Virus record (IMG/VR): IMGVR_UViG_3300020595_003017
Location: 1-64,000 of that record
DNA length: 64,000 bases
Reading direction: 5' to 3' (one strand)
From: a virus
Positions within the stretch are counted from its first letter, which is position 1. The number at the start of each line of letters is the position of its first letter. This document shows positions 1 through 64,000 of the stretch, in pieces. The notes beneath the pieces were generated by a model. The model ran no database searches and was not told where the DNA came from. It saw only the letters and a list, made by a program, of their open reading frames with translations. The translations under genes and the position numbers were made by a program.

Positions 1-1
1 T

Positions 2-100
2 GATTACCGTGACCCGCCCCGAAAGCCACTCAAAATGGACAAAGGACGCCGAGCCCCAAGCAAGGCAGAACTTGATAGGATGAAGGACTACGACATCTAA
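2..100 (+). CDS. 3' end of a gene truncated by the window start (...DYRDPPRKPLKMDKGRRAPSKAELDRMKDYDI*)
   Basis: Open frame to TAA at 98-100, abutting the ATG at 102 in the same TAAaATG arrangement as the following genes. Confidence 0.55.
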   Translation, partial: DYRDPPRKPLKMDKGRRAPSKAELDRMKDYDI

Positions 101-101
101 A

Positions 102-377
102 ATGAAAATCACCAAGTCTCAACTACAGCAAGTTATCAGAGAAGCCGTACAAGAAGAGTACGAGTCTGGCGCTGCAAGGGCAGACAGAGAATTCTATCTA
201 GATAGAATGGGACGGTCAGCCGAGTACCTTGACAGAGCCAATACGGAAAAACTCCAAACTATGCTTTACAAACTTGAAGATGATTTTTTGCCTTTCCTTA
301 TGAATACGGAAGAGGTAGAAATCGGCGAGGCTGCTAATCAACTTTACAAACTCCTCAAAGCCAGAGTAGAAGGATAG
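102..377 (+). CDS. Small acidic protein with MKITKSQL leader (putative internal head protein)
   Basis: ORF track; N-terminus MKITKSQLQQVIREAVQEE shared with neighbouring genes. Confidence 0.7.
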   Translation: MKITKSQLQQVIREAVQEEYESGAARADREFYLDRMGRSAEYLDRANTEKLQTMLYKLEDDFLPFLMNTEEVEIGEAANQLYKLLKARVEG

Positions 378-381
378 TAAA

Positions 382-555
382 ATGAAAATCACAAAATCAC
401 AACTACGAGAAATCATCAAAGAAGAGATGGATGACGAACTCGGCTTTGCGACCGGCGAACGAGTTTTAGAATTTTTATTCAACCAGTTTGGGGTGAGAGA
501 AGAAGCAGCACCAGACTTTTTACGATTTGTCGCCAACCGCTTAGAAGGCAAATAA
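382..555 (+). CDS. 57-aa protein with MKITKSQL leader (not in ORF track)
   Basis: Read by hand: MKITKSQLREIIKEEMDDELGFATGERVLEFLFNQFGVREEAAPDFLRFVANRLEGK*; exactly fills the gap between 377 and 557. Confidence 0.75.
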   Translation: MKITKSQLREIIKEEMDDELGFATGERVLEFLFNQFGVREEAAPDFLRFVANRLEGK

Positions 556-556
556 A

Positions 557-1159
557 ATGAAAATCACAAAATCCCAACTAAGACAACTTATTAAAGAAGA
601 AGTGATGAATGAAATTGGTCAGGTTTCCGATATGGATATTGACATGGAAGATCTTGCTTTAGTTTATGACGAAGAGTTTGGTCCAGATTATGTTATTGGC
701 ATAATGGCTAGCGAGTTTCCAGCCCTTGACAAAAATGAAGCCGCATTTGAAAAGGCTCTAGGGATGTTTAAAGAAGCTGCTCGACGAGGTGAGGAAGATT
801 ATCCTCTTAACTTTTTGGCAAAACGTTTCGCTGAGCTTATGAATAAAATGGGCGGGATCGAAGAAGCGTTGCCTCCTCACCTACAGAAGCATTTTCGTAA
901 GGATGGCTCTTCGGTTCATGGACCCGAAATCAAAGATGTCACCCCTGCTGGCTATGGACCAGAAGATCCTAAAGAAGCGATGCTTCGTCAAATTGTTTCA
1001 GACAAACAAAGAGGCAAGGTAGAAGGCGTAATGGTTGATTTGTTTACTGCTTCCGCTATTGTGTCTGTCTTGGATGCTATTAACGATGCTAACAAGGATA
1101 AACTCTTGGCGTTGCCTGTTGACCGAATGGCCGACATCGCATTCAAAATGATGAAATAA
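557..1159 (+). CDS. Acidic protein with MKITKSQL leader (putative internal head protein)
   Basis: N-terminus MKITKSQLRQLIKEEVMNE; modular segments separated by IEE/LxE sites. Confidence 0.7.
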   Translation: MKITKSQLRQLIKEEVMNEIGQVSDMDIDMEDLALVYDEEFGPDYVIGIMASEFPALDKNEAAFEKALGMFKEAARRGEEDYPLNFLAKRFAELMNKMGGIEEALPPHLQKHFRKDGSSVHGPEIKDVTPAGYGPEDPKEAMLRQIVSDKQRGKVEGVMVDLFTASAIVSVLDAINDANKDKLLALPVDRMADIAFKMMK

Positions 1160-1160
1160 A

Positions 1161-1751
1161 ATGAAAATTACCATAGAAGAAATCCGTGAGATGGTGAAGC
1201 AACAAATAGAAGAGCGTTGCCAAAAGGGCTACAAGACCCACGAAAAGCGGAAGACCAAAAAGATGTTCGGCAAGCAGTATAGGAACTGCGTCAAGGCAGA
1301 ATCTAATGTGAAAGAGGCTCAATTTGGTCGCTTTACAGGTGGGGCAGCCCCGCTAGACCCTGACCCTGTGGACAGCGGTCCAGTTCCTTTGGGACAACTA
1401 AAACAATTGTTTGATATCCTAGTTGATATGGGAAAGCCCGTAGAAGATATTTTAGCGATGCCCGAGTTCGTTGAGGTTGGTGTCACCAGCCCGGAGCAAC
1501 TGGGCGAGGCTAATTTGAAAGAACGTGCCGCCATCCCTATGGAAGATATTGTGCGGGCAGAAGACATTATTAAACGCTACCTTGAAGAAATGTTTGACGA
1601 GATAGGCAGAGAAGACCTGTCTCAAAATTTCTCAACAGAAATACTTGTTGAGCCAATTATACAAAAATATGTCAATAGTCGGCGTGCTCAAAGAAACCCT
1701 CGTTTCAATAAGTTGACCGGTCGTATGAGCCGCAGGTCCGTAAAACCCTAA
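1161..1751 (+). CDS. Protein with MKITIEEIREMVK leader and a short C..KGY...NCVK motif
   Basis: Leader variant; ERCQKGYKTHEKRKTKKMFGKQYRNCVKAE segment resembles short Cys-flanked basic modules of T4-like phage hypothetical proteins. Confidence 0.65.
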   Translation: MKITIEEIREMVKQQIEERCQKGYKTHEKRKTKKMFGKQYRNCVKAESNVKEAQFGRFTGGAAPLDPDPVDSGPVPLGQLKQLFDILVDMGKPVEDILAMPEFVEVGVTSPEQLGEANLKERAAIPMEDIVRAEDIIKRYLEEMFDEIGREDLSQNFSTEILVEPIIQKYVNSRRAQRNPRFNKLTGRMSRRSVKP

Positions 1752-1768
1752 ACACCCCAAACAACATC

Positions 1769-1777
1769 TGGTACAAT
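1769..1777 (+). promoter_or_regulatory. Possible extended -10 promoter (TGgTACAAT) upstream of sbcDC
   Basis: TGnTACAAT in the 1752-1805 gap, followed by an AAGGAG SD; -35 weak. Confidence 0.45.
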
Positions 1778-1805
1778 AAGACACGCTTACAGAAGGAGTG
1801 CGCCT

Positions 1806-4800
1806 ATGGTGCGGATAGCACATTTCGGGGATACCCACATCAAAAATCTGAAATACCATTACGAGTATCGTAAAGCATTTGAGGAAATTTACCAGACTCT
1901 GCGAGAGCAGGATGTAGACTACATCGTCCATACTGGCGACTTGGCTCACACAAAGACACAACTCTCACCCGAGTACTTTGAACTGGCCACAGACTTCCTA
2001 AAGAACTTGGCAGACATCGCCGAGACCCATATCATTCTTGGCAACCATGACGGCAACCTGCGGAACAGCAGTCGCCAAGATGCCATCACTCCAATTGTTG
2101 ATGCCCTTGACCATGCAAGCCTGATGCTTCACAAGTATTCGGGCGAAGTTCAATTAGAGGATGACCTGACTATTAACGTTTTATCAATCTTTGACGAGAC
2201 CAATTGGCAAGACCCAACTGATCCAGAGGCTATCAACATTGCCCTTTACCACGGAGCAATTAATAATAGTAAAACCGACATGGGTTGGATTATGGATCAT
2301 GGCGACCACGACATCAAAGTATTTGATAAGTTTGATTACGCTATGTTGGGTGACATCCACAAGACCAATCAGATGCTCAACGAAAGTGGCACCATCCGCT
2401 ATTGTGGCTCTACTATCCAGCAAAATCACGGCGAGACAAACGACAAGGGCTTTTTGATTTGGGATATTAAAAGCAAGACTGAGTTTGATGTCAAGCATCA
2501 TCTTGTAAAGAATATTAAACCTTTTACGACAATTGAGTTGACTTCCAAAGGGAACATGCCTAGAGACCTAGACATCCCAGAAGGAGCACGACTTCGTGTG
2601 GTAACTCACTACAAAGTTTCACTAGACAAGATCCGTCGGGTTATGGATATTGCTAAGAGCAAGTACAAACCTGAGAGCCTATCTTTTGTCAACAAGGCTG
2701 GACTTAAGCGTTCCAGCGTGGATGTTGATGGATTGGGCAGCACAGAGAACTTGCGGGACCAACAAGTCCAAGAGCGACTTATCCGGGAATACTTAAAAGA
2801 ATATGAACCCGACGACAAGACCCTAGAAAGAGTTTTCCAACTCAACTCACGCTACGATGCTCGGGTCAACGGCGAGGATGCCTCTCTGCGAAACGTGGAA
2901 TGGTCCCTTAAAAGTATGCAATGGGACAACCTCTTCAACTACGGAGAAAACAACACCATCAACTTTGAGAAGCTGAACGGCGTTGTGGGTGTCTTTGGCA
3001 AGAACTATTCAGGCAAGAGTTCTGTAATTGATAGTGCGTTATATACGATTTACAACTCTATTAGCAAGAACAATCGCAAGAACCTGAACATCATCAACCA
3101 GAATAAGCAGGCTGGCTGCGGTCGTGTTGAAATTGATATTGACGGCAAGGCCTACATCATTGAGAGAAAGTCGGAGAAGTATAAAAAGAAACTTCATGGC
3201 GAAGAAACCGACGAAGCAAAAACCGATGTAGAGTTTTCAATGATTGACCCAGCAACAGGTGAAGAGACGAGTCTTAACTCGCTTGACCGCAACGGCACCG
3301 ACAAAGAGATCCGTAAAATCTTCGGAACCATTGATGACTTCTTACTTACGAGCATGTCCAGCCAGATGGGTGCGATGACTTTCATCAACGAGGGTTCAAC
3401 CAAGCGCAAGGAAATCTTAGCCAAGTTCTTGGACCTTGACCAGTTTGAGAAGAAGTTCCGAGCCTCCAAGAATGATAGCATTGAGACCCGTGCTCTTCTC
3501 AAAAAACTGGAAGATAATACTTTTGATGAAGATATTACGCAACTCGTCGGACAAATGTCCGATAATGAAAAGGACCGAGAAACGCAAGAAAGGAAATGTA
3601 AGAAACTAACTAACCAGTTAGAAACCATTTCCGAGCGAGTAAAAGAGATTGATGGACTTTTCGCATCTGCCCCTGTTGAGCTTATTAATATTAGAAAAGA
3701 GACAGCAAGACTTGCGGCAGCAGAGCAAAAATCCTCAGACCTCCATCTCAAATCAGCCCAGACCAAAAAGCAAAAGAAAGATGTTCTGGCGCAAGCTGAA
3801 GTCTTAAAGAAACTTTTAGATGCTACTGATGTTGATTCACTCCGAACCCAAATTTCTCGTTGTGACGAATTACAAAAAGACCTCACAACTATTGAGAACC
3901 AGATTAAGCTGGAAGAAAACAATAGAAGCACTTACGAGAAGAAGCTCAGTGCTCTTGATGAAGTACCTTGCGGTCCTGACTGTGGTCTCCGCAAATATAT
4001 CAAAGATGCTTATGAAGCTAAAGAACTTCTCCAAGAGGTAAAGAAGACTCTCACTCTTTTGAAGCGCCGTCATGACAAACTCACCGACAAGTTGGAAGAG
4101 ATGGATGTGGAAACGCTGGAGAAAGAAAAGAAACTTTATAAAGATAGGGACAAGGAATATGCTGACCTGTCTACAGAGGGCACTAACCTTGATTTGCTTT
4201 TGGCGCAAACCACAAACAAACTTCACCTCCTTACAAATGAGGTGGCAAGCATCAAAACCAAGATTGAAGTTTACGAACTCAACAAGGAAGCAATCGAGAA
4301 CCGAGAAGGTCTCATCAAGGAGCAGGACGACCTAAAAGAAAATGCCATCAAGATGGAGAGTAATATCGCCATTTGCGATTCTAAAGTACTTGCTCTTGTC
4401 AAACAACATGGCGGTATTGAAACCCAGATTGCAAACATCAAAGAGAAGCAGCAAGAACTGGAAGACCTGCGGACGGAGTATGCTGCCTATGATTTGTTTA
4501 TGCGGTGTACTCACCCCAACGGTATCAGTTATGATGTGGTGAAGCGGATGCTTCCTCTCATCAACGAAGAGGTTAGCACGGTGCTGGCCAACGTCACCGA
4601 CTTTGATATTTTCTTTGAGGCAGAAAAGAATAAGTTAGACATCTTCATCAAGCATCCAAAGTACGAAGCACGACCTTTAGAGATGGCTTCTGGCGCAGAG
4701 AAGACGCTGGCAGCAATTGCCATTCGCATTGCCCTGACCAATGTGTCAACACTACCAAAATCAGACATTATGATTATGGATGAGCCGGGCACAGCGTTGG

Positions 4801-4958
4801 ACGCCGAAAACCTTGAAGGCTTTATGCGAGTGATGGAAATGATTAAGGGCTACTACAAGACTGTGCTTTTGATTACTCACTTGGATAGTCTCAAAGATAT
4901 TGCCGATATGACTATTGACATTGAACGTCAAGATGGGTATGCTTATGTCTCCCAGTAA
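1806..4958 (+). CDS. sbcCD: Fused SbcD-SbcC (Mre11/Rad50; T4 gp47+gp46-like) recombination nuclease/ATPase
   Basis: Metallophosphoesterase motifs HFGDTH, HTGDLAH, GNHD, YHG, GDIH; Walker A GKNYSGKSS; long coiled coil with central CGPDC hook-like motif; signature ASGAE; Walker B MIMDEP. Confidence 0.92.
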   Translation: MVRIAHFGDTHIKNLKYHYEYRKAFEEIYQTLREQDVDYIVHTGDLAHTKTQLSPEYFELATDFLKNLADIAETHIILGNHDGNLRNSSRQDAITPIVDALDHASLMLHKYSGEVQLEDDLTINVLSIFDETNWQDPTDPEAINIALYHGAINNSKTDMGWIMDHGDHDIKVFDKFDYAMLGDIHKTNQMLNESGTIRYCGSTIQQNHGETNDKGFLIWDIKSKTEFDVKHHLVKNIKPFTTIELTSKGNMPRDLDIPEGARLRVVTHYKVSLDKIRRVMDIAKSKYKPESLSFVNKAGLKRSSVDVDGLGSTENLRDQQVQERLIREYLKEYEPDDKTLERVFQLNSRYDARVNGEDASLRNVEWSLKSMQWDNLFNYGENNTINFEKLNGVVGVFGKNYSGKSSVIDSALYTIYNSISKNNRKNLNIINQNKQAGCGRVEIDIDGKAYIIERKSEKYKKKLHGEETDEAKTDVEFSMIDPATGEETSLNSLDRNGTDKEIRKIFGTIDDFLLTSMSSQMGAMTFINEGSTKRKEILAKFLDLDQFEKKFRASKNDSIETRALLKKLEDNTFDEDITQLVGQMSDNEKDRETQERKCKKLTNQLETISERVKEIDGLFASAPVELINIRKETARLAAAEQKSSDLHLKSAQTKKQKKDVLAQAEVLKKLLDATDVDSLRTQISRCDELQKDLTTIENQIKLEENNRSTYEKKLSALDEVPCGPDCGLRKYIKDAYEAKELLQEVKKTLTLLKRRHDKLTDKLEEMDVETLEKEKKLYKDRDKEYADLSTEGTNLDLLLAQTTNKLHLLTNEVASIKTKIEVYELNKEAIENREGLIKEQDDLKENAIKMESNIAICDSKVLALVKQHGGIETQIANIKEKQQELEDLRTEYAAYDLFMRCTHPNGISYDVVKRMLPLINEEVSTVLANVTDFDIFFEAEKNKLDIFIKHPKYEARPLEMASGAEKTLAAIAIRIALTNVSTLPKSDIMIMDEPGTALDAENLEGFMRVMEMIKGYYKTVLLITHLDSLKDIADMTIDIERQDGYAYVSQ

Positions 4959-4971
4959 AATTTGGGAGTGG

Positions 4972-5262
4972 ATGAATAACAATATGTTCAAGACAGTTTT
5001 TGTCTTAACATTCATTTCGGACTTCTGGGCCAACTGGTATTCATATGCTATTGTTCACGACTGGATTATATTACAAGCCTTTCTCGGAGCAGTGTTGCCA
5101 TTTATTAATCTCCCAGGGGTTTTGTTTTTCATTGACCAGAAGGACTTGGGTGTGCGGTTGAAACTTTGTGGTATCGCTTCGCTTGGAATGGTGTTTGGTT
5201 CAACTATGATGTTATTGATGATACGGTCAGGGTGGGGAGTCGGTGTAGATGCAATTCCATAA
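4972..5262 (+). CDS. Small integral membrane protein
   Basis: About three hydrophobic segments; ATG at 4972 preferred over the track start at 4915. Confidence 0.6.
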   Translation: MNNNMFKTVFVLTFISDFWANWYSYAIVHDWIILQAFLGAVLPFINLPGVLFFIDQKDLGVRLKLCGIASLGMVFGSTMMLLMIRSGWGVGVDAIP

Positions 5263-5542
5263 AACCTTCTGGGAAGACGAGCAAGGAAACTTGACAACGA
5301 TACAAGAAGTCCTAGAAGAATTACAGGACGAACCAATCGTTTTGTTGAAGGTTGCGTCCCTAACTCATCTTCGCAGGAGCACTATTGAACCCGACAGAAA
5401 AGAGAAAGCAGATTTATCCTTTCCAATAATTGTGAGGGAAAAAGATAATAAGTTTGAGTGTATCCTTGATGGGAACCACAGATTACAAAAAGCGATAGAC
5501 AAAGGCGAGACACATATCTCGGCTAAAATATTGAAGGTATAA
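5249..5542 (+). CDS. ParB/Sulfiredoxin-like domain protein
   Basis: DLSFPIIV...ILDGNHRLQKA matches the ParB-N P..V...DGxHR signature. Confidence 0.7.
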   Translation: MQFHKTFWEDEQGNLTTIQEVLEELQDEPIVLLKVASLTHLRRSTIEPDRKEKADLSFPIIVREKDNKFECILDGNHRLQKAIDKGETHISAKILKV

Positions 5543-5545
5543 AAA

Positions 5546-6070
5546 TTGAGGGAACAATTAATAAAACAGATGGCTGATTATGTCATCAATGTCCTAGAAG
5601 AAAAACGACCCGAGTTCTCAGGTTTTTCTGTTTGTCCTTTTGTTAAATCTGATAGGGTTGCTGACGAGTTACATTTAGACATTTTTGATAACACAAGAGA
5701 TACTTTATTAGACGTTTTCAAAAGATTCAAACAGTCTGGGAAAAGGAGTGCCTTGGTGGCACAAATAAATGAAAACATAGAGAGCCACGAAACAGATAAA
5801 TATCAAGATTTTATTAATTGTGTTTTGCAAGAGTCCGGCAACTCCAATATAGCGGCCTTGTGTTTTAATCCTAATGATGAGCTTGAGATAGAATCCTACA
5901 ATCCCAGATCTAGAGCGCCTTGTTTTTTGATCAATATGGCATATACAAAACATCTTTCGGCGGCGCATAATTCTTTACTAAGAACAAACTATTATGATAA
6001 GATGCCAAAGAAGTACACTGACTATTTGAGAATAACGAAAAAACTTAACAAAAGTGAAAATACTAATTAG
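5546..6070 (+). CDS. Hypothetical protein, DUF1415-like
   Basis: N-terminal VCPF motif and LCFNP segment are reminiscent of DUF1415; start uncertain (TTG). Confidence 0.45.
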   Translation: MREQLIKQMADYVINVLEEKRPEFSGFSVCPFVKSDRVADELHLDIFDNTRDTLLDVFKRFKQSGKRSALVAQINENIESHETDKYQDFINCVLQESGNSNIAALCFNPNDELEIESYNPRSRAPCFLINMAYTKHLSAAHNSLLRTNYYDKMPKKYTDYLRITKKLNKSENTN

Positions 6071-6506
6071 TGCTTGTGTTTATGGTCAAGATGTAAGATG
6101 GAATGCGACTAATCGTCGTGACCAAGAAATTCAACACTGGGCTGAGTCCAACGGGTTTGAACTCGTGCCTGTGTGCCCAGAGAACGAATTATTTGGTACA
6201 CCCAGGAAAGCAATTAGGTTGCGAGCCATCGATGGGGAGATAAAAGGTTTTGCAGGAAAAGATGAGGTATACGGAAAACTAAAAGATAAATGCAAAGAAA
6301 TTTCTAATAGACACAATGATATCGTTGGTTTTATTGGCATAGCAAACTCTCCATCTTGTGGATTATCTGCTGGCGTTAAGGATCTTGGCTCGACAATCAA
6401 AGCACCTATGCATCAAGCTCTTGATTGTCCAACTACAGAGATAAGTTCCATGCGGAGCGAAAAAAACAGAGACTTATTTTTAAAGAGAATAATGAAAAAC
6501 CTATGA
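6054..6506 (+). CDS. DUF523 / TudS-like (thiouracil desulfidase family) Fe-S protein
   Basis: MKILISACVYGQDVRW, PVCPE and SPSCG are the three conserved Cys motifs of DUF523. Confidence 0.8.
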   Translation: MKILISACVYGQDVRWNATNRRDQEIQHWAESNGFELVPVCPENELFGTPRKAIRLRAIDGEIKGFAGKDEVYGKLKDKCKEISNRHNDIVGFIGIANSPSCGLSAGVKDLGSTIKAPMHQALDCPTTEISSMRSEKNRDLFLKRIMKNL

Positions 6507-6706
6507 AGCCTGGAGATCTTGTTAGGTTTAGGGAGTGTTTGTTTCATGGTACTCCCAAAGTGTACACTCCATGGAAAATTGGTTTACTATTGGAATATTT
6601 TTCGTGGACTAAAATAGCCACAATAATGCACGATGGAAAAGATTATCGCATTAGAGCATCAGACGTTCAATTACATAAGCCGTCGAAAAGGTTTAAAGAT
6701 CACTAA
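6503..6706 (+). CDS. Small MKPGDLV-family (SH3/KOW-like) protein, isolated copy
   Basis: Starts MKPGDLVRF...KIGLLL; same pattern as the array at 55.7-59.0 kb. Confidence 0.65.
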   Translation: MKPGDLVRFRECLFHGTPKVYTPWKIGLLLEYFSWTKIATIMHDGKDYRIRASDVQLHKPSKRFKDH

Positions 6707-6734
6707 TTAAAACTAAAGAGGAGGTGCTACAATA

Positions 6735-6917
6735 ATGCACGAAAAAATAGACTCATGGCTCGGTAAATGGGCTTCACGAAAACTAATAGTGTGGGGGACT
6801 TCGACCGCTTTCTTGGCGGCTGGATCATTGACAAGCAGCGACTGGGTTGCTGTATCTCTTGCCTATATTGGACTACAGGGTGCAGCCGACATCGCTGCCA
6901 AGTGGAAACACGGCTGA
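6735..6917 (+). CDS. 60-aa two-helix membrane protein (holin-like)
   Basis: Strong SD (GAGGAGG); WASRKL followed by two hydrophobic segments. Confidence 0.55.
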   Translation: MHEKIDSWLGKWASRKLIVWGTSTAFLAAGSLTSSDWVAVSLAYIGLQGAADIAAKWKHG

Positions 6918-7231
6918 TGAAATGGTTGTGGTACAAGCTAAAGTTAGGCTGGTGGAAATTTGTGTTGGGGTTTGTCGTTTTGGCAAGCCTGCTTATTTAT
7001 TTTTACCGCCTATTAAAACCATCTGATGACAAGATTGAATACTTAGAGGCCATAAAAGCGGAGGCTACAGTAGCCTTAAAAGAAAATGAGTTGCGTGGTA
7101 GACTAGAAAAAGATAAGATTGGAGCGATCAAAGGAGTCTTTGAAAGCCGTCTTGAAGATACAAAGAAAATAGATGACAGAGAAGAACGATTGAAAGCATT
7201 AATCAGACTTCACAAGGAATTGGACATTTAA
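6917..7231 (+). CDS. N-terminally anchored membrane protein with charged coiled coil (i-spanin-like)
   Basis: TGATG-coupled start at 6917; KFVLGFVVLASLLIYFY transmembrane segment followed by a heptad-like charged helix. Confidence 0.55.
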   Translation: MKWLWYKLKLGWWKFVLGFVVLASLLIYFYRLLKPSDDKIEYLEAIKAEATVALKENELRGRLEKDKIGAIKGVFESRLEDTKKIDDREERLKALIRLHKELDI

Positions 7232-7242
7232 GGAGATAAAAA

Positions 7243-8376
7243 ATGGTAGACATTCCTACACTAGATATTGAGGATTATGATCCCGAACTAAACGAAGAAG
7301 AAGAGGCTGTTGAAGATAAATCTGGCGGCGCTCTAACTTATGCTATTGTTGGCGCTGGTCAAGGCGGCGGACGTATGGCTAAGGCTTTTTATGATATGGG
7401 TTATACTAAAACTATTGCAGTCAATACTGCTCGTTCAGACTTGAATGGTCTTGATCTTCCAGATGAGCAAAAGTTTCTTGTTGACGAACATGGCGAACAG
7501 GGTGCCGGCAAAGACCAGGCAAAAGCCCAAGCAGCCATCGAGCGTAAAGAGCAAGAGGTCTTTAACAAATTCCGTGAGGTGTTTGGCACCAACGTAGATC
7601 GTATTTTGATCTGTCTTGGGGTTTCGGGCGGATCAGGCGGCGGCACTGTGAACACTCTTATTAAGGTTGCTAAGAAGTATTTTACTTACATTGGCATTGA
7701 AGATGTGGACGAACGTGTTGGCGTGGTTGCATCGCTTCCAACTGCTGGCGAGTCAGCCTCCCCGAGGGTAGCTAAGAACGCTCACGCTCGCATGACTCAA
7801 CTTTGCGGGCTAGCAGAAAAAGGACAGATTGCACCACTGATTATGGTGGACAATGAAAAGATTAAAAAGCTTTACCCTAAGCTCACAGTTAAGAAGTTCT
7901 GGACAACCATCAATAATACGGTCGCTGGCTTGTTTCATGTCTTTAACGTACTTGCAAACAAGGATTCAGAGTATACAACTTTTGATGCTACAGACTATGA
8001 TAGTATTATGCGCCAGTCTGGTTGTATGATTATGGGCGTTACCAGTGTAAAAGACATTGAGAATGAGACTGCCGTCTCAAATGCCCTTAAAAAGAACTTA
8101 GAGAAAACTCTTCTCGCTGAAGGTTTTGACTTGACAACTGCTACAGGTGCTGCTTGTATTGTTGTTGGTAGCGAAGAAATCTTTGAAGAGACTGCTGGAC
8201 TGATGGACAACATTGAGTTTGGCTTTGATACCTTGGCTGCCTTGACAGGTGGTGCAATGGTTCACCGTGGGATTTATGAGGATCCTAATAAAAGCAAACT
8301 GGTCACATATACTTTAGTCAGTGGTCTTAAGAGACCTGCTAAGCGAATTGAAGGCCTCAAAAAGTTTTTGAAATAA
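7243..8376 (+). CDS. Tubulin/FtsZ-superfamily GTPase (PhuZ/TubZ-like)
   Basis: T1 loop VGAGQGGGRM, AVNTARSD, GAGKD, T4 signature GVSGGSGGGT, PTAGE, VDNEK, T7-like TFDATDY; SD AGGAG. Confidence 0.9.
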   Translation: MVDIPTLDIEDYDPELNEEEEAVEDKSGGALTYAIVGAGQGGGRMAKAFYDMGYTKTIAVNTARSDLNGLDLPDEQKFLVDEHGEQGAGKDQAKAQAAIERKEQEVFNKFREVFGTNVDRILICLGVSGGSGGGTVNTLIKVAKKYFTYIGIEDVDERVGVVASLPTAGESASPRVAKNAHARMTQLCGLAEKGQIAPLIMVDNEKIKKLYPKLTVKKFWTTINNTVAGLFHVFNVLANKDSEYTTFDATDYDSIMRQSGCMIMGVTSVKDIENETAVSNALKKNLEKTLLAEGFDLTTATGAACIVVGSEEIFEETAGLMDNIEFGFDTLAALTGGAMVHRGIYEDPNKSKLVTYTLVSGLKRPAKRIEGLKKFLK

Positions 8377-8377
8377 T

Positions 8378-8758
8378 ATGAAAAAAATAGTTGCACTCAT
8401 ACTACTTTCTTCTCTCAACGCTGCTGCGGCAGAGGTTACGAAGTTCGAACCCCGCCCAGCAGTTGTTGAGCAAGAAGGAAGCACTTATGTTGGAATACTC
8501 CTTAGTGAAGAGGACTTCCGTAAAATGCTGGAAAAGAAAATTGAGACCATCGCCAAACTTTCAGAATGTTCGGTGGACCAAAAGGTTTGCAGCCAGATGC
8601 AAGTGACGTACATTCGTTCCATTACCAAGCTAGAAGAACAACTAAAGAAAAATAATTCTTGGTTCGACAGGAACAGAGGAACGCTTGGCATCGTCACAGG
8701 TTTAGTTATTGGGACTGGGCTATCTGTAGGTATAGTTCATGCTGTTTATCAGAAATGA
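8378..8758 (+). CDS. Exported/membrane protein: signal peptide, coiled coil, C-terminal GxxxG helix
   Basis: MKKIVALILLSSLNAAAA signal peptide; C-terminal GTLGIVTGLVIGTGLSVGIV. Confidence 0.65.
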   Translation: MKKIVALILLSSLNAAAAEVTKFEPRPAVVEQEGSTYVGILLSEEDFRKMLEKKIETIAKLSECSVDQKVCSQMQVTYIRSITKLEEQLKKNNSWFDRNRGTLGIVTGLVIGTGLSVGIVHAVYQK

Positions 8759-9183
8759 AAAAAGATTATAATTACATCGCTGCTCTTGAGAAAGCTATCG
8801 CCGAAAAATATGGAAAAGATGCTGTCCAGGATTTTCGTTCCATGTGGACCCCAGAGAAAGAAAAAGATTACCTATCCGACCTAAAAGAAAAATACGACAA
8901 AGAAAAAACAAGCAAAAATGAAGTATTTGAAGTTAGGGGCGTTGAAATTCGTATTAACTCAATTGCGACAAAGAAAGAAAGAACTTGCCCTGTATGTAAA
9001 ACATATTCATTTTCTGGCAAGGACGACCTATATATGAATAGGTTTGATTGTTGTTACGAATGTTATGTAGATTTTGTAGCTCATGAAGAACAACGTTGGG
9101 CTGACGGCTGGAGACCAGACTCAGAACGTTTAGCTTACGCTTTTAGGAGAAGAAAAAATGGCAACAGTGCTAGAGATAGTTAG
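8755..9183 (+). CDS. Hypothetical Zn-finger protein upstream of terminase
   Basis: ATG at 8755 overlaps the previous stop; CPVC...CCYEC motif. Confidence 0.65.
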   Translation: MKKDYNYIAALEKAIAEKYGKDAVQDFRSMWTPEKEKDYLSDLKEKYDKEKTSKNEVFEVRGVEIRINSIATKKERTCPVCKTYSFSGKDDLYMNRFDCCYECYVDFVAHEEQRWADGWRPDSERLAYAFRRRKNGNSARDS

Positions 9184-9721
9184 AGGTTTAAGTCAGGCTG
9201 CTGCGAACGCTTATGACGGAGCCCTGGATGAAAACGGCGATGTTTTACAGGTCGGCTTAAATAGAGAAGAAGGGCATCCAATTTTAGATAAGCGCATTAT
9301 CGACGGTTTTGGAGTCAAGTTTGCTGGTGATAAACTAGTGGTCACTTATCATAGTGAGGTTAACTTGAAAGAGGTTCACCCAAGAAATCAATTTGAAAAT
9401 GAAATAGAGCGTAAGTTTGGTGACATTGTTAAGTTTTTAAAGAAAGAATATAAAAAAGTAACCAAAAGCTCTGTATCTCTTACAGAAGTTGCTGATGCAG
9501 ACGTAATAGTCCAATCTACCTCTAGAGTAAAATCTTGGGTGCAAGCCACAAAGCAGTATAAAATTGGTGGGCTAGATGAGGTAGAGTCAGTCAGAAAATC
9601 TTCAGAGAGAGATCAAGATAAGCCGTTTGAAAAAAGATTTAAGGATTTTTTGGAATTATCTTCGGACAAGAGACCGTCAAACGACAAGTCTACCAAAAAT
9701 CCAGATACGCCAGAGGCATAA
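9158..9721 (+). CDS. Hypothetical protein, possible head-assembly factor
   Basis: 187-aa ORF immediately before terL. Confidence 0.6.
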   Translation: MATVLEIVRGLSQAAANAYDGALDENGDVLQVGLNREEGHPILDKRIIDGFGVKFAGDKLVVTYHSEVNLKEVHPRNQFENEIERKFGDIVKFLKKEYKKVTKSSVSLTEVADADVIVQSTSRVKSWVQATKQYKIGGLDEVESVRKSSERDQDKPFEKRFKDFLELSSDKRPSNDKSTKNPDTPEA

Positions 9722-11293
9722 ATGTCACTCTCTAAACGAGAGATAATGGCGGAGATTGTCCGCTGCGGAAAAGACCCGGCTTATTTTTGCAATACTTATG
9801 CAAAAATTTCACACCCTATGAAGGGTTTGATTAGTTTTGATTTATATGATTTTCAGAAAGATGCCCTTGAGGATTTTAAACGAAACAGGTTTAATGTAAT
9901 CTTGAAGGCACGCCAGTTGGGTATTTCTACTACAGTGGCTGCCTATGTTTGTTGGATGATGCTTTTTCATAGGGATAAGAATGTTCTTGTCGTGGCCACT
10001 AAGTTGGGAACAGCTACTAATTTAGTAAAGAAAATAAAAGCAATTCACAGGCACCTACCCCAATGGCTAAAGATTGCATCCATTAGCATTGATAATCGAA
10101 CTTCTTTTGAATTGAGTAATGGCTCACAAGTTAAAGCATCATCGACATCTGGTGATGCAGGTCGATCAGAAGCTTTATCGTTGCTGGTTGTTGACGAGGC
10201 TGCGTTTGTGGAAGGGATGGAAGAACTTTGGGCTGGTTTATATCCTACTCTTTCTACGGGTGGTCGCTGTGTTGCTTTATCTACACCTAATGGGGTTGGG
10301 AACTGGTTTCATAAAACTTATACTGAGGCTGAAGAGGATAAGAATGATTTTCACACAATCAAATTACCCTGGGACGTACATCCAGATCGAGATGAACAAT
10401 GGTTTGAAAAAGAGACAAGAAATATGTCTCGGAGAGAAATTGCTCAAGAGTTAGAATGTAACTTTAATGCATCAGGGGAAACAGTTATTCATGGTGACGA
10501 CCTCAAGTTAATGCTGGAGAGTTTGTTTGAACCTAAGAGACGCACAGGATTTGATAGAAACTATTGGATCTGGGACGAGCCCAAAGAAAACTCAGATTAC
10601 TTATTGGTTGCCGATGTCGCCAGAGGTGATGGTACTGATTTTAGTGTAGCTCAGGTTTTTGATATAAAATCTATGACTCAAGTGGCTGAATACCAAGGTA
10701 AAATTACACCTGATATGTTTGCTCCACTGCTTTTTTCAATAGCTAGTGAATACAACAATGCACTATTAGTGATCGAAAATAATTCATTGGGTATCGGGGT
10801 ATTAAGTAGACTTAGGGATCTGGAGTATAAAAATTTATATTATAGTGTAAAATCTACTCATGAATATGTTGACGAATTAACTGCTGATGCTATTGGAGGT
10901 GTGCCAGGTTTTACAATGTCGATGAAAACTCGTCCGCTAGTGATAGCTAAGTTTGAAGAATTCATTAGAAATAAACTAATTACTATTAATTCTATGCGAT
11001 TAGCTAATGAAATAAAAACATTTGTATGGCACAATGGGAGACCGCAGGCTATGAGAAGTTATAATGACGATCTAGTTATAGCCACTGCCATAGGGTGTTG
11101 GGTCAGGGATACAGCTTTAGTTACAAACAAAAGAGATATTGAGTATAAAAAGGCGATGTTATCCGGCATATCAGTTTCAAGCACTACTTTGAATACTAAA
11201 ATACATGGACAACACGGACACAGAGGACAGCCAACCACATTTAAAGGAACTGATGGAAGATCACATGATATGGGATGGATAATAAAAGGATAA
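9722..11293 (+). CDS. terL: Terminase large subunit (T4 gp17-like)
   Basis: LKARQLGIST Walker A, LLVVDEAAF Walker B, STPNG, nuclease ADVARGDGTDFS and DDLVIA. Confidence 0.95.
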   Translation: MSLSKREIMAEIVRCGKDPAYFCNTYAKISHPMKGLISFDLYDFQKDALEDFKRNRFNVILKARQLGISTTVAAYVCWMMLFHRDKNVLVVATKLGTATNLVKKIKAIHRHLPQWLKIASISIDNRTSFELSNGSQVKASSTSGDAGRSEALSLLVVDEAAFVEGMEELWAGLYPTLSTGGRCVALSTPNGVGNWFHKTYTEAEEDKNDFHTIKLPWDVHPDRDEQWFEKETRNMSRREIAQELECNFNASGETVIHGDDLKLMLESLFEPKRRTGFDRNYWIWDEPKENSDYLLVADVARGDGTDFSVAQVFDIKSMTQVAEYQGKITPDMFAPLLFSIASEYNNALLVIENNSLGIGVLSRLRDLEYKNLYYSVKSTHEYVDELTADAIGGVPGFTMSMKTRPLVIAKFEEFIRNKLITINSMRLANEIKTFVWHNGRPQAMRSYNDDLVIATAIGCWVRDTALVTNKRDIEYKKAMLSGISVSSTTLNTKIHGQHGHRGQPTTFKGTDGRSHDMGWIIKG

Positions 11294-11296
11294 AAA

Positions 11297-13204
11297 ATGA
11301 GCGATAACAATTCAAACAACAATAACAATAACCCTAGAAACGTACAGTCTTCGCTTTTCAAGAGACTGACAAGATTATTTAGCGGACCAATTGTAAACTA
11401 TGATCGGCCATTACCAGCTAGCTCTAGAGGCTCTAGGGATGTTAAAAAGTATACGTTTAAAACTAATACAGGCAGAGAGTTTAAAAAGAATGAGTACTAC
11501 AATCCTTTTACGGATTACAATAGCAAAGTCTTGCACGCAAGAAATAAACAGGTTAGGTACACCGATTTTGAACAAATGGAATACATGCCGGAGATTGCCT
11601 CCGCTCTTGACGTTTACGCCGATGAAATAACCACATCTAATGCTTTGTCTGATTTGGTTAATATCGAGTGCCACAATCAAGAAATCAAAGAAATAATCAA
11701 ATTACTTTTGTATGGCGTCCTAAACATTGATTCAAATCTTTTTGGCTGGGCGAGAAGCATGTGTAAGTATGGTGATTACTATTTATACATTGACATTGAC
11801 GATACTATGGGTATAACGAATGTCATCCCTCTACCAGTTAGGCAGGTTGAAAGAATAGAGGGCACGGACCCAACGAACCCAAATTATATCCAATATTTCT
11901 GGGAAAATGCTGATGCTGGTAAAGGAGTTACCTTTGAGAATTGGCAAGTATCACATTTTCGTGTCCTAGGTAATGACAAATATGTCCCATATGGAACGTC
12001 TGTACTAGAGCCATCTCGCCGAATTTGGCGACAGTTATCTTTATTGGAAGATGCGATGATGGCTTACCGTATTGTCAGATCACCCGAGCGTCGTGTTTTC
12101 TATATTGATGTTGGGAACATCGCCGCTGAAGATGTGGAGCAATATATTGAGCGTGTCAAGACCCAGATGAAAAGAAACCAGATTGTTGACGAAGATTCAG
12201 GGCGAGTTGATTTAAGATACAACGCTATGAGTATCGACGAAGATTATTATATACCAGTAAGAGGTGATAAGAATAGCACTAGAATTGAAACAATCGCTGG
12301 CGGGCAATTTACAGGCGACATCGACGATGTTCAGTATCTTAGGGATAAACTGTTCTCTGCCTTAAAAGTTCCGAAAGCTTATTTGGCCCAATCCGACTCA
12401 ATGGAGGATAAGACCACGTTAGCTCAAAAAGATATCAGATTTGCCAGAACAATTCAAAGACTTCAAAGAGTCGTTATTGCCGAATTGGAAAAACTTTGTG
12501 TAGTTCATTTATTTTCTTTAGGGTTTAGAGACAAAGATTTGTTATCGTTTAAGTTATCTTTGAACAATCCTTCTAAGCTGGCTGAATTACAAGAATTGGA
12601 ACATCTAAGAACTAAATTTGATATTGCTGGTAGCGCCACCGACGGGTACTTCTCCAAAAGATGGGTCTATAAGAATATATTCAAATTATCAGAAGAAGAA
12701 ATACAGAGAATGCAGATAGAGCAATTCTCCGATGCAAAATTAAGCTCCATTATAGAACAAACTGGCGAAGCAGCAGCCGGCGGTGAAGGTGGCGGTGAAG
12801 GTGGACTTGATGATCTTCTAGGTGACGAAGGGGGTGATGACGCTGGAGATGATCTTCTGGGCGATACCGGAGATGAGGGCGATGAGGATGAGGGTCCGCT
12901 TTTGGCACAACCTGGAGACGAGCCAGATGAACCAGCGCAACGAGATGACGGATACACTCCAGTTACCTCGACTAAATTTAAACAAGGGGCAAGAAAAAGA
13001 AGTTATTTGTCATCTGTGGGAAACAATATTGCCTCATCCTCCGAAAGAAACCTATTTAAAGGGTGGAGCGGTGAAATGGGACCCCTCTCCAGGGGGATTG
13101 TTGGCGAAGCGTTAGATAAAGAAGAGAAACTTCTTCATGAAACCCAGCACGAAGTCAAACAACTAATAGAACAGTTGGAGCGAAAAAATGAAAAAGAGAC
13201 ATAA
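11297..13204 (+). CDS. Portal protein (T4 gp20-like) with acidic Gly-rich C-terminal tail
   Basis: YRIVRSPERRVFYIDVGN, EDYYIPVRG, DIDDVQYLRDKLFSALKVPKAYL, DIRFARTIQRLQ. Confidence 0.93.
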   Translation: MSDNNSNNNNNNPRNVQSSLFKRLTRLFSGPIVNYDRPLPASSRGSRDVKKYTFKTNTGREFKKNEYYNPFTDYNSKVLHARNKQVRYTDFEQMEYMPEIASALDVYADEITTSNALSDLVNIECHNQEIKEIIKLLLYGVLNIDSNLFGWARSMCKYGDYYLYIDIDDTMGITNVIPLPVRQVERIEGTDPTNPNYIQYFWENADAGKGVTFENWQVSHFRVLGNDKYVPYGTSVLEPSRRIWRQLSLLEDAMMAYRIVRSPERRVFYIDVGNIAAEDVEQYIERVKTQMKRNQIVDEDSGRVDLRYNAMSIDEDYYIPVRGDKNSTRIETIAGGQFTGDIDDVQYLRDKLFSALKVPKAYLAQSDSMEDKTTLAQKDIRFARTIQRLQRVVIAELEKLCVVHLFSLGFRDKDLLSFKLSLNNPSKLAELQELEHLRTKFDIAGSATDGYFSKRWVYKNIFKLSEEEIQRMQIEQFSDAKLSSIIEQTGEAAAGGEGGGEGGLDDLLGDEGGDDAGDDLLGDTGDEGDEDEGPLLAQPGDEPDEPAQRDDGYTPVTSTKFKQGARKRSYLSSVGNNIASSSERNLFKGWSGEMGPLSRGIVGEALDKEEKLLHETQHEVKQLIEQLERKNEKET

Positions 13205-14012
13205 TAAAAAAAGAAACACAGCTTTTTTGTTTGAAATATTAGTTAGGGAGCTAACCAAGTCATTTGTGTCAAAAGACTCCGGCAGATCTTCCAGAATAAA
13301 GAAAATGTTTAAGGAGTCTTTTGGAGATCGTTCAATTCTTAAGAAAGAGTTAGATTGTTATAAGGCTTTAAGAGAGAAGTCTGGTCTTGATAAGTACACA
13401 GCAGAAAAGTTAGTATTTGAAACTAAAAGAGTCTACAACTCTTTGGATCAAGATGAAGTATTTCTAGAGCAATCTAAATTGATCAAAAGAATAAACACGA
13501 ACTTAGGTTCTGAAGTTTATAAAAACTTTGTTCCAAACTATAAAACGTATGCTACAATATCACAGATTTTTGGCGACAAGACGCCTGTAAAAAATCGTGT
13601 CTTGTTAGAGTCAGAAATCATAGATAATCTTGTGACCGAGGGCAAGAAGCAAGAAGACATGAAAACAGTTGATTCTTTGGTCGTTAGAACTTTTACAGAC
13701 AATTTTAATAAAAAGTACGCTGGACTTCTTGAGTCCCAAAGAGAACTTCTAGAAAACTATATTGTGTCCTTCTTAGATAACGGAGTAGATTTTAAAATAT
13801 TTTTGGTGGAACAATTGAATGTTATCAAAAGTAAAATTAAAGACTCACTAAAACTTGAAGAGGTTAAAAACGACAAAGACATGATAGAAAGCACGAAGAA
13901 AACGCTATCTATAGTTGAAAATTTTGATGTCTCTTCGTTCGGCAAAAAAGACTTGATCAAAGTTCTGAAACTTCAAAACCTAGTGAACGAGTACAAAAAA
14001 GATGCCGATTAA
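13188..14012 (+). CDS. Conserved hypothetical protein of the head module
   Basis: 274-aa ORF between portal and protease; starts KHNKKRNTAFLFE. Confidence 0.65.
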   Translation: MKKRHNKKRNTAFLFEILVRELTKSFVSKDSGRSSRIKKMFKESFGDRSILKKELDCYKALREKSGLDKYTAEKLVFETKRVYNSLDQDEVFLEQSKLIKRINTNLGSEVYKNFVPNYKTYATISQIFGDKTPVKNRVLLESEIIDNLVTEGKKQEDMKTVDSLVVRTFTDNFNKKYAGLLESQRELLENYIVSFLDNGVDFKIFLVEQLNVIKSKIKDSLKLEEVKNDKDMIESTKKTLSIVENFDVSSFGKKDLIKVLKLQNLVNEYKKDAD

Positions 14013-14541
14013 GATTAAAATAGGGGACAATGCCAAAAACGAAAGTAAGCCCACCCAGGCCACAGTTGCGCTTAAGATAAGCAAAACACTCAATGGCAAT
14101 CTCCTAATAAACGACCATAAACATATAGACATAGTTATTATGCCTAAAGAGAACAGAATAGTCACTATGCCTAAGCCATACGCTGAAATAGATACCTTTC
14201 AGACGCAGAAAGATTTTCTATATGCCATGTTTAAGGGCGGCGTCACTGAAAATTTGAGCCCCGAAGGCGGTCAAGCATTTGGCATGATTGAGGCTAAATA
14301 TCCGTCAGAGGCGGATGTGGATCCACTTCAAGCTGTCCTTTATCAAATTGAAAAATATATTCACGAATCTAAGGATGATGAACTTGTGTATGATAATTAT
14401 GATGCGAACATAGAGGACAATTTTGTTGACCCATCACCTGAAAAATCAACTGAATATGGTGAGGTCCCTCCATATGAAGACACACCAGAGGGCGCACAGA
14501 CTGCTGTGTATTCTTACTATGGCCATGGGTACAGATATTAA
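14002..14541 (+). CDS. Hypothetical protein of the head module
   Basis: 179-aa ORF overlapping the previous stop. Confidence 0.6.
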   Translation: MPIKIKIGDNAKNESKPTQATVALKISKTLNGNLLINDHKHIDIVIMPKENRIVTMPKPYAEIDTFQTQKDFLYAMFKGGVTENLSPEGGQAFGMIEAKYPSEADVDPLQAVLYQIEKYIHESKDDELVYDNYDANIEDNFVDPSPEKSTEYGEVPPYEDTPEGAQTAVYSYYGHGYRY

Positions 14542-14553
14542 AGAAAGACAAAA

Positions 14554-14898
14554 ATGAATTTGTTGTTATTTATCCTTTGTTGTTACGGGTTAACACAAAT
14601 ATTAGTTTATTCGACATTATTCAAGAGTATTAGACCTGAACACCACTTCTTCCATTGCCCTATGTGTGTTGGCTTTTGGGTTGGAGTTGTTCTTATGCTC
14701 CTAAACCCATTTACAGAACTATTTACCTTTGATGTTTCTTTGGTAAACGTTTTACTGTTAGGTTGTTTATCATCCGGGACATCATATGCGTTGTGTATGC
14801 TTATATCGGACGGAGGATTCCAACATGAATACCGAGTTAAAGGGAATGTGGACCCAAAAGTGGAGACTGAGACCCGTCGCAAGGTGTTGCAGGGGTAG
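14554..14898 (+). CDS. Membrane protein with HCPMC motif (DUF1360-like)
   Basis: Three hydrophobic segments; FHCPMCVGFW. Confidence 0.6.
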   Translation: MNLLLFILCCYGLTQILVYSTLFKSIRPEHHFFHCPMCVGFWVGVVLMLLNPFTELFTFDVSLVNVLLLGCLSSGTSYALCMLISDGGFQHEYRVKGNVDPKVETETRRKVLQG

Positions 14899-14929
14899 TA
14901 GTATCGTGCGGGTAACGCCCGCACTCTAA
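14825..14929 (+). CDS. Possible 34-aa basic Cys-containing overlapping ORF
   Basis: MNTELKGMWTQKWRLRPVARCCRGSSIVRVTPAL*; preceded by GGAGG at about 14810-14814. Confidence 0.35.
   Translation: MNTELKGMWTQKWRLRPVARCCRGSSIVRVTPAL
14906..14924 (+). promoter_or_regulatory. GC-rich hairpin just 5' of the protease SD
   Basis: GTGCGGG-taacg-CCCGCAC perfect 7-bp stem; no U-tract. Confidence 0.5.
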
Positions 14930-14939
14930 GGAGATAAAA

Positions 14940-15536
14940 ATGAATAAGAAATATGTGCTTCAAGAGTTTATGAATCTAGATTATAGTGACGATCTTCTTA
15001 CAGAGGAAGAGCGTGAGGGCAACCGAGCAGGCACCCATCTTATTGTTGCCGGCAAGATTCAGGCTGCTGACGCTAAAAACGGCAATGGTCGTATTTATCC
15101 TCGACCTATACTTGAACGAGAAGTTAAAAACTATGAGAAGCTAGTCAAAGAGGGCCGTGCAATCGGAGAATTAGATCACCCAGACAGTTCAGTAGTAGAA
15201 CTTAAGAATGCTAGCCACGTCATCACAGAAGTGTGGTGGAAAGGTAATGATGTCATGGGCAAAATGAAAATTCTGAATACACCTGCTGGACAAATAGCTC
15301 GCCAGCTTGTTGAGGGCGGCGTTCAGTTGGGTATTTCTAGTCGTGGGCTGGGGTCAACTCGCCAGGAAGGTGGCACCACGATGGTAGAAGATGATTTTCA
15401 GCTTTTATGTTTTGATCTAGTGTCAGAACCAAGCACAACCGGCGCTTTTCTTGTTGCTGAAGGACAAGAGGTTAAGACCCACCTGACAAAGGCTGATCGT
15501 ATTAATCGTGCGCTCAATGACGTGTTGGGAGACTAA
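14940..15536 (+). CDS. Prohead core protease (T4 gp21-like)
   Basis: NGRIYP, GELDHP, GISSRGLGS, FDLVSEPST motifs. Confidence 0.93.
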   Translation: MNKKYVLQEFMNLDYSDDLLTEEEREGNRAGTHLIVAGKIQAADAKNGNGRIYPRPILEREVKNYEKLVKEGRAIGELDHPDSSVVELKNASHVITEVWWKGNDVMGKMKILNTPAGQIARQLVEGGVQLGISSRGLGSTRQEGGTTMVEDDFQLLCFDLVSEPSTTGAFLVAEGQEVKTHLTKADRINRALNDVLGD

Positions 15537-15541
15537 GCAAA

Positions 15542-16801
15542 ATGGGAGCCGGTTTTGCATCTAGCGGCAGTGGTGGCCAGGGCTTTGCTATCAAACTTGA
15601 GGGCGATGGCGACACAAAGCTAGGAAATAGCGACGGTGACCTACATCAGTTCACCGGCAGCGTTGAGATGAACAATAACGTATTTTTCCTAGCAAACGGA
15701 CGTGTAGGTATTAACACTGATTCACCTGCTTATAAACTAGGTGTTGCTGGCAACGTTGGACTCAATGAATACATCTACCATAATGGCGACGCTGATACAT
15801 TTATGAGGTTTCAAGACGATTCGATAAATTTTCAAGCAGGTGGTGCTGATTTTATTACATTAACAGAAGCATCTCAAGATGAAGTTGTTATCAACGAGAA
15901 CAGCACCGATATTGATTTTCGGGCAGAGAGCAACCACAATACTCATATGTTCTTCATTGATGGTGCCAATAGCCGAATTGGGATTGGTACTAACTCAGCG
16001 CAATCTGTCATTCATATTGTTGACCCCTTTGATGCGTATTCAGGCGCTGAAAGGGATGCTGTCATGATTATGAAAAGCAAGAAAGAGACAGGGATCAAAC
16101 TTATCGCTGACTCTGGTAACGACAATCCTGATGGCGAGGCTAACAATCCTTTTGTAGACTTTTACCAAGATGGGCAGTCTGACACATCGGGAAGAGGTCA
16201 GAGAAATGCTAGTATCGCTATGGAGGGCAATGCAGCTACGACATTCACTGGATCTTTGGCCAATTCTTTCTTTATGGATGCTCACGTTCCAAACTCAGCC
16301 CACTCATCACGTCCACTCCAGTTAGCCAGTGATTCAATTAACGGCGGTCACGCTGCTCGTATCACTCTTGAGGGAACAAATGGGTATGTAGGTATCCATA
16401 CATCCACTCCGGACTTTCCTTTGGAGGTTTCTGGAAATACAAGGGTTGCCGGAACAACCACATCTCAGTTTTATGTTACAAATGTAGCCGAACAAGATCT
16501 TGGCAGTGGAACAAGTAGTACTTTAACCCTGGCCTCTGGTACTATGCTTCTAGACGCAGACTCAATTAATGGTATTGATATGGGCGGCATGGAGGTTCAT
16601 GGGTTAGCAATTGCTCGTGGGGGAAACTCCGGCACAAGATTATCACTTATACTCAAGGGGTCTAGTAATAATGTGTTTATCTTACCTTCGGGACTTATAA
16701 GCGGTTCCTTCGATAGTATTAATCCTGCTGCTGGCGTAACTTCATTAGAGTTTATGTGGATAAGCGAGGGAACACATCAAGCTTGGCATCAAGTTAAATA
16801 A
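15542..16801 (+). CDS. Beta-rich fibre-like virion protein
   Basis: Three GxVGIxTxxP-type repeats (GRVGINTDSP, SRIGIGTNSA, GYVGIHTSTP); Gly/Ser/Asn-rich. Confidence 0.6.
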   Translation: MGAGFASSGSGGQGFAIKLEGDGDTKLGNSDGDLHQFTGSVEMNNNVFFLANGRVGINTDSPAYKLGVAGNVGLNEYIYHNGDADTFMRFQDDSINFQAGGADFITLTEASQDEVVINENSTDIDFRAESNHNTHMFFIDGANSRIGIGTNSAQSVIHIVDPFDAYSGAERDAVMIMKSKKETGIKLIADSGNDNPDGEANNPFVDFYQDGQSDTSGRGQRNASIAMEGNAATTFTGSLANSFFMDAHVPNSAHSSRPLQLASDSINGGHAARITLEGTNGYVGIHTSTPDFPLEVSGNTRVAGTTTSQFYVTNVAEQDLGSGTSSTLTLASGTMLLDADSINGIDMGGMEVHGLAIARGGNSGTRLSLILKGSSNNVFILPSGLISGSFDSINPAAGVTSLEFMWISEGTHQAWHQVK

Positions 16802-16813
16802 GAAAGGAAACAA

Positions 16814-17200
16814 ATGAAAAAATCGGAACTCAAAAATATTATTAAAGAATGTGTAAAAGAGGTTATCTTTGAGGAGGGTGTTCTTTCGGGCATCATCACA
16901 GAAGTGGCAAAAGGATTGCAAGCTCCTAGGCTAGTACAAGAGGCTACCAAAGTTAAAAATTCTAGATCTCATAGTGTCAGCCCTAACAGAGAAGTTTTGG
17001 CTTCGATTGCAAAAGATAACTACGCAGACGCAAAAAATAAATTTCAAAATCCGGAGTTGTTTGAGGGCACTAGACCCGCCCCTTCAGGAGATGGCAGAGG
17101 TCCACTCTCGGGGGTAGATCCAAACGACTCTGGAGTAGATTTAAACAATATACCAGGGATGTCTTCCTGGTCCTCATTGGCGAAAGGAACTAGGTCATGA
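16814..17200 (+). CDS. Hypothetical head protein with leader variant MKKSELKNIIKECVKE
   Basis: Leader resembles the MKITKSQL family; located in the head module. Confidence 0.6.
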   Translation: MKKSELKNIIKECVKEVIFEEGVLSGIITEVAKGLQAPRLVQEATKVKNSRSHSVSPNREVLASIAKDNYADAKNKFQNPELFEGTRPAPSGDGRGPLSGVDPNDSGVDLNNIPGMSSWSSLAKGTRS

Positions 17201-17478
17201 GAAATAGAGCTAACCAACAGAAGAACAAGGTGAGTGGTTTTGTTACTGTTCACGCTAACGAGTGCGGAGATAACGCCGACAGAATGATACGCAAATTTAT
17301 CAAAAAGGTGAAAAAAGAAGGTATCATAGACGAAGTTAGGGAACGAAGGTACTTTAAAAAGAAGACCACCGTTCGTGCTGAGCGTAAAAGAAACAAAAAA
17401 AGATTAGTGCAAAAAATAAATAAGCAAAGAGACGAACTATTTACTACAACGAAAACTCGTCTTAAAAGGAGAAAGTGA
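17197..17478 (+). CDS. rpsU: Ribosomal protein bS21 homolog
   Basis: DNADRMIRKFIKKVKKEGIIDEVRERRYFKKKTTVRAERKR matches the bS21 pattern (al/rrFkr...gil.e.r.r..yeKp...r). Confidence 0.8.
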   Translation: MRNRANQQKNKVSGFVTVHANECGDNADRMIRKFIKKVKKEGIIDEVRERRYFKKKTTVRAERKRNKKRLVQKINKQRDELFTTTKTRLKRRK

Positions 17479-17894
17479 TGCCAACTTACGGTGTATCAAG
17501 CAGCTACGTCAGACAAGCAGGTATAGGGAACGCTGCCTCATATCAGGTCTCAGGTAGGCCATATTTGACTGGAAATCTGGATATAGACAACGGCGTTGAG
17601 GACAAGATTGTTTTTCCTGCGGTAACGAAAAGAATTGTAATTCAGAACATGGCAGACATCGACTTAAGGGTCCATTTTGCTACCACGCACTCAACATCGG
17701 TCAATGGAACATCTTGCTTTTTTACATTACCGACGACAAAAGACAAGTTAGATATTGATGTAAAGTGTACAGAGATATATATCTCCAACCCCACTGGAAA
17801 CAATGGCAAGTATGAACTGTACGCAGAACTCACCGGTATTTCTCCGGAGAATATGTTTGAACTTACAGGGTCCGGTATCTCTGGTGCCACATAA
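17478..17894 (+). CDS. Hypothetical beta-rich virion protein (possible head decoration)
   Basis: ATG overlaps the previous stop; beta-strand-like pattern; head-module position. Confidence 0.5.
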   Translation: MPTYGVSSSYVRQAGIGNAASYQVSGRPYLTGNLDIDNGVEDKIVFPAVTKRIVIQNMADIDLRVHFATTHSTSVNGTSCFFTLPTTKDKLDIDVKCTEIYISNPTGNNGKYELYAELTGISPENMFELTGSGISGAT

Positions 17895-17922
17895 ATAATA
17901 CGTTCGTTTAACTTATCGAGCT

Positions 17923-17930
17923 ACTATTTA
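17923..17930 (+). promoter_or_regulatory. ACTATTTA motif, candidate late promoter (scaffold/MCP)
   Basis: Exact motif also at 23538, 26773, 28463, 61372 and 63933, each upstream of a gene start. Confidence 0.55.
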
Positions 17931-17964
17931 CTTTTGATATTTACCATCTTTAAGGGGTATTAGC

Positions 17965-18945
17965 ATGTCAAATATGTTAGAACAGGCAATTGTAGATGCA
18001 CAATCACTGCGTGAAGCTGCCATTAAAAACGCTGAATCTGAAATTGTTGAAAAGTATTCTGATGAAGTCAGAGAAGCTGTAACAAAACTTCTAGAACAAG
18101 ACGACGAATTAGATCTAGGTCTTGATGATGAAGAGCAGGTTGATAGCACTGCTATGGAGCAAGTGCCAATGGCTCATGTTTCTGATGGCGCAGAGGACAT
18201 CGTTGAGGTTGATCTTGATGACATCATTGCAGCCGCCCAGGATGATAACGACGATGAAGAGTTCGAAATGGGTAGGGAAGAAATTGCTGACGAAATTGGT
18301 ATTGATCTTACTGCTGATGAGCCCGGTAATCGGGATGATGAAGATTTGGCCATCGATGAAGGTGATTTAGTTGACCTCTTCAAAGAGCTTTTGGTTTTAG
18401 ACGTTCCTGAGAAAGCTGTTGAAGATTCGATGGAAGAGATTTCTAGAGACGAAGTTGAAGCAGACGAAGAGGAAGTGTCGCAAGATACTAACGTTAGCAT
18501 CGAACGTGTCGAGGGCATGGAAAAAGAGGATTCTGAAGAATACTTGAAAACCAAAGAAAAAAATGAAAGCCTTAATAGAGAAAATAAAAACCTTAAAGAT
18601 CTTCTGGAAAGCCTCAAGAGCAAGCTAGAAGAACTTCATACACAAAATACAAGATTATTGTACACAAATCGTGTTTATGAGAACACCTCCTTGAATGAGC
18701 GGCAAAAAAATAAAATTGTCGAGATGGTCTCAAACGCACGATCAGTTGACGAAGCAAGAGTAATTTTTGAAACTCTTCAAAAGACAATGGCGAGCATTGC
18801 TGAAAAGACTGCTCCAAAATCGTTGTCTGAAGCGGTAACAAAAAGATCTTCGGTTGTTCTTAGCAGTCGCAGGGAAGAACCAGTTTCGCAACAAAGCCCG
18901 ACCACTGATCGATGGGCGATCTTGGCGGGATTAAAAGACAAATAA
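17965..18945 (+). CDS. Prohead core scaffold protein (T4 gp22-like)
   Basis: Very acidic, C-terminal coiled coil, directly upstream of the MCP, many LxE sites. Confidence 0.8.
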   Translation: MSNMLEQAIVDAQSLREAAIKNAESEIVEKYSDEVREAVTKLLEQDDELDLGLDDEEQVDSTAMEQVPMAHVSDGAEDIVEVDLDDIIAAAQDDNDDEEFEMGREEIADEIGIDLTADEPGNRDDEDLAIDEGDLVDLFKELLVLDVPEKAVEDSMEEISRDEVEADEEEVSQDTNVSIERVEGMEKEDSEEYLKTKEKNESLNRENKNLKDLLESLKSKLEELHTQNTRLLYTNRVYENTSLNERQKNKIVEMVSNARSVDEARVIFETLQKTMASIAEKTAPKSLSEAVTKRSSVVLSSRREEPVSQQSPTTDRWAILAGLKDK

Positions 18946-18958
18946 AGGAGATAATATA

Positions 18959-20740
18959 ATGTCTGTAATTAATACCCTTACAGAGGGAATCAGACAACGT
19001 TCGTTAGCTAACGAAGGTGAAGCTCTTCTTGGAAAGTGGGAGCGCACAGGTCTTCTAGAGGGTCTCGACGATGTAAAACGTTCGAATATGGCTCGTCTTC
19101 TAGAAAACCAGGCTGCTCAACTTCTGAGAGAGACTACCACCATGCAAGCTGGTGACGTTGAAGGATTTGCCTCAGTTGCTTTTCCAATTGTGCGTCGTGT
19201 ATTCGGCAATCTTTTGGCACAGGACCTCGTTTCGGTCCAACCGATGAGCCTCCCGAGTGGACTCATCTTTTTCATGGACTTCGTTTATAGTCCAGACGGA
19301 TTGCAAGGCCATGGCGGCGCAGTTCAAGATCCTGAGCATAGATTAGGTGCCTCAGGTGATCAGTCGATTTATGGTGGTGGAGTTGTTGGTCGCCAGTTAA
19401 CTGGTGGTATTAACCTCACTGATATCAACTCGCAAAAAGGTTTTTACGACTTAAGTAACGGATACTCTAGCCCGACAGGATCGGTTAGAGGTATTAAAGG
19501 ACTTAACGGTAAGACAACGGGTGTTCAGGCATCCGGTACATATGGTGACAGTAACTCGAAGCCAGGCAGTGAGTATTATGAAATCTTGAGAGGAGATCCT
19601 GATCTCATTTCGGGAACGTCAACATACTTCATTGGTGAAGTTGATCTGACTGGTTCGGGTGCAAACTTTGATAACCTGCAAGCCTTTGTGGTTTCCGGAA
19701 CTGATGGTGGCGGCGAACTTGGCGTCGGCGGATATCACGCTACTCGCCTTAACCAGTTCTCTGGTTCAAGCACAACGGCGGTTATTGTTGTTGGTCTTTC
19801 CCGTTTGGGTCAAAGAAGCGCAATTCAGTTGTCGTCGTCGATGATGGCTGCTGGTAATGATGGTAAAATTTTCTATCCGGTCGTTGATAGCTTTGTCGCC
19901 TCGGGCGATCCTTTCGGTGCTATTAAGGGTTCAACCACAGTCGCAGGCTGGGGACTTGAAACCGAGACGAAGATTCCTGAAATCGACATCAAGGTGGACA
20001 GCGTTGCAGTGACAGCAGTCACCAAGAAGCTGAAAGCCAAGTGGAGCCCTGAGCTTGCTCAGGATCTTAACGCTTATCACAACCTCGACGCTGAAGTTGA
20101 ATTGACAAGCGTTCTTTCGGAGCAAATTGCTCTTGAAATCGATCAAGAAATTCTTTCTGATCTTGTTAGTGGTGCCAACGGCGCAACCCTTTATTGGAGT
20201 CGCCTGCCTGGTAAGTTTGTTAACCGTGAAGACGGAAGCATTCTCGGAAGCTCGCTCTTCCCAGACTTCACCGGAACGGTTAGTGAGTGGTACGAAACAC
20301 TTCTTGAGACAATCAACGAAGTCAGTGCCCGAATCCACCGCAAGACATTGCGTGGTGGTGCCAATTTCATCGTCGTCTCGCCCGAGATGGCTAACATTCT
20401 TGAGTTTACTAGCGGATTCCGTGCTGCGGCCGCCGTTGACGAAGAGGGTGGAAATTGGGGAGTTAAGCAAGTCGGCTCGATTAGCCGCAAGATGGATATC
20501 TACGTTGATCCTTACTTCATCCGAAACGTCGTTTTGGTTGGACGCAAGGGCAACAGCTTCCTTGAAAGCGGATATGTTTATGCTCCGTATGTCCCACTGC
20601 AAGTCACGCCGACCATTTTTGGTACCGAAGACTTCGTGCCCCGCAAGGGCGTGATGACTCGCTATGCCAAGAAGATGGTTCGTCCTGACATGTATGGTCT
20701 AGTTATCTGTGTCGATCTTGTGAATGCGCTAACTGATTAG
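18959..20740 (+). CDS. Major capsid protein (T4 gp23-like) with large central insertion
   Basis: FPIVRRVFGNLLAQDLVSVQPMSLPSGLIF; KLKAKWSPELAQDLNAYHNLDAEVEL; YAPYVPL; GVMTRYAKKMV. Confidence 0.95.
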   Translation: MSVINTLTEGIRQRSLANEGEALLGKWERTGLLEGLDDVKRSNMARLLENQAAQLLRETTTMQAGDVEGFASVAFPIVRRVFGNLLAQDLVSVQPMSLPSGLIFFMDFVYSPDGLQGHGGAVQDPEHRLGASGDQSIYGGGVVGRQLTGGINLTDINSQKGFYDLSNGYSSPTGSVRGIKGLNGKTTGVQASGTYGDSNSKPGSEYYEILRGDPDLISGTSTYFIGEVDLTGSGANFDNLQAFVVSGTDGGGELGVGGYHATRLNQFSGSSTTAVIVVGLSRLGQRSAIQLSSSMMAAGNDGKIFYPVVDSFVASGDPFGAIKGSTTVAGWGLETETKIPEIDIKVDSVAVTAVTKKLKAKWSPELAQDLNAYHNLDAEVELTSVLSEQIALEIDQEILSDLVSGANGATLYWSRLPGKFVNREDGSILGSSLFPDFTGTVSEWYETLLETINEVSARIHRKTLRGGANFIVVSPEMANILEFTSGFRAAAAVDEEGGNWGVKQVGSISRKMDIYVDPYFIRNVVLVGRKGNSFLESGYVYAPYVPLQVTPTIFGTEDFVPRKGVMTRYAKKMVRPDMYGLVICVDLVNALTD

Positions 20741-20770
20741 TAATTCACCTGGATTGAATAATAACTGAGG

Positions 20771-20801
20771 GAACCCCGTCCATGTGGCGGGGTTTTCTTT
20801 T
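20771..20801 (+). terminator. Rho-independent terminator after the MCP
   Basis: AACCCCGTC-catgt-GGCGGGGTT stem followed by TTCTTTT. Confidence 0.8.
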
Positions 20802-20856
20802 ATTATTTGCAAAACCAAAAACTACTTATAAAGTAAACCTATGAGGTAACTTTTTC

Positions 20857-22116
20857 ATGCCAACAAATTTACAACCACAAAGCACAGTAAGCTCAGTTGT
20901 ACTACCGTCTACCGGATCTCACTCTGAGGTCGCTGATTTTTTAGCTTATGGCATCTATACCACTTCTTCTTTTATCAGTGGTGCCGTGGATCAGGTTGCA
21001 TATACCTTTAATAAATTGGGCGGAAACGTCCTAGACTTAGAAATATCGACAAGAAACGTCTACAACGCATATGAAGAGGCGTGCTTAGAATATTCCTACC
21101 TGATAAACACCCATCAGGCCAAAAATGTATTATCTGATTTGATGGGTAATACAACTGGAACATTTAATCAAGATGGTGAGTTTGTTGATTTTGACAAAGG
21201 CGTTAACGAAAAGCCAAATTTAAAATTCCCACGATTCCAGTTAGGCTATGCTGCGCACATAGGTAAGGGAGGTTCGGTTCATGCCGGACTAGGATCAACA
21301 CAAAGAATATTCTCTGCTTCTATCACTCCAATCAAAGATCAGCAAGAATATGACCTGCAAGCAATAATATTTAGCGCCTCTGTTGACAACTCAGCCGACG
21401 GGGCTGCTTTCACAGGTTCAGTCGGAACAAGTAGAATAAATATCTCTAAAGTGTACTATCAAACACCTGCCGCCGCTTGGAGGTTTTTTGGTGGTAATGC
21501 GATTCAGACTGTTGGCAACTTATCAACGTATGGATCTTACGCAGACGATAGCACGTTTGAAATTGTACCAAGTTGGCAAAATAGATTGCAAGCAATAAAT
21601 TATGAGGATAACCTCAGGGTTAGGGCTTCTCATTATTCGTATGAAATCAATGATAATCGTTTAAAGTTGTTTCCCATACCGAATGGAGAAAGCCCAGAAA
21701 AGTTTTGGGTAGAGTTTAGAACAGGTGAAGATGCTTACGACGAACAAGCTGACAGAACATACGGTGCCTCCGGGGTAAACAATATGAATGCTTTACCATT
21801 TCCAAATGTTCCCTATGTTAATATTAATAGCATTGGTAAGCAATGGATTCGTAGGTATGCCCTTTCTTTAACAAAGGAAATACTAGGACAAGTTAGATCT
21901 AAAATAGGTACAATACCAATCCCAGGAAATGACATAACCTTAAATGGTCCTGCTTTAGTGAGCGAGGCCAAGACAGAACAAAATGAACTAAGGGATGAAC
22001 TTAAGACAGTATTAGACGAGTTGGTATATGGAAAACTAGCTGAAGGTGATGCACAACTTCAACAGAATGTTGAGACAGTTATGGCTTCAATACCTTATGG
22101 CATATATGTGGGATAA
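20857..22116 (+). CDS. Neck protein (T4 gp13-like)
   Basis: Position after the MCP; KQWIRRYALSLTKEILGQVRSK...LNG motif. Confidence 0.75.
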   Translation: MPTNLQPQSTVSSVVLPSTGSHSEVADFLAYGIYTTSSFISGAVDQVAYTFNKLGGNVLDLEISTRNVYNAYEEACLEYSYLINTHQAKNVLSDLMGNTTGTFNQDGEFVDFDKGVNEKPNLKFPRFQLGYAAHIGKGGSVHAGLGSTQRIFSASITPIKDQQEYDLQAIIFSASVDNSADGAAFTGSVGTSRINISKVYYQTPAAAWRFFGGNAIQTVGNLSTYGSYADDSTFEIVPSWQNRLQAINYEDNLRVRASHYSYEINDNRLKLFPIPNGESPEKFWVEFRTGEDAYDEQADRTYGASGVNNMNALPFPNVPYVNINSIGKQWIRRYALSLTKEILGQVRSKIGTIPIPGNDITLNGPALVSEAKTEQNELRDELKTVLDELVYGKLAEGDAQLQQNVETVMASIPYGIYVG

Positions 22117-22120
22117 GTAA

Positions 22121-22624
22121 ATGGCATCTAACAAATGGACACAGCCCGCACAGCCGCCACCGCCGCTTTTTGTCGGGCAAGCTGAAAGAAACTTCGTTAA
22201 ACAAATTAACGATGAAGTCATTGAGAAGGTTGTTGGACAACAGGTATTATACTTTCCAATAGATATTGAGAGGTCAAAGTACCATACGTTGTACGGCGAG
22301 GCACTTAATAAAACTTTCTTACCACCTGTAAGAGCATATGCTTTGGTAGAGTATCTTGGGTCTACTAGAACTCAAACCGAAATAGGTTTTGATAATGTTT
22401 ATAATATTAGTGTTCATTTCCACAAGAGAAGACTGACAGCGGATCAAAACCTATTTGTTAGACTTGGAGACTTTGTTCAGTACGATCAATTGTATTTTGA
22501 AATAGTTGATGTTTTTGAGCCTAGGTATTTGTTTGGTCAGGATAGCGATTTTGCTGACGGAACCTCGTTGGAGGTGACAGCGATAGGAAGAGAGGCAAGG
22601 GAGGGATTATTCGATGCCAACTAG
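22121..22624 (+). CDS. Neck/head-closure protein (T4 gp14-like)
   Basis: Synteny; GQQVLYFPID...LYGEA; GDFVQY. Confidence 0.7.
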   Translation: MASNKWTQPAQPPPPLFVGQAERNFVKQINDEVIEKVVGQQVLYFPIDIERSKYHTLYGEALNKTFLPPVRAYALVEYLGSTRTQTEIGFDNVYNISVHFHKRRLTADQNLFVRLGDFVQYDQLYFEIVDVFEPRYLFGQDSDFADGTSLEVTAIGREAREGLFDAN

Positions 22625-23495
22625 GACACCACAACAAACCCAGCTATCAGCGTCTTACCCTCTGGCATCTTCAAACATTGAAACAATTGATTATGCTTTG
22701 TACAACTTTGTCAACGATAATTTAAACATATACTGCGAAACGAACAAGGGTTCACAAAAAGTCCCGGTTCTGTTTCAAACTCCTGAAAGAGCCTTCCAAA
22801 TTAAGAATGAACCAACCCTGAGGAAGGACAATGGTCGCACTATTAGTTTACCTCTCATTACTGTAAAAAGAACAGCGATGAATAAGAACCCTGCGAACAA
22901 GGGTCGATATGGGGTCTATATACCACCATACTTTGATTTTTATAACAAAGGCGGATCGCTCGAAATAGCAAGAAAGGTTCAGCAAGATAAAACTAAAAAT
23001 TTTGCAAACTCCAACGCCATAAAAAAGTCGTCAGGCGGTGACAACGTTAATAGGCAAACGTTTCCGGGAGAAAATAAAAATGTGGTCTATGAATCCATAT
23101 CAATTCCGTACCCAACCTTCATTGAGGTAACCTATGAAGTAAAATTATTCTCCGAGTATCAGCAACAGATGAATGAGATGATGGAAACAATGTCAACTTT
23201 CACAGGATCACCCAGCAGATTTAAGATTGAGCACGGTGGCAACAGCTATGAGGCACTTTTGGACCCGTCTTACGCTGTAGCTAATAATTTTGACTTGGGA
23301 ACCGAGGAAAGAAGGTTCGAAACCACTTTGACAACGACTGTTTTGGGGTATTTGATTGGTGCTGGGAAAAACCAAAAGACTCCAAACGTTGTTATTAGAC
23401 AATCGGCGGCCAAAATCCAAATACAAAGGGAAAGAACAATTGTTGGCGATGTTCCAGAGTTCAGAATAGACAACAAAGACAAATATAGACCATAA
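22614..23495 (+). CDS. Tail terminator / sheath stabiliser (T4 gp15-like)
   Basis: Synteny; VPVLFQTPER and LPLITVKR motifs. Confidence 0.65.
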   Translation: MPTRTPQQTQLSASYPLASSNIETIDYALYNFVNDNLNIYCETNKGSQKVPVLFQTPERAFQIKNEPTLRKDNGRTISLPLITVKRTAMNKNPANKGRYGVYIPPYFDFYNKGGSLEIARKVQQDKTKNFANSNAIKKSSGGDNVNRQTFPGENKNVVYESISIPYPTFIEVTYEVKLFSEYQQQMNEMMETMSTFTGSPSRFKIEHGGNSYEALLDPSYAVANNFDLGTEERRFETTLTTTVLGYLIGAGKNQKTPNVVIRQSAAKIQIQRERTIVGDVPEFRIDNKDKYRP

Positions 23496-23537
23496 AATAC
23501 CGAACTCTTCTTTACAGGGAGTTTCGCCCTTTCCTCT

Positions 23538-23545
23538 ACTATTTA
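23538..23545 (+). promoter_or_regulatory. ACTATTTA motif upstream of the tail sheath
   Basis: Exact copy in an intergenic gap. Confidence 0.55.
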
Positions 23546-23620
23546 TTAAGAGCAATGCAGTGAGAATATAACTATCATGTTTGTTCGATTACTAGATATT
23601 ACATCAAGGAGACCTTTTTG

Positions 23621-26600
23621 ATGGCTGACGAAAGAAAGTTTAAGTTCATATCTCCAGGCGTTTTTATAGACGAAATTGACAACTCCCAATTACCTGCCGA
23701 ACCCGGTACAATTGGACCTTTGGTCATAGGAACAGCCCCCCAGGGACCAGCTATGGTTCCAGTTACAATTAATTCTTTTTCGGATTTGGTAGAGACCTTT
23801 GGAGAGCCAAATGCCGGACAGCCCGCAGAAGATGCTTTTCGAACTGGGCAGTTAAGTGCCCCAAGTTATGGGCTTTATGCTGCTCAAGCATGGCTTAGAA
23901 ACAATGCGCCCCTGACTTTTATGCGTCTTGTTGGAGAGCAGGACCCCGACGCTAACACTGCTGGTAAAGCAGGCTGGAAAGCCGGAACACTTGACGCTGA
24001 CCCAGCTAACGGCGGTGCATTTGCACTTGTAGCTTTCCCGAGTGGGGCGGTAGCCGCTGCTAATGCGCCCGCAGCAGTAGCTGTGTCGGGTGCAGTCGCA
24101 GCCATCTTTTATGCTAACGAGGGTCGAGTTGTTCTTAGTGGTGCCCATGCTGGACCGACAGCCCTCGCCTCTCGTCTCGGCACAGGAAGCCTTTCGACGC
24201 TAATAGAGACGGATGCTAAAGGTCGATTCCATTTGGCGTTTGCACCCAATGGAACAGATTCGCTGTCTGATTATACAGCCCACGTCTCTTTAAACCCGGA
24301 TGACAGAAACTTTATTAGAAAGGTCCTGAATACAAACCCAACAGTTGTTAACTCAACAGTCACCACACAACAGACTCGAACTGCTAATCAAGGCGGTGGC
24401 TATTGGCTTGGGGAGTCCTTTGAAAGACAGCTTTTGACAATGGGCTCAGCGTCGATGGGTGTGATGAGTAATAGTATTTACGGACAGAAGCATCATTTGG
24501 CCTTATTTCCAATGAGAAGCCAAGCCTCAACTACCCAAGATCAAAATGATCACCAATACGGATCTTTAAAAGCTTCAACTGGTTGGTATATAGCACAAAA
24601 CTTGAACGACGGTGCTGATGCTACTTACCAGGCTCAAGGTCAACAAAAACTTTTTAGACTTGAGGCAAGAACTGGCGGACAATCAGCACAGAGACGTGTT
24701 AAGATTAGTATTGAAAACATTAAGGCACCCGAGGGTGAGTTTGAAAGATACGGTAGCTTCTCGGTTGTTGTTAGAAAATTAGACGATACTGATTTGAATC
24801 AAAAAATCTTAGAACGATATGATTCACTCAATCTAAACCCTGCATCGACAAATTATATTGCCAGAGTGATTGGTGATAAGTTTGTGACCTACGATACAAC
24901 CACAAAAACAAACCGTGAGTACGGTAACTTTACCAATAACTCAAAATATATTCGTGTTGCTATGGATGAGGATGTTGATAGAGGCACAACAAACGCAGAG
25001 TTCCTGCCGTTTGGTGTTTTTGGACCGCTGACCTATCGTGCTGCTCTTGTTACTAGCGGCTCGGGCGGACTTGTTGACTATGGAAAGGAACAAGCATCTT
25101 CACAGCTTAGTGGAGCCCGTGGCGGTTTTGCCACTATGCTTGACAGTAGTGATGATGGGACGTTCGGCGACCCAGGCGGATATCACGCCTCTAGCTTCGG
25201 CGGCACGGAGAATGAATTCCTTGTTTTCTACGACCAAGCTGACGCAGCCAAGATTTGTTCGAACACCATAACCTTTACAGGGTCTTTTGTCTTCCCATCG
25301 ACGCCATTACGCCGTCACCAAAACTGGGGCAGGGCTGGAGTTCCAATGAAGCAAGTTTATTGGGGCGCTTGGACTGGTATCAAGCACAGCGATCAAACTT
25401 TTGATCTTGGTGTGTTAGATACACTAACGGCCAGAGCAAGCGGACTTGAAACAGTGATATCGCCTACGACACCAAAAGATGTCGCACCATCTTTTCAGGC
25501 AAATATCGGCAACTCACCGGATCACAATGAGCCCATGATGGGTAGAGGAACAGCTAATTCCTCATCCACCGACCCACTACAACATGCTTGGGTGTTTACC
25601 CTTGATGATGTGGCGGAACACTCGGCATCTCTTGGTCTTGGTGGAGGATATGTTTACATGTCCGGTACAAGACAAGCCGGAAGTAGCATTTCGGCACTGT
25701 CTGGTGGGTACACAGGCTCCCTTAATAAAGGTCTTGATAGATTCACTACTTTGCTGCATGGCGGATTTGACGGAACTGATATTACAGAAAGAGATCCTTT
25801 CAGAAACAGTGCCACAGCCGCTGGTACAGCAGAGGTCGATAGTTCGAAGTTGCACTCCCTCAAGAGAGCAATTAATATTATCTCCGACGTTGATCAGAAT
25901 CAATACAATATTGCAACGATGCCTGGCATCACACAGCCTGACGCAACTGATTACCTTTTGGAAAAAGTTGAAGAACGTGGTGATGCATTGGCGATCATTG
26001 ACTTGGAGAAGATTTACACTCCTGATACCGAGAGCACCGCAAGTGCCTCGTCTAGAAACTCTTTCACGATAAAGCAAGCTACAGACGCTCTTAAAGCTAG
26101 AAACATTAATAATAGCTATGGCGCTGCTTACGCTCCGTGGGTGCAAATTCAGGACACCATCTCTAATAGATTGCTTTGGGTACCTCCTTCGGTTGTTGCC
26201 TTGGGCGCTCTGTCATCGAACGACAGGATTGCTGCACCTTGGTTCGCTCCGGCTGGATTCACCAGAGGCGGATTGTCTGAGGGTGCTGGAGGTATTCCGG
26301 TCCTTGATGTCACGAAGAGACTAACTTCGGACGATAGAGATGATCTGTATGAAGCAGGTATTAACCCAATCGCTAAATTCCCGGCTGAAGGAATTGTGAT
26401 CTTCGGGCAAAAGACTCTGCAACAAACAGCGTCTGCGCTTGATAGAATCAACGTAAGAAGATTGTTAGTGTTCTTGAAGAGAGAAATATCTTTCATTGCC
26501 TCAAGATTACTGTTTGCTCAGAACACCCAGGACACTTGGAACCGCTTTTTACAGCAGGCCACACCAGTGTTGGAAGGTGTTAAGTCACAGTTTGGTATTG

Positions 26601-26758
26601 ATGACTTCCGACTTATCTTGGATGAGACAACAACAACACCTGACTTAGTGGATAGAAATATTATCTACTCTAAGTTGATTGTGAAGCCAACTCGTTCCGC
26701 AGAATTCTTTGCGATCGACTTTGTTATTACGAACAGCGGTGCTTCTTTTGAGGACTAA
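23621..26758 (+). CDS. Contractile tail sheath protein (T4 gp18-like), very long
   Basis: N-terminal FISPGVFIDEIDNS; C-terminal WFAPAGFTRG, INPIAKFP, FGQKTLQ, LDRINVRRLL. Confidence 0.95.
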   Translation: MADERKFKFISPGVFIDEIDNSQLPAEPGTIGPLVIGTAPQGPAMVPVTINSFSDLVETFGEPNAGQPAEDAFRTGQLSAPSYGLYAAQAWLRNNAPLTFMRLVGEQDPDANTAGKAGWKAGTLDADPANGGAFALVAFPSGAVAAANAPAAVAVSGAVAAIFYANEGRVVLSGAHAGPTALASRLGTGSLSTLIETDAKGRFHLAFAPNGTDSLSDYTAHVSLNPDDRNFIRKVLNTNPTVVNSTVTTQQTRTANQGGGYWLGESFERQLLTMGSASMGVMSNSIYGQKHHLALFPMRSQASTTQDQNDHQYGSLKASTGWYIAQNLNDGADATYQAQGQQKLFRLEARTGGQSAQRRVKISIENIKAPEGEFERYGSFSVVVRKLDDTDLNQKILERYDSLNLNPASTNYIARVIGDKFVTYDTTTKTNREYGNFTNNSKYIRVAMDEDVDRGTTNAEFLPFGVFGPLTYRAALVTSGSGGLVDYGKEQASSQLSGARGGFATMLDSSDDGTFGDPGGYHASSFGGTENEFLVFYDQADAAKICSNTITFTGSFVFPSTPLRRHQNWGRAGVPMKQVYWGAWTGIKHSDQTFDLGVLDTLTARASGLETVISPTTPKDVAPSFQANIGNSPDHNEPMMGRGTANSSSTDPLQHAWVFTLDDVAEHSASLGLGGGYVYMSGTRQAGSSISALSGGYTGSLNKGLDRFTTLLHGGFDGTDITERDPFRNSATAAGTAEVDSSKLHSLKRAINIISDVDQNQYNIATMPGITQPDATDYLLEKVEERGDALAIIDLEKIYTPDTESTASASSRNSFTIKQATDALKARNINNSYGAAYAPWVQIQDTISNRLLWVPPSVVALGALSSNDRIAAPWFAPAGFTRGGLSEGAGGIPVLDVTKRLTSDDRDDLYEAGINPIAKFPAEGIVIFGQKTLQQTASALDRINVRRLLVFLKREISFIASRLLFAQNTQDTWNRFLQQATPVLEGVKSQFGIDDFRLILDETTTTPDLVDRNIIYSKLIVKPTRSAEFFAIDFVITNSGASFED

Positions 26759-26772
26759 AAAAGTTATAAGGA

Positions 26773-26780
26773 ACTATTTA
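26773..26780 (+). promoter_or_regulatory. ACTATTTA motif upstream of the tail tube
   Basis: Exact copy in an intergenic gap. Confidence 0.55.
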
Positions 26781-26813
26781 GGTATAGTATTTCTTTCGAG
26801 GAGAAACTAAATT

Positions 26814-27341
26814 ATGAGTGGACTTTTTTGGAGTAACGTCAATACTGATCCAAAGCGCCGTTTTAGATTTATACTTACTGCTGGCAATATTCCAATTTGG
26901 ACTATTAAAACAGTAACTAAGCCAGCCGTGACGGTAGGGGCGGTAGAACACCAGTTCCTCAACCACACTTTTAAGTATCCTGGCAGAGTGACCTGGAACA
27001 ACATTACGATGACCCTCGTAGATCCTGTTGATCCAGATTTGGCCTTTACATTCTTGGACAAACTCCGCAAGTCGGGTTATGACTATCCGACTTCTGACCG
27101 TGTTAGAGGCACGATCAACAAGAAGGACGCTGCTGGAGTTCAAGGTATCGGTGGTGTTAGTATAGCTCAAATCGACGCTGAGGGCAAAGAGATAGAAAAA
27201 TGGAAATTAACAAATCCATTTATTGTCAATATAGATTTTGGTGGTAACTTAGATTATGCTGCTGATGAAATGAATGAGATCTCCGTTGAGATTGCATATG
27301 ATTGGGCTGAGCTTGTCACAAAGGGCAAAGTAGCTAGATAA
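26814..27341 (+). CDS. Tail tube protein (T4 gp19-like)
   Basis: PKRRFRF, YPGRVTWNNITMT, LDY...ISVEIAYDWA; follows the sheath. Confidence 0.88.
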   Translation: MSGLFWSNVNTDPKRRFRFILTAGNIPIWTIKTVTKPAVTVGAVEHQFLNHTFKYPGRVTWNNITMTLVDPVDPDLAFTFLDKLRKSGYDYPTSDRVRGTINKKDAAGVQGIGGVSIAQIDAEGKEIEKWKLTNPFIVNIDFGGNLDYAADEMNEISVEIAYDWAELVTKGKVAR

Positions 27342-27401
27342 TTTTAAACAATCACTTTTTATCTGGTAGAGTATTAATAGGTTATTTAGAAAGGTTATAG
27401 A

Positions 27402-28280
27402 ATGAGTAGAAATGAAGGAAGAGTAAACCCATCTGAGGACGAGGCTCTTGAACAAGAAGAGCCGACTCCTATGAGTTATCCAACTCGCCCACCCTCGTCA
27501 GACGATTCTGGTTTTAATTGGACCAATCCGACATATTTTGTTGATTTACCGAGCAAGGGTAAGTTCTATCCTCCGTCACATCCTCTTCACGGCAAAGAGC
27601 ACGTTGAAATTAAGTATATGACCGCCAAAGAGGAGGATTATCTTACATCTCAGCCACTGCTTCGTAAAGGAATTGCGATAGATAGAGTCCTTGAGAGTGT
27701 CTTGGTTGATAAATCAATTGATTTAGACGGTCTGCTTCTTGGCGACAAGAACGCCATCATGGTTGGAGCTAGAATTACAGGCTATGGCGAAGAGTACTCT
27801 GTAAATGTTACCTGTCCTAAGTGCAAAGCTGACACAAATTACGAATTTAATTTAGAACAGATCGAAAACTGGGATTTTGAATCAAAGCTAGAGGAACTAG
27901 CTTGTGAGTTCACACCCAAGAACACTGTTCTGGTGCAGCTTCCCCTATCCAAGGTTGATGTTGAGATTAAGCTTCTTAATGGACATGATGATAAGAAATT
28001 AACGGATCAGGCAACCAAAAAAAGTAAAAAGAACTTAGACTCTAGCACCCTTACAGACCAACTGAGAGCTTTCATTGTTTCCGTTAATGGTATTGACTCG
28101 CCTTTTGCAATTGCAAACTTTGTGACTGGGATGCCTGCGAGAGATTCAAAGTTTCTAAGAAACTTGTATGTTGACATCGCCCCCAACATTGACTTAACCC
28201 AAGAATTTGAGTGTTCCAGATGCGGACACACAGCGGACATGGAGGTTCCGCTCGGCGTCAACTTTTTTTGGCCTGAGTGA
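27402..28280 (+). CDS. Baseplate-hub / tail assembly chaperone (T4 gp26-like)
   Basis: VDLPSKGKFYP, YMTAKEEDYL, LLLGDKNAI, two CxxC motifs; ends NFFWPE. Confidence 0.8.
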   Translation: MSRNEGRVNPSEDEALEQEEPTPMSYPTRPPSSDDSGFNWTNPTYFVDLPSKGKFYPPSHPLHGKEHVEIKYMTAKEEDYLTSQPLLRKGIAIDRVLESVLVDKSIDLDGLLLGDKNAIMVGARITGYGEEYSVNVTCPKCKADTNYEFNLEQIENWDFESKLEELACEFTPKNTVLVQLPLSKVDVEIKLLNGHDDKKLTDQATKKSKKNLDSSTLTDQLRAFIVSVNGIDSPFAIANFVTGMPARDSKFLRNLYVDIAPNIDLTQEFECSRCGHTADMEVPLGVNFFWPE

Positions 28281-28449
28281 AGATAATAAAGAATACATCT
28301 ACGAAGAAATATTTCAATTAGTATACTATGGTGGATGGTCTTTTAGAGAATGTTACAATCTGCCCGTGCTAATAAGGCGATGGTTCATAAACAGGTTTTC
28401 GGCAGAAAAACAAAAAGAAGCTGAAATCCGAAGCAGGGGATCATCATAA
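28261..28449 (+). CDS. Short tail-assembly ORF lacking a suitable own start; probably reached by frameshift from the gp26-like gene
   Basis: +1 frame FFGLSEDNKEYIYEEIFQLVYYGGWSFRECYNLPVLIRRWF; T7 run at 28263-28269. Confidence 0.6.
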   Translation, partial: TFFGLSEDNKEYIYEEIFQLVYYGGWSFRECYNLPVLIRRWFINRFSAEKQKEAEIRSRGSS

Positions 28450-28462
28450 AAGTTCTTAACAG

Positions 28463-28470
28463 ACTATTTA
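28463..28470 (+). promoter_or_regulatory. ACTATTTA motif upstream of the 28492/tape-measure genes
   Basis: Exact copy in an intergenic gap. Confidence 0.55.
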
Positions 28471-28491
28471 CTTAAGCTGTGAGGATACCCT

Positions 28492-28824
28492 GTGAAAGAT
28501 AAAATAGATTTTGAAAACGAGGTTCTTGACTTAGATGAGATCAAGAATACTTTGAACGAAAATATTCTCCACGTCTTTGCTGCGTGGATTGAGTATTTGT
28601 TATCTAAAATGTTCAAAGGAAGAAGAGTGCCAGTTCGTGTTCGGGGCAACCGAATTGAAGTGGAGCGGTTCACCGATGCCCTGGTGAATGAAAAAAGATA
28701 TATGGACTACATCAAGAAATATGGACTTGATGACCCCATGACCTACAAGCAAAAATCAAAACTTGACGTTGCGATTAAAAAGTTTGAACGTGAGGCAAGA
28801 ATAAATTGGCCAATCAGAAACTAA
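28492..28824 (+). CDS. Hypothetical protein before the tape measure
   Basis: GTG start with GAGG SD; 110 aa. Confidence 0.6.
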   Translation: MKDKIDFENEVLDLDEIKNTLNENILHVFAAWIEYLLSKMFKGRRVPVRVRGNRIEVERFTDALVNEKRYMDYIKKYGLDDPMTYKQKSKLDVAIKKFEREARINWPIRN

Positions 28825-28846
28825 TCACACCGTGGAGATTTAGCAG

Positions 28847-31312
28847 ATGGTAGCGAAGGGCGTCAAAAGCGGCGCAAGGGCTGTTGCGGATCTTACTAAA
28901 AAAGTCACCCGAAGCGGCGGAGCCGGGCGAGCAATTAGAAATGAGATGATAGCAGAGGGCGGAATGGAAGCCCTTGAAGAATTTATGGAGGCGTCCAAGA
29001 ACACGGCGCAGCGGGTAGCTGAAACTCTGAACCCGATGAAGGGTGTCATACAGGGAATTCAGTCAGCTTTTGGTGTTTCAATACCAAAAAACTTTGCTGA
29101 TCTAACGGCAGAAATTATAAAACTCAATGTTCAGTTAGACGATCTTCAGGTTGATGTTGGTCGTTCCACTGGATTATTTACACAGCTAGGATCTCAGATA
29201 GAGGTCTTAACAAAACAAAATCGACAACTAGGTGTTACTTTCGATCGAACCGCCAAAGCAATGATGTCTTTGGACTCAGGCTTTAGTAGTCTTTATAGAC
29301 AAACCACTGTACAACAGCAAGCTACTCTTAGGTTGACTTTTGCCCTAGAAAATCTCGGCGTCGCTGCTGATGATACCGGACGAGGACTTGAAGTATTTAC
29401 CCGTGGCATGGCTTCCTCTGATAAAGCCGCCCAGCAAAGCGTTAAAAATCTTATTAATCTTGCTAGGGAGATAAGGTTCAAGGGTGGACCAGCCCAAATG
29501 ATGAGAGATATTGCTGAAATAGGTCCAATGATAGTCAAATTTGGTTCAAGCTCAGAGCAGGTTATGGGTGACCTGGCCAAACACGCTCGTGCAACCGGTT
29601 TAGAGATGAGGCAAATTTTTGATGTGTCTGATCAATTTGATACATTTGAGGGAGCCCTAGATAAAGCAGGGCAGCTTAATGCACAATTTGGATTAGGGCT
29701 TGATTCGATTGCACTAATGCAAGCAGATGATGCAGAAAGAAGAGATATAATTGTTGGTAGATTTAGTGAATTGTATGGTAACTTTGAATCCCTAGACAAG
29801 CGGCAGAAACAAATTATGGGCGAGACATTAGGCTTTGGCTCGGACATATTAGCTACTAGAAAATATTTTGAAGAGATGCCTATGTTTAAGGACTCTGTTA
29901 CCTCAATTGAACAGGCAGCCGTCGAACAAACAAAATTGAGCGAAAGAGGACAGGCAGCTATGGAAGGCGTTATCCGTGACGCTGGCGACACCATGCTTCC
30001 GGGTCTTGGCGCTAGTGTAAATCAAGTTGTTGGATCCACGTTGGACTCTTTTAAGAACTTGTCAAATTCTACTGATCTTATCTCTATGGAAATGAAGAGA
30101 CAATTTGGACTTCAAATGATGGGACCAGGCTTAGCTAAGGAAACAGCCGATGCACTATCTGGCGCAGCGCAGATAATAACAACAATGCAAACAGGACCAG
30201 TAGCTACACCCGGCTTGGTGCCCTTAGCTGGTGCTGCTGGGGCGATGCCCCTTACAAATAGGGGTATTGACCTTGCGAACGCAACTCAGAATCCTTATAT
30301 GACTCCGCAAGGTATGCGTGATGCAGCAAGAAGAGGAAGAAACCCTGGACAACAACCCGCCGGTACGCCCACAGGTCAGCCTACCACCCCAGGTGGTTCG
30401 CCCTTCATCGACCTCGCCGCAGCGTCTACCGATGTAGCGGGTGCCGTCATCAGACCGGGCATGACCGCTGCTGAATTTACTAAAGCTATGGATCCTGATA
30501 ATGTTAGGGCAGCCAGAGAAGCATTTAAATTACAAAGATTACAGAAAATGGGTATGGATCTCGCCGCTGAAGACCCCGATGCATTTTTCAAACTTGCGAA
30601 GGCTCAGGCTCCCGGCGGCTCTCTGGAAACTTATAAGCGAGCTAGGGCCACTAATATTGCAAAGGGTGGACAAATTACCGTTGGTAACGTGGGTCGTAAA
30701 TTAGCCAAAGAGGGGCTTAAACGTGGTGCTAAAAAAGCAATTCCAGTTATTGGTGATGTTGCTTTTGGTTATATGGAGGCTGAAGAAAATATTGCACAAG
30801 GCATGAGCAAAGGAAAATCATACGCTCGTGAGGGTATTGGCGCAACTGCTGCCATTGGTGGTGGATTATTAGGTGCAGCTAAGGGCGCTGCATTTGGTGC
30901 TGCGGTTGGTGGACCTCTTGCACCAGTCACTGCTATACTTGGCGGTATCATAGGTGCCGTTGGGGTCAGCTTGGCGGCAGAGGCTACCGCTGAGGCTGGC
31001 TTTGATGCGATTGCCGGCAACGAGGTAAAAGACAGACGAAAAAAAGAAGAAGCAAGAGCAGCCTTACAAGTTCAAAAACAAGCACCCCAAAAAATGGCGA
31101 ACAGTTACATGCAAGCGATGTATGGGCAACAACAAAGACAACCAACAGAAATGGGTGCTACTATACCGCTCCAAAATGTTATTAACATTAATGGTGCTGA
31201 AGTATACAACGATACAACAGATTTGAAATCACAACTTAATGTGACCACTGGTCGTCAACCTCCTCGTCCGCAGCGCATGAACCTGCCGGCTGTCACCACG
31301 AATAGTAGGTAA
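28847..31312 (+). CDS. Tape measure protein
   Basis: Helical Ala/Gly-rich 821 aa; C-terminal Gly-zipper hydrophobic segment; position after tube and chaperones. Confidence 0.8.
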   Translation: MVAKGVKSGARAVADLTKKVTRSGGAGRAIRNEMIAEGGMEALEEFMEASKNTAQRVAETLNPMKGVIQGIQSAFGVSIPKNFADLTAEIIKLNVQLDDLQVDVGRSTGLFTQLGSQIEVLTKQNRQLGVTFDRTAKAMMSLDSGFSSLYRQTTVQQQATLRLTFALENLGVAADDTGRGLEVFTRGMASSDKAAQQSVKNLINLAREIRFKGGPAQMMRDIAEIGPMIVKFGSSSEQVMGDLAKHARATGLEMRQIFDVSDQFDTFEGALDKAGQLNAQFGLGLDSIALMQADDAERRDIIVGRFSELYGNFESLDKRQKQIMGETLGFGSDILATRKYFEEMPMFKDSVTSIEQAAVEQTKLSERGQAAMEGVIRDAGDTMLPGLGASVNQVVGSTLDSFKNLSNSTDLISMEMKRQFGLQMMGPGLAKETADALSGAAQIITTMQTGPVATPGLVPLAGAAGAMPLTNRGIDLANATQNPYMTPQGMRDAARRGRNPGQQPAGTPTGQPTTPGGSPFIDLAAASTDVAGAVIRPGMTAAEFTKAMDPDNVRAAREAFKLQRLQKMGMDLAAEDPDAFFKLAKAQAPGGSLETYKRARATNIAKGGQITVGNVGRKLAKEGLKRGAKKAIPVIGDVAFGYMEAEENIAQGMSKGKSYAREGIGATAAIGGGLLGAAKGAAFGAAVGGPLAPVTAILGGIIGAVGVSLAAEATAEAGFDAIAGNEVKDRRKKEEARAALQVQKQAPQKMANSYMQAMYGQQQRQPTEMGATIPLQNVININGAEVYNDTTDLKSQLNVTTGRQPPRPQRMNLPAVTTNSR

Positions 31313-31315
31313 AAA

Positions 31316-32362
31316 ATGAAAATTAACAACAAAGAATTTTTTATGAGTTCCTTACCGGGTGAGTCTAGCCTTTTCAATAACGGGCAAAGACTAGAAATAA
31401 CACATTTGGCAACTGACTATTCAGTGGCCTTCTCGGCTTTCTTAGATGATTTTAGTGATGCATATACCTCTGAGTGGTCAGAAGAAGAATCATACGGACG
31501 CATGGATCCGATAGGAAACTTCATGATGACTCGCCGAAACATTTCAGTTTCTTGGAGAATTCCAGCAGCTAGTTTTCAACAAGCTAAAGATAATTTAGAT
31601 AAAATGAACAAAGTTGTATCATTCTTGTATCCTCTTTATGGGAAAGCGGGTGCCACGCAGTCTAACTTCATAAAGATGGGCCCTTACTGGAAAGTCAAGT
31701 TTGGTAACTTAATTTGTAATTCACTTGACGGGGGACCACTCTTAGGTTGGGTTAACGGGATCACCGTTGACCCCTTGTTTGAAGAGGGGACATTCATGCT
31801 AGACGGAGATAAGTTGCCCGGTGTAGAAACACCCGGCGCTGGCGATGGCACGAGGCACAACCCAAATGGAGCCGGTGTAAACTACTATCCTAAAACCTAT
31901 AAGCTTAATTTTGAAATGACTGTTCTGCACGAGCACTCCGTTGGGTGGAAAAAGAATGCGGAGGGGGACTTTATATTTAGAGGAAAAATGGGTAAGTCCA
32001 CCGAGGGTAAGAATTTCCCTTATAGGTCAGCCGCTGGAATAAATCAAGAAGATACCTTAAAGGTTCCCCGACGAACCCAGGATTCAATAGACGAGACAAG
32101 CTTAACAAGGGCACAGGTCATGCAAAGCCCCCAAGGAAGCCCCGGCAATAACCCCAATGACCCAGGCAAGATTCTCTTTGATGCACACGGGGAGAGGGCA
32201 CTTTGGTGGGAGAGAAAATATAATACGGAACTTGTTGACGGTAAAATTACATCAACAATGGTTGCCGCTGGTCCAAACGTTGAGTATTATGAAAAAGAAA
32301 ACCCTGTAGGGCTAGCGTTTGCCAGAGATGTGATGAACGATACAACCGGTAGAGGAAAATAA
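31316..32362 (+). CDS. Baseplate tube-initiator-like protein (gp48/gp54-like), paralog 1
   Basis: YGRMDPIG...RNISVSW, VKFGNLI; similar to the next ORF. Confidence 0.65.
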   Translation: MKINNKEFFMSSLPGESSLFNNGQRLEITHLATDYSVAFSAFLDDFSDAYTSEWSEEESYGRMDPIGNFMMTRRNISVSWRIPAASFQQAKDNLDKMNKVVSFLYPLYGKAGATQSNFIKMGPYWKVKFGNLICNSLDGGPLLGWVNGITVDPLFEEGTFMLDGDKLPGVETPGAGDGTRHNPNGAGVNYYPKTYKLNFEMTVLHEHSVGWKKNAEGDFIFRGKMGKSTEGKNFPYRSAAGINQEDTLKVPRRTQDSIDETSLTRAQVMQSPQGSPGNNPNDPGKILFDAHGERALWWERKYNTELVDGKITSTMVAAGPNVEYYEKENPVGLAFARDVMNDTTGRGK

Positions 32363-32367
32363 TAATC

Positions 32368-33279
32368 ATGAAAAATTATTTTATGAAAACTGGGATGCCG
32401 GGTGAACAAAATCTCTTTAACGAAGGTTATCGCCTAGAGATAACTCACTTACCGACAGGATACTCGGTGGCCTTCTCTGCCTTTATAGACCAGATGAGTG
32501 ACTCTTACAATGCAAATTGGGCTTCGGAGCAAGTCTTTGGCAGAATGGATCCTATTGGTACCTACGAAAGAACAAAAAGGAACATCTCTGTCGTATGGAG
32601 AGTCCCTGCATCAGACGTTATCATGGCTAGAGACAACTTAGATAAAATGAACAGATTAGTATCTTTTTTGTATCCCACATATGGGAATTCTATGGGCGCA
32701 ACAATGATGACTCAATCGCCCATGTGGAGAGTTAAATTTGGAAATTTAATTTGTGATGCACGCACAGGGGACGGGCTTTTAGGCTGGGTTAGAGGCATAA
32801 CTATAGACCCAGCTTTAGACGAGGGAATATTTACACTAGACTCGAAAGCTCAAGCAGCTAATTCTGCTTTCGGTGCGGGCGTTGATTATTTTCCCAAAAC
32901 GGTTCGCTTGAATATTGAACTAGCGGTGGTGCATGAACATGACCTTGGCTGGGAAAACGTTGGTGGCACCGAGAGCGGCGAAGAAATATTTGTTTTTCGG
33001 GGATCGGGCAGAGAATCACAATCTGGACAGAAAGAGGGTATGGCTTTCCCGTATCCTTCCAGAAGACATGTCTCTGACCCGATACATGAAGTTTCAAAAA
33101 ATACAAAGCAGGGTTTAATAGACCTAAGGAAAGCTTTTAATTCCCTTCTTACAAGGCAGGATCCAATGGGGAATCTTGTTCAATTGGCTGTAGACGCCGT
33201 AAGCCCCACTGATGTCCCGGATCAAGATCGGACTGCTCAAAACGCCGTTCTAAGTGCGCAGACAGGAGGTAAGAAATAA
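32368..33279 (+). CDS. Baseplate tube-initiator-like protein, paralog 2
   Basis: FGRMDPIG...RNISVVW, VKFGNLI. Confidence 0.65.
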   Translation: MKNYFMKTGMPGEQNLFNEGYRLEITHLPTGYSVAFSAFIDQMSDSYNANWASEQVFGRMDPIGTYERTKRNISVVWRVPASDVIMARDNLDKMNRLVSFLYPTYGNSMGATMMTQSPMWRVKFGNLICDARTGDGLLGWVRGITIDPALDEGIFTLDSKAQAANSAFGAGVDYFPKTVRLNIELAVVHEHDLGWENVGGTESGEEIFVFRGSGRESQSGQKEGMAFPYPSRRHVSDPIHEVSKNTKQGLIDLRKAFNSLLTRQDPMGNLVQLAVDAVSPTDVPDQDRTAQNAVLSAQTGGKK

Positions 33280-33620
33280 TGGGATCAAGATACAGAGGTC
33301 GAGGACTCATCTTTAACGATAATGAAGAATACAGGAAAAAGTTCTTCATTGATCGTAATGTCAATCAAGTTGTACAATATGACACAGCAGAATTTTTCTA
33401 TCCTGATGCAGATGAGGTTGGTAGTTTACAGAATATTAAAGTTCGCTGGGGTGCGACCTCAAAATTATATAACTTAGCAGCACAACATTATGGAGATCCA
33501 ACCTATTGGTGGGTTATTGCGTGGTATAATAAGAAGCCCACAGAGGCAGATTTTAATGTAGGGGATATTATATACGTCCCGTTGCCACTTGAAGAAGCTT
33601 TGGAATATTTCGGAGTATAA
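33279..33620 (+). CDS. Baseplate LysM-like protein (gp53-like)
   Basis: LYNLAAQHYGDPTYWWVIAWYN...GDIIYVP. Confidence 0.8.
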   Translation: MGSRYRGRGLIFNDNEEYRKKFFIDRNVNQVVQYDTAEFFYPDADEVGSLQNIKVRWGATSKLYNLAAQHYGDPTYWWVIAWYNKKPTEADFNVGDIIYVPLPLEEALEYFGV

Positions 33621-33623
33621 CAT

Positions 33624-36600
33624 ATGGCTAAGTGGGTTTACGCATCATTTCCTTGGGTAGAAGCCGCTCCGGACGGTGGCTGGGGAGCCCTGACACAACG
33701 AGCCCAAGATGATAACAGGTCAACTGTTGGTGCTATTGGTAGTTACTATAGTACGGAAGATGCATGGCTAACTAACATAGGCTTTAAAAAAGGTATTAGA
33801 GAAGACGCCAGTCAGTTAACTGGCGACATCAACGGCATGATAGCTGACATGGCCTTGACAACCCTGCCTGGCGAAGATCCGAATGGAAAAACATATTATG
33901 TTCCGGCACTTATCAAAGAGGCGATTGAGGTCTCATACATTATCCGTGGCGCTCTTCAGGTTCTTCAAGAGTCAAATCTTTTAGGTCCCTTGGAGGTTGT
34001 TGGCATATCGAGTATTAATTCAGTAAGAAAAATATACAAAGAAATGTTCGGCAGCCAACGTGGCATTGATATTCTCATAGAAGAAATGGAGAACATGTCC
34101 ATCACAAGTGGACAAGCAGCGGACGGCGACAAAGCAGCGGATGCAGATTTTTATGGTGTGGATAATAGACTGCCGCAAGGACGCAAGCTTGGCAACGGGA
34201 TGCTTTTTTCGGAGGCTGTACTAAGACTAAAACAAACCTATCCGCTGTGTGTTGCTTATGACCCGTTTTATCAATATTCTGACAACCCGCAAGATGATTT
34301 GGCTGTGCAGCCTTATGGTTTAAACTTGAGAGGCAACTATACTGGATACTTTGAAAATTTTCTTGGTGTTGATTCGATATTTTCAAGACAAGAATTAACG
34401 AGGTTAGGCTACGGTAATACCACAGCCGAAATACGTCAGCAAGCTGTTATGGATCTCCTTGATTCTGGTGAAGCGTTTACTAGTGATAAGGGATACAGAG
34501 GAAGAGTTGATGTATCTAGTGTAACTTATCCTTTAACATCGCTGATTGGTGCCCTCCCGGCAGAGCCAGGACAAGCTCCAAGAGATCCGATAATAGGAGC
34601 TTTGCGATATCCACCAATGGCACCTGGCGGACGAGCACCTGAGCCCTCGGGGCAAATACTAGGCGGACTTAGTGCAACTGAGAGAACTTATCAAATACGG
34701 TTCAAATATTTTAACACTACAGCTTACAACAACGTAAGAAAATTTATTCTGTCCGAGCACAGAAAGTTTCTGAAACAACAATTAGAAGAAGCTAAAAAGA
34801 AAAAGGCTGCTGGTGACTTTCAACCCGAACCAGCTAGAGCCGCCTCTGGAGTCATGTCTGGAGCGAGGGCAACGGCAAAGACTGCACCTAAGCAGGGTGA
34901 TCCTGCTAGAGATGCAGCGATTAGAATTTTAAATTCACAACTTATATTGATGCGTAACTTAAGAAGCTTAATGCCCGTCGCAACACTTACACACTATCAT
35001 GCTTCCGGAAGACCAGATTCACCGATCGCTCGTAACCTTCGTTTTGATCATTTGATAAACGCCCTTTGTGAACCAGAATCCGTGATACCGTTATTAAATA
35101 ATCCGATGACAGGCTTAGACTCTTTTATAAATGCACCTAATTCTGCACTTTCAACTCTCGTTCCAAAGCTAACGTTTTTCATCGGAGACTCGAAGGGAAA
35201 TAGAAGGAAGGTGGAGTTCCCGGATCACATTCATGATTACCAGATTAAAGCTTTGGCAAAGGGAAAGAGCAGTACTCAAATAAAAGATATATTAAGAAAC
35301 AGGTCTAACCATGGCACCGATGCAGGTGTTAAAAGTTTCTCTTGGGATTTTGACCAAATCCATGAAGGCGACAATGCGGTAAAAGCCCGCTTGTCTTTGT
35401 TTTTCGGCTCAGCACTTGATATGATGAATGATGATTATAAGGCCTTCTTGTATACAACGGGCGACCCAAGCTCAGATGCACCTAGAATCAAGGGTCGCAG
35501 GTTTGTAAAAGAGACCAAAGAGAAAAAAGTTGAAAGACTATCGATAGTTTTACAGAAGAGGCAAGAGAAGCTAACAGATCCAAATCAGAACCCCCCGGTG
35601 GAGGATGGTAAGGACTCCATATCAAGAAACAACAGGGCTAGCAAGAGGACTGCTCCTGGCAAGCCATCTTTGGGTCTTTATGTTAGGGTCGGATGGGCTG
35701 TTCCACAAGGTAAAATGCCGGCTGATGCGCCAACCGATTTTATAAAAACTATAGAAAAAACTCAACGTGAAATAAAATTAAATTTAACTGGACATAGTGT
35801 ATCGTATAGTCCCAACGGACAACTAACTCTGGACCTTGAATATGCTGGGTCTATTGGTAATGCTCTTGATCACTTGTCAAGATCAGACGTTCTAAGAACC
35901 AGAAAAGGTCCAACGGATATAGATTTTGTTGAATATTCAATACCAAACATAGTAGTGCCAGTACCAGAAGATTCTATAGACCCTGAAATTTCCAGACTTG
36001 ACTCAGCAACTTATGCCAACTCGGCTTGGCCCCAAGGTTACATAAAAAGGAAAGCCATAAAAAATTATAGAGTTACAGAGCAAAATCCAAACCCGTCATA
36101 TCGGCTTAAAGATGTTCAACCAACTGTTGCGCTCGCTAAGGCGGGAATTGAATATGAAATAAAAACCCTTGACACCTTGATTCAAACAATGCATGATAAA
36201 ACTGCACTTTTACCAAAAAAGAAAAGAGCAAAGGTGGAGAAGGATGCAACTCTTGCTGCAATGCATGACGCCTTACAGCGCCACCGTCGAGTTGCTCAGA
36301 TAGCTTTAGACAACATTCTAGAAAAAATTAGAGAGCCAAAATATGCCTCCATACTGGAGCGCCTGTTGGCTGATAAAAAAATATATTATGGTAGAATAAT
36401 ACCGAGGACAGATTCCTTACCCGTAAGTGCTTACGGTACCGTGAAGTCTGGCAATTATACTGACGCCACTGCTGGTACAACCAGGCATAATTTTGATGTT
36501 GTCTTCACCAAAAAGCAGCCAAAAAGCAAAACAGAAACAAAGTCTGAGAGACTAAAAAGAGTCAAAGATGCTTTGAGTGACGCCTATAGGACAGGAGCTA

Positions 36601-37550
36601 ACCCAGCCCTGAGACTTGATCCAACCTCGGCATCGACAAGAGATTTTGATGTGGATTATGGCTCCAGGAACTTATATTATATTAGGTTGGGAGACCTGAT
36701 AGATAACATACTTGAAAACATAGACAACACAGAGGAAAATAATGATGATTTTTATAAGGTTGTCTTAGGATCTATACGCCCGATAAACTATGGAATACCA
36801 GGGTTTACAGAAACAGATGTTTTTATGTTAGCAGACTTGCCAATATCTATAGAATATTTTGGACAGTTCTTTATAGATACTGTTGTTGCCCCTCAGCGTA
36901 ATTCTATATCTTTGAAAGAGTTTTTGGATGCTCTTAGACTGAAACTGCTGTCTCCCATGTTCAGAGAGTTTTCCCAAACGCAAGGTAAAAAATCAACTCC
37001 GATATTTAACATGACGCCTCTTTTTTCTGGGGTCGAAGCAGAGCCAGGGGCGGTGCTAAACCAAGACGAACTAAGACAGTTGGCTTTTAATAGAACTCAA
37101 GCAAATCTTGCCAAGAATAAATACTTAGTTATATCCCCACGAACTATAACATACAAAAAGCGCAGGGGCATAGAATCCGAAGATATTAAAAACGGCATAT
37201 ATCATCTAAAGATTGGAGTTGACAAGGGTATAGTTAAATCATTCTCTACCACCGAGAGAAATATGACAAAATTTCACCGAGCGATGCAGGTGGAACGCAG
37301 CAATGAACCTGATGGTTTTTTGGTTGTGCCGCAAAACTTTGATTTAACCTTGGTTGGTAATCAGTTCTTTCCAAACGGCACTACGGTATATATTGATGCA
37401 GATGTTGGCTTTGGTAGAGAAATAGCTCAGACCTTAGGAATCGGCGGTTACTACGGGGTCGTTAGGTCCTCTCACTCAATAGAGGGTGGAACCTTCGAGA
37501 CTGTGTTACAGTGTGTATGGCAATCTTCTGGCAACAAGGACGGATTATAA
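33624..37550 (+). CDS. Large baseplate hub protein (gp27/gpD-like C-terminus)
   Basis: C-terminal LTLVGNQFFPNGTTVYID...GGYYGVVRSSHSI...FETVL; follows the LysM gene. Confidence 0.6.
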   Translation: MAKWVYASFPWVEAAPDGGWGALTQRAQDDNRSTVGAIGSYYSTEDAWLTNIGFKKGIREDASQLTGDINGMIADMALTTLPGEDPNGKTYYVPALIKEAIEVSYIIRGALQVLQESNLLGPLEVVGISSINSVRKIYKEMFGSQRGIDILIEEMENMSITSGQAADGDKAADADFYGVDNRLPQGRKLGNGMLFSEAVLRLKQTYPLCVAYDPFYQYSDNPQDDLAVQPYGLNLRGNYTGYFENFLGVDSIFSRQELTRLGYGNTTAEIRQQAVMDLLDSGEAFTSDKGYRGRVDVSSVTYPLTSLIGALPAEPGQAPRDPIIGALRYPPMAPGGRAPEPSGQILGGLSATERTYQIRFKYFNTTAYNNVRKFILSEHRKFLKQQLEEAKKKKAAGDFQPEPARAASGVMSGARATAKTAPKQGDPARDAAIRILNSQLILMRNLRSLMPVATLTHYHASGRPDSPIARNLRFDHLINALCEPESVIPLLNNPMTGLDSFINAPNSALSTLVPKLTFFIGDSKGNRRKVEFPDHIHDYQIKALAKGKSSTQIKDILRNRSNHGTDAGVKSFSWDFDQIHEGDNAVKARLSLFFGSALDMMNDDYKAFLYTTGDPSSDAPRIKGRRFVKETKEKKVERLSIVLQKRQEKLTDPNQNPPVEDGKDSISRNNRASKRTAPGKPSLGLYVRVGWAVPQGKMPADAPTDFIKTIEKTQREIKLNLTGHSVSYSPNGQLTLDLEYAGSIGNALDHLSRSDVLRTRKGPTDIDFVEYSIPNIVVPVPEDSIDPEISRLDSATYANSAWPQGYIKRKAIKNYRVTEQNPNPSYRLKDVQPTVALAKAGIEYEIKTLDTLIQTMHDKTALLPKKKRAKVEKDATLAAMHDALQRHRRVAQIALDNILEKIREPKYASILERLLADKKIYYGRIIPRTDSLPVSAYGTVKSGNYTDATAGTTRHNFDVVFTKKQPKSKTETKSERLKRVKDALSDAYRTGANPALRLDPTSASTRDFDVDYGSRNLYYIRLGDLIDNILENIDNTEENNDDFYKVVLGSIRPINYGIPGFTETDVFMLADLPISIEYFGQFFIDTVVAPQRNSISLKEFLDALRLKLLSPMFREFSQTQGKKSTPIFNMTPLFSGVEAEPGAVLNQDELRQLAFNRTQANLAKNKYLVISPRTITYKKRRGIESEDIKNGIYHLKIGVDKGIVKSFSTTERNMTKFHRAMQVERSNEPDGFLVVPQNFDLTLVGNQFFPNGTTVYIDADVGFGREIAQTLGIGGYYGVVRSSHSIEGGTFETVLQCVWQSSGNKDGL

Positions 37551-37551
37551 A

Positions 37552-38982
37552 ATGGTGCAACCTAGAAAAGTAGATCCAAACTTAAATTCAATTAGGTACT
37601 CGAACGCCGACAACGATTCGGATGCGAGAGAGGTTTTTAAAGACAGAGAAAAGTATGCCAATTTCATTTTCCCAGCCGCTTCGTCTCTTGGTGTCGGTAC
37701 GGCTTATAATTTTTGGGGTAAGGACAGGTTTTTTGGAAAAATAAACCCGGTTGGAAACCCCGCTATAGTAATTGAGAGTCGCCTAAGACAACTTAGGCAC
37801 GCAGATCCAGGACAAACATTTTATGCGTTAGATTTCGTAGCCGATGCGTGGAGAGATTTTTGCGACAGAATTAATCTCGAATTGGCCAACGGGACGCTGT
37901 ACGACTCTGGTCCCTATTCGTCAATGACTGTCAAGCGAGGGTGGACAGACGTCTATAAAGAATATCACAACTATATGGTAAATGATTTGTACCCTGCTTT
38001 TCAAAATATTTTCATGAGTTCCCCAAAAAGAAAAAGAATGCTGACAGACTTTGATACTTTCCTAGAGGTATTTGATGAGTTTTCAGGGAAAATAATTAAA
38101 AACGCAGGACCTATAACTTTATCGGGCTTTGTAGAGAGTTTATATTATTCACCACTGAACACAGGGCTTGCGCTTGAGATCGCCACTGATGCTCATGATG
38201 ATGATCTAAGAAAAGAAATAAAGTTTTTGTACGATGAAAATTTTCCACTGGTTATGAAATTAGCAACATACTATGGTTTTTCTGTGGACAAGAATGCGCC
38301 TTGGAGATTTGTTATAGATCCAAGCTCCCTTGCAGCGCAGGAATATATGCTTGGCCTTTTTATGGAAAGCGGAGATCTGCCACCACAATCAGGAGCGGAG
38401 TGTGAGGATGGCGTGTTTATACCAAAAAACAGAAGAAGTCCAGAACTTTTTGGTTATTCAGAAATACCAGGCTTTGAAGATGTAATCAGGCACGCCCCTG
38501 GTTACGCCCACTACCAAGATCAGATAGGGGGTTCTTATTCTCCAGTCGTAGTGTATACTGGGTTATTTAACGCTTCTTACCTTGAAACTATTACAGACGA
38601 CATGAATTTACTAAAGGTTTATTTGTTTGACTTTTACAACAGATATGTGTCCGCCAACGCTAGCTTATTAATACCTGCTGGGACAATAGACGATTGTGAC
38701 AAACCTAGAACTATCTTAAGGGACTTAGTGAATCCTGAAATTTTGTCATTATACGGAGACAAATGGTCTCTTAGGGCCACCTATGTTCTACGTCGCCGAG
38801 AGCGAGGGATAGTGGAAAGTAGAGATAATGAGATTAAAGACTTGAGAGATATTTTTAATTTCTATGACTTCATGCCAAGCAACAGAAACTCTAACAAGTA
38901 TCTTCGTGCCCTAGGGTACATCAATGAAAAGTTCATTGGGAGGTTAACGACTAGCTCGTTTGATACTAATATTATCTCATAG
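37552..38982 (+). CDS. Hypothetical protein
   Basis: Long ORF; ATG at 37552 directly after the hub stop is preferred. Confidence 0.65.
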   Translation: MVQPRKVDPNLNSIRYSNADNDSDAREVFKDREKYANFIFPAASSLGVGTAYNFWGKDRFFGKINPVGNPAIVIESRLRQLRHADPGQTFYALDFVADAWRDFCDRINLELANGTLYDSGPYSSMTVKRGWTDVYKEYHNYMVNDLYPAFQNIFMSSPKRKRMLTDFDTFLEVFDEFSGKIIKNAGPITLSGFVESLYYSPLNTGLALEIATDAHDDDLRKEIKFLYDENFPLVMKLATYYGFSVDKNAPWRFVIDPSSLAAQEYMLGLFMESGDLPPQSGAECEDGVFIPKNRRSPELFGYSEIPGFEDVIRHAPGYAHYQDQIGGSYSPVVVYTGLFNASYLETITDDMNLLKVYLFDFYNRYVSANASLLIPAGTIDDCDKPRTILRDLVNPEILSLYGDKWSLRATYVLRRRERGIVESRDNEIKDLRDIFNFYDFMPSNRNSNKYLRALGYINEKFIGRLTTSSFDTNIIS

Positions 38983-38989
38983 GTTATTT

Positions 38990-40210
38990 ATGTTATTTCA
39001 AACTTTAGACGACAAGACTGAGTGTGTTGGCATTTACGCTGACAATAAACTACTATTTGATGTAGGTGACTTCCCCGAGGGGCTTAAGTCTACTTGGAGT
39101 TACTCGCCCTACCTAAGAGGCATGGATATCGATTACGCATCCTTGTATCTTGAAGGCGAAGACCTGTCTGGCAATATACCTGAGTTTTTGCGGGACGACT
39201 GGAGTGATGTATCAGAAAGAATATTGGCTTTCAGGCGGTCTTTACAAATCTCTAAGGTCAATCAAGACGAAAACTGTTTCTTCGACCTTGTGCCAGAAAG
39301 ATTCCTCAAGGACTTTTGTGAGGTAAAGAATAATATAACTAAACATATTCTTAAGACAGTACCAAAGCCTAAAAGATACGATTATCACAAGCATGTTTCA
39401 ATGCTGCTAGGAGATATAGCTTGCCAACCAGTAACTGTGGACAGAAAAAAGCTTTCATCTTATCTTACTAGTAAGAAGCTAGGCAATCAAGCCAGGGCTA
39501 TGATGGAGTGCTCTCCTTATGTTAGGTATAATCAGTTTGGTACTGTTACAGGTAGGCTTACCACTAAGAAAAACTCTTTCCCGATTTTAACTTTGAATAG
39601 ATCACTAAGACATGCTATTAAGCCACAAAATGATTATTTTTTAGAACTGGATTTTAATGGGGCAGAGGTAAGAACTCTTCTTGGGATGTTAGGATCACCG
39701 CAACCTGTGAATGACGTTCATGACTTCCACCTGACAAACGTTTTTAATTCTTTGGTTTCTAGAGAGCAGGCCAAGACTTTGTTTTTCTCGTGGCTGTATG
39801 GCTCAAGGCAAATGGCTGCCTCTGCGGAGGGTAAAAAGCTAGAAAGTTTTTATGAGAGATCAAAACTGTTGGATAAATTTTATTGTGACTCTACTGTAAC
39901 GACGCCATTTGGCAAAGTCATTAACGACGTGGACAAACATCTTGCTTTGAACTATTTGGTCCAGTCAACCACGGCAGAACTAACCCTAAAGCAAGCTTTG
40001 AAGATAGATTACCTGCTCAGAAGAGATGGCACTGGCTCAACAATAGCTTTTTTAATACATGACGCTATTGTTCTGGACCTTAAAAATGAGGATGAGTGGT
40101 TGTTGCCTAGCATTAAAAAACTAATGGCTTCAACCAATTTTGGCAACTTCATCATAAATACTAAATCAGGAAAAACACTTGGTTCTTTAAGGGATATTAA
40201 AATTGGATAA
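38990..40210 (+). CDS. Minimal family-A DNA polymerase (polymerase domain only)
   Basis: TVTGRLT; motif A LDFNGAEVR; motif B REQAKTLFFSWLYG (R-x3-K-x3-F-x3-Y); NYLVQSTTAE; motif C IHDA. Confidence 0.82.
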   Translation: MLFQTLDDKTECVGIYADNKLLFDVGDFPEGLKSTWSYSPYLRGMDIDYASLYLEGEDLSGNIPEFLRDDWSDVSERILAFRRSLQISKVNQDENCFFDLVPERFLKDFCEVKNNITKHILKTVPKPKRYDYHKHVSMLLGDIACQPVTVDRKKLSSYLTSKKLGNQARAMMECSPYVRYNQFGTVTGRLTTKKNSFPILTLNRSLRHAIKPQNDYFLELDFNGAEVRTLLGMLGSPQPVNDVHDFHLTNVFNSLVSREQAKTLFFSWLYGSRQMAASAEGKKLESFYERSKLLDKFYCDSTVTTPFGKVINDVDKHLALNYLVQSTTAELTLKQALKIDYLLRRDGTGSTIAFLIHDAIVLDLKNEDEWLLPSIKKLMASTNFGNFIINTKSGKTLGSLRDIKIG

Positions 40211-41060
40211 GGTTATAGGATTAGGAAAATTTGGCTGTTCCATCGCTGAGCATTTAACGTCTTATCCAGAGTATCGAGTTTATAAAATCGATTCTGACAT
40301 TACAGAACGAGGCTCCCTTTCTATCGGAGCACATAACGACATGCAAGAATATGAAAACTTAATTGATGATCAAGAAATAACAGTATACCTCAGGTCAGTT
40401 AAGACAGACGATGAGGTGCTGATTATCACAGAGGGCGGCGAACCAATATCTGGTGCTTTGCTTAGAATTTTATCGACTATAAAAGACGCTAAAGTCTCAG
40501 TTCTTTATGTTTGCCCAGATCGACAAATATGTTCTGAAATACAAAAACGAGACGATAAAATATGTTTCAATATAATTCAGCAATACGCCCGCAGCGGGGC
40601 CATTGAAACTGTTTATTTGTTAAGCAAATCATCTGTTGAGGCTCTGGTCGGAGATGTTTCGATTCAAGAGTATGAGAAAAGTATGTCGTACTTTGTTTCT
40701 TATGTGTTGGCGATGGTTAATTACTTTAACCACACAAAAGCAATTGTCTCAAACAAGTTATCTGTAAGAAATTCTTGTAGGATTGCAACTTTTGGAGTAT
40801 GCTCCCTTGAGAACAACGCCCCGGTTAGCTTGTTGTTCCCGTTACAAAAAATATCAGACGTGCATTTCTATTATGGGTTACCTGAAGAAACCATAGAGGG
40901 TGACGGAACCATCATGAAAAAAATAAAACAGCAAGTTACGGATTACAAAACAGACGAAAATATGAGCGTTGGTTTCTCTGTCTATCCTTTAACTTTGGAC
41001 GACCCATTTGTGGCTTGTCTTGCCTATTCGAGTGAAATACAAAATTTTGCCTTTATTTGA
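40203..41060 (+). CDS. Divergent tubulin/FtsZ-like protein
   Basis: N-terminal VIGLGKFGCSIA (T1-like), EVLIITEGGEPISGA (degenerate T4 loop), V.VLYVCP, ETVYLLSK; TTG start overlapping the polA stop. Confidence 0.62.
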   Translation: MDKVIGLGKFGCSIAEHLTSYPEYRVYKIDSDITERGSLSIGAHNDMQEYENLIDDQEITVYLRSVKTDDEVLIITEGGEPISGALLRILSTIKDAKVSVLYVCPDRQICSEIQKRDDKICFNIIQQYARSGAIETVYLLSKSSVEALVGDVSIQEYEKSMSYFVSYVLAMVNYFNHTKAIVSNKLSVRNSCRIATFGVCSLENNAPVSLLFPLQKISDVHFYYGLPEETIEGDGTIMKKIKQQVTDYKTDENMSVGFSVYPLTLDDPFVACLAYSSEIQNFAFI

Positions 41061-41097
41061 CACTATATATTGTGATATAAAATAGGGTAATTTCCGC

Positions 41098-41538
41098 ATG
41101 AACCAAAACAATAGGCGAGGTATTCTTCTAGCCTCTTTTGTGAACACTGAAGACGAAAATATAATAAATGCAGAGGTTCAATGGATTGTTGAAAAGCTTG
41201 AGCTTACCAATAATTACATTTTTTTGCTACAGAATCTTGATACCCCAGAAAAGAAAATACTAACTTACAGTGCTATAACAGAGCCGGGGAAAAGATTTAA
41301 TCCAAGGTTGCACACTATGCGAATCCACCGGAAAAAACAGACAAATACGCTTTACACCATAAATGCACTTAATGCAGCAGTGTCAAAACAACACGATGGA
41401 CAGACTGGGAAGCATCTAAAACTTGATTGGGAAGAGTATTCTAATTGTCTGTTATTGACCTCTGGAAAAAAACTTCAAGCTTATCCCATTGAAGTAATAA
41501 AGATTTTTAAAATAGAAGACCCTCCTGAGGAAAATTAG
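41098..41538 (+). CDS. Conserved hypothetical protein
   Basis: 146-aa ORF; IHRKKQTNTLYTINALN segment. Confidence 0.65.
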   Translation: MNQNNRRGILLASFVNTEDENIINAEVQWIVEKLELTNNYIFLLQNLDTPEKKILTYSAITEPGKRFNPRLHTMRIHRKKQTNTLYTINALNAAVSKQHDGQTGKHLKLDWEEYSNCLLLTSGKKLQAYPIEVIKIFKIEDPPEEN

Positions 41539-41539
41539 C

Positions 41540-41567
41540 TTTACACCCTATCCTGATATGGTATAGT
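41540..41567 (+). promoter_or_regulatory. Sigma70-type promoter for ssb
   Basis: TTTACA-N16-TATAGT with TG extended -10; SD AAGGAG downstream. Confidence 0.65.
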
Positions 41568-41603
41568 AGATCACGGTCAACTAACCAGTAAAGGAGAAAT
41601 ACA

Positions 41604-42377
41604 ATGGGTATTGACTTGAGCAAGATGAGGGCGAAGCACGCTGCTCTTACGACCAGAGGAGGAGACTCCTCAGAAAACTTTTGGAAGCCAGAAGAGGGCA
41701 CGCACCAGTTGCGACTAGTATGCCCGCCAAACGGCGATCCTTTCTTTGAGGCATATTATCACTACGGCATGGGTGCCGAGGGTAAGACCACTGTCCTCAG
41801 CCCACGCACTAACGGTGGTGATGACCCCATCGCAGAGTGGGGAACCCGTCTTTGGAACGAAGGCACCGACGGCTCTAAGGAAGCAGCCAAACGCTTTTGG
41901 CCTAAGATGCGTATTTTCGCCCCCATCGTCGTCCGTGGCGAAGAGGACAAAGGCGTCCGCTGGTGGGGCTTTTCCCGCACCACCTATCAGGCACTTCTTG
42001 ACTTAGTTCTTGATCCTGAATACGGTGACATCACCGATACCGAGAAGGGTACAGACATCCGTATTGATTACGGCAAGAAGTCTGGTCAATCCTTTCCGAC
42101 GACGGATGTCCGACCAATGCGTCGTACTTCGCCCCTTGCGAAGACAGAGGAAGAAGTCAACACTCTTCTTGAAAGCATTACATCCGCTGCCGAAATCTTT
42201 GACGTCGCCTCCTATGAGGATTGTGAGAAGGTTCTTAATGAGACGCTCGGTGACACAGACACCAGCGCCACCAACGAGACAACTCGCTACAACGACAGCA
42301 CCGCTACCAAGTCTGACAAGGGCATGGAAGGCGTGGCAGATATCGAATCAGCGTTTGACGATTTGCTGTCTAGTTGA
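41604..42377 (+). CDS. Single-stranded DNA-binding protein (T4 gp32-like)
   Basis: FWKPEEG, HYG, VVRGEEDKGVRWWGF, YGDITD..KGTDI; acidic C-terminus AFDDLLSS. Confidence 0.85.
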   Translation: MGIDLSKMRAKHAALTTRGGDSSENFWKPEEGTHQLRLVCPPNGDPFFEAYYHYGMGAEGKTTVLSPRTNGGDDPIAEWGTRLWNEGTDGSKEAAKRFWPKMRIFAPIVVRGEEDKGVRWWGFSRTTYQALLDLVLDPEYGDITDTEKGTDIRIDYGKKSGQSFPTTDVRPMRRTSPLAKTEEEVNTLLESITSAAEIFDVASYEDCEKVLNETLGDTDTSATNETTRYNDSTATKSDKGMEGVADIESAFDDLLSS

Positions 42378-42381
42378 CCAG

Positions 42382-42415
42382 CACCCGCAGGGGGGCACGG
42401 GGTGACAGGTGCCCC
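42382..42415 (+). other. Predicted H-type RNA pseudoknot between ssb and recA
   Basis: S1 CACCC(42382-86)/GGGTG(42400-04); S2 GGGGCAC(42392-98)/GTGCCCC(42409-15); interleaved pairing. Confidence 0.5.
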
Positions 42416-42437
42416 TCCTTATGGAAATGGAGATTAA

Positions 42438-43508
42438 ATGGGAAACAAAGCTGGAAACAGCCTTGTAAGTGATTTGCGCAGCGAATTAAACAAGGCAGCT
42501 AAAGAAAATATTGCATATGACTTGCATGGGGATAACCCAACAGACGTCAAGACTTGGATTTCCACCGGCTCAACGCTTTTGGATTATATTATTTCCAACC
42601 GCCGAGACGGGGGGATCCCTGTTGGCAAGCTCACCACGATTGCTGGTGAATCTGCTAGTGGCAAGAGTCTTGTTGTCACTCAGATCCTGGCCAACTGTCA
42701 GAAGATGGGAGGCGTTGCTGTTTATATTGATACGGAGAACGCAGCATCCCCAGATTTTATGGAACAACTAGGACTTGACACAAAGAACAACTTTATGTAT
42801 GTTCAACCTGGCACGATTGAAGAAGTGTTTGAAACTATTGAACGCCTCATCGGACTCATCAGGGAAAAAGCACCTGACCGCTTAGTCTGTATTGTGTGGG
42901 ACAGCGTTGCTGGAACCCCAGTCAAAGCCGAGGTAGAAGGGGACTATGATCCCAACAGTCGTATCGGTCTGACAGCCAAGGCACTAGCCAAAGGTATGCG
43001 GAAAGTAACGGAGACACTCGGCAAAGAGCAGATCGCCATGGTTTTCACCAACCAGTTGAAGACCAACATCGGCGTGATGTTTGGAGACAACCGAGTGGAG
43101 CCAGGTGGCAAGGCTCTACCCTATCATGCTTCCAGTCGTATCTGGCTGACCCAGCACAAGGGAAAAGCCAACGGTCAGATTCTAAACGAGAAGAAGCAGG
43201 TCATTGGTTTCCATACCAGTGCCAAGACGATGAAGTCTCGCTTCGGACCATCACCAAGGAGTTGTCAGTTTGATGTATTATTTGACCTTGCTAACGACCG
43301 TGTTGGCGTTGATGATGAAGGTTCCTGGCTTAGTGCTATCGCTGGCACGCCTGGCTGTATTCGCAGCGGCGCTTGGTATACTATCAATGTTGACGGGGAA
43401 GATAAAAAGTTCCAAAGTAAAGACTTTTCGAAGCTCTTAGAAGATAAGAAGTTTAAGGAAAGAGTTCTTGACATCCTAGAGGATGAGTGTAGAATAGGTA
43501 AGAAGTAG
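42438..43508 (+). CDS. recA: RecA/UvsX recombinase
   Basis: ISTGSTLLD, GESASGKS, YIDTENA, IVWDSVA, FTNQLK, EPGGKALPYHAS. Confidence 0.93.
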   Translation: MGNKAGNSLVSDLRSELNKAAKENIAYDLHGDNPTDVKTWISTGSTLLDYIISNRRDGGIPVGKLTTIAGESASGKSLVVTQILANCQKMGGVAVYIDTENAASPDFMEQLGLDTKNNFMYVQPGTIEEVFETIERLIGLIREKAPDRLVCIVWDSVAGTPVKAEVEGDYDPNSRIGLTAKALAKGMRKVTETLGKEQIAMVFTNQLKTNIGVMFGDNRVEPGGKALPYHASSRIWLTQHKGKANGQILNEKKQVIGFHTSAKTMKSRFGPSPRSCQFDVLFDLANDRVGVDDEGSWLSAIAGTPGCIRSGAWYTINVDGEDKKFQSKDFSKLLEDKKFKERVLDILEDECRIGKK

Positions 43509-43532
43509 AGATACTACTCTTACGGAGACCCC

Positions 43533-44489
43533 ATGAAAAGATTGCTGATTATTGATGGACAAAATATGTTCATCCGTAACTATGTCATGTCCCCTCAGTT
43601 GGATATCAACGGAAATCCAATTGGGGGGCTGACTGGTTTTATGCGCTCCCTTCAGAAAGAAGTACGACGTGCCAAGCCTGACCGAGTGGTCATCTGCTGG
43701 GAGGGCCCAGGCGGTTCACAAAAACGCCGGGAGAAGAATAAGAATTATAAACTTGGGCGCAAGGCTCCTAAGCTCAATCGTGAGTATGAATTTGCCACAC
43801 CCGAAGCAGAGCGGGAAAATAAATACGAACAACTCATGCGACTAATTGAATATCTAGAAAACCTTCCAGTGCTCCAGATGTCGCTTGACAGTGTAGAGGC
43901 TGACGATATCATTGCCTGGTTGTGTCACTGTAACGAGTACGCCGAATGGCAGAAGATCATCGTATCTAACGACCAAGATTTTTTGCAGTTGTGTGACGAT
44001 AAAACTATCCTTCTACGACCGGGTAAAAACGAACAGGTTCTTAATAAGAACAAGGTCTTAGAGGAATATGGAATCCATCCTCGCAACTTTGCCTGGGCTC
44101 GTGCAGTTGTTGGAGATAAGTCTGACAACTTAGATGGTGTTAAAGGTCTTGGTCTAAAAACCATGGCTAAAAGATTTCCCTTCCTTTCGGAAAATAAAGA
44201 CTATGGCCTCGACGACATTATGTCGCACGCAAGAAATAATAAAAATAAAATTAAGGCATATCAAAATGTTGTTGATAATGAAGAAATTATCGCCCTAAAT
44301 TATGAGATTATGCAGCTATATATCTCTACCATATCACCGCAAGGAGTTAACAAACTCAAGTATGCGATTCAGAACGACGGGGTTGATCTAAATCGCACCA
44401 AAATTAGGACAATGCTTCTCAAGGATGGTATCGGTACTCTTAATATTGACGAACTTATGTTGATGCTAAACTCTCATAAAAAAGTTTGA
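43533..44489 (+). CDS. 5'-3' exonuclease / flap endonuclease (T4 RNase H-like)
   Basis: LIIDGQN, EADDIIA, SNDQDFLQL, GDKSDNLDGVKGLG. Confidence 0.92.
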   Translation: MKRLLIIDGQNMFIRNYVMSPQLDINGNPIGGLTGFMRSLQKEVRRAKPDRVVICWEGPGGSQKRREKNKNYKLGRKAPKLNREYEFATPEAERENKYEQLMRLIEYLENLPVLQMSLDSVEADDIIAWLCHCNEYAEWQKIIVSNDQDFLQLCDDKTILLRPGKNEQVLNKNKVLEEYGIHPRNFAWARAVVGDKSDNLDGVKGLGLKTMAKRFPFLSENKDYGLDDIMSHARNNKNKIKAYQNVVDNEEIIALNYEIMQLYISTISPQGVNKLKYAIQNDGVDLNRTKIRTMLLKDGIGTLNIDELMLMLNSHKKV

Positions 44490-44497
44490 GAGCAGCC

Positions 44498-44525
44498 TTC
44501 ACATTTTCGTTAGATGAGTTATAGT
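44498..44525 (+). promoter_or_regulatory. Sigma70-type promoter for the helicase
   Basis: TTCACA-N16-TATAGT. Confidence 0.55.
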
Positions 44526-44543
44526 AAGGAACAAGGAATACAA

Positions 44544-46031
44544 ATGCCCGAACAACAGTACGACACATTCAGCAAGTTCGGAAAGTCGTTCCAAGAAAAA
44601 TTAGTAAAGACAGTCCTCTTTGATCGCAATTTTGCGAATCAGATGGAAGAGGTATTGGATACCAGTTATCTAGAACTAAAGTATCTTCAGGTTTTTGTAG
44701 ACCTGATGTTCCAACATAAGCAGTCCTATCCGCACCCAACCTATGAAGCAATGGTTTCAGTTGTGCGTACACAGACCGAAGATTACTCAGATAGTATTAT
44801 TAAACAAGTCATTGAGTTTATGGCTCGCATCAAGAGCAATGCTATTGGTGATGACGACGAAGAATACGTCAAGGAAAAGTCCTTAGACTTTTGCAAGAAG
44901 CAGAAATTAAAAGAAGCCATCCTTAAGTCCGTTGACCTTCTCCAGTCCCAGAGCTTTGATCAGATCCAAAAGGTTATCAACGAAGCTATGAATCTTGGAG
45001 CCGATAATAACCATGGACATGACTGGCACAAGGACGTTCTTGATCGCTTTGAGCTAAAGATGCGCAATCCTGTTTCTACCCAGTGGGACGAGATTGATAT
45101 GATTACTAAGGGTGGGCTTGGTAAGCGTGAGCTTGGCGTGGTGGTTGCTCCAACTGGCGCAGGTAAATCCATGGCTCTTGCTCACCTGGGTGCTCATGCA
45201 GTGATTAAAGGCAAGACCGTGGTCCATTATACGCTGGAGCTTGCCGACACCGTAGTTGGCCAACGCTACGATTCCTGTATTACAGGCATTGATTTAAAGA
45301 ATTTGATGTCTATGAAAGATTCCATCTTGGGGGTGATTGAGCACATCCCTGGGCAACTCATTATCAAAGAGTATCCAACCAAGTCAGCATCCACTCGTAC
45401 AATCTCAACGCACCTAGAGAAACTAAAGCAAAAGGGTATCAACCCTGATATGATTATCGTGGACTATGCTGATCTTTTGAAACCAACAGCCTCCGGGTTC
45501 AAGACCCAGGAGCTACGCCACAGTCTTGGAAACATCTATGAAGAACTTCGAGCCATTGGCCAAGTTTGGGATATCCCAGTGTGGACAGCATCGCAGACGA
45601 ATCGCAGTGGATTGAACGCCGAGGTTATCACGATGGAGTCCATCAGTGAAGCATTTAGCAAGTGCTTTGTAGCTGACTTTATCTGTTCCATCTCCCGCAC
45701 GGTTGAGGATAAGACCGAGAACAAAGGTCGCATGTTTGTGGCCAAAAACCGTAACGGTGTTGATGGCATTGTTTACCCAATGGAGATTGATACAGCCAAG
45801 GTTCATCTGCGAGTGCTCCCACCTGACGAGCACTCGACAATAGATGCTGTGGTGATGAAGACCAAACAAGAACAAGATGAACACCTACGCAAGAAGTATC
45901 AGAAGTTTAAAGAAGAGCGCCGCAAACAACAAGCGGACGATAAAAAAAAAGTGAATGAAGAGAAGAGCCTTAAAAATGAGTTACAAGATTTAGCAAAAAA
46001 AATAAAATCTGAGGAGCAAGAAGCAGTATGA
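44544..46031 (+). CDS. Replicative helicase (DnaB/T4 gp41-like)
   Basis: APTGAGKS, IIVDYADLL, TASQTNR, AKNRNG; start placed at 44544 downstream of the promoter and SD. Confidence 0.92.
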   Translation: MPEQQYDTFSKFGKSFQEKLVKTVLFDRNFANQMEEVLDTSYLELKYLQVFVDLMFQHKQSYPHPTYEAMVSVVRTQTEDYSDSIIKQVIEFMARIKSNAIGDDDEEYVKEKSLDFCKKQKLKEAILKSVDLLQSQSFDQIQKVINEAMNLGADNNHGHDWHKDVLDRFELKMRNPVSTQWDEIDMITKGGLGKRELGVVVAPTGAGKSMALAHLGAHAVIKGKTVVHYTLELADTVVGQRYDSCITGIDLKNLMSMKDSILGVIEHIPGQLIIKEYPTKSASTRTISTHLEKLKQKGINPDMIIVDYADLLKPTASGFKTQELRHSLGNIYEELRAIGQVWDIPVWTASQTNRSGLNAEVITMESISEAFSKCFVADFICSISRTVEDKTENKGRMFVAKNRNGVDGIVYPMEIDTAKVHLRVLPPDEHSTIDAVVMKTKQEQDEHLRKKYQKFKEERRKQQADDKKKVNEEKSLKNELQDLAKKIKSEEQEAV

Positions 46032-47899
46032 AAGATCAAGAAATTTCAACCAGGATATTATCCGATATCACAGTGTACATGAAGTATGCCCGTTATTTGC
46101 CTGAGTTAAAGCGTCGAGAAACTTGGGAGGAACTTGTTGCTCGTAATATGGAAATGCATATGAAGAAGTACCCAAATCTCAAGCAAGAGATTAAGGATAA
46201 CTACCAATTCGTATATGATAAAAAGGTTCTCCCATCGATGCGATCCATGCAGTTCGCAGGGAAACCTATTGAAATCTCTCCTAACCGTGTGTTTAATTGC
46301 GCTTATGCTCCCGTGGATGACTGGCGTGTATTCGGCGAGATTATGTTTTTGTTACTTGGTGGAACTGGTGTCGGTTACTCGGTCCAACAACATCATGTTG
46401 ATGAATTGCCAGAGATCCGTAAACCTAATCCCAACAGAACTCGGAGGTATTTAGTAAATGATAGTATTGAAGGATGGGCTGATGCCGTCAAGTATCTTAT
46501 CCGTAGTTACTTCTTCGGTGGCTCACGGCTACGATTTGATTATAGCGATATTCGCCCTAAGGGTGCTCGCCTTGTAACGTCTGGCGGCAAAGCCCCAGGA
46601 CCCCAACCACTGAAAGAGTGCTTGGTCAAAGTGGAAGGTGTTTTAACTGAGAAGAGTGATGGTGAAAAACTGTCGGCCATTGAAGTGCATGACATCGTTT
46701 GCCATATTGCCGACGCTGTTTTGGCTGGAGGCATTCGCCGTGCTGCTCTCATCTCTCTTTTTTCCGCAGATGATAAAGAGATGATTGCTTGCAAGTCTGG
46801 CAACTGGTGGGAGACTAATTCACAGCGAGGACGAGCCAACAACTCCGCTGTGCTTTTGCGGCACAAAGTAACAAAAGAATTCTTCTTAGATTTGTGGAAG
46901 CGAGTGGAAGCATCCAATGCCGGCGAGCCTGGTATCTACCTGTCCAACGATAAGGACTGGGGAACCAACCCGTGCTGCGAGATTGGGCTGCGACCATTTC
47001 AGTTTTGCAACCTGACTGAAGTCAATGTCAGTAATATTGCTGGACAGAATGATCTAGAAGAACGAGTGAGAGCCGCATCTTTTATCGGCACACTCCAAGC
47101 TGGCTACACAGACTTTCATTATCTCCGTCCAGTTTGGCAGCGGACCACCGAGAAGGACGCCCTTATTGGTGTGTCTATGACTGGTATCGCTTCCGGTCGT
47201 GTGCTTCAAGATGACATTAGTTTGACGGATGCTGCCAACGTAGTGAAAGAGGAAAATGTTCGTGTTGCAGATATGATTGGAATCAATCACGCAGCCCGCA
47301 CAACCTGTGTTAAGCCTGCTGGAACCACCAGCTTGACCCTAGGAACTTCCAGTGGTATTCACGCCTGGCACAATGATTATTATATCCGCCGAATTAGAGT
47401 TGGCAAAAATGAGCCAATTTATTGGCACCTTGCTGTCAACCACCCTGATCTGGTTGAGGATGAGTACTTCCGCCCACATGATACAGCCGTAATATCAGTG
47501 CCCCAGCGGGCACCCGAAGGTTCTATTTTGCGTGATGAAAGTGCGTTTCAGCTTTTGCGTCGGGTAAAGAAGATTACCAAAGAATGGATTAACCCTGGCA
47601 AACGCTCTGGACAGAACGGCCACAATGTCTCTGCGACTGTATCTTTACATGAAAATGAGTGGACTGATGCTGGCGAATGGATGTGGGATAACCGTAACTC
47701 ATACAACGGATTGGCTGTTCTTCCGTACAACGGTGGAACTTATCAACAAGCACCGTTTGAGGACTGTTCGAAAGAAAAATACGAAGCCATGTTATCGGCT
47801 CTTGAAAACGTTGACCTCACAAAGATTATTGAAGAGGATGACAACACCGATCTCAAAGGCGAGGCTGCTTGTGCCGGGGGTGCGTGTGAAATTACTTAA
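46028..47899 (+). CDS. nrdJ: Class II (B12-dependent) ribonucleotide reductase, monomeric RTPR type
   Basis: LPSMRS, FNC, TNPCCEI, CNLTE, TCVKPAGT; C-terminal CAGGACE. Confidence 0.9.
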   Translation: MKDQEISTRILSDITVYMKYARYLPELKRRETWEELVARNMEMHMKKYPNLKQEIKDNYQFVYDKKVLPSMRSMQFAGKPIEISPNRVFNCAYAPVDDWRVFGEIMFLLLGGTGVGYSVQQHHVDELPEIRKPNPNRTRRYLVNDSIEGWADAVKYLIRSYFFGGSRLRFDYSDIRPKGARLVTSGGKAPGPQPLKECLVKVEGVLTEKSDGEKLSAIEVHDIVCHIADAVLAGGIRRAALISLFSADDKEMIACKSGNWWETNSQRGRANNSAVLLRHKVTKEFFLDLWKRVEASNAGEPGIYLSNDKDWGTNPCCEIGLRPFQFCNLTEVNVSNIAGQNDLEERVRAASFIGTLQAGYTDFHYLRPVWQRTTEKDALIGVSMTGIASGRVLQDDISLTDAANVVKEENVRVADMIGINHAARTTCVKPAGTTSLTLGTSSGIHAWHNDYYIRRIRVGKNEPIYWHLAVNHPDLVEDEYFRPHDTAVISVPQRAPEGSILRDESAFQLLRRVKKITKEWINPGKRSGQNGHNVSATVSLHENEWTDAGEWMWDNRNSYNGLAVLPYNGGTYQQAPFEDCSKEKYEAMLSALENVDLTKIIEEDDNTDLKGEAACAGGACEIT

Positions 47900-47946
47900 A
47901 GGGAAACAAAAACTATAATATAATATAAAGAGGAAAGGAGTCTAAC

Positions 47947-48180
47947 ATGGCTACTCTAAACTTTATTATGCCCCGTGAGCTACAAGAAGGATTTTGTAAT
48001 CGAGAGGCGAAACAAAACAAGGTGAAACATGCGTGGGTTCCCTCTGGGCAGACCCGTGCTATCTTTGGCGACCAGATAGCGATCGAGTGTTATTGTAAAC
48101 ATTGTAATAAACGAGAATGGACCCAGACTTCTCGCTTTGAGTTTGAAATGCTACAGGATTATTGGGAGGAATTAAGATGA
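47947..48180 (+). CDS. Small Cys-containing hypothetical protein
   Basis: SD AAGGAG; CYCKHC motif. Confidence 0.6.
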   Translation: MATLNFIMPRELQEGFCNREAKQNKVKHAWVPSGQTRAIFGDQIAIECYCKHCNKREWTQTSRFEFEMLQDYWEELR

Positions 48181-48428
48181 AACCTTTAAATCGCAGACTA
48201 CTTATTGAAATAATCGAGGAGGATCCACAACAGGGTGCGTTCTTTGTACCTACAGAGGAGAAGGTTGAAGACTTCTTACCGGCTAAAGTATTGGACTGCG
48301 CTGACGATTGCGCAAAAGACTTAACCGGAAAGACAGTTGTCATCCACGCTTTTGGTAGAGAGGAAGTAACCGTTAAAGGTAAAAGATATACTTTTATTGG
48401 TGAAAGTCATCTGATCTGTGTGGAGTAA
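48177..48428 (+). CDS. groES: GroES-like co-chaperonin
   Basis: MKPLNRRLLIE, mobile-loop-like GAFFVP, GKTVV, YTFIGESHLI. Confidence 0.78.
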   Translation: MKPLNRRLLIEIIEEDPQQGAFFVPTEEKVEDFLPAKVLDCADDCAKDLTGKTVVIHAFGREEVTVKGKRYTFIGESHLICVE

Positions 48429-48431
48429 TGT

Positions 48432-49130
48432 ATGAAAAAGATTTTGAGCGAGTGGAAGAAGTTTTTGAATGAGTCTGGTTTCAATAGGATTAGAAATATT
48501 CTTCAAGGCAAGGTGGCCTCGGTAAACACCATAGGCTTCATGACTGGTGAGAATCCTATGGCGCAAAAGCTATCTCGCAAACAGAATCAAAAACTAAACA
48601 AAGAGTTGATGGCATTCATGCGAGAGCGAGGCTATGGACCTATCCGCATCAAAGGACGCTTTGGAAACAAGGAGCGGTCACTAATGATTCCCAACATTAC
48701 TAGAGAAGACATGGTAGAGGCTGGGCAATATTTCAACCAAGAATCTGTTATCTGGGGAGAAAAGACAGGCGAAGATAAATTTGTCTTCGAATATATTGAA
48801 GGTAACAAGACCTTACAGAAAAGAGACGCTGTTCTGTTTGACGATGAGGTACAGGCTCGTGAAGATTTCTTTTCCCAAGAGAGGCAATCAGCCGGCCGTA
48901 AGTTTTTTATTCCGTTCTTTGATGAGCAGTATGAGATGGAAGAGGGTTTTGAATATGATTACGACTTACCCAGTCTAAACGAAACCCAACGGGAACAGAA
49001 CAAAGAACTAATCAAAGAAATAAATGAGCGAGTTAAAAACACTTTAGATACTAATCGAACACCAAAGTCTCGCTGGCACCATCGTCAAATATTGAAAATT
49101 AATCTTCGGGAACTAAAAAATAAATTATGA
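48432..49130 (+). CDS. DUF3293-like protein with leader MKKILSEWKKFLNE
   Basis: GFMTGENP...N..L...G.FG..E.S...FNQESVIW. Confidence 0.55.
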   Translation: MKKILSEWKKFLNESGFNRIRNILQGKVASVNTIGFMTGENPMAQKLSRKQNQKLNKELMAFMRERGYGPIRIKGRFGNKERSLMIPNITREDMVEAGQYFNQESVIWGEKTGEDKFVFEYIEGNKTLQKRDAVLFDDEVQAREDFFSQERQSAGRKFFIPFFDEQYEMEEGFEYDYDLPSLNETQREQNKELIKEINERVKNTLDTNRTPKSRWHHRQILKINLRELKNKL

Positions 49131-49627
49131 ATTCATTAGTTGAAAAGTTTAAGGACTTTATTACAGAGCAGCGTGCTCGTAAAGATCAGTTTGACCGGAA
49201 CGGTCTCATTAAGTTGTTTCACTATTCTCGCCCCGATGTAGAAAGCCTGATGCTGGACCCAGAATTCGGCGCTCAATCCTATTCCAGAAATGATTATATT
49301 GTTTCAGACGTTCCGAGAGTTTTCTTTTATGTAGACCCGAATGACAAAGAAAGATATTTCTATGGAGCAAACTTATTTACTGTTGACGTTCCGACAAATA
49401 AGGTGTATGATCTTACGGCAGATAAAGAAGGATATATTGAAAAGGTAAGACACCCTATATATGGTCTAAGAGATCGTGAGGAGTGGAACACCCTGTTAGA
49501 AACGATCAGAGAAGATTACGATGGTGTTTTTTATGACACAGGAAACCTTAAAATAGTAACTTGGTTTTACCCCATTGAGGTAAACCGCATATCATCAGAA
49601 GAACAAGCCCGACTTGAGGGCAGATAA
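49127..49627 (+). CDS. Hypothetical protein, possible ADP-ribosyltransferase-like fold
   Basis: Leader MNSLVEKFKDFITE; LFHYS...RVFFY...YDGVFY pattern. Confidence 0.45.
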   Translation: MNSLVEKFKDFITEQRARKDQFDRNGLIKLFHYSRPDVESLMLDPEFGAQSYSRNDYIVSDVPRVFFYVDPNDKERYFYGANLFTVDVPTNKVYDLTADKEGYIEKVRHPIYGLRDREEWNTLLETIREDYDGVFYDTGNLKIVTWFYPIEVNRISSEEQARLEGR

Positions 49628-49642
49628 AGAAAGGTATAAAAA

Positions 49643-50605
49643 ATGAAAAGAACCGCTGAGTGCATTACCCCGCACCATCCTGATAAGATTTGTGATAGGG
49701 TATCAGACGCTGTTTTGGACGAGTGTCTCAGGCAAGATCCTAATTCTAGGGTTGCTATTGAGACCATGGGAGGACATCGAAAGATTGTCGTGATGGGCGA
49801 AATTACCACAGACGCTGAATTGGATATCCCCAGGATTGTAAAAAGTGTCTATGATGATGTTGATGAAATAGATGTCCACGTTGTCAAGCAGAGTAATTTT
49901 ATTTCTCAAGGAGTGGATACCGGCGGTGCTGGTGACCAGGGTATCATGGTAGGTTATGCCTGCGATGATAATCAGCAGATGATCCCGCAAGAGCTTTATC
50001 TTGCTCGGCAGTTATGCCAACTACTTTATGAAGACTATCCCTATGACGGTAAGACTCAGGTAACTTTAGATGATGGCGTTATTACTGCTGTCGTGGCAAG
50101 TTTTCAAAAGACTTCAGGCTTAGAGCTTTATAACCGGGTGGAAGAGTGGCTCGACGATCAAGGGTATAAGAACCCATCTGGCTCCGTTGAGATTCATTGC
50201 AACCCAGCGGGCGATTGGGAAGTCGGCGGCTTTGATGCAGACACAGGACTGACCGGTCGCAAATTGGTTGTTGATAATTATGGCCCTAGGGTCCCAATTG
50301 GCGGCGGTGCCTTCTCCGGCAAAGACCCTAGTAAGGTTGATCGCTCGGCAGCTTATATGGCTCGCCGCATTGCAGTTGACTATCTAAATAATCACGACGC
50401 TAAAGAAGTTTATGTTTACCTTGCTTATGCGATTGGGCACCCGGCACCTGTTCAAGCCACAGCTATCGTGGACGGACAGCATCATGATGTCGAGGGCTAT
50501 GACTTAACACCCAATGGTATCTCAGAATTGTTACAGTTACGAGAGCCAAAGTATCGCCAGACAGCCGGCTGGGGTCACTTTGGAAACGGTTTTCTCTGGG
50601 GCTAA
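49643..50605 (+). CDS. metK: S-adenosylmethionine synthetase
   Basis: HPDKICDRVSD, GAGDQG, DTGLTGRK, GGGAFSGKDPSKVDRS. Confidence 0.93.
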   Translation: MKRTAECITPHHPDKICDRVSDAVLDECLRQDPNSRVAIETMGGHRKIVVMGEITTDAELDIPRIVKSVYDDVDEIDVHVVKQSNFISQGVDTGGAGDQGIMVGYACDDNQQMIPQELYLARQLCQLLYEDYPYDGKTQVTLDDGVITAVVASFQKTSGLELYNRVEEWLDDQGYKNPSGSVEIHCNPAGDWEVGGFDADTGLTGRKLVVDNYGPRVPIGGGAFSGKDPSKVDRSAAYMARRIAVDYLNNHDAKEVYVYLAYAIGHPAPVQATAIVDGQHHDVEGYDLTPNGISELLQLREPKYRQTAGWGHFGNGFLWG

Positions 50606-50614
50606 TAACATCTT

Positions 50615-50989
50615 ATGGGAGACGCAAAGATGAGCGAAGAACAGAAAACAGTTAACACAGTTGCTGACGACTTGATTCCTAAGCCACCACCAAAGTTGGC
50701 ACCAAGAGGAATTACCAGTTTTACCGTATACCGCCAACACGACGAGACAGGAGTTTCGGGTGACGGTGTTGTTATTGAGGGAGTTGTCATGGCCACGGGT
50801 CAATGTGTTGTACATTGGCTTTACCCTCCACCCCGTGGTGGTATCGCTATCTTTGACAGTATGAGTGATTTTGTTAAGGTTCATATTGAACCACACCCAG
50901 CCAATCAAACCATCATCACTTATCAGGACGGACACAAAGATGTGTACGGGCACAAGCCTGATGAAGATAAAGAGGAAGAAGAAAAATAA
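50615..50989 (+). CDS. Conserved phage hypothetical protein
   Basis: DETGVSGDGVVIEGV...GQCVVHW motif. Confidence 0.6.
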   Translation: MGDAKMSEEQKTVNTVADDLIPKPPPKLAPRGITSFTVYRQHDETGVSGDGVVIEGVVMATGQCVVHWLYPPPRGGIAIFDSMSDFVKVHIEPHPANQTIITYQDGHKDVYGHKPDEDKEEEEK

Positions 50990-51033
50990 TACTTCTATTT
51001 AAAACAATTGGAGATCCCCACATGCTGGGTGGA

Positions 51034-51068
51034 GAGCAGGGCGGCTGGTGCCCTGCTCATTTTTTTCT
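51034..51068 (+). terminator. Rho-independent terminator
   Basis: GAGCAGGGC-ggctggt-GCCCTGCTC followed by ATTTTTTTCT. Confidence 0.8.
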
Positions 51069-51095
51069 TGAACAATTTAGAATCTCTGCTATAAT
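51068..51095 (+). promoter_or_regulatory. Sigma70-type promoter (51120 and dnaE)
   Basis: TTGAAC-N16-TATAAT with TG extension; SD GAGGAGAGAG. Confidence 0.65.
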
Positions 51096-51119
51096 ATACA
51101 TATAGAAGAGGAGAGAGAA

Positions 51120-51332
51120 ATGAAAGTCGGAGATCTTGTCAAGTTCACCAATCGCAGTCACAGCCTTTATCACAAGTATTCCAAGGGTGTAGGTCTTGTT
51201 ACAGAGATTGATCACATTGCTAAATACAACAGAGGCTCCCGCCAAGAATATCTTGGAGCTAAGGTCACAGTCCAGTTCCCAGAACTAGACAAACCATCAG
51301 TCGTTACAGAATTTTCACTACAAGTAATTTAA
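51120..51332 (+). CDS. MKVGDLV-family small protein
   Basis: MKVGDLVKF...GVGLV...VTVQF...LQVI. Confidence 0.7.
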   Translation: MKVGDLVKFTNRSHSLYHKYSKGVGLVTEIDHIAKYNRGSRQEYLGAKVTVQFPELDKPSVVTEFSLQVI

Positions 51333-51345
51333 AGGAAGGTAGTCA

Positions 51346-54300
51346 ATGACTAACCGAATTGAAAGCAAGATCCCATTCGTGGGATTACATGCTCACTCAG
51401 GACTCTCACCGTTTGACGGACTGGGAATGCCTGGGGAGCATATGGACTTCGCCTACGAGAACGGGATGAACGCCCACGCCCTGACCGACCACGGTCACAT
51501 GAACGGGCTCTCGTTTCAGGTGGAGCACTTAAAGAAAATGAAGGAGGGCGGCAAAGACTTCCGAGCCATCTACGGATGTGAATCTTACTTCATTAAGTCC
51601 CATCGTAAATGGCGTACAATGTACGAGGAGCACAAGGCTAACTCCAAGAAGCAGAAGAAGGAAGAGTATGGGATGGTCATCGAGGATGAGGACCGACAAA
51701 AGAAGTTCAACCCACTCAACCGACGAAGCCATCTTGTGATGGTCGCTCAGAATCAGACAGGTCTAAATAACTTATTCAAGCTAGTGTCCGATAGTTATCA
51801 GCCTGAAAACTTCTATCGCTATCCTCGTATGGATTTTGAGATGCTAGACAAATACAACGAGGGGCTTATTATCAGCACCGCTTGTATGTCTGGCCCATTG
51901 TTTGGAGACTTCTGGAAGAACCGAGACAAGAGTCCAGACCATGTACTCTCCGCTATGCGGGATACCATTGCTCAGTTCAAGGAGATCTTCGGCGACAGGT
52001 TTTACGGAGAGGTCCAGTGGAATGATATTCCCGAGCAGCATCTCGGCAACAATTATATTATCCAAGCCTGTATGGAAATGGGAGTAGAGGTTATCAGCAC
52101 AGCCGATAGTCATTACCCACGACCAGAACTTTGGAAAGAGCGAGAGATGTACAAGCGCATCGGCTGGGGCGGCAAGATCCCAGCCTGGGCTGAAGGCGGC
52201 AATGGTCTTCCCGATTCGGTTGATGAGGTCGGCTACGAACTCTACCCGAAGAATGGCGACCAAATGTGGGAGAGTTACAAGAGTTACTCTGCCAAGCATC
52301 GCACAGAGTACGACGATACTTTTGTCCGTGACTCAATTGAGCGTACACATCACATTGCCTTTGACCGCTGTGAAGACTTCCTTCCTGACAGCACCGTCCG
52401 ACTCCCTGAGTTCGTGGTACCTGAAGGCAAGACAGCCATCCAGGCTCTGACCTCTGACGCTCTGGCGGGAATGAAAGAAAAGAATATCACAGACCCAGAG
52501 TATGTGGACCGCTTGAAGTATGAACTTAATATTATCAAGGAGCGAGGCTTCGCTCAATACTTCCTGACGATGAAAGCCATTTCAGACAAAGCCCAGGAGG
52601 AAATGCTGGTAGGCCTTGGACGGGGGTCGGCTGCCGGCTCGCTCCTGTCATATGTTCTGGACATCACACAGATTGACCCAATCAAATATGCTCTCCAGTT
52701 TGAGAGGTTTCTGACCAAGGGCGGCAAGGGCTACCCCGACATTGACTTTGATGTTGAGGAACCAATGGAACTGAAGCAGCAACTGGCAGAGGAGTGGGCT
52801 AAGATCGGCGTGAACGTTGTTCCCATCAGCAACTTCAACACACTCCAGTTGCGTTCACTTATCAAAGACATCGGTAAATTTTATGATATTCCATTCACCG
52901 AGGTCAACAAGGTGACTGGTGTGATGATGGCGGAAGCCACCCCTCTAGCCAAGAAGGCTCACGGGCAGACTGCCGGTGTCTACACTCCCACATTTGATGA
53001 GGTAAAAGAATACAGTGAAACACTCCAAGCATTTTTCCAGAAGTACCCAGAGGTTGCTACTCACGTTGATCACTTGTTCGGCAATATGCGGAGTATTTCT
53101 CGGCACGCTGGTGGGGTTGTTGTTGCGGAGAACCTTGACAGGCACATGCCCCTGATCAACTCCGGCGGTGTCATCCAGACCCCCTGGAGTGAAGGTCAGA
53201 ACGTCAGACACTTAGAACCCCTCGGATTCATTAAGTTCGACCTGCTTGGCCTGTCAACTCTTCGTATGATTTCGGGAGCTATCCGTCACATCCTTAAGCG
53301 CCACCAAGGCATTGAGGAGCCGACCTTTGAACAGGTCAGAGATTATTATAATACTCATCTCCACCCGGATACCATTGACTTTGATAATCAGCAAGTCTGG
53401 AAGGAAGTATTCCACGAGGGCAAGTGGGCTGGCATCTTCCAGATGACCAATGGTGGAGCCCAGCGGTTCTGTCAAGAAGCCCAGCCAGAATCTCTTTTGG
53501 ACTTCGCTGCTGTCACGGCTATCTTCCGCCCTGGTCCACTTAGCGCCAAGGCTCACAGCCTGTACGTCGCAAACAAGACCAACCCTGACCAAGTACATTA
53601 CGACCACCCAATCATCAAAGAAGTGCTCGGAGAAACCTATGGTCTTTTAGTCTTCCAAGAGCAGTTAGCTATGCTCGCCCACAAACTCGGCAAGGACCTC
53701 TCGCTGGATGAGGGCAACCTTCTCCGTAAGGTCCTGACCAAAAAGGGAACAGGGAAAGATAAAGTAAAAGATAACCTGTACAAGAAGTTTGTAGCCGGCT
53801 GTGCCGAACACGGATTGTCCAAAGAGGTTGCCGACAAGCAGTGGGCAAACATGGAGTTCTTCTCAGGCTACGGCTTCAACTTGTCGCACGCCGTGTCCTA
53901 CGGAGCGGTATCCTTCCAGTGTGCGTGGCTCAGTCATTACTACCCAGTGGAGTGGATGGCTGCGTTCTTGGACAAGGAGCCAGAAGACAAGAAGGCAGGG
54001 GCAATTAACACAGCCAAGTCCTTTGGCTTCGAGATCGTCCCACCCAGTATCAACAAGTCAGGACGAGTGTGGGAGATCGGTGAAGATGGCAACACTTTGA
54101 TTCAGCCGCTTGCCGGCATTAAGGGTCTGGGCGACAGTGCCATTGATCAGATTGTAGCCAACCGACCTTTCAATAGTATTGAGGAGTTTATCTTCAACGA
54201 GAATATTACATACTCCAAGCTCAATAAGAAAGCCTTGGATGTTCTGGTCAGAAGCAAAGCCCTTGACGAGTTGATGGACGACAGGTTCACAGGACTGAAA

Positions 54301-54762
54301 CACTTCTGGTCAGCCGTTGCCGTGGATAGGCCACGCAAGGAAAAGAACCTGATTGAAAACATTGACCTCTACGCTCCCGAAGGAGACTTCTCCGAGGAAG
54401 AGAAGTTGGAACACTTCGCATCGCTCACAGGGATCTTCCCCATCCACGAGATTATGCCACAGGAAATCCAAGACAACCTGATGACCCGTGGCTGTCCGCC
54501 CATCAGCGAGTACGACCCTGACCTCAAGCTGGTCTGGTTCATTCCAAGGGAAGTAAAAGTAAAGAAGACAAAGAACGGCAAAGAATACTGGGTCATCAGC
54601 ACAACCGACAGTAACGCCTTTGATGCGAACATCCGCTGCTGGGGTGTGAGAGAAGATGACAAAATCTCTCTTAATAAAGTATACATTGCTAACTTAGACT
54701 ACAATGAGAAGTGGGGATTCAGCACCCGCTCTATCAAAAGAAGTTTTAGAAGATTAACTTAA
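51346..54762 (+). CDS. dnaE: DNA polymerase III alpha subunit (family C)
   Basis: PHP motifs LHAHS, TDHG, ADSHY; GRGSAAGSL; catalytic PDIDFD; SRHAGGVV; KFDLLGLSTL; GYGFNLSHA. Confidence 0.96.
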   Translation: MTNRIESKIPFVGLHAHSGLSPFDGLGMPGEHMDFAYENGMNAHALTDHGHMNGLSFQVEHLKKMKEGGKDFRAIYGCESYFIKSHRKWRTMYEEHKANSKKQKKEEYGMVIEDEDRQKKFNPLNRRSHLVMVAQNQTGLNNLFKLVSDSYQPENFYRYPRMDFEMLDKYNEGLIISTACMSGPLFGDFWKNRDKSPDHVLSAMRDTIAQFKEIFGDRFYGEVQWNDIPEQHLGNNYIIQACMEMGVEVISTADSHYPRPELWKEREMYKRIGWGGKIPAWAEGGNGLPDSVDEVGYELYPKNGDQMWESYKSYSAKHRTEYDDTFVRDSIERTHHIAFDRCEDFLPDSTVRLPEFVVPEGKTAIQALTSDALAGMKEKNITDPEYVDRLKYELNIIKERGFAQYFLTMKAISDKAQEEMLVGLGRGSAAGSLLSYVLDITQIDPIKYALQFERFLTKGGKGYPDIDFDVEEPMELKQQLAEEWAKIGVNVVPISNFNTLQLRSLIKDIGKFYDIPFTEVNKVTGVMMAEATPLAKKAHGQTAGVYTPTFDEVKEYSETLQAFFQKYPEVATHVDHLFGNMRSISRHAGGVVVAENLDRHMPLINSGGVIQTPWSEGQNVRHLEPLGFIKFDLLGLSTLRMISGAIRHILKRHQGIEEPTFEQVRDYYNTHLHPDTIDFDNQQVWKEVFHEGKWAGIFQMTNGGAQRFCQEAQPESLLDFAAVTAIFRPGPLSAKAHSLYVANKTNPDQVHYDHPIIKEVLGETYGLLVFQEQLAMLAHKLGKDLSLDEGNLLRKVLTKKGTGKDKVKDNLYKKFVAGCAEHGLSKEVADKQWANMEFFSGYGFNLSHAVSYGAVSFQCAWLSHYYPVEWMAAFLDKEPEDKKAGAINTAKSFGFEIVPPSINKSGRVWEIGEDGNTLIQPLAGIKGLGDSAIDQIVANRPFNSIEEFIFNENITYSKLNKKALDVLVRSKALDELMDDRFTGLKHFWSAVAVDRPRKEKNLIENIDLYAPEGDFSEEEKLEHFASLTGIFPIHEIMPQEIQDNLMTRGCPPISEYDPDLKLVWFIPREVKVKKTKNGKEYWVISTTDSNAFDANIRCWGVREDDKISLNKVYIANLDYNEKWGFSTRSIKRSFRRLT

Positions 54763-54772
54763 AGTAAATATA

Positions 54773-54964
54773 ATGGAACGATGTAAACTATTTAAAACTA
54801 AGAAGACCTATCGCATACCGGTCGGATTAACGGGGGTGGTTCTAGATACTTTAGAATCATTCCCTCAACTTAAAGTTGTTGCCATTAAGTATGATGTTAG
54901 CGGTTGGAAGTTGTCTGTGATAGCCGAGAAAGATCTTGAATATTTAGAGGACCAAAATGATTGA
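54773..54964 (+). CDS. Small SH3-like hypothetical protein
   Basis: GLTGVVLD...VAIKY...IAEKDLEYL. Confidence 0.5.
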   Translation: MERCKLFKTKKTYRIPVGLTGVVLDTLESFPQLKVVAIKYDVSGWKLSVIAEKDLEYLEDQND

Positions 54965-55052
54965 CGGAAAGAAATTAATTAAAAACGAAAACGATTGTTA
55001 CAATTGTGGCTGCAATTTAAAACCAGTCTGTCCAGACTATGAAGGAGACAAG

Positions 55053-55517
55053 ATGGAAGTAAGAGTAGAGCGACTTCACGAAAACGCTAAGCTGCCTGTG
55101 CGGGCACACCCGACAGATGCCGGCATGGATTTATTCTTTTGTCCAGAGCCTAAGCCGGAATTAAAAAATCAAATCGAAACAGTCCTTCCTTTTGGATCGT
55201 CAGTGATTCCCACAGGATTAAAGATTGAAGTTCCAGAAGGGTACATGCTGGAGATTAAAAACAAATCTGGAATCGCCTCAAAGCGTGGGCTGTTAGTTGG
55301 TGCCTGTGTTGTAGATCGTGGGTACACAGGAGAAATCTTTGTGAACCTTCATAACGTGACACACAGAAACCAAACTATCCACGATGGAGATAAGGTTGCC
55401 CAAGCTGTCTTCGTCAAAGTTGACACCGATATTAAATTAGTGGAAACAGAAAAGGGTATCTACGACGAGGACACTAGTCGTGGCGACGGCTCTTTAGGAT
55501 CCACAGGTGACAGATAA
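55053..55517 (+). CDS. dut: Trimeric dUTPase
   Basis: AGMDL, IPTGL, NKSGIA, VVDRGYTGEI, RGDGSLGSTG; start set at 55053 (AAGGAG SD); an in-frame Cys-rich extension from 54957 is possible. Confidence 0.92.
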   Translation: MEVRVERLHENAKLPVRAHPTDAGMDLFFCPEPKPELKNQIETVLPFGSSVIPTGLKIEVPEGYMLEIKNKSGIASKRGLLVGACVVDRGYTGEIFVNLHNVTHRNQTIHDGDKVAQAVFVKVDTDIKLVETEKGIYDEDTSRGDGSLGSTGDR

Positions 55518-55611
55518 TTTTTGGCAATATATTAAAATATCTTAAAACCTGAATGCCTCCGAAAAAATCTTCCTCCATATTTTCCAGATTTTTAGATTTT
55601 ATTTCACGAAG

Positions 55612-55668
55612 ATAAAACTTGACAGACTCTCTTTCCATGATAATATAAGATATAAGGAGAGAGTTATG
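55612..55668 (+). repeat. Early promoter-RBS cassette, copy A
   Basis: AAAACTTGACA-N16-TAATATAAG...AAGGAGAGAGTTATG; repeated at 56921 and 57334. Confidence 0.8.
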
Positions 55669-55893
55669 CATGTCGGTGACAAAGTAAAACTTACAGGCAT
55701 CACCCAGCACGGCAAAAATCGTGTTCGTGAACAGAGTGATGTCTGGGAGGTTATCCGCATGAGTCCCACAGTTTCATTTAAAACATCTGCCTCTGGTCCG
55801 TTTATGTTGTTGCAGGCCACCAAGGGTATCCATATGCGCTGGGTTTCCACCGTCAACGACGACAACTTTTCAGTAGAGGTTATTGATGAGTAA
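55666..55893 (+). CDS. Array protein 1 (MHVGDKV...EVIDE)
   Basis: ORF track; family motif. Confidence 0.75.
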   Translation: MHVGDKVKLTGITQHGKNRVREQSDVWEVIRMSPTVSFKTSASGPFMLLQATKGIHMRWVSTVNDDNFSVEVIDE

Positions 55894-56095
55894 GAATGAG
55901 TGGCGTAAAGACTTGAAGGTCGGGGACCTCGTGATGATGAAGAGCGGCGGGATGGCTATCCTTACAGAGGTGTTCTTTCGGTTTCCAGAAACTGACCCAT
56001 CCTATCCCCATATAAAGATGATTTATTGTGATGACAACACACCAGGCAGTTGTAGCGCCTGGCGAGTAGAGGAACTAATCAATGCAAGTCGGTGA
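55886..56095 (+). CDS. Array protein 2 (..LKVGDLV...EELINASR)
   Basis: ORF track; family motif. Confidence 0.75.
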   Translation: MSKNEWRKDLKVGDLVMMKSGGMAILTEVFFRFPETDPSYPHIKMIYCDDNTPGSCSAWRVEELINASR

Positions 56096-56255
56096 TTTGG
56101 TAAAACGACACGAAGGCTGGCAAGGCTGGAAGCGTCAGCAACTCGGGCTCGTAGTAAATGTAGACCGAGCCGTTATCAGAGTTCAGTGGTCTGGCGACTA
56201 CGGAACATTTTCTCACCCTATCACGTCGCTGGAGGTGCTCAATGAAAGAAGGTGA
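56082..56255 (+). CDS. Array protein 3 (MQVGDLVKRHEG...RVQW...LEVLNERR), not in track
   Basis: Read by hand; 57 aa. Confidence 0.75.
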   Translation: MQVGDLVKRHEGWQGWKRQQLGLVVNVDRAVIRVQWSGDYGTFSHPITSLEVLNERR

Positions 56256-56394
56256 TTTGGTTCGCATGGATGGCCAAACGGGAGTTATTGTTCTCGCTTG
56301 GGGCGTCATGGATGTTGTAGAGGTGCTCTGGGACGATGGGGAAACCAGAGGTCAGAACACCTGCGAGTTGGAGTTGCTCAATGAAGCCCGGTGA
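56242..56394 (+). CDS. Array protein 4 (MKEGDLVRMDGQTGVIV...EVLWDDG...LELLNEAR), not in track
   Basis: Read by hand; 50 aa; GGAGGT SD. Confidence 0.78.
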   Translation: MKEGDLVRMDGQTGVIVLAWGVMDVVEVLWDDGETRGQNTCELELLNEAR

Positions 56395-56545
56395 TTTGGT
56401 AAAATATAAAGGCAACGGAAAATGCTATCTGGTATCCGAGGTACGAAAAATTAAAGGTGAGGTAAGGTACTTCCACTTGGACACCTTCCATCCCCAAAGA
56501 GTTTTCTATTCAGATGATGTGAAGGTGATTAATGAAACCAGGTGA
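56381..56545 (+). CDS. Array protein 5 (MKPGDLVKY...VKVINETR)
   Basis: 3' part of track ORF 56336..56545. Confidence 0.75.
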   Translation: MKPGDLVKYKGNGKCYLVSEVRKIKGEVRYFHLDTFHPQRVFYSDDVKVINETR

Positions 56546-56720
56546 CTTGGTAAGAATCTCAGATTGGGATTCGGTTGGGGGTTGGAACCCCATCGGTCTT
56601 GTTTTATCTTATCCTGAAGTAAAGAATCACGGGACAACCTCTGTCCTTGTTGACTGGCTTGAATCGCCCGACACAGAATATTACTCAGTCCATCATTTGG
56701 AAATCATCAGTGAAGGCTGA
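56532..56720 (+). CDS. Array protein 6 (MKPGDLVRI...IGLV...VDW...LEIISEG)
   Basis: ORF track. Confidence 0.78.
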   Translation: MKPGDLVRISDWDSVGGWNPIGLVLSYPEVKNHGTTSVLVDWLESPDTEYYSVHHLEIISEG

Positions 56721-56931
56721 CTTTGAATATCAACTTGGCGACCTCGTATCTTTCAACCCAAGGCGACTGACGGAAGAATATATTAATGATGTTGTCCTGA
56801 CTGGCGTTGTAATCAAGCAGCGTTTAGTTTTCACTGCGGACAATAAGTTCTTGGTGCGAACCCCCGAAAGAGATTACTGGGTTTCAAGACCACGCCTAAC
56901 TTTACTTTCGAGGGCACAAAATAAAACTTGA
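56710..56931 (+). CDS. Array protein 7 (..YQLGDLV...TGVVI...LTLLS)
   Basis: GTG start overlapping the previous stop. Confidence 0.7.
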   Translation: MKADFEYQLGDLVSFNPRRLTEEYINDVVLTGVVIKQRLVFTADNKFLVRTPERDYWVSRPRLTLLSRAQNKT

Positions 56932-56978
56932 CAAACACTCTATCCATAGTAAGATAAGTTGTAAGGGAGAGAGTTATG
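56921..56978 (+). repeat. Early promoter-RBS cassette, copy B
   Basis: AAAACTTGACA-N16-TAAGATAAG...AAGGGAGAGAGTTATG. Confidence 0.8.
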
Positions 56979-57131
56979 TCGGTTCAAGACCATATTGAAA
57001 ATATTCTCAACGCCGAAGGTCAAGAGTGTCTTGACGCTTGGTATGTTGCCATCAACGAGTATCCCCAAAATGCTATGGAAATTCACGATGTGGTTGTTGA
57101 CCACCTCGTTGAAAATACCTTCTTGTATTAA
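56976..57131 (+). CDS. 51-aa acidic hypothetical protein (not array-like), not in track
   Basis: MSVQDHIENILNAEGQECLDAWY...; directly behind cassette B. Confidence 0.7.
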   Translation: MSVQDHIENILNAEGQECLDAWYVAINEYPQNAMEIHDVVVDHLVENTFLY

Positions 57132-57142
57132 GGGAGAGAGTA

Positions 57143-57337
57143 ATGATTACGGCAGCAGGTTTCGGGATGGGCGCTCTAGTCAACTTTGAGTGGAAGCTGG
57201 ACAAAGAGTTGGGTATGATTGTGCGTCAAAGCAGAGGATACTTTTGGATGGTCAAACGTCTTAGCGACGGCAAGAACCTACTCGTCCCCGAGCGGGATAT
57301 GGAAGTGCTCAGTCCAGCCAGGCCAGCGGCTATTTAA
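57143..57337 (+). CDS. Array protein 8 (..FGMGALV...LGMIV...MEVLS)
   Basis: SD GGGAGAGAG; family motif. Confidence 0.7.
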   Translation: MITAAGFGMGALVNFEWKLDKELGMIVRQSRGYFWMVKRLSDGKNLLVPERDMEVLSPARPAAI

Positions 57338-57390
57338 AACTTGACAAGCACCCTAGACGTGGTAATATAAGGTACAAGGAGAGAGATATG
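57334..57390 (+). repeat. Early promoter-RBS cassette, copy C
   Basis: AAAACTTGACA-N16-TAATATAAG...AAGGAGAGAGATATG. Confidence 0.8.
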
Positions 57391-57633
57391 TTGTACGGAA
57401 AAGAGTTAGCCCAATCAATCCAGAAACGCTGTAAGATTCAGCCAGGGATGCTGGTCAAGTCCTCGGCGGGAACCGAGGTAAACAAAATTGCCCTCGTTGT
57501 CCGGTTGTCTCCAGCCTGTGAGTTTGACCGAGATTATGAAGGATCAGAGGATCACATCTTTTATATCTGCGAGCCTTGTGATGGAACGCCAGCCTTCTCG
57601 GACTATGTAACGAATATGGAACAGGTCTCATGA
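57388..57633 (+). CDS. Array protein 9 (..IQPGMLV...IALVV...MEQVS)
   Basis: ORF track. Confidence 0.72.
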   Translation: MLYGKELAQSIQKRCKIQPGMLVKSSAGTEVNKIALVVRLSPACEFDRDYEGSEDHIFYICEPCDGTPAFSDYVTNMEQVS

Positions 57634-57803
57634 AACTCGGAACCCTAGTCCAGTTCGCCGCCTACGGGGCGGTCATGGATACTGGCTATGTTTCAAAGTA
57701 TGATGAGGACCCAAAATTCATGTGGGTAGAGTGTGTGAAGATGGGACCTCAGCGGGTCAGCAAAGACAGCACGATGTTGGAGGTGCTAAGTGAAGCCGGG
57801 TGA
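57630..57803 (+). CDS. Array protein 10 (MKLGTLVQF...TGYV...LEVLSEAG), not in track
   Basis: Read by hand; 57 aa. Confidence 0.75.
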   Translation: MKLGTLVQFAAYGAVMDTGYVSKYDEDPKFMWVECVKMGPQRVSKDSTMLEVLSEAG

Positions 57804-57987
57804 TTTAGTCCGCATCAGAAAAACCTCAATTGACCACATGTCGGCCAATTGGTTTATCTGGCACGCAGAACACAAGACCCCGCTGGTTTTGATTAAAGAA
57901 CTAAACAAAAGTTATTGGAATGTACTGAAGCCTGATGGCGAGACTGTGTTCATTCACAAAAGCCACTTGACGAAGAGAATGTATTGA
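57790..57987 (+). CDS. Array protein 11 (MKPGDLVRI...)
   Basis: GTG start; GGAGGT SD. Confidence 0.75.
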   Translation: MKPGDLVRIRKTSIDHMSANWFIWHAEHKTPLVLIKELNKSYWNVLKPDGETVFIHKSHLTKRMY

Positions 57988-58178
57988 TGGAACACAAATT
58001 ATATAATATCGGAGACTTGGTAGCGGTTGCTTCCAACCGAGTGCTTGGCATCATCACCAAGTCCAACTACTGGGCTCTTGATGAATATCTCGGTGGTGAG
58101 ATTGAGATGGTGGATGTGATGTTCGGCTCCTCGGTTTCCAAGCAATACCCAGTTCAATATCTGGTGGAGATGAGATGA
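57987..58178 (+). CDS. Array protein 12 (..YNIGDLV...LGII...VDVMF)
   Basis: ORF track. Confidence 0.72.
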   Translation: MEHKLYNIGDLVAVASNRVLGIITKSNYWALDEYLGGEIEMVDVMFGSSVSKQYPVQYLVEMR

Positions 58179-58396
58179 CCAGAGTTATCACATACCGACC
58201 CGAAGTCGGCGACATCGTGAAGTATCATATGTTTGGCTGCCGTGATAAGGTCGGCGTAGTTTTGGGAATAGAAAAAAAAGAAATGAACTACACATCCTGT
58301 AAGGTAGTTGAGGATGGTTGCTTAGTGTCTTTTAATAATAAGCCCCCCGTGTGGGAACCATTATATTCTTTGGAAAAGGTTGATGGTAAATACTGA
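58175..58396 (+). CDS. Array protein 13 (..PEVGDIV...VGVVL...LEKV)
   Basis: ORF track. Confidence 0.72.
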   Translation: MTRVITYRPEVGDIVKYHMFGCRDKVGVVLGIEKKEMNYTSCKVVEDGCLVSFNNKPPVWEPLYSLEKVDGKY

Positions 58397-58589
58397 TTTA
58401 AAAATAGGCACACTGCTCCGAGTGAGAGAGCACTGCCGGAAAAATATCACCATCCGCAACAACGGCGAGTATGGTATTTTGGCACTAAGTGCTAACGGAA
58501 AATATATTACACACGATGTATTATTTCCCAACGGAACCAGATGTATTTATATGCCCTTGAATTGGGAGGTTGTTAGTTATGCGGGATAA
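58383..58589 (+). CDS. Array protein 14 (..LKIGTLL...YGIL...WEVVS)
   Basis: ORF track. Confidence 0.7.
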   Translation: MVNTDLKIGTLLRVREHCRKNITIRNNGEYGILALSANGKYITHDVLFPNGTRCIYMPLNWEVVSYAG

Positions 58590-58836
58590 GATGTGGGAAG
58601 TTCAACAGCCCGGAACTCTTTTGCGAGCACGCAGTAGCCATCAATATGGTAAACTGGCTTTAGTCCTTCAAGAGGCTTATGCTGGACCTACGCCAAGCAA
58701 CGGCTATCCTCCCCGCCAGTATGTGAAGATGCAGTGGCTTGCCACTGGCGAGCGGTTTGAAGAAATGTTAACAAATGCTCATAATTGTTTTGACATTGTG
58801 GGTTCCTGTGATACACTAGGACCTGAGGAGAACTGA
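58579..58836 (+). CDS. Array protein 15 (..QPGTLL...LALV...MQW...FDIV)
   Basis: ATG at 58579 after GGAGGT SD. Confidence 0.7.
   Translation: MRDKMWEVQQPGTLLRARSSHQYGKLALVLQEAYAGPTPSNGYPPRQYVKMQWLATGERFEEMLTNAHNCFDIVGSCDTLGPEEN
58790..58817 (+). promoter_or_regulatory. Internal sigma70-type promoter
   Basis: TTGACA-N16-TACACT with TG extension; GAGGAG SD downstream. Confidence 0.55.
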
Positions 58837-59039
58837 TGGCTATCACACCCAAGTTCAAGCCAGGGCAACTGGTAGAGTATGCTGACCCTGACTGGTCACT
58901 TGTTGGTCTGGTCAAGTCTACACAATTCGCCCGTCGCCGAGGTGACCCAGTTTTTGTGCTGGTCCAGTGGTGTGGAAAGTATCGGAACAATGAAGAATAT
59001 ATTCCCCAATCAGAACTTAAACTAGTGGAGGGTTCATGA
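58836..59039 (+). CDS. Array protein 16 (..FKPGQLV...VGLV...VQW...ELKLVEGS)
   Basis: ORF track. Confidence 0.75.
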   Translation: MAITPKFKPGQLVEYADPDWSLVGLVKSTQFARRRGDPVFVLVQWCGKYRNNEEYIPQSELKLVEGS

Positions 59040-59563
59040 ATATTTTTGCTATCGAAGGCGATGAAGAGACAGGACAGATTGACTGGGAGAAGTCAGCACA
59101 GTCTCAAGACAACTTGCGGGTCGTCAAGATGATCCTAGAGTCTTGTCAGATCATGTCAACAGTTATCAACGAGCAGGGGCTCAAAGCTCCCTACCGTTCG
59201 TTCAATCCCAAGCACCCATCGTGCCTATGGGCTGCTGAGTCGGCAAGTAACTATATGAATCTTGCTTTGCACTGCCAGGCTATGATTGATGAGTACGAGC
59301 ATCGCTTCAACAAGACTCACAAGTGCCAAGCGGTTCTCAAGACTCTTATTGAGTTGTTTGACCCTGGCTTGTTTCCATCCATGGAGTGTACCCCGCTCCG
59401 CCTGGCCATGCCTGACGAGTTTCGATCAGACAATCCTGTAGTATCTTACCGCAGGTTCTATGCTTCTAAACCACGTTTGCGCTACCCAGTTGACAAAATC
59501 CCACAATGGGTATATGATTATCGTACTGAACCATTTGAAGTAGTTGAAGGAGAAAAAAGATGA
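59036..59563 (+). CDS. denV: Pyrimidine-dimer DNA glycosylase (T4 endonuclease V/DenV family)
   Basis: MNIF, VVKMILESCQIMS, HPSCLWA, LAMPDEF, VVSYRRFY. Confidence 0.82.
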   Translation: MNIFAIEGDEETGQIDWEKSAQSQDNLRVVKMILESCQIMSTVINEQGLKAPYRSFNPKHPSCLWAAESASNYMNLALHCQAMIDEYEHRFNKTHKCQAVLKTLIELFDPGLFPSMECTPLRLAMPDEFRSDNPVVSYRRFYASKPRLRYPVDKIPQWVYDYRTEPFEVVEGEKR

Positions 59564-59727
59564 CAACTGAATGGAACCCCAGCACCACTGTGATGAACAC
59601 CAAGACCAATGAGACGGGTCGTTTGTTAGGCCAGTTTTTTAGAAAGGGTGAGCGATGGTGGACTGTCTATTGGGAAAGCGGCGAGACCACAGCCGAGTGT
59701 GAGAAAGAAATGCTTGGTGATGAGTAA
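59560..59727 (+). CDS. 55-aa SH3-like protein, not in track
   Basis: MTTEWNPSTTVMNTKTNETGRLL...WTVYWESGETTAE; AAGGAG SD. Confidence 0.6.
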   Translation: MTTEWNPSTTVMNTKTNETGRLLGQFFRKGERWWTVYWESGETTAECEKEMLGDE

Positions 59728-59998
59728 GAAGCATTTAAAGAAACTTAAGCGAGCCAAAAAGAAAAAGAAAGATAAAAAGGTTTCCGAAGAGCAGCAGCGA
59801 CATCTAGCTAAACAGATGAACATGTTTGATAGGTTGCCTGATTCTTGTTCGGCTTGCAAAAAAGAGTTCCCTAAGACCCGCCAGGCACACACAACCTGGA
59901 AGGTCGTGGTGAGGACAGAAAAACAGCAAGTGAGACTTTTTTGCCCAGAGTGTCAGAAATTAGCCAATAAGTTGGCGGAGGAACAAAATGAAGTTTAA
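59720..59998 (+). CDS. Basic Zn-ribbon hypothetical protein
   Basis: Lys-rich N-terminus; CSAC...CPEC. Confidence 0.65.
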   Translation: MSKKHLKKLKRAKKKKKDKKVSEEQQRHLAKQMNMFDRLPDSCSACKKEFPKTRQAHTTWKVVVRTEKQQVRLFCPECQKLANKLAEEQNEV

Positions 59999-61028
59999 AG
60001 AGGCTATCACCTACGATGATATGTTACTAGTGCCTCAGTACAGTGATATTACGAGCAGAAGTGAAGTTGAGATCGGCAATAGGATGGGACACAGGCATCT
60101 CAAGATGCCGATTATCGCTTCCCCGATGGACACTGTGTCGGAGCATGAAATGGCAATCGCCATGTATCGTGCCGGAGGCATGGCTGTTCTTCATAGATAT
60201 AATACTATTCAAGAACAAGTAAGCATGGCAGAAAAAGTCACACAAGTGTCAAACTGGTCGGGACAGGTGGCCGCTGCCGTTGGTGTGACGGGCGATTTCA
60301 TCGAGCGTTCCGAGGCTTTGATCGCAGCAGGTGTTGATGTTTTGTGCATTGATGTGGCTCATGGTCATCATATTTTAGTAAAAAAAGCTCTTGAGCAATT
60401 GCGAAACGAATATGATAATCATATTTACATCATCGCAGGAAACGTCTGCACGCTGGAGGGTATTAACGATGTTGCTGATTGGGGGGCTGACGCTGTACGG
60501 TGTAACATTGGTGGCGGCTCCATTTGTTCTACTAGGACTGTCACAGGCCACGGTTTACCCGGCCTCCAAACGATCTTCGACTGCGCAAGAACAGACCGCC
60601 AAGTCTCGATCATCGCAGACGGCGGCATCAAAACCTCGGGAGATATTGTTAAAGCTTTAGCAGCCGGCGCAGATTTTGTAATGTGCGGCTCTTTATTAGC
60701 AGGCACCACCGAAAGTCCAGGAAAAGTAATTCACCTGCCTGACAATAACCGAGTAAAAGAATATAGAGGGATGGCCTCCAAAGACGCCCAACTGGACTGG
60801 CGCAGCAAATCATCCACCCCAGAAGGCGTGGCGTCTTATATCCCATTCAAGGGTAGCGTCTTAGATATTTTGACAGACCTGAGCGGAGGTATCAAGTCTG
60901 GATTTTCTTACAGCGGCGCTCGGAATTTATCAGAACTACAACACAAGGCGGAGTGGGCGAGGCAAACTTCTGCCGGAACCCATGAAAGTAGCACTCATAT
61001 TTTTTCTCAAGAAGGGAAACAAAAATAA
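59988..61028 (+). CDS. guaB: IMP dehydrogenase / GMP reductase family (no CBS domains)
   Basis: YDDMLLVP, IIASPMDTV, IDVAHG, IAGNV, GGGSICSTR, IIADGGI, YRGMAS, PEG. Confidence 0.88.
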   Translation: MKFKEAITYDDMLLVPQYSDITSRSEVEIGNRMGHRHLKMPIIASPMDTVSEHEMAIAMYRAGGMAVLHRYNTIQEQVSMAEKVTQVSNWSGQVAAAVGVTGDFIERSEALIAAGVDVLCIDVAHGHHILVKKALEQLRNEYDNHIYIIAGNVCTLEGINDVADWGADAVRCNIGGGSICSTRTVTGHGLPGLQTIFDCARTDRQVSIIADGGIKTSGDIVKALAAGADFVMCGSLLAGTTESPGKVIHLPDNNRVKEYRGMASKDAQLDWRSKSSTPEGVASYIPFKGSVLDILTDLSGGIKSGFSYSGARNLSELQHKAEWARQTSAGTHESSTHIFSQEGKQK

Positions 61029-61351
61029 TGTTTTATCGTAAATCATCAGCAGATCAGCAAGCAGACATTGATCGTGAGCCAACTGAATTTGAGACTCAGT
61101 ACAATGAGAACCCAACTTGTTTCGAAGTCCACGAGAAGTGGCAACTGGAGTGCGATCAAGACAAGTGTAGGAACTGGATGGATTACTCTAGTGATTTAAA
61201 CTGTGCTGTCGTTTGCGCCAGGAAGCACGACAATGGCTTAAGCTTACGAGAAGTGGCAGAAAGAATGAATGTGAGCTTCCCCAGAATCAGCCAAATTGAG
61301 CACGCTGCTTTCAAGAAACTAAAAACAGCAGGAGTTTTTCAAGAAGAATAG
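61028..61351 (+). CDS. Sigma70 region-4-like HTH protein with Cys-rich N-terminal part
   Basis: LSLREVAERMNVSFPRISQIEHAAFKKLK; four Cys upstream (C..C..C..C). Confidence 0.75.
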   Translation: MFYRKSSADQQADIDREPTEFETQYNENPTCFEVHEKWQLECDQDKCRNWMDYSSDLNCAVVCARKHDNGLSLREVAERMNVSFPRISQIEHAAFKKLKTAGVFQEE

Positions 61352-61371
61352 GGTTTTTTACTTATTGATAA

Positions 61372-61379
61372 ACTATTTA
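61372..61379 (+). promoter_or_regulatory. ACTATTTA motif upstream of the acidic protein gene
   Basis: Exact copy; AAGGAG SD at about 61407. Confidence 0.5.
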
Positions 61380-61421
61380 AAGATGATTGTAAACAATCAC
61401 CCCCTTAAGGAGATCATTATA

Positions 61422-62009
61422 ATGACTAAAAAGAAAACCCTTGTAAACGAAAGCGTTATCCGTCGTTGGGGCAAACTGGCAAATATGCCTGCCTTGACTG
61501 AAAACTTTCTTGATACTGCTGAAGAGCTAGAGGAAGAAGAAGGTGAAGAGGAAATGGAAATGAGCATGGACGCTGCACCTGCGGATGACGCTGCTGAAGC
61601 ACCTGCCGCAGAACAAGACGCAGTGGAAAAAATTGTTAACGCTGTCGTAGACGCTATCTCGCAAGAAACTGGTGTTGACATTGAAGTCGAAGGCGAAGCT
61701 GGTGCTGACGCTGGTGGCGAAGAAATGGACATGGCTGCCGACGATGATGACGTGGCTATGCGTGGCGCAGACCCCTCGATGGCGATGAGGGACGAAGATC
61801 CTGCCAATAGAGCAGACGAAGTTGAAGAAGGAATGCGTGGTAAGACAGCTATGCGTGGCGACAAGGATGAAAAAGCCATGCGTGATGATGACGACGAAGA
61901 TGATAAAAAGGTAAAGAAAGAAGAGCTTGACCTTGAAGTAATCGACGACGAGGCCCTCACCGAAGCAGTTCTTCGAAGAGTGGTTGAACGACTTTTAAGC
62001 CGCAAATAA
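61422..62009 (+). CDS. Highly acidic low-complexity protein (scaffold/internal-head-like)
   Basis: D/E-rich; repeated AMR(G/D); LxE sites; start at 61422 follows the SD. Confidence 0.7.
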   Translation: MTKKKTLVNESVIRRWGKLANMPALTENFLDTAEELEEEEGEEEMEMSMDAAPADDAAEAPAAEQDAVEKIVNAVVDAISQETGVDIEVEGEAGADAGGEEMDMAADDDDVAMRGADPSMAMRDEDPANRADEVEEGMRGKTAMRGDKDEKAMRDDDDEDDKKVKKEELDLEVIDDEALTEAVLRRVVERLLSRK

Positions 62010-62025
62010 TCTTTCTGGAGACAGA

Positions 62026-62958
62026 ATGAACTCTCTTAACGCAAACGACCTCCGTAAGTTAATTACTGAGGTCGTTTCTGTTTATTGGACAGAAAAACAT
62101 CAGTGGCTACTGGAAAGCCCCAAAGTGTTAAAGGAAGGGGTTTTTGATCCCGGCATCCTCAAGGCAATCTTTACGGCTGGTGGACCAGGCAGCGGAAAAT
62201 CTTTCGTGGCTGATATGTTGATGGGCGCTCGCTCCCTTGAAAAACCCTACCAGAAGTATTTTGAGGAGCACACCTCATACCTTCCAGCCGGCATTAAGTA
62301 TGTCAACTCTGATAACCTCTTTGAAAAGGGGCTTCTGAAAATGGGCATCAATCCTAAAGACCTAGCCGACATAGAATCATTGCCCAGCGACGAGTTGTGG
62401 GATATCATTCAGGGGGAAGACCCAGAATCTATTCGCAACATAGCCAAAGGACAGCTTGCAGCCCAGCGTGCCTTTTACGAGAGTGGTCGTCTTGGAGTTC
62501 TTGTTGATGGAACTGGGCGAGAGTATGAGAAAATTGCGAGACAAAAAGAAAAGATGGAGAAGTTAGGATACGATACTGCTATGGTATTTGTAAATACTTC
62601 CGAAGAAGTCGCCCAACAGCGCAATGCCGGCAGAGACCGAGTTCTCCCAGAGAAAACTATTACAGACCTTTGGAATCAGGTGCAGAACAACCTGAAAGCC
62701 TACGCTCAACTTTTTGGTAACGACTTCACTATCGTCATGAACGATGCGCCAGGCGCTCCTCCTGAATCAGCAGTCAAGGCTATGAACGACTTCGTAGCCG
62801 CCCCGGTTGAAAACAAGTTTGGACAGTCATGGATTGAAGGAGAACTTGAGCGTCGAGGTGTCCAGACATTAGAGCCTGGCGGAGCCGGTGGCTTTCGTGG
62901 CGACCGAGAGTCTGCCGAACGCATCCAACAAATGAGGGACAGAAAGGCGGAACAGTGA
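62026..62958 (+). CDS. P-loop kinase (AAA_33/zeta-toxin-like)
   Basis: AGGPGSGKS, VNSD, LVDGTG, VFVNT...QRN..R. Confidence 0.8.
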   Translation: MNSLNANDLRKLITEVVSVYWTEKHQWLLESPKVLKEGVFDPGILKAIFTAGGPGSGKSFVADMLMGARSLEKPYQKYFEEHTSYLPAGIKYVNSDNLFEKGLLKMGINPKDLADIESLPSDELWDIIQGEDPESIRNIAKGQLAAQRAFYESGRLGVLVDGTGREYEKIARQKEKMEKLGYDTAMVFVNTSEEVAQQRNAGRDRVLPEKTITDLWNQVQNNLKAYAQLFGNDFTIVMNDAPGAPPESAVKAMNDFVAAPVENKFGQSWIEGELERRGVQTLEPGGAGGFRGDRESAERIQQMRDRKAEQ

Positions 62959-63332
62959 CGTTTGACGTCCTTAAGCTTTTAGAACAAGAAGGCTACATCA
63001 AAGACGGCGAGGACAACTTAGTTCATGCTGAGAAGGCCTTTTTCGCTGCACGAGTTATGCAGTGGATAAGAAATAAAGTAAACACAGAACCTGATTTCAA
63101 TCTTCAAGCCTATTTAACAATGTTAATGTATTATAAGACAGACGTGGCTGACTTAAAGTTTACAGAGGATGGTAGTAAACTAGTTTACCGGATGAGAAAT
63201 AATGATAAAGAGGTGCAGGATCTTGTTAACTCACTTATTAAATCTAGTAGCAAATCTCATGAAGAACCTACCTCAGAAGAAGGAAACACTCCCAGTGACA
63301 CCAAAAGCTCTGATAGAGATTCTGAATCCTAA
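62955..63332 (+). CDS. Hypothetical protein
   Basis: GTG start overlapping the previous stop; 125 aa. Confidence 0.6.
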   Translation: MTFDVLKLLEQEGYIKDGEDNLVHAEKAFFAARVMQWIRNKVNTEPDFNLQAYLTMLMYYKTDVADLKFTEDGSKLVYRMRNNDKEVQDLVNSLIKSSSKSHEEPTSEEGNTPSDTKSSDRDSES

Positions 63333-63933
63333 GAATATAAAATCATATTTTGCAGCAAAAGATTATAAATTCTTTGACACTCCTGACAAGTTACTAAACC
63401 TAAATCTGATAGGTGTGCGTCGAGACAATCAAGGCACAAACACTTTTGATGATTTCTTGCTGGTAATGTATCGTGAAGAAGAATTAATGATTAGCACCCG
63501 ATATCAAGTAACAACTGACCCAGGGAAGCACTGGCTTGAAAAACCGATCAATCCCAAGGGAACAGCGGTGCTCGTGCCCGGACAATATCGAGGGACTTGG
63601 CAACTAGGAAAGCACCAGGGCAAGTATGAAGCACTAGTTCAGCGCAAGCCTGTTAAAGTTTATCGAGACAATAACAAAGACGAGATCATAGATTATAATA
63701 ATATAAACACGATAGTTGATGAGGGGTACTTTGGTATCAACATCCATCGCAGTAATCCCTACGATCAGTCTTATGTAATTAATAAATGGAGCGCAGGCTG
63801 CCAGGTCTTCAAAAAGATTGAAGATTATAATAATTTTATGGAACTCTGCAAAGAATCAGCAAAGATTTATGGCAACGGATTTACCTACACGCTCATTACT
63901 GAGAAAGATTTAAGAAATCACCTAGATAGCTGA
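63259..63933 (+). CDS. YkuD/L,D-transpeptidase-like cell-wall enzyme
   Basis: GINIHRS...WSAGCQV matches the H-x(n)-SxGC catalytic motif; start uncertain (63202 or 63259 or later). Confidence 0.6.
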   Translation: MKNLPQKKETLPVTPKALIEILNPKNIKSYFAAKDYKFFDTPDKLLNLNLIGVRRDNQGTNTFDDFLLVMYREEELMISTRYQVTTDPGKHWLEKPINPKGTAVLVPGQYRGTWQLGKHQGKYEALVQRKPVKVYRDNNKDEIIDYNNINTIVDEGYFGINIHRSNPYDQSYVINKWSAGCQVFKKIEDYNNFMELCKESAKIYGNGFTYTLITEKDLRNHLDS

Positions 63934-63940
63934 CTATTTA
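63933..63940 (+). promoter_or_regulatory. ACTATTTA motif upstream of the final partial ORF
   Basis: Exact copy; GAGGAG SD at about 63959. Confidence 0.5.
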
Positions 63941-63975
63941 TAGATAGTTCTATTTTCTGAGGAGAAAAAATAATA

Positions 63976-64000
63976 ATGTCCCAATATAAAATTTCCAAAG
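63976..64000 (+). CDS. Start of a gene truncated by the window end (MSQYKISK...)
   Basis: SD plus ATG; KISK resembles the KITK leader. Confidence 0.5.

Follow-up and report, generated by a model that had tools for sequence, protein, structure and literature searches.

For the hyperplastic regions of T4-type phages, Arbiol et al. (2010; PMC2839356) described modular shuffling together with PeSL (promoter-early stem-loop) cassettes. A lineage-specific expansion of a small domain is known from Bacillus phage G, in which approximately 35 zinc-ribbon copies have been described (Iyer et al., 2021; PMC7824862). The locus examined here was found in the 190-kb genome of an uncultured marine T4-type phage, within its replication and nucleotide-metabolism region. 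It contains an array of mini-genes that arose when the gene of a single stand-alone small barrel protein, SH3-like and of KOW type, expanded in tandem long ago. Many of the copies are chained via a dual-coding joint, and they have diverged so far that only their first and last strands are recognised by sequence. The window is the whole stretch of 64,000 nucleotides that was analysed.

Organisation of the array

The array comprises 17 consecutive ORFs of 50–88 amino acids on the + strand (55666–59039), 16 of which belong to one protein family. That 16 of 17 consecutive ORFs share one pattern had been proposed in a sequence-only reading, and was confirmed by inspection of the ORFs and with a family HMM. 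Three ORFs that the sequence-only reading had listed as absent from the ORF track (56082–56255, 56242–56394 and 57630–57803) do exist, and comparison of their orthologues gave dN/dS values of 0.18–0.19. The genes lie back-to-back, with many neighbours joined via a short sequence read by both genes, and the array spans approximately 3.4 kb of prime, early-looking genome space. Genome-wide, the family has at least 24 genes. The promoters, the array genes and two solo members are as follows.

55618..55661, +, promoter cassette 1: CTTGACA, 16 nt, TAATAT preceded by TG, then the AAGGAGAGAG leader (repeat family D2), ending 4 nt before the ATG of 55666
55666..55893, +, member 1, 75 aa, the weakest member by sequence
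55883..56095, +, member 2, 70 aa, start TTG 55883 or ATG 55886; internal G-D-L-V motif with codons GGG GAC CTC GTG
56082..56255, +, member 3, 57 aa, overlaps member 2 by 14 nt
56242..56394, +, member 4, 50 aa, canonical 14-nt dual-coding joint
56381..56545, +, member 5, 54 aa, from internal ATG 56381; canonical joint
56532..56720, +, member 6, 62 aa, canonical joint
56710..56931, +, member 7, 73 aa if GTG 56710 is the start (start uncertain)
56927..56971, +, promoter cassette 2
56976..57131, +, non-member small ORF, 51 aa, with promoter cassette 2 in front; conserved in relatives
57143..57337, +, member 8, 64 aa, motif G-A-L-V; upstream lies a GGGAGAGAG leader copy without a promoter (repeat family D4)
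57340..57383, +, promoter cassette 3
57388..57633, +, member 9, 81 aa, internal G-M-L-V
57630..57803, +, member 10, 57 aa, upstream overlap is the 4-nt ATGA
57790..57987, +, member 11, 65 aa, GTG start; canonical 14-nt joint
57984..58178, +, member 12, 64 aa, start TTG 57984 or ATG 57987
58175..58396, +, member 13, 73 aa, found in few relatives only
58380..58589, +, member 14, 69 aa, motif G-T-L-L
58570..58836, +, member 15, 88 aa, start uncertain (TTG 58570 or ATG 58579); C-terminal extension
58836..59039, +, member 16, 67 aa, motif G-Q-L-V; 4-nt overlap between its stop and the start of the Pyr_excise-like gene
51120..51332, +, solo member, 70 aa, shortly before the DnaE-type polymerase gene
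6503..6706, +, solo member, 67 aa, begins with the same joint sequence as the array genes

Sequence relationships of the mini-genes

The pattern common to the 16 members consists of x-G-[DTMAQ]-[LIK]-[VL] at the N-terminus, a G-x-V strand, in many cases V-x-W, and a C-terminal strand resembling L-E-V-[LI]. The family HMM gave no match to 56976–57131, the sole non-member among the 17 ORFs. When leave-one-out HMMs were run against the 680 ORFs of the window, 14 of the 16 left-out members ranked 16th–20th, directly behind the 15 training sequences and two outliers, and 55666 and 57143 ranked 32nd–33rd. With the full HMM all members scored E ≤ 2e-8, followed by 51120 (E 2e-6, or 3.7e-8 with a larger profile) and 6503 (E 4e-4), with every other ORF of the window at E > 1. 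The match to 6503 was confined to the N-terminal motif, the whole strand pattern being visible in its translation. Two of the four relatives that had been proposed outside the array were thus retained, while 54773 and 59560 were not supported (E 1.4 and 6.5). In 80 related phage loci, all 238 matches of the HMM fell on the gene strand; the opposite strand gave 0.

The sequence signal resides almost wholly in the N-terminal G-D-L-V and the C-terminal L-E-V-L. Once both motifs were taken away, the members were no longer recovered by leave-one-out HMMs or when the profiles of orthologue groups were compared with one another, and hhalign between motif-less paralogue groups gave a median score of 9.25 compared to 7.7 for controls, exceeding 50% probability in 2 of 120 pairs. 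Since the cores of different paralogue groups have no detectable sequence similarity, the case for common descent of the 16 cores is carried by the terminal motifs, by size and position, and by two structural models. The failure of the core profiles would suit an artefact, in which the short ORFs are unrelated and their motifs are by-products of repeated junction DNA, as would the overlap between genes, which dictates the C-terminal N-E-x-R and the GGT and GAG codon choices. However, the motif codons are varied in the 9–10 members whose G-x-L-V is not overlapped, showing that the terminal motifs are kept at the protein level. One fold was also obtained in the two independent models, the opposite strand gave no hits and all of the genes are under purifying selection, so that an artefact is already largely refuted and is extremely improbable. 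Measured against the refuting condition set in the sequence-only reading, the outcome is mixed: the HMM recovers the members reciprocally and the two folds agree, although the C-terminal motif and the exact first five codons are partly shaped by the overlapping joint DNA.

Predicted fold

AlphaFold models were obtained for two of the 16 members, 56532 and 55666, from independent alignments. The model of 56532 (pLDDT 88.9, 5–6 strands) was closest to the KOW domain of Methanocaldococcus jannaschii Spt5 (4zn3_A; Z 8.0, rmsd 2.0 Å over 55 residues), followed by PsaE (Z 7.5), DSIF KOW6-7 (7.3), R67 DHFR (7.1) and Tudor (6.9), values of 6–8 lying within the range where the tool warns of a common arrangement only. 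The model of 55666, built from its own orthologues only (pLDDT 80.4), shows an SH3-like barrel of 5 strands that includes a long hairpin. Its top matches were ribosomal protein chains of ~110 aa, which we take to be bL19, together with PetP and chromo/SAWADEE domains. YorP, NdhS, PsaE and PetP were among the matches of the modelled members, and all structure matches of both models were SH3-like barrels. In BFVD, many uncharacterised proteins with neighbouring accession numbers matched at TM 0.66–0.89. A profile comparison with solved KOW-containing proteins reached Spt5 at E 3e-4, a value to which several weak stretches contribute, and eS4 at E 3e-3. Both modelled members (2 of 16) share one fold and, with their structure matches and the weak KOW-protein profile hits, they support the earlier proposal of SH3/KOW/Tudor-like barrels; the two models fit the SH3-like small-barrel class, which is defined by a highly bent antiparallel barrel with five strands and about 50–70 residues.

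Pfam KOW (PF00467) matched none of the 16 members even at E ≤ 1 and none of 118 database relatives at E ≤ 0.01, and Pfam DUF1918 (PF08940) matched no member in the window. These results bear on an alternative in which the proteins are stand-alone KOW mimics with one shared class of target, all binding the ribosome, RNA polymerase/Rho/S10 or nucleic acid and tuning host transcription-translation coupling. The ranking of structure matches would agree with such mimicry, with Spt5 KOW best, then NusG KOW, eS4 and ribosomal chains (presumably uL24 and bL19), as would the profile matches to Spt5 and eS4. Against it, no member reached Pfam KOW, the fold matches to PsaE, R67 DHFR, Tudor and PWWP are equally good, the pI values run from 4.1 to 9.8 and, core residues apart, the paralogues have no conserved surface in common. 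A shared target is considered unlikely.

The dual-coding joint and its distribution

At the joint, the L-E-V codons of gene n (xTG-GAG-GTx) form the ribosome-binding site of gene n+1, and the start of gene n+1 (ATG-AAR-CCN-GGT-GAT) contains, out of frame and embedded in GGT-GAT (Gly-Asp), the TGA at which gene n stops. The array has six joints with an overlap of 11–14 nt. Of 703 unique family ORFs, the start codon lies three codons ahead of the Gly in 486, and in 380 of these (78%) a TGA is embedded in the Gly-Asp codons. The Gly is encoded by GGT in 79% of the 486, compared to 32% genome-wide, and the Glu of the C-terminal motif by GAG in 285 of 332 cases, compared to 46% genome-wide.

Reciprocal HMM recovery together with the ATGAARNCNGGTGA dual-coding joint places the array in an unnamed marine phage 'MKxGDLV ... 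LEVINESR' mini-gene family. The joint was found in 75 stretches of IMG/VR contigs, where arrays reach as many as 31 genes. A search of 1.84 billion representatives (E ≤ 1e-3) returned 1352 clusters at 50% identity, mostly of 50–80 aa. Of the small database relatives, 102 of 118 contain GDLV and most end in LEV[IV][SN]E[SAN]R; fused relatives with 3–10 barrels per chain also exist. No matching family was present in Pfam or PHROG, no paper on the family was found in the literature searched, and the family is so far confined to uncultured marine phages. The description of the locus as an undescribed system holds for the databases and literature searched but not in the sense of uniqueness, given the spread of the joint through IMG/VR.

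The coupled, overlapping genes could be taken to yield near-equimolar barrels that form one assembly, hetero-oligomers resembling Sm rings or the R67 DHFR tetramer, a possibility in keeping with the fused relatives and with R67 DHFR among the fold matches. Such an assembly is rated as quite improbable, as close relatives differ in copy number and gene order, a variation that would be poorly tolerated by a complex of fixed stoichiometry, and interface residues are not conserved.

Promoter cassettes

Three cassettes in the array consist of CTTGACA-N16/17-TAATAT/TAAGAT and a GGAGAG leader, a near-consensus sigma-70-like arrangement, and are 68–79% identical over 56 nt. Four cassettes were counted in the genome and 0 in shuffled sequence, and the array holds 3 of the 5 AACTTGACA-type promoters present in the 190-kb genome. 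No terminator-like hairpin was found beside the three promoters on the + strand. The array had been suggested to be expressed early from strong promoters, which is plausible in view of the consensus matches of the three sigma-70-like cassettes. The conserved ends and the three promoter-leader cassettes make each gene a self-contained module.

Selection and module exchange

Orthologues of all 16 members gave dN/dS values of 0.09–0.31, compared to 0.09 for the dUTPase and 0.04 for the Pyr_excise-like gene. The array copies are all genuine genes on which purifying selection acts, and no sign of an arms race was seen in the overall dN/dS of the 16 members. Paralogues within the array are only 6–39% identical and span pI 4.1–9.8, yet each has conserved orthologues, which is what an expanded, diversified repertoire on one scaffold, as first proposed, would look like. 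Paralogue groups carry group-specific invariant residues and their surfaces are diversified.

Order maps of 14 relatives revealed that single genes are gained, lost, permuted or replaced by other alleles, and the breakpoints between relatives lie inside the 25–45-nt joint repeat. Identity between relatives switches at 57790 and 57984. At 57790 (member 11) two allele classes of ~55% and ~90% identity occur among relatives; L009 is 91% identical and L003 60%, and DnaE ranks these relatives oppositely. Whole modules have thus been gained, lost, permuted and allele-replaced between related phages, with breakpoints at the joints. The joint repeats within this genome are only 63–85% identical, so that recombination at joints is likely to be infrequent.

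This mobility, the huge diversity of the family and the resemblance of the region to T4-type hyperplastic regions (PMC2839356) could also be read as the work of largely selfish or near-neutral cassettes, whose recombinogenic ends copy and move modules while the proteins matter little. The purifying selection on 16 of 16 members argues against that, as do the retention of orthologues and much of the gene order across phages with DnaE differing by up to 14%, and the three strong promoter-like cassettes; selfish cassettes have a slim chance of being the explanation.

Proposed role of the array

The best explanation as a whole, to which we give about an even chance, is a tandem barrel expansion of joint-chained, exchangeable modules that encode early accessory binders with different partners. 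Host RNA polymerase would transcribe the array early from the three sigma-70-like promoters, and the genes would be translated as coupled chains. The proteins may be accessory binders with a common scaffold and different surfaces, each barrel targeting a different host or phage partner in host takeover or counter-defence. The joints would mainly serve translation and may also permit in-register recombination, as a by-product or a selected trait.

Beyond translational coupling, the joint may itself be a selected in-register recombination site and the array a self-shuffling cassette library, which we suggest tentatively and hold to be possible but somewhat doubtful. If so, any two joints could recombine with two intact genes always regenerated, and co-infecting phages could gain, lose, reorder and exchange binder modules. 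Such a library would resemble integron cassettes, but with homologous recombination inside coding sequence, and would act at the population level to diversify the early host-interaction proteins of abundant marine phages. How very short genes can remain modular while still being translated and exchanged is a general problem, to which the array offers a tidy answer. Were the proteins specific binders of host factors, they would amount to a natural, ready-made collection of small and stable scaffolds and would offer a way to find the host functions that marine T4-type phages have to shut down.

Comparison with known systems

The members resemble the KOW domains of NusG/Spt5 and eS4 in their predicted ~55-residue five-stranded barrel, G-D-x-V first strand and Gly before strand 2. 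They differ in being stand-alone proteins of 50–88 aa without an NGN domain or ribosomal context, and PsaE, R67 DHFR, Tudor and PWWP match them nearly as well. DUF1918, YorP, NdhS, PsaE and PetP have a fold class and size in common with the members; fused multi-repeat relatives reached via the family profile match DUF1918 (P0002, E 3.6e-16, above the cut-off), whereas the window proteins themselves match none of these families. The zinc ribbons of phage G likewise form tens of diverged small-domain copies in a large phage genome, but have another fold, and a dual-coding joint is not described there. The PeSL system (Arbiol et al., 2010) is similar in that runs of small genes in a T4-type phage are interspersed with repeated strong sigma-70-like promoter cassettes, and relatives differ by insertion, deletion or replacement of whole genes at repeats. 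Excised mini-circles are a further feature of the PeSL system. In contrast to PeSL, the array promoters have no adjoining stem-loop terminator, most array modules share a 14-nt coding overlap instead of an intergenic cassette, and all array modules encode one protein family where those of PeSL encode unrelated ORFans.

Genomic context and composition of the array

The whole viral record comprises 190,528 bases, is rated complete and encodes a T4 gp23-type capsid protein. In the window, positions 1–64 kb of this record, the + strand carries every long ORF and no tRNA genes were found. The genes adjoining the array at 55666-59039 are as follows.

51346-54762: DnaE-type polymerase, upstream of the array
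54957-55517: dUTPase, upstream of the array
55666-59039, + strand: array of small ORFs
59036-59563: Pyr_excise-like gene with a phrog_624 match, downstream of the array
59988-61028: IMPDH/GMP-reductase-family gene, downstream of the array

The gene at 59036-59563 exceeded the Pfam Pyr_excise cut-off narrowly (26.0 bits against 23), matched phrog_624 strongly (E 1.4e-36) and was the most conserved of the neighbourhood, with a dN/dS of 0.04.

The array is filled by 17 successive + strand ORFs of 50–88 aa, named here by their start coordinates. Alignment and HMM searches upheld the proposal of the sequence-only reading that 16 of them share one pattern, consisting of an N-terminal x-G-D-L-V, a G-x-V strand, often a V-x-W, and a C-terminal L-E-V-L-like strand. 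When each member was withheld in turn and all 680 stop-to-stop ORFs of the window were searched, 14 of the 16 ranked straight after the training sequences and two additional copies, and the weaker 55666 and 57143 ranked at 32–33. The full HMM gave E≤2e-8 for the 16 members, followed by 51081-51329 (2e-6) and 6425-6703 (4e-4), then a clean gap with all other ORFs at E>1. Of the four outlying relatives suspected earlier, 6503 and 51120 were recovered by the HMM, and the entire pattern is visible in the translations of 6503-6706 and 51120-51332; 54773-54964 and 59560-59727 were rejected at the sequence level, with non-significant E-values of 1.4 and 6.5. These two small ORFs flank the array and have a vaguely similar strand pattern; orthologues of 59560 are present in relatives, while none was found for 54773 among the fetched loci. 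Five more members form a second cluster beyond the window, at approximately 89.7–91.2 kb of the genome (L082:3226-4696), and all five carry G-D-[IFL]-V close to the start; single family matches occur near 101.4 and 103.5 kb.

The ORF at 56976-57131 lacks fit to the family pattern and was not counted as a member. It encodes 51 aa, has its own promoter cassette and matched neither Pfam nor PHROGs; relatives carry orthologues of 67–82% identity (dN/dS 0.15), at positions that differ between arrays.

Coding status of the members

Related viral loci (80) were fetched using the Pyr_excise-like gene as anchor. An HMM built from the window alone gave 238 matches at E<0.01 in these loci, all 238 on the gene strand and 0 on the opposite strand, with arrays of 10–16 members in close relatives and 3–20 orthologues for each window member. 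Pairwise dN/dS was 0.09–0.31 for all 16 members, compared with controls of 0.09 for the dUTPase and 0.04 for the Pyr_excise-like gene, values that are rough, several genes having a dS close to saturation. On the basis of these ratios the 16 members are translated genes under purifying selection; the same rough values lend no support to positive selection.

Predicted fold

The AlphaFold model of 56532, obtained with a 70-sequence family alignment, was confident (pLDDT 88.9), and the weakest member, 55666, modelled from its own nine orthologues alone, gave a five-stranded barrel with pLDDT 80.4. Foldseek E-values for 56532 were weak, yet all matches were SH3-like small barrels, including NdhS/Ssl0352, PWWP, YorP, PetP, Spt5 KOW, Tudor and R67 DHFR. 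In a Foldseek-independent search the top match was the Spt5 KOW domain of M. jannaschii (Z 8.0, rmsd 2.0 Å over 55 residues), followed by PsaE (7.5), human DSIF KOW6-7 (7.3), R67 DHFR (7.1) and a Tudor domain (6.9), where a Z below about 8 can mean a shared common arrangement only. The best matches of the 55666 model were ribosomal protein chains of approximately 110 aa, which we take to be bL19, together with PetP and chromo/SAWADEE domains. The family sequence profile gave weak matches to Spt5 (E 3e-4, a sum across several of its KOW repeats) and to eS4 (E 3e-3). The two models and their structure matches agree with the SH3/KOW-like barrel anticipated from the strand pattern, and the predicted fold itself is ordinary. 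The PsaE, NdhS and PetP matches had raised the idea of a cyanophage, which was dropped because psbA is absent from the genome and the matches are generic. When predicted structures of viral proteins were compared, the closest were numerous uncharacterised entries (TM 0.66–0.89) whose accession numbers neighbour one another, a pattern suggesting that genomes deposited from uncultured viruses may hold similar arrays.

Relatives in databases

A set of 1.84 billion representatives, searched with the family profile, yielded 1352 proteins at E≤1e-3, mostly of 50–80 aa and matched end to end. Database relatives overwhelmingly end in L-E-V-[IV]-[SN]-E-[SAN]-R, and G-D-L-V is present in 102 of 118; Pfam gave essentially no match for these 118. 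No window member reached a Pfam family, and none had a PHROG match below E 0.02. GenBank phage records gave no match to the array by blastn or to two members by tblastn, and source names in a 5.8-billion-protein collection read only 'hypothetical protein'. The literature on phage DUF1918, SH3-like paralogues of T4-like marine phages and KOW small-protein arrays held nothing relevant, and no paper describing an MKxGDLV family was found in the literature searched.

Fused forms were also recovered. Two such database proteins, P0002 (370 aa) and P0019 (307 aa), consist of 3–5 barrels in series, each with M-K-F-K-V-G-D at its start; P0002, whose 1.6-kb source contig is uninformative on gene context, exceeds the DUF1918 cut-off. 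Together with P0001 and other long matches they span 300–1700 aa and 3–10 barrels of the same superfamily, every repeat still opening with Met-Lys and some proteins carrying extra N- or C-terminal domains.

Dual-coding junctions and the terminal motifs

At six array junctions the end of the upstream gene and the start of the downstream gene overlap by 11–14 nt, and five of these joints have the form ATG/GTG-AAR-NNN-GGT-GAY. The upstream gene ends in a TGA that spans the Gly and Asp codons, taking the third base of Gly and the first and second bases of Asp; its N-E-x-R is M-K-x-G read in the other frame, and its L-E-V codons (xTG GAG GTx) supply a GGAGG 5–7 nt ahead of the next start. The arrangement is general in the family: of 703 unique ORFs, drawn from 153 loci, 486 have their start codon exactly three codons ahead of the Gly, and in 380 of these 486 the Gly-Asp codons contain TGA. 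The joint Gly is GGT in 79%, compared with 32% in the long genes of this phage, and the C-terminal motif Glu is GAG in 285 of 332, compared with 46% genome-wide. Joint repeats within this genome are 63–85% identical. A strict 30-nt joint pattern was found in 75 stretches of IMG/VR contigs; family genes were present on 72 of the 73 not already among the loci, with up to 31 per locus (≤15 kb) and on a single strand in all but one locus.

The sequence-only reading had itself named a refuting explanation, in which the shared motif is a mere by-product of junction DNA. When the terminal motifs (N-terminal x-G-D-L-V and C-terminal L-E-V-L) were removed, the leave-one-out HMMs failed, with ranks from 1 to 364. 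Comparison of the remaining cores by hhalign gave a small shift between orthologue groups and controls (median score 9.25 against 7.7), and a probability above 50% in only 2 of 120 pairs. Detectable similarity is therefore confined to the two ends, as a by-product would have it. Against this explanation stand the shared predicted barrel, the database family and the codons themselves: 9–10 members have G-x-L-V 9–19 codons inside the gene, with no upstream overlap and varied codons such as GGG GAC CTC GTG, GGC GAC CTC GTA and GGA GAC TTG GTA. The varied codons, the two models and the end-to-end database matches argue that the terminal motifs are features of the proteins.

Exchange of modules among relatives

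Gene order is broadly preserved among relatives, with modules gained or lost; several relatives lack 57630, and the same is true of 58175 and of the non-member 56976. In locus L009, 56082 is joined straight to 56532 and 56242-56381 are placed further downstream, in L002 and L006 56242 precedes 56082, and L003 has additional 55883-like and 56381-like copies. The DNA breakpoints in L009 and L006 fall within a 25–45-nt joint repeat alignable to both window joints. Member 57790 is 88–98% identical in L009, L015, L017, L016 and L007 and 51–60% in L003, L001, L002 and L006, opposite to the ranking of DnaE (98% in L003 and L001, 91% in L009 and L015), which is tracked by the neighbouring 57984. In a sliding-window comparison identity switched at 57790 and 57984, at the gene boundaries. 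Paralogues in this genome are 6–39% identical and orthologues 45–98%, so the duplications are older than these phages. Near-neutral selfish cassettes are a less likely rival explanation of the members, favoured by these gains and losses and opposed by the purifying selection.

Putative promoters and possible function

Copies of a 56-nt repeat split the array into three units; the repeat consists of AAAACTTGACA, 16–17 nt, TAATAT or TAAGAT, a AAGGAGAGAG leader and ATG, with a TG extension in two copies. The promoter-plus-leader pattern occurs 4 times genome-wide and never in shuffles. Of the five AACTTGACA-type promoters in the genome three are in the array; the remaining two, at 86954 and 88123, are approximately 2.8 kb and 1.6 kb upstream of the second cluster. 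No terminator-like hairpin was found beside the array promoter cassettes. From the sigma-70-like consensus and the T4 model, we infer that the array may be expressed early.

The members have pI values of 4.1–9.8 and widely different charge. Invariant residues are specific to each orthologue group, for example that of 55666, and no surface position is common to all members. One scaffold with many partners fits better than a single shared ligand, such as a KOW-type target common to all members; a hetero-oligomeric assembly is a further, less likely rival. The varied surfaces, promoter cassettes and accessory behaviour favour early host-interaction or counter-defence binding as the putative role.

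Comparison with described systems

The closest described genome behaviour is the shuffling of modules by PeSL cassettes in the hyperplastic regions of T4-type phages (PMC2839356). The array differs from it in that its repeat lies mostly within the coding sequence of both adjoining genes, its cassettes have no stem-loop, and every module comes from one protein family.

Follow-up and report, generated by a model that had tools for sequence, protein, structure and literature searches.

A conserved 32-nt coding joint between overlapping mini-genes as a probable site of gene exchange in a T4-like marine phage

Results

An array of mini-genes in a variable genome region

The array belongs to an uncultured marine T4-like phage with a genome of 190 kb, rated 100% complete by CheckV. 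It lies within a stretch of 64,000 nt (positions 1 to 64,000 of IMG/VR record IMGVR_UViG_3300020595_003017), which was analysed as a whole and is called the window here. A dUTPase gene on the left (54957–55517; PF00692, 1.3e-16) and a gene of the IMPDH/GMP-reductase family on the right (59988–61028; PF00478, 8e-107) form conserved anchors, between which 31 related IMG/VR contigs carry anything from 0 to 27 genes. The best explanation is that the phage is a T4-like marine myophage and the array one of its hyperplastic regions, full of paralogous genes for SH3-like barrels of 50–85 residues. No relatives of the array or of its 62-residue member were found by blastn and tblastn among 50,697 deposited phage genomes, and the DnaE relatives found were all at 32% identity or less.

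All features described in this study are on the plus strand. A promoter-like cassette (TTGACA-16-TAATAT, 55619–55646) precedes the first sub-operon, in the gap before a gene (55666–55893, 75 aa, dN/dS 0.10) that was not recruited to the GDLV family. This is followed by a family member with an N-terminal extension (55886–56095, 69 aa), whose tail residues N-A-S-R are encoded within the beginning of the following gene, and by mini-genes for 57 aa (56082–56255, MQVGDLV...LEVLNERR, dN/dS 0.13), 50 aa (56242–56394, MKEGDLV...LELLNEAR), 54 aa (56381–56545, MKPGDLV...VKVINETR, its start being preferred over an upstream ATG at 56336), 62 aa (56532–56720) and 73 aa (56710–56931), the last of which ends the sub-operon. 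A second promoter-like cassette (TTGACA-16-TAAGAT, 56928–56955) is followed by two mini-genes with an 11-nt gap between them (56976–57131, 51 aa; 57143–57337, 64 aa), and a third (TTGACA-16-TAATAT, 57341–57368) by two that overlap by 4 nt (57388–57633, 81 aa; 57630–57803, 57 aa). The array continues with genes at 57790–57987 (65 aa), 57987–58178 (63 aa) and 58175–58396 (73 aa), which have 1- and 4-nt overlaps, and at 58383–58589 (68 aa), 58579–58836 (85 aa) and 58836–59039 (67 aa).

Anatomy of the joint

At six starts (56082, 56242, 56381, 56532, 57790 and 58383) the gene overlaps its upstream neighbour by exactly 14 nt. The first five have in common a 32-nt block, TGGAGGTGnTcA-RTG-AAG-CCn-GGT-GAT-TTG-GT, which we refer to as the joint, and which contains the upstream C-terminus, a 7-nt Shine-Dalgarno (SD) sequence, the start codon and the upstream TGA. 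With the start at +1, the SD sequence GGAGGTG occupies -11 to -5, and the upstream stop lies at +12 to +14, inside the downstream GGT-GAY. The joint is read in two frames, upstream as the last beta-strand plus a passenger tail (L-E-V-L-N/S-E-x-R/G, giving upstream proteins that end in N/S-E-x-R/G) and downstream as the first strand, M-K-x-G-D-L-V; each gene is in the +1 frame relative to the preceding one. The positional requirement for a translationally coupled overlapping gene pair is fulfilled, as the downstream start lies within or next to the upstream end and the SD sequence is inside the upstream coding sequence.

In a pattern search, junction blocks 2 (56230–56261) and 5 (57778–57809, with a GTG start) matched the 32-nt consensus perfectly and blocks 3 (56369–56400) and 4 (56520–56551) with one mismatch each; these 4 matches in the window compare with 0 in 100 shuffles. 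Block 1 (56070–56101, ATG at 56082, TGA at 56093–56095) has a weaker SD sequence, GAGGAA. Overlaps of 11 nt occur at 56710 and 58579. The former (56698–56726) is the canonical joint minus one codon (GTG-AAG-GCT-GAC), while the latter and the 14-nt junction at 58383 (58371–58402, TTGGAAAAGGTTG-ATG...acTGA), whose partners are invariant in relatives, are degenerate versions of the block; joints of the 58579 type in relatives overlap by 14 nt and use AGTGA. About half of the joints in the array are of other kinds, either overlaps of 1, 4 or 8 nt or gaps that bear a promoter. The original prediction had described exact 14-nt overlaps at the five starts with the common block and related 14- or 11-nt overlaps at 58383, 56710 and 58579, with the last upstream codons supplying the SD sequence and next start and the downstream Gly-Asp codons supplying the upstream TGA. 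Every coordinate was reproduced, the related overlaps being degenerate or one codon shorter, and the signals were found where they had been placed.

Overlaps of 14 nt are a property of the array: of the junctions in the 190-kb genome, 6 of 20 within it show such an overlap versus 3 of 233 elsewhere (Fisher p = 8e-6), and the sequences of those three are unrelated to the joint. Half of the starts at joints (50%) are GTG, compared with 8% genome-wide, which is only suggestive as a sign of translational coupling; coupling of the genes at joints is inferred, there being no coupling data. An RNA hairpin or inverted repeat was not detected in 90-nt windows at five joints (z-scores -0.67 to +1.15), nor was any promoter-like site within the joints, the three sites of the TTGACA-16-TAATAT type being situated in the gaps at 55619, 56928 and 57341.

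Synonymous conservation and gene shuffling in relatives

Codon choice at the joint deviates from that of the genome, with GAG in 28/28 cases (genome usage 0.41), GTG in 15 of 20 (0.15), TTG in 18 of 33 (0.19) and GTA in 20 of 33 (0.22). The p-values for these codons are inflated, as the 34 joints are paralogues and not independent samples. In family members that do not overlap, the Gly codon is GGA or GGC in 11 of 14.

Across the 31 related contigs, 34 distinct gene-family adjacencies retain the joint in register with its 14-nt overlap; the conserved block spans -12 to +20 and its flanks are at random identity (25–30%). A single gene may have up to seven different partners, always with the 14-nt overlap: the 55886 family is found with seven different downstream partner families and the 56532 family with seven different upstream ones, while the 57143 family is followed in relatives by a canonical 14-nt joint. 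Pairs that are 86–100% identical on one side change to unrelated sequence inside -14 to +23, with sharp switches seen in contig pairs L004:5604 vs L010:15336, L001:7730 vs L002:7640 and L027:4179 vs L029:6307. All 25 of 25 maximum-likelihood breakpoints fell within this interval, scattered over the block and not at one bond. This likelihood test is partly circular, since homology immediately flanking the joint was the basis for selecting the pairs, and the change-point analysis serves only to describe where within the joint the switches fall. The polymorphic sites suggest that recombinant joints may be chimeric between two parental joints.

The sole unbiased breakpoint test is that of alignment ends at an identity of at least 88%, which replaced a histogram of HSP ends at 72% or above, where divergence obscured the picture too much to convince. 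Canonical joints, with 2.5% of the bases, hold 58 of the 539 ends, a 4.3-fold enrichment compared with 2.0-fold at other overlaps; 72% of the ends lie away from gene starts and probably reflect divergence, not crossover. Neighbour pairs were kept in 23% of comparisons at canonical joints versus 55% at other overlaps. The 1- and 4-nt overlaps and the promoter gaps of the array also change partners in relatives, so the 32-nt joint is not the sole boundary used. Several recombinant adjacencies recur in contigs from different samples, namely family f42 to f58 (L004, L005, L010), the 55886 family to the 56532 family (L006, L016, L029) and the 57143 family to the 56381 family (L001, L006, L016, L029). 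All recombination events were inferred from assembled metagenome contigs, without experiment or read-level data.

Two expectations had been attached to the original prediction, that synonymous sites are over-conserved at junctions and that breakpoints in relatives fall there, and both were fulfilled. Its proposal that the junction acts as a cassette boundary is supported by gene-level shuffling and by breakpoint position. The claim that any member can be inserted, deleted or swapped is overstated, because the other types of joint, about half of the total, rearrange too.

The mini-proteins

Interior dN/dS values of the mini-genes are mostly 0.1–0.2 (full range 0.03–0.40); they are under purifying selection and are genuine genes. 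An AlphaFold2 model of the 62-aa member encoded at 56532–56720 (pLDDT 89.3) predicts a six-strand SH3-like barrel (strands E6-9, 21-24, 29-31, 35-42, 48-52, 56-60), which satisfies the definition of this fold as five or six antiparallel strands in a small barrel. The predicted five- to six-stranded fold resembles SH3-like small beta-barrels such as Tudor, KOW, PsaE, NdhS/Ssl0352, PetP and YorP of B. subtilis SPbeta, with Foldseek TM-scores of 0.56–0.70 to Tudor, KOW, PsaE and NdhS entries. With E-values no better than 0.057, however, the resemblance is one of fold class only, and Foldseek searches of PDB and BFVD gave no functional lead. Unlike those proteins, the mini-proteins have no sequence-level match to any solved-structure family, Pfam and PHROG scans yielded only sub-threshold noise, and the closest clusters in the ESM Atlas consist of viral hypothetical proteins without a Pfam family. 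They thus constitute an uncatalogued family, whose assignment to the SH3-like small beta-barrels rests on the predicted fold; what the proteins do could only be inferred.

The trait is family-wide: the tail dictated by the joint ends 79 of 125 (63%) single-domain family representatives in a library of 1.84 billion proteins, a proportion which suggests that the mechanism is widespread in aquatic phages. The 14-nt overlaps are repeated in independent gene calls on unrelated metagenome contigs. In-frame multi-domain homologues of the barrel occur elsewhere (P0003, P0006, P0007 and P0018).

Recombination genes

The phage encodes a RecA-family recombinase (42438–43508; PF00154, 1.7e-44), with an inferred UvsX-like role, as a candidate for joint-to-joint exchange, and a fused Mre11/Rad50-like protein (Metallophos plus SMC_N, 1806–4958) as a candidate end-processing partner. 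Searches of the complete 190-kb genome with PF00589 and PF00239 revealed no tyrosine integrase and no serine recombinase or resolvase, in agreement with the earlier suggestion that the array grows without an integrase. RecT and ERF searches of the phage were also negative.

Discussion

We consider it probable that the joint is conserved by triple coding combined with translation constraints, and that general recombination makes use of it as a short stretch of homology. Such stacked constraints would hold the joint nearly identical among genes with unalignable interiors, so that about 30 bp of homology would be offered to the phage's own general recombination machinery, the RecA-family protein and the Mre11/Rad50-like nuclease. 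Crossovers from joint to joint, within one genome or between co-infecting relatives, would then delete, insert, duplicate or reorder whole genes, and as the exchange is in register each product would retain both reading frames, the ribosome-binding site and the stop. At 32 bp, the joint comes close to the minimum length generally cited for efficient recombination of the RecA type. The anatomy and conservation of the joint, gene-level shuffling, breakpoint position, purifying selection, and a gene content that includes a recombinase and lacks an integrase are matters of observation; that the responsible enzyme activity is RecA-type recombination is inferred.

Hyperplastic regions of T4-type phages contain PeSL (promoter-early stem-loop) cassettes (Arbiol et al. 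2010, PMC2839356; Comeau et al. 2014, PMC4122927). PeSLs and the joint are both short conserved repeats between small non-essential genes of a T4-like hyperplastic region, and both are preferred sites of homologous exchange where whole genes are inserted, deleted or swapped without an integrase and with expression signals kept. However, a PeSL occupies about 100 bp of intergenic sequence and carries transcription signals (a sigma-70 promoter and a terminator hairpin), whereas the joint measures 32 nt, is inside two overlapping ORFs and carries translation signals (SD, start, stop) with no promoter or hairpin. Of the features that define a PeSL, the joint has one, being repeated in a hyperplastic region at positions where the breakpoints of indels or replacements between relatives fall; it lacks the intergenic location, the sigma-70-like early promoter and the terminator stem-loop. 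The best reading is a process that resembles PeSL shuffling but takes place inside coding sequence. As a separate observation, the three promoter-like gap cassettes of the array look more PeSL-like than the joint does. Literature searches found no published description of the 32-nt joint.

The "boundary sequence" idea for lambdoid phages likewise derives gene-boundary mosaics from short homology. The mosaicism attributed to relaxed or short homology (Martinsohn et al. 2008, PMC2327257; De Paepe et al. 2014, PMC3945230) also shares with the array breakpoints at gene boundaries and exchange, through short or diverged homology, between genes that are not related in other respects. Those systems use Rad52-like or Red-type annealing proteins and sporadic homology, whereas the phage has a RecA-family enzyme, and homology is systematic, recurring from joint to joint throughout one gene family. 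Classical translationally coupled overlaps (ATGA/TGATG; termination-reinitiation) resemble the joint in having the stop by or after the next start, the SD sequence in the upstream coding sequence and no intergenic space; the overlap at the joint differs in being 14 nt long and conserved in sequence between non-orthologous gene pairs. Occlusion of the SD sequence by a hairpin, as in classical coupling, was rejected in the absence of a conserved RNA hairpin at the five joints folded.

Alternatively, the joint could be a passive leftover of tandem duplication, preserved by protein and translation constraints alone, with illegitimate joins occurring anywhere and selection keeping those at gene boundaries (the Hendrix-type mosaicism model). 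Such a model is consistent with the partner changes at non-canonical array boundaries and with the MKxGDLV N-terminal motif, which is conserved even in family members without an overlap, so that part of the conservation is purely protein-level. It predicts variable spacing and novel junctions, however, whereas 34 adjacencies retain the exact 14 nt and the 32-nt block. It is also at odds with the greater loss of neighbours at canonical joints than at other overlaps (0.23 vs 0.55 kept), with the stronger enrichment of alignment ends (4.3- vs 2.0-fold), with the over-conservation of TTG and GTA sites beyond SD, start and stop, as repeated exchange would predict, and with homology switches that suggest chimeras of two parental joints. 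We regard a passive origin as improbable. It is very improbable that assemblers mis-joined strains at a short repeat: the relatives are indeed all metagenome contigs and the repeat is common to many genes, but identical recombinant adjacencies recur across contigs from different samples, and exact identity between different joints is usually <20 nt, shorter than a read.

Integron cassettes resemble the array in being promoterless, in a single orientation behind a shared upstream promoter, bounded by a repeated element and freely gained, lost and reordered, and the joint might accordingly act like attC, with a dedicated recombinase cutting it. Yet a genome of 100% CheckV completeness encodes no IntI, other tyrosine integrase or serine recombinase, breakpoints are dispersed over about 37 nt without a fixed exchange position, the joint forms no hairpin or inverted repeat, and the repeat is itself coding sequence, so a site-specific system is largely refuted and scarcely tenable. 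The +1 frame of each gene relative to the previous one, the multi-domain barrel homologues, and the presence, as in prfB, of an SD-like sequence and an in-frame TGA would fit a single multi-domain protein made by programmed +1 frameshifting at each joint. We give this next to no credence: each joint has its own start codon, half GTG and half ATG yet always a start codon, optimally spaced from a full SD sequence; this sequence is separated from the TGA by about 20 nt and does not sit 3 nt ahead of a shift site; the frame change has no slippery, CUU-U-type or otherwise shift-prone codon; and free shuffling of gene order would be intolerable for a fixed polyprotein.

It is doubtful, though possible, that beyond serving general recombination the joint is maintained for the evolvability of the array as an integrase-free cassette system; selection for recombination rather than mere use has not been shown. 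Every cassette would arrive translation-ready in any position, and small barrel proteins of a binder-like kind, which might be factors for host takeover or counter-defence, would be continually re-assorted among co-infecting marine phages. If this is true, over-conserved synonymous sites outside SD, start and stop would be a signature either of that selection or of unceasing gene conversion.

The usual explanations of phage mosaicism are random illegitimate joins that are filtered by selection, or intergenic linkers such as PeSLs. The linker in the array is a dual-coding part of the genes themselves, so that, whichever two cassettes are paired, one 32-nt element guarantees their frame, ribosome binding and termination. 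The analysis draws attention to a large family of SH3-like mini-proteins that is as yet uncatalogued, and offers a concrete, testable mechanism by which small accessory genes may be turned over rapidly without a dedicated recombinase.

Genome and array organisation

The window covers positions 1-64,000 of a single IMG/VR virus record of 190,528 bp, rated complete by CheckV. Because it encodes a T4-type portal, major capsid protein, sheath and large terminase, together with a tubulin-like protein and DnaE, the record is an uncultured T4-like myophage. Every gene of the window is carried by the + strand. About 20 small genes lie between the dUTPase gene (54957-55517) and an IMPDH-family gene (59988-61028), a structure that was consistent across reading of the sequence, the ORF list and a gene caller trained on codon bias. 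The array has just three gaps, and each holds one near-identical promoter-like cassette of the TTGACA-16-TAATAT type (55619-55646, 56928-56955 and 57341-57368; AAAACTTGACAA...TAATAT or TAAGAT, then AAGGGAGAGAG and ATG), so that the array is split into three sub-operons.

Interlocking gene junctions, originally noticed by inspection, are confirmed by the sequence, the ORF list and the gene caller alike, with overlaps of exactly 14 nt with the preceding gene at starts 56082, 56242, 56381, 56532 and 57790. At all five, the gene is in the +1 frame relative to its predecessor and the upstream stop is supplied by the downstream Gly-Asp codons, as proposed, the TGA being found inside GGT-GAY. The joint block, defined by information content with one representative per family adjacency, extends from -12 to +20 relative to the downstream start codon (+1) and reads TGGAGGTGnTcA RTG AAG CCn GGT GAT TTG GT. 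It specifies terminal residues ...L-E-V-L-N/S-E-x-R/G-stop in the upstream frame and initial residues M/V-K-x-G-D-L-V in the downstream frame. Three further starts listed as related are indeed joints of altered form: 56710 lacks one codon, 58383 is a degenerate copy (T-D-L replaces G-D-L, and the Shine-Dalgarno sequence (SD) is AAGG), and 58579 is a modified version of a joint found in relatives as a 14-nt overlap with AGTGA. The 32-nt consensus pattern has 4 matches in the window and none in 100 shuffles. Over the whole genome, overlaps of 14 nt are found at 6 of the 20 joints in the array and at 3 of 233 other junctions (p = 8e-6), the latter three being unrelated to the joint in sequence. 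A prfB-like frameshift at the joint was rejected, as the spacing is wrong and there is no shift-prone codon.

Gene turnover and breakpoints in relatives

Relatives of the array are IMG/VR metagenome contigs; a search with the DnaE C terminus retrieved 31 loci (58-98% identity), each extending at most 10 kb downstream, whose genes were called with the same caller as in the window and whose proteins were then clustered. In these relatives the interval from dUTPase to the IMPDH-family gene is hyperplastic. Three relatives lack the mini-gene array altogether, the anchors being separated by 48 nt in two (L013:12886-12926, L014:2747-2787) and by only two small genes in the third (L011:6200-6638), while others have nine genes (L007) or up to 27 (L010, a locus cut at its end), and gene order within the interval differs between contigs. 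The variable region of some relatives holds, or is adjoined by, accessory genes: an FtsH-like AAA protease (M41; L004:8097-9938), a class I/II aminotransferase (L016:12921-14171) and DNA methyltransferases, namely D12 adenine (L016:15372-16295), N6-like (L008:17570-19003) and MT-A70 (L007:11560-12108).

The 63 canonical joints represent 34 distinct family-to-family adjacencies. Genes of the 56532 type (families are named by the start of their window member) have seven upstream partner families, and those of the 55886 type seven downstream partner families, with a 14-nt overlap in all cases. In 1,442 joint pairs where both flanking genes are unrelated, identity is 57-81% within the block vs 25-30% elsewhere. 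That such adjacencies are assembly chimeras is argued against by the finding of several recombinant adjacencies repeatedly in contigs of different samples. When neighbours were compared, pairs had been kept in 23% of cases at canonical joints and 24% at gaps, against 55% at other overlaps; as neighbours are lost at the promoter-like gaps as often as at canonical joints, these gaps may serve as another type of exchange site, similar to PeSLs (PeSL being the promoter-early stem-loop cassette of T4-type phages).

Where two joints have just one gene in common, either upstream or downstream, homology is 86-100% up to the block and random thereafter. Thus, L004:5604 and L010:15336 are 98% identical to +20 and unrelated beyond, L001:7730 and L002:7640 are unrelated to about -1 with 2 differences in the next 66 nt shown, and L027:4179 and L029:6307 are identical from +4 on. 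By change-point likelihood, all 25 distinct events fall between -14 and +23, scattered across the block rather than at a single bond. As pair selection alone already limits the answers to roughly -23..+32, this result locates the switches within the joint and does not prove their placement there. An unbiased test used the ends of all between-array alignments with identity >= 88%. Canonical joints (-15..+25), with 2.5% of array bases, received 58 of 539 ends (4.3-fold), other overlapping joints 69 (6.3% of bases, 2.0-fold) and gaps 23 (4.9%, 0.9-fold); the nominal binomial p for canonical joints is 4e-20, with ends that are not independent. The original prediction that breakpoints in relatives fall at junctions is thereby upheld. 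In two cases, L001:7522 (55886-type) and L027:4330 (57388-type), genes that are normally self-starting carry the joint's left half (SD, ATG, AAG or CAG, and GGT after it) as a graft, and TAA or TAG from GGT-AAA or GGT-AGA preserves the 14-nt overlap; both cases resemble crossovers or joins within the overlap.

Codon choice in the joint

Excess synonymous conservation, which had also been anticipated, is found at the junctions. The upstream Glu is GAG in 28/28 cases (0.41 genome-wide) and Val is GTG in 15/20 (0.15), both likely because of the SD: together they form GGAGGTG, which is complementary over all 7 nt to the 16S rRNA 3' end. The downstream Gly is GGT, likely because of the upstream stop, in 34/34 cases by definition (0.35 genome-wide), while 11 of 14 family members without overlap use GGA or GGC. 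Over-conservation extends to sites without a known role in initiation or termination, where no reason is known: downstream Leu as TTG (18/33; 0.19 genome-wide), downstream Val as GTA (20/33; 0.22) and a C ending the codon before the start (19/30; 0.08-0.22). Since the joints compared are paralogues, the codon p-values are inflated. The synonymous pattern fits recurrent exchange or gene conversion inside the block, or else an unrecognised mRNA constraint. GTG starts make up half of canonical joints vs 8% of starts genome-wide; this is compatible with reinitiation-type coupling, which is inferred, but the same change also acts as a neutral switch between N and S in the tail of the upstream protein.

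The mini-genes and their protein family

Judged by the low interior dN/dS among orthologues in related contigs (0.03-0.40, mostly 0.1-0.2), the mini-genes are real protein-coding genes; the flanking dUTPase and IMPDH-family genes have values of 0.09 and 0.10. An iterated profile search assigned 13 mini-genes between 55886 and 59039 to one superfamily and also recruited copies outside the array (6503, 51120, 76154). Solitary members are scattered in the window (6503-6706, 51120-51332) and genome (76154-76324, 90431, 90965-91195) and lack the 14-nt joint; at 6503, 51120 and 90431, the only ones read at the nucleotide level for this codon, the conserved Gly is GGA, not GGT.

An AlphaFold2 model of a 62-residue member (109-sequence alignment) has six strands and a pLDDT of 89. 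Its Foldseek neighbours (NdhS/Ssl0352, PsaE, PetP, Tudor, KOW, PWWP and SPbeta YorP; TM-scores 0.56-0.70, best E-value 0.057) place it among SH3-like small barrels. Neither Pfam nor PHROG has a family matching the mini-proteins, and the closest clusters in the ESM Atlas consist of hypothetical viral proteins. Among the best 50 viral structure matches in BFVD, 16 fall within one UniProt accession run (A0A516M7xx, MAxx, MBxx), and more if A0A516Lxxx is included, with no names in the tables; this common run suggests, without showing it, that paralogues of the barrel are numerous in at least one deposited virus genome.

The family profile has 834 matches at E <= 1e-3 in 1.84 billion representative proteins. 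Within the best 150 of these, 79 of 125 single-domain proteins end in the tail [NS][EAQ]x[RGW], exactly that dictated by the joint (NESR with downstream MKVGD, NEAR with MKPGD). By independent gene calls, contigs holding two tail-bearing representatives have chains of 14-nt overlaps, one adjoined by a UvdE gene. UV-repair genes are array neighbours in two cases, the UvdE gene after the chain in an unrelated contig (L032:677-1600) and a DenV-like pyrimidine-dimer DNA glycosylase (PF03013) at the array end in the window (59036-59563). Two other unrelated contigs with such joints are labelled 'marine metagenome' (L035) or come from a Tara sample (L036). Because some homologues (P0003, P0006, P0007, P0018) are in-frame multi-domain proteins, the barrel can also occur as fused repeats. 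These metagenome proteins have 2-5 barrel copies, each repeat opening with M or V and then K-x-G-D, and in P0018 the two domains are linked by ...LEVVKQ-VKVGDLV.... The joint apparently can flip between overlapping-gene and fused-domain states.

Mechanism and relation to known systems

We favour general homologous recombination over site-specific exchange, with the identity of the enzyme inferred, because searches of the 190,528-bp record found no tyrosine or serine recombinase, RecT or ERF while a RecA-family recombinase and an Mre11/Rad50-like protein are encoded, folding of the joint sequence gave no hairpin, and breakpoints are dispersed. This agrees with the original suggestion that the array grows without an integrase. 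The Mre11/Rad50-like protein is a single 1050-aa ORF (1806-4958) with an N-terminal calcineurin-like phosphoesterase (Mre11-type) and an SMC_N (Rad50-type) body; T4 carries the two parts as separate genes, gp47 and gp46.

Among published concepts, the nearest is the modular shuffling that PeSLs mediate in T4-type phages (PMC2839356, PMC4122927). Both joint and PeSL are preferred exchange sites carrying expression signals, but the joint is coding and translational whereas the PeSL is intergenic and transcriptional (PMC2839356, PMC4122927). No published description of this joint was found in the literature searched. Work on relaxed homologous recombination supports the plausibility of short-homology exchange (PMC2327257, PMC3945230). 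With translational coupling, the recombination enzyme and selection for evolvability being inferred, the interpretation of the junction as a cassette boundary is supported, and general homologous recombination at the ~30 bp of homology in the joint would exchange whole genes.
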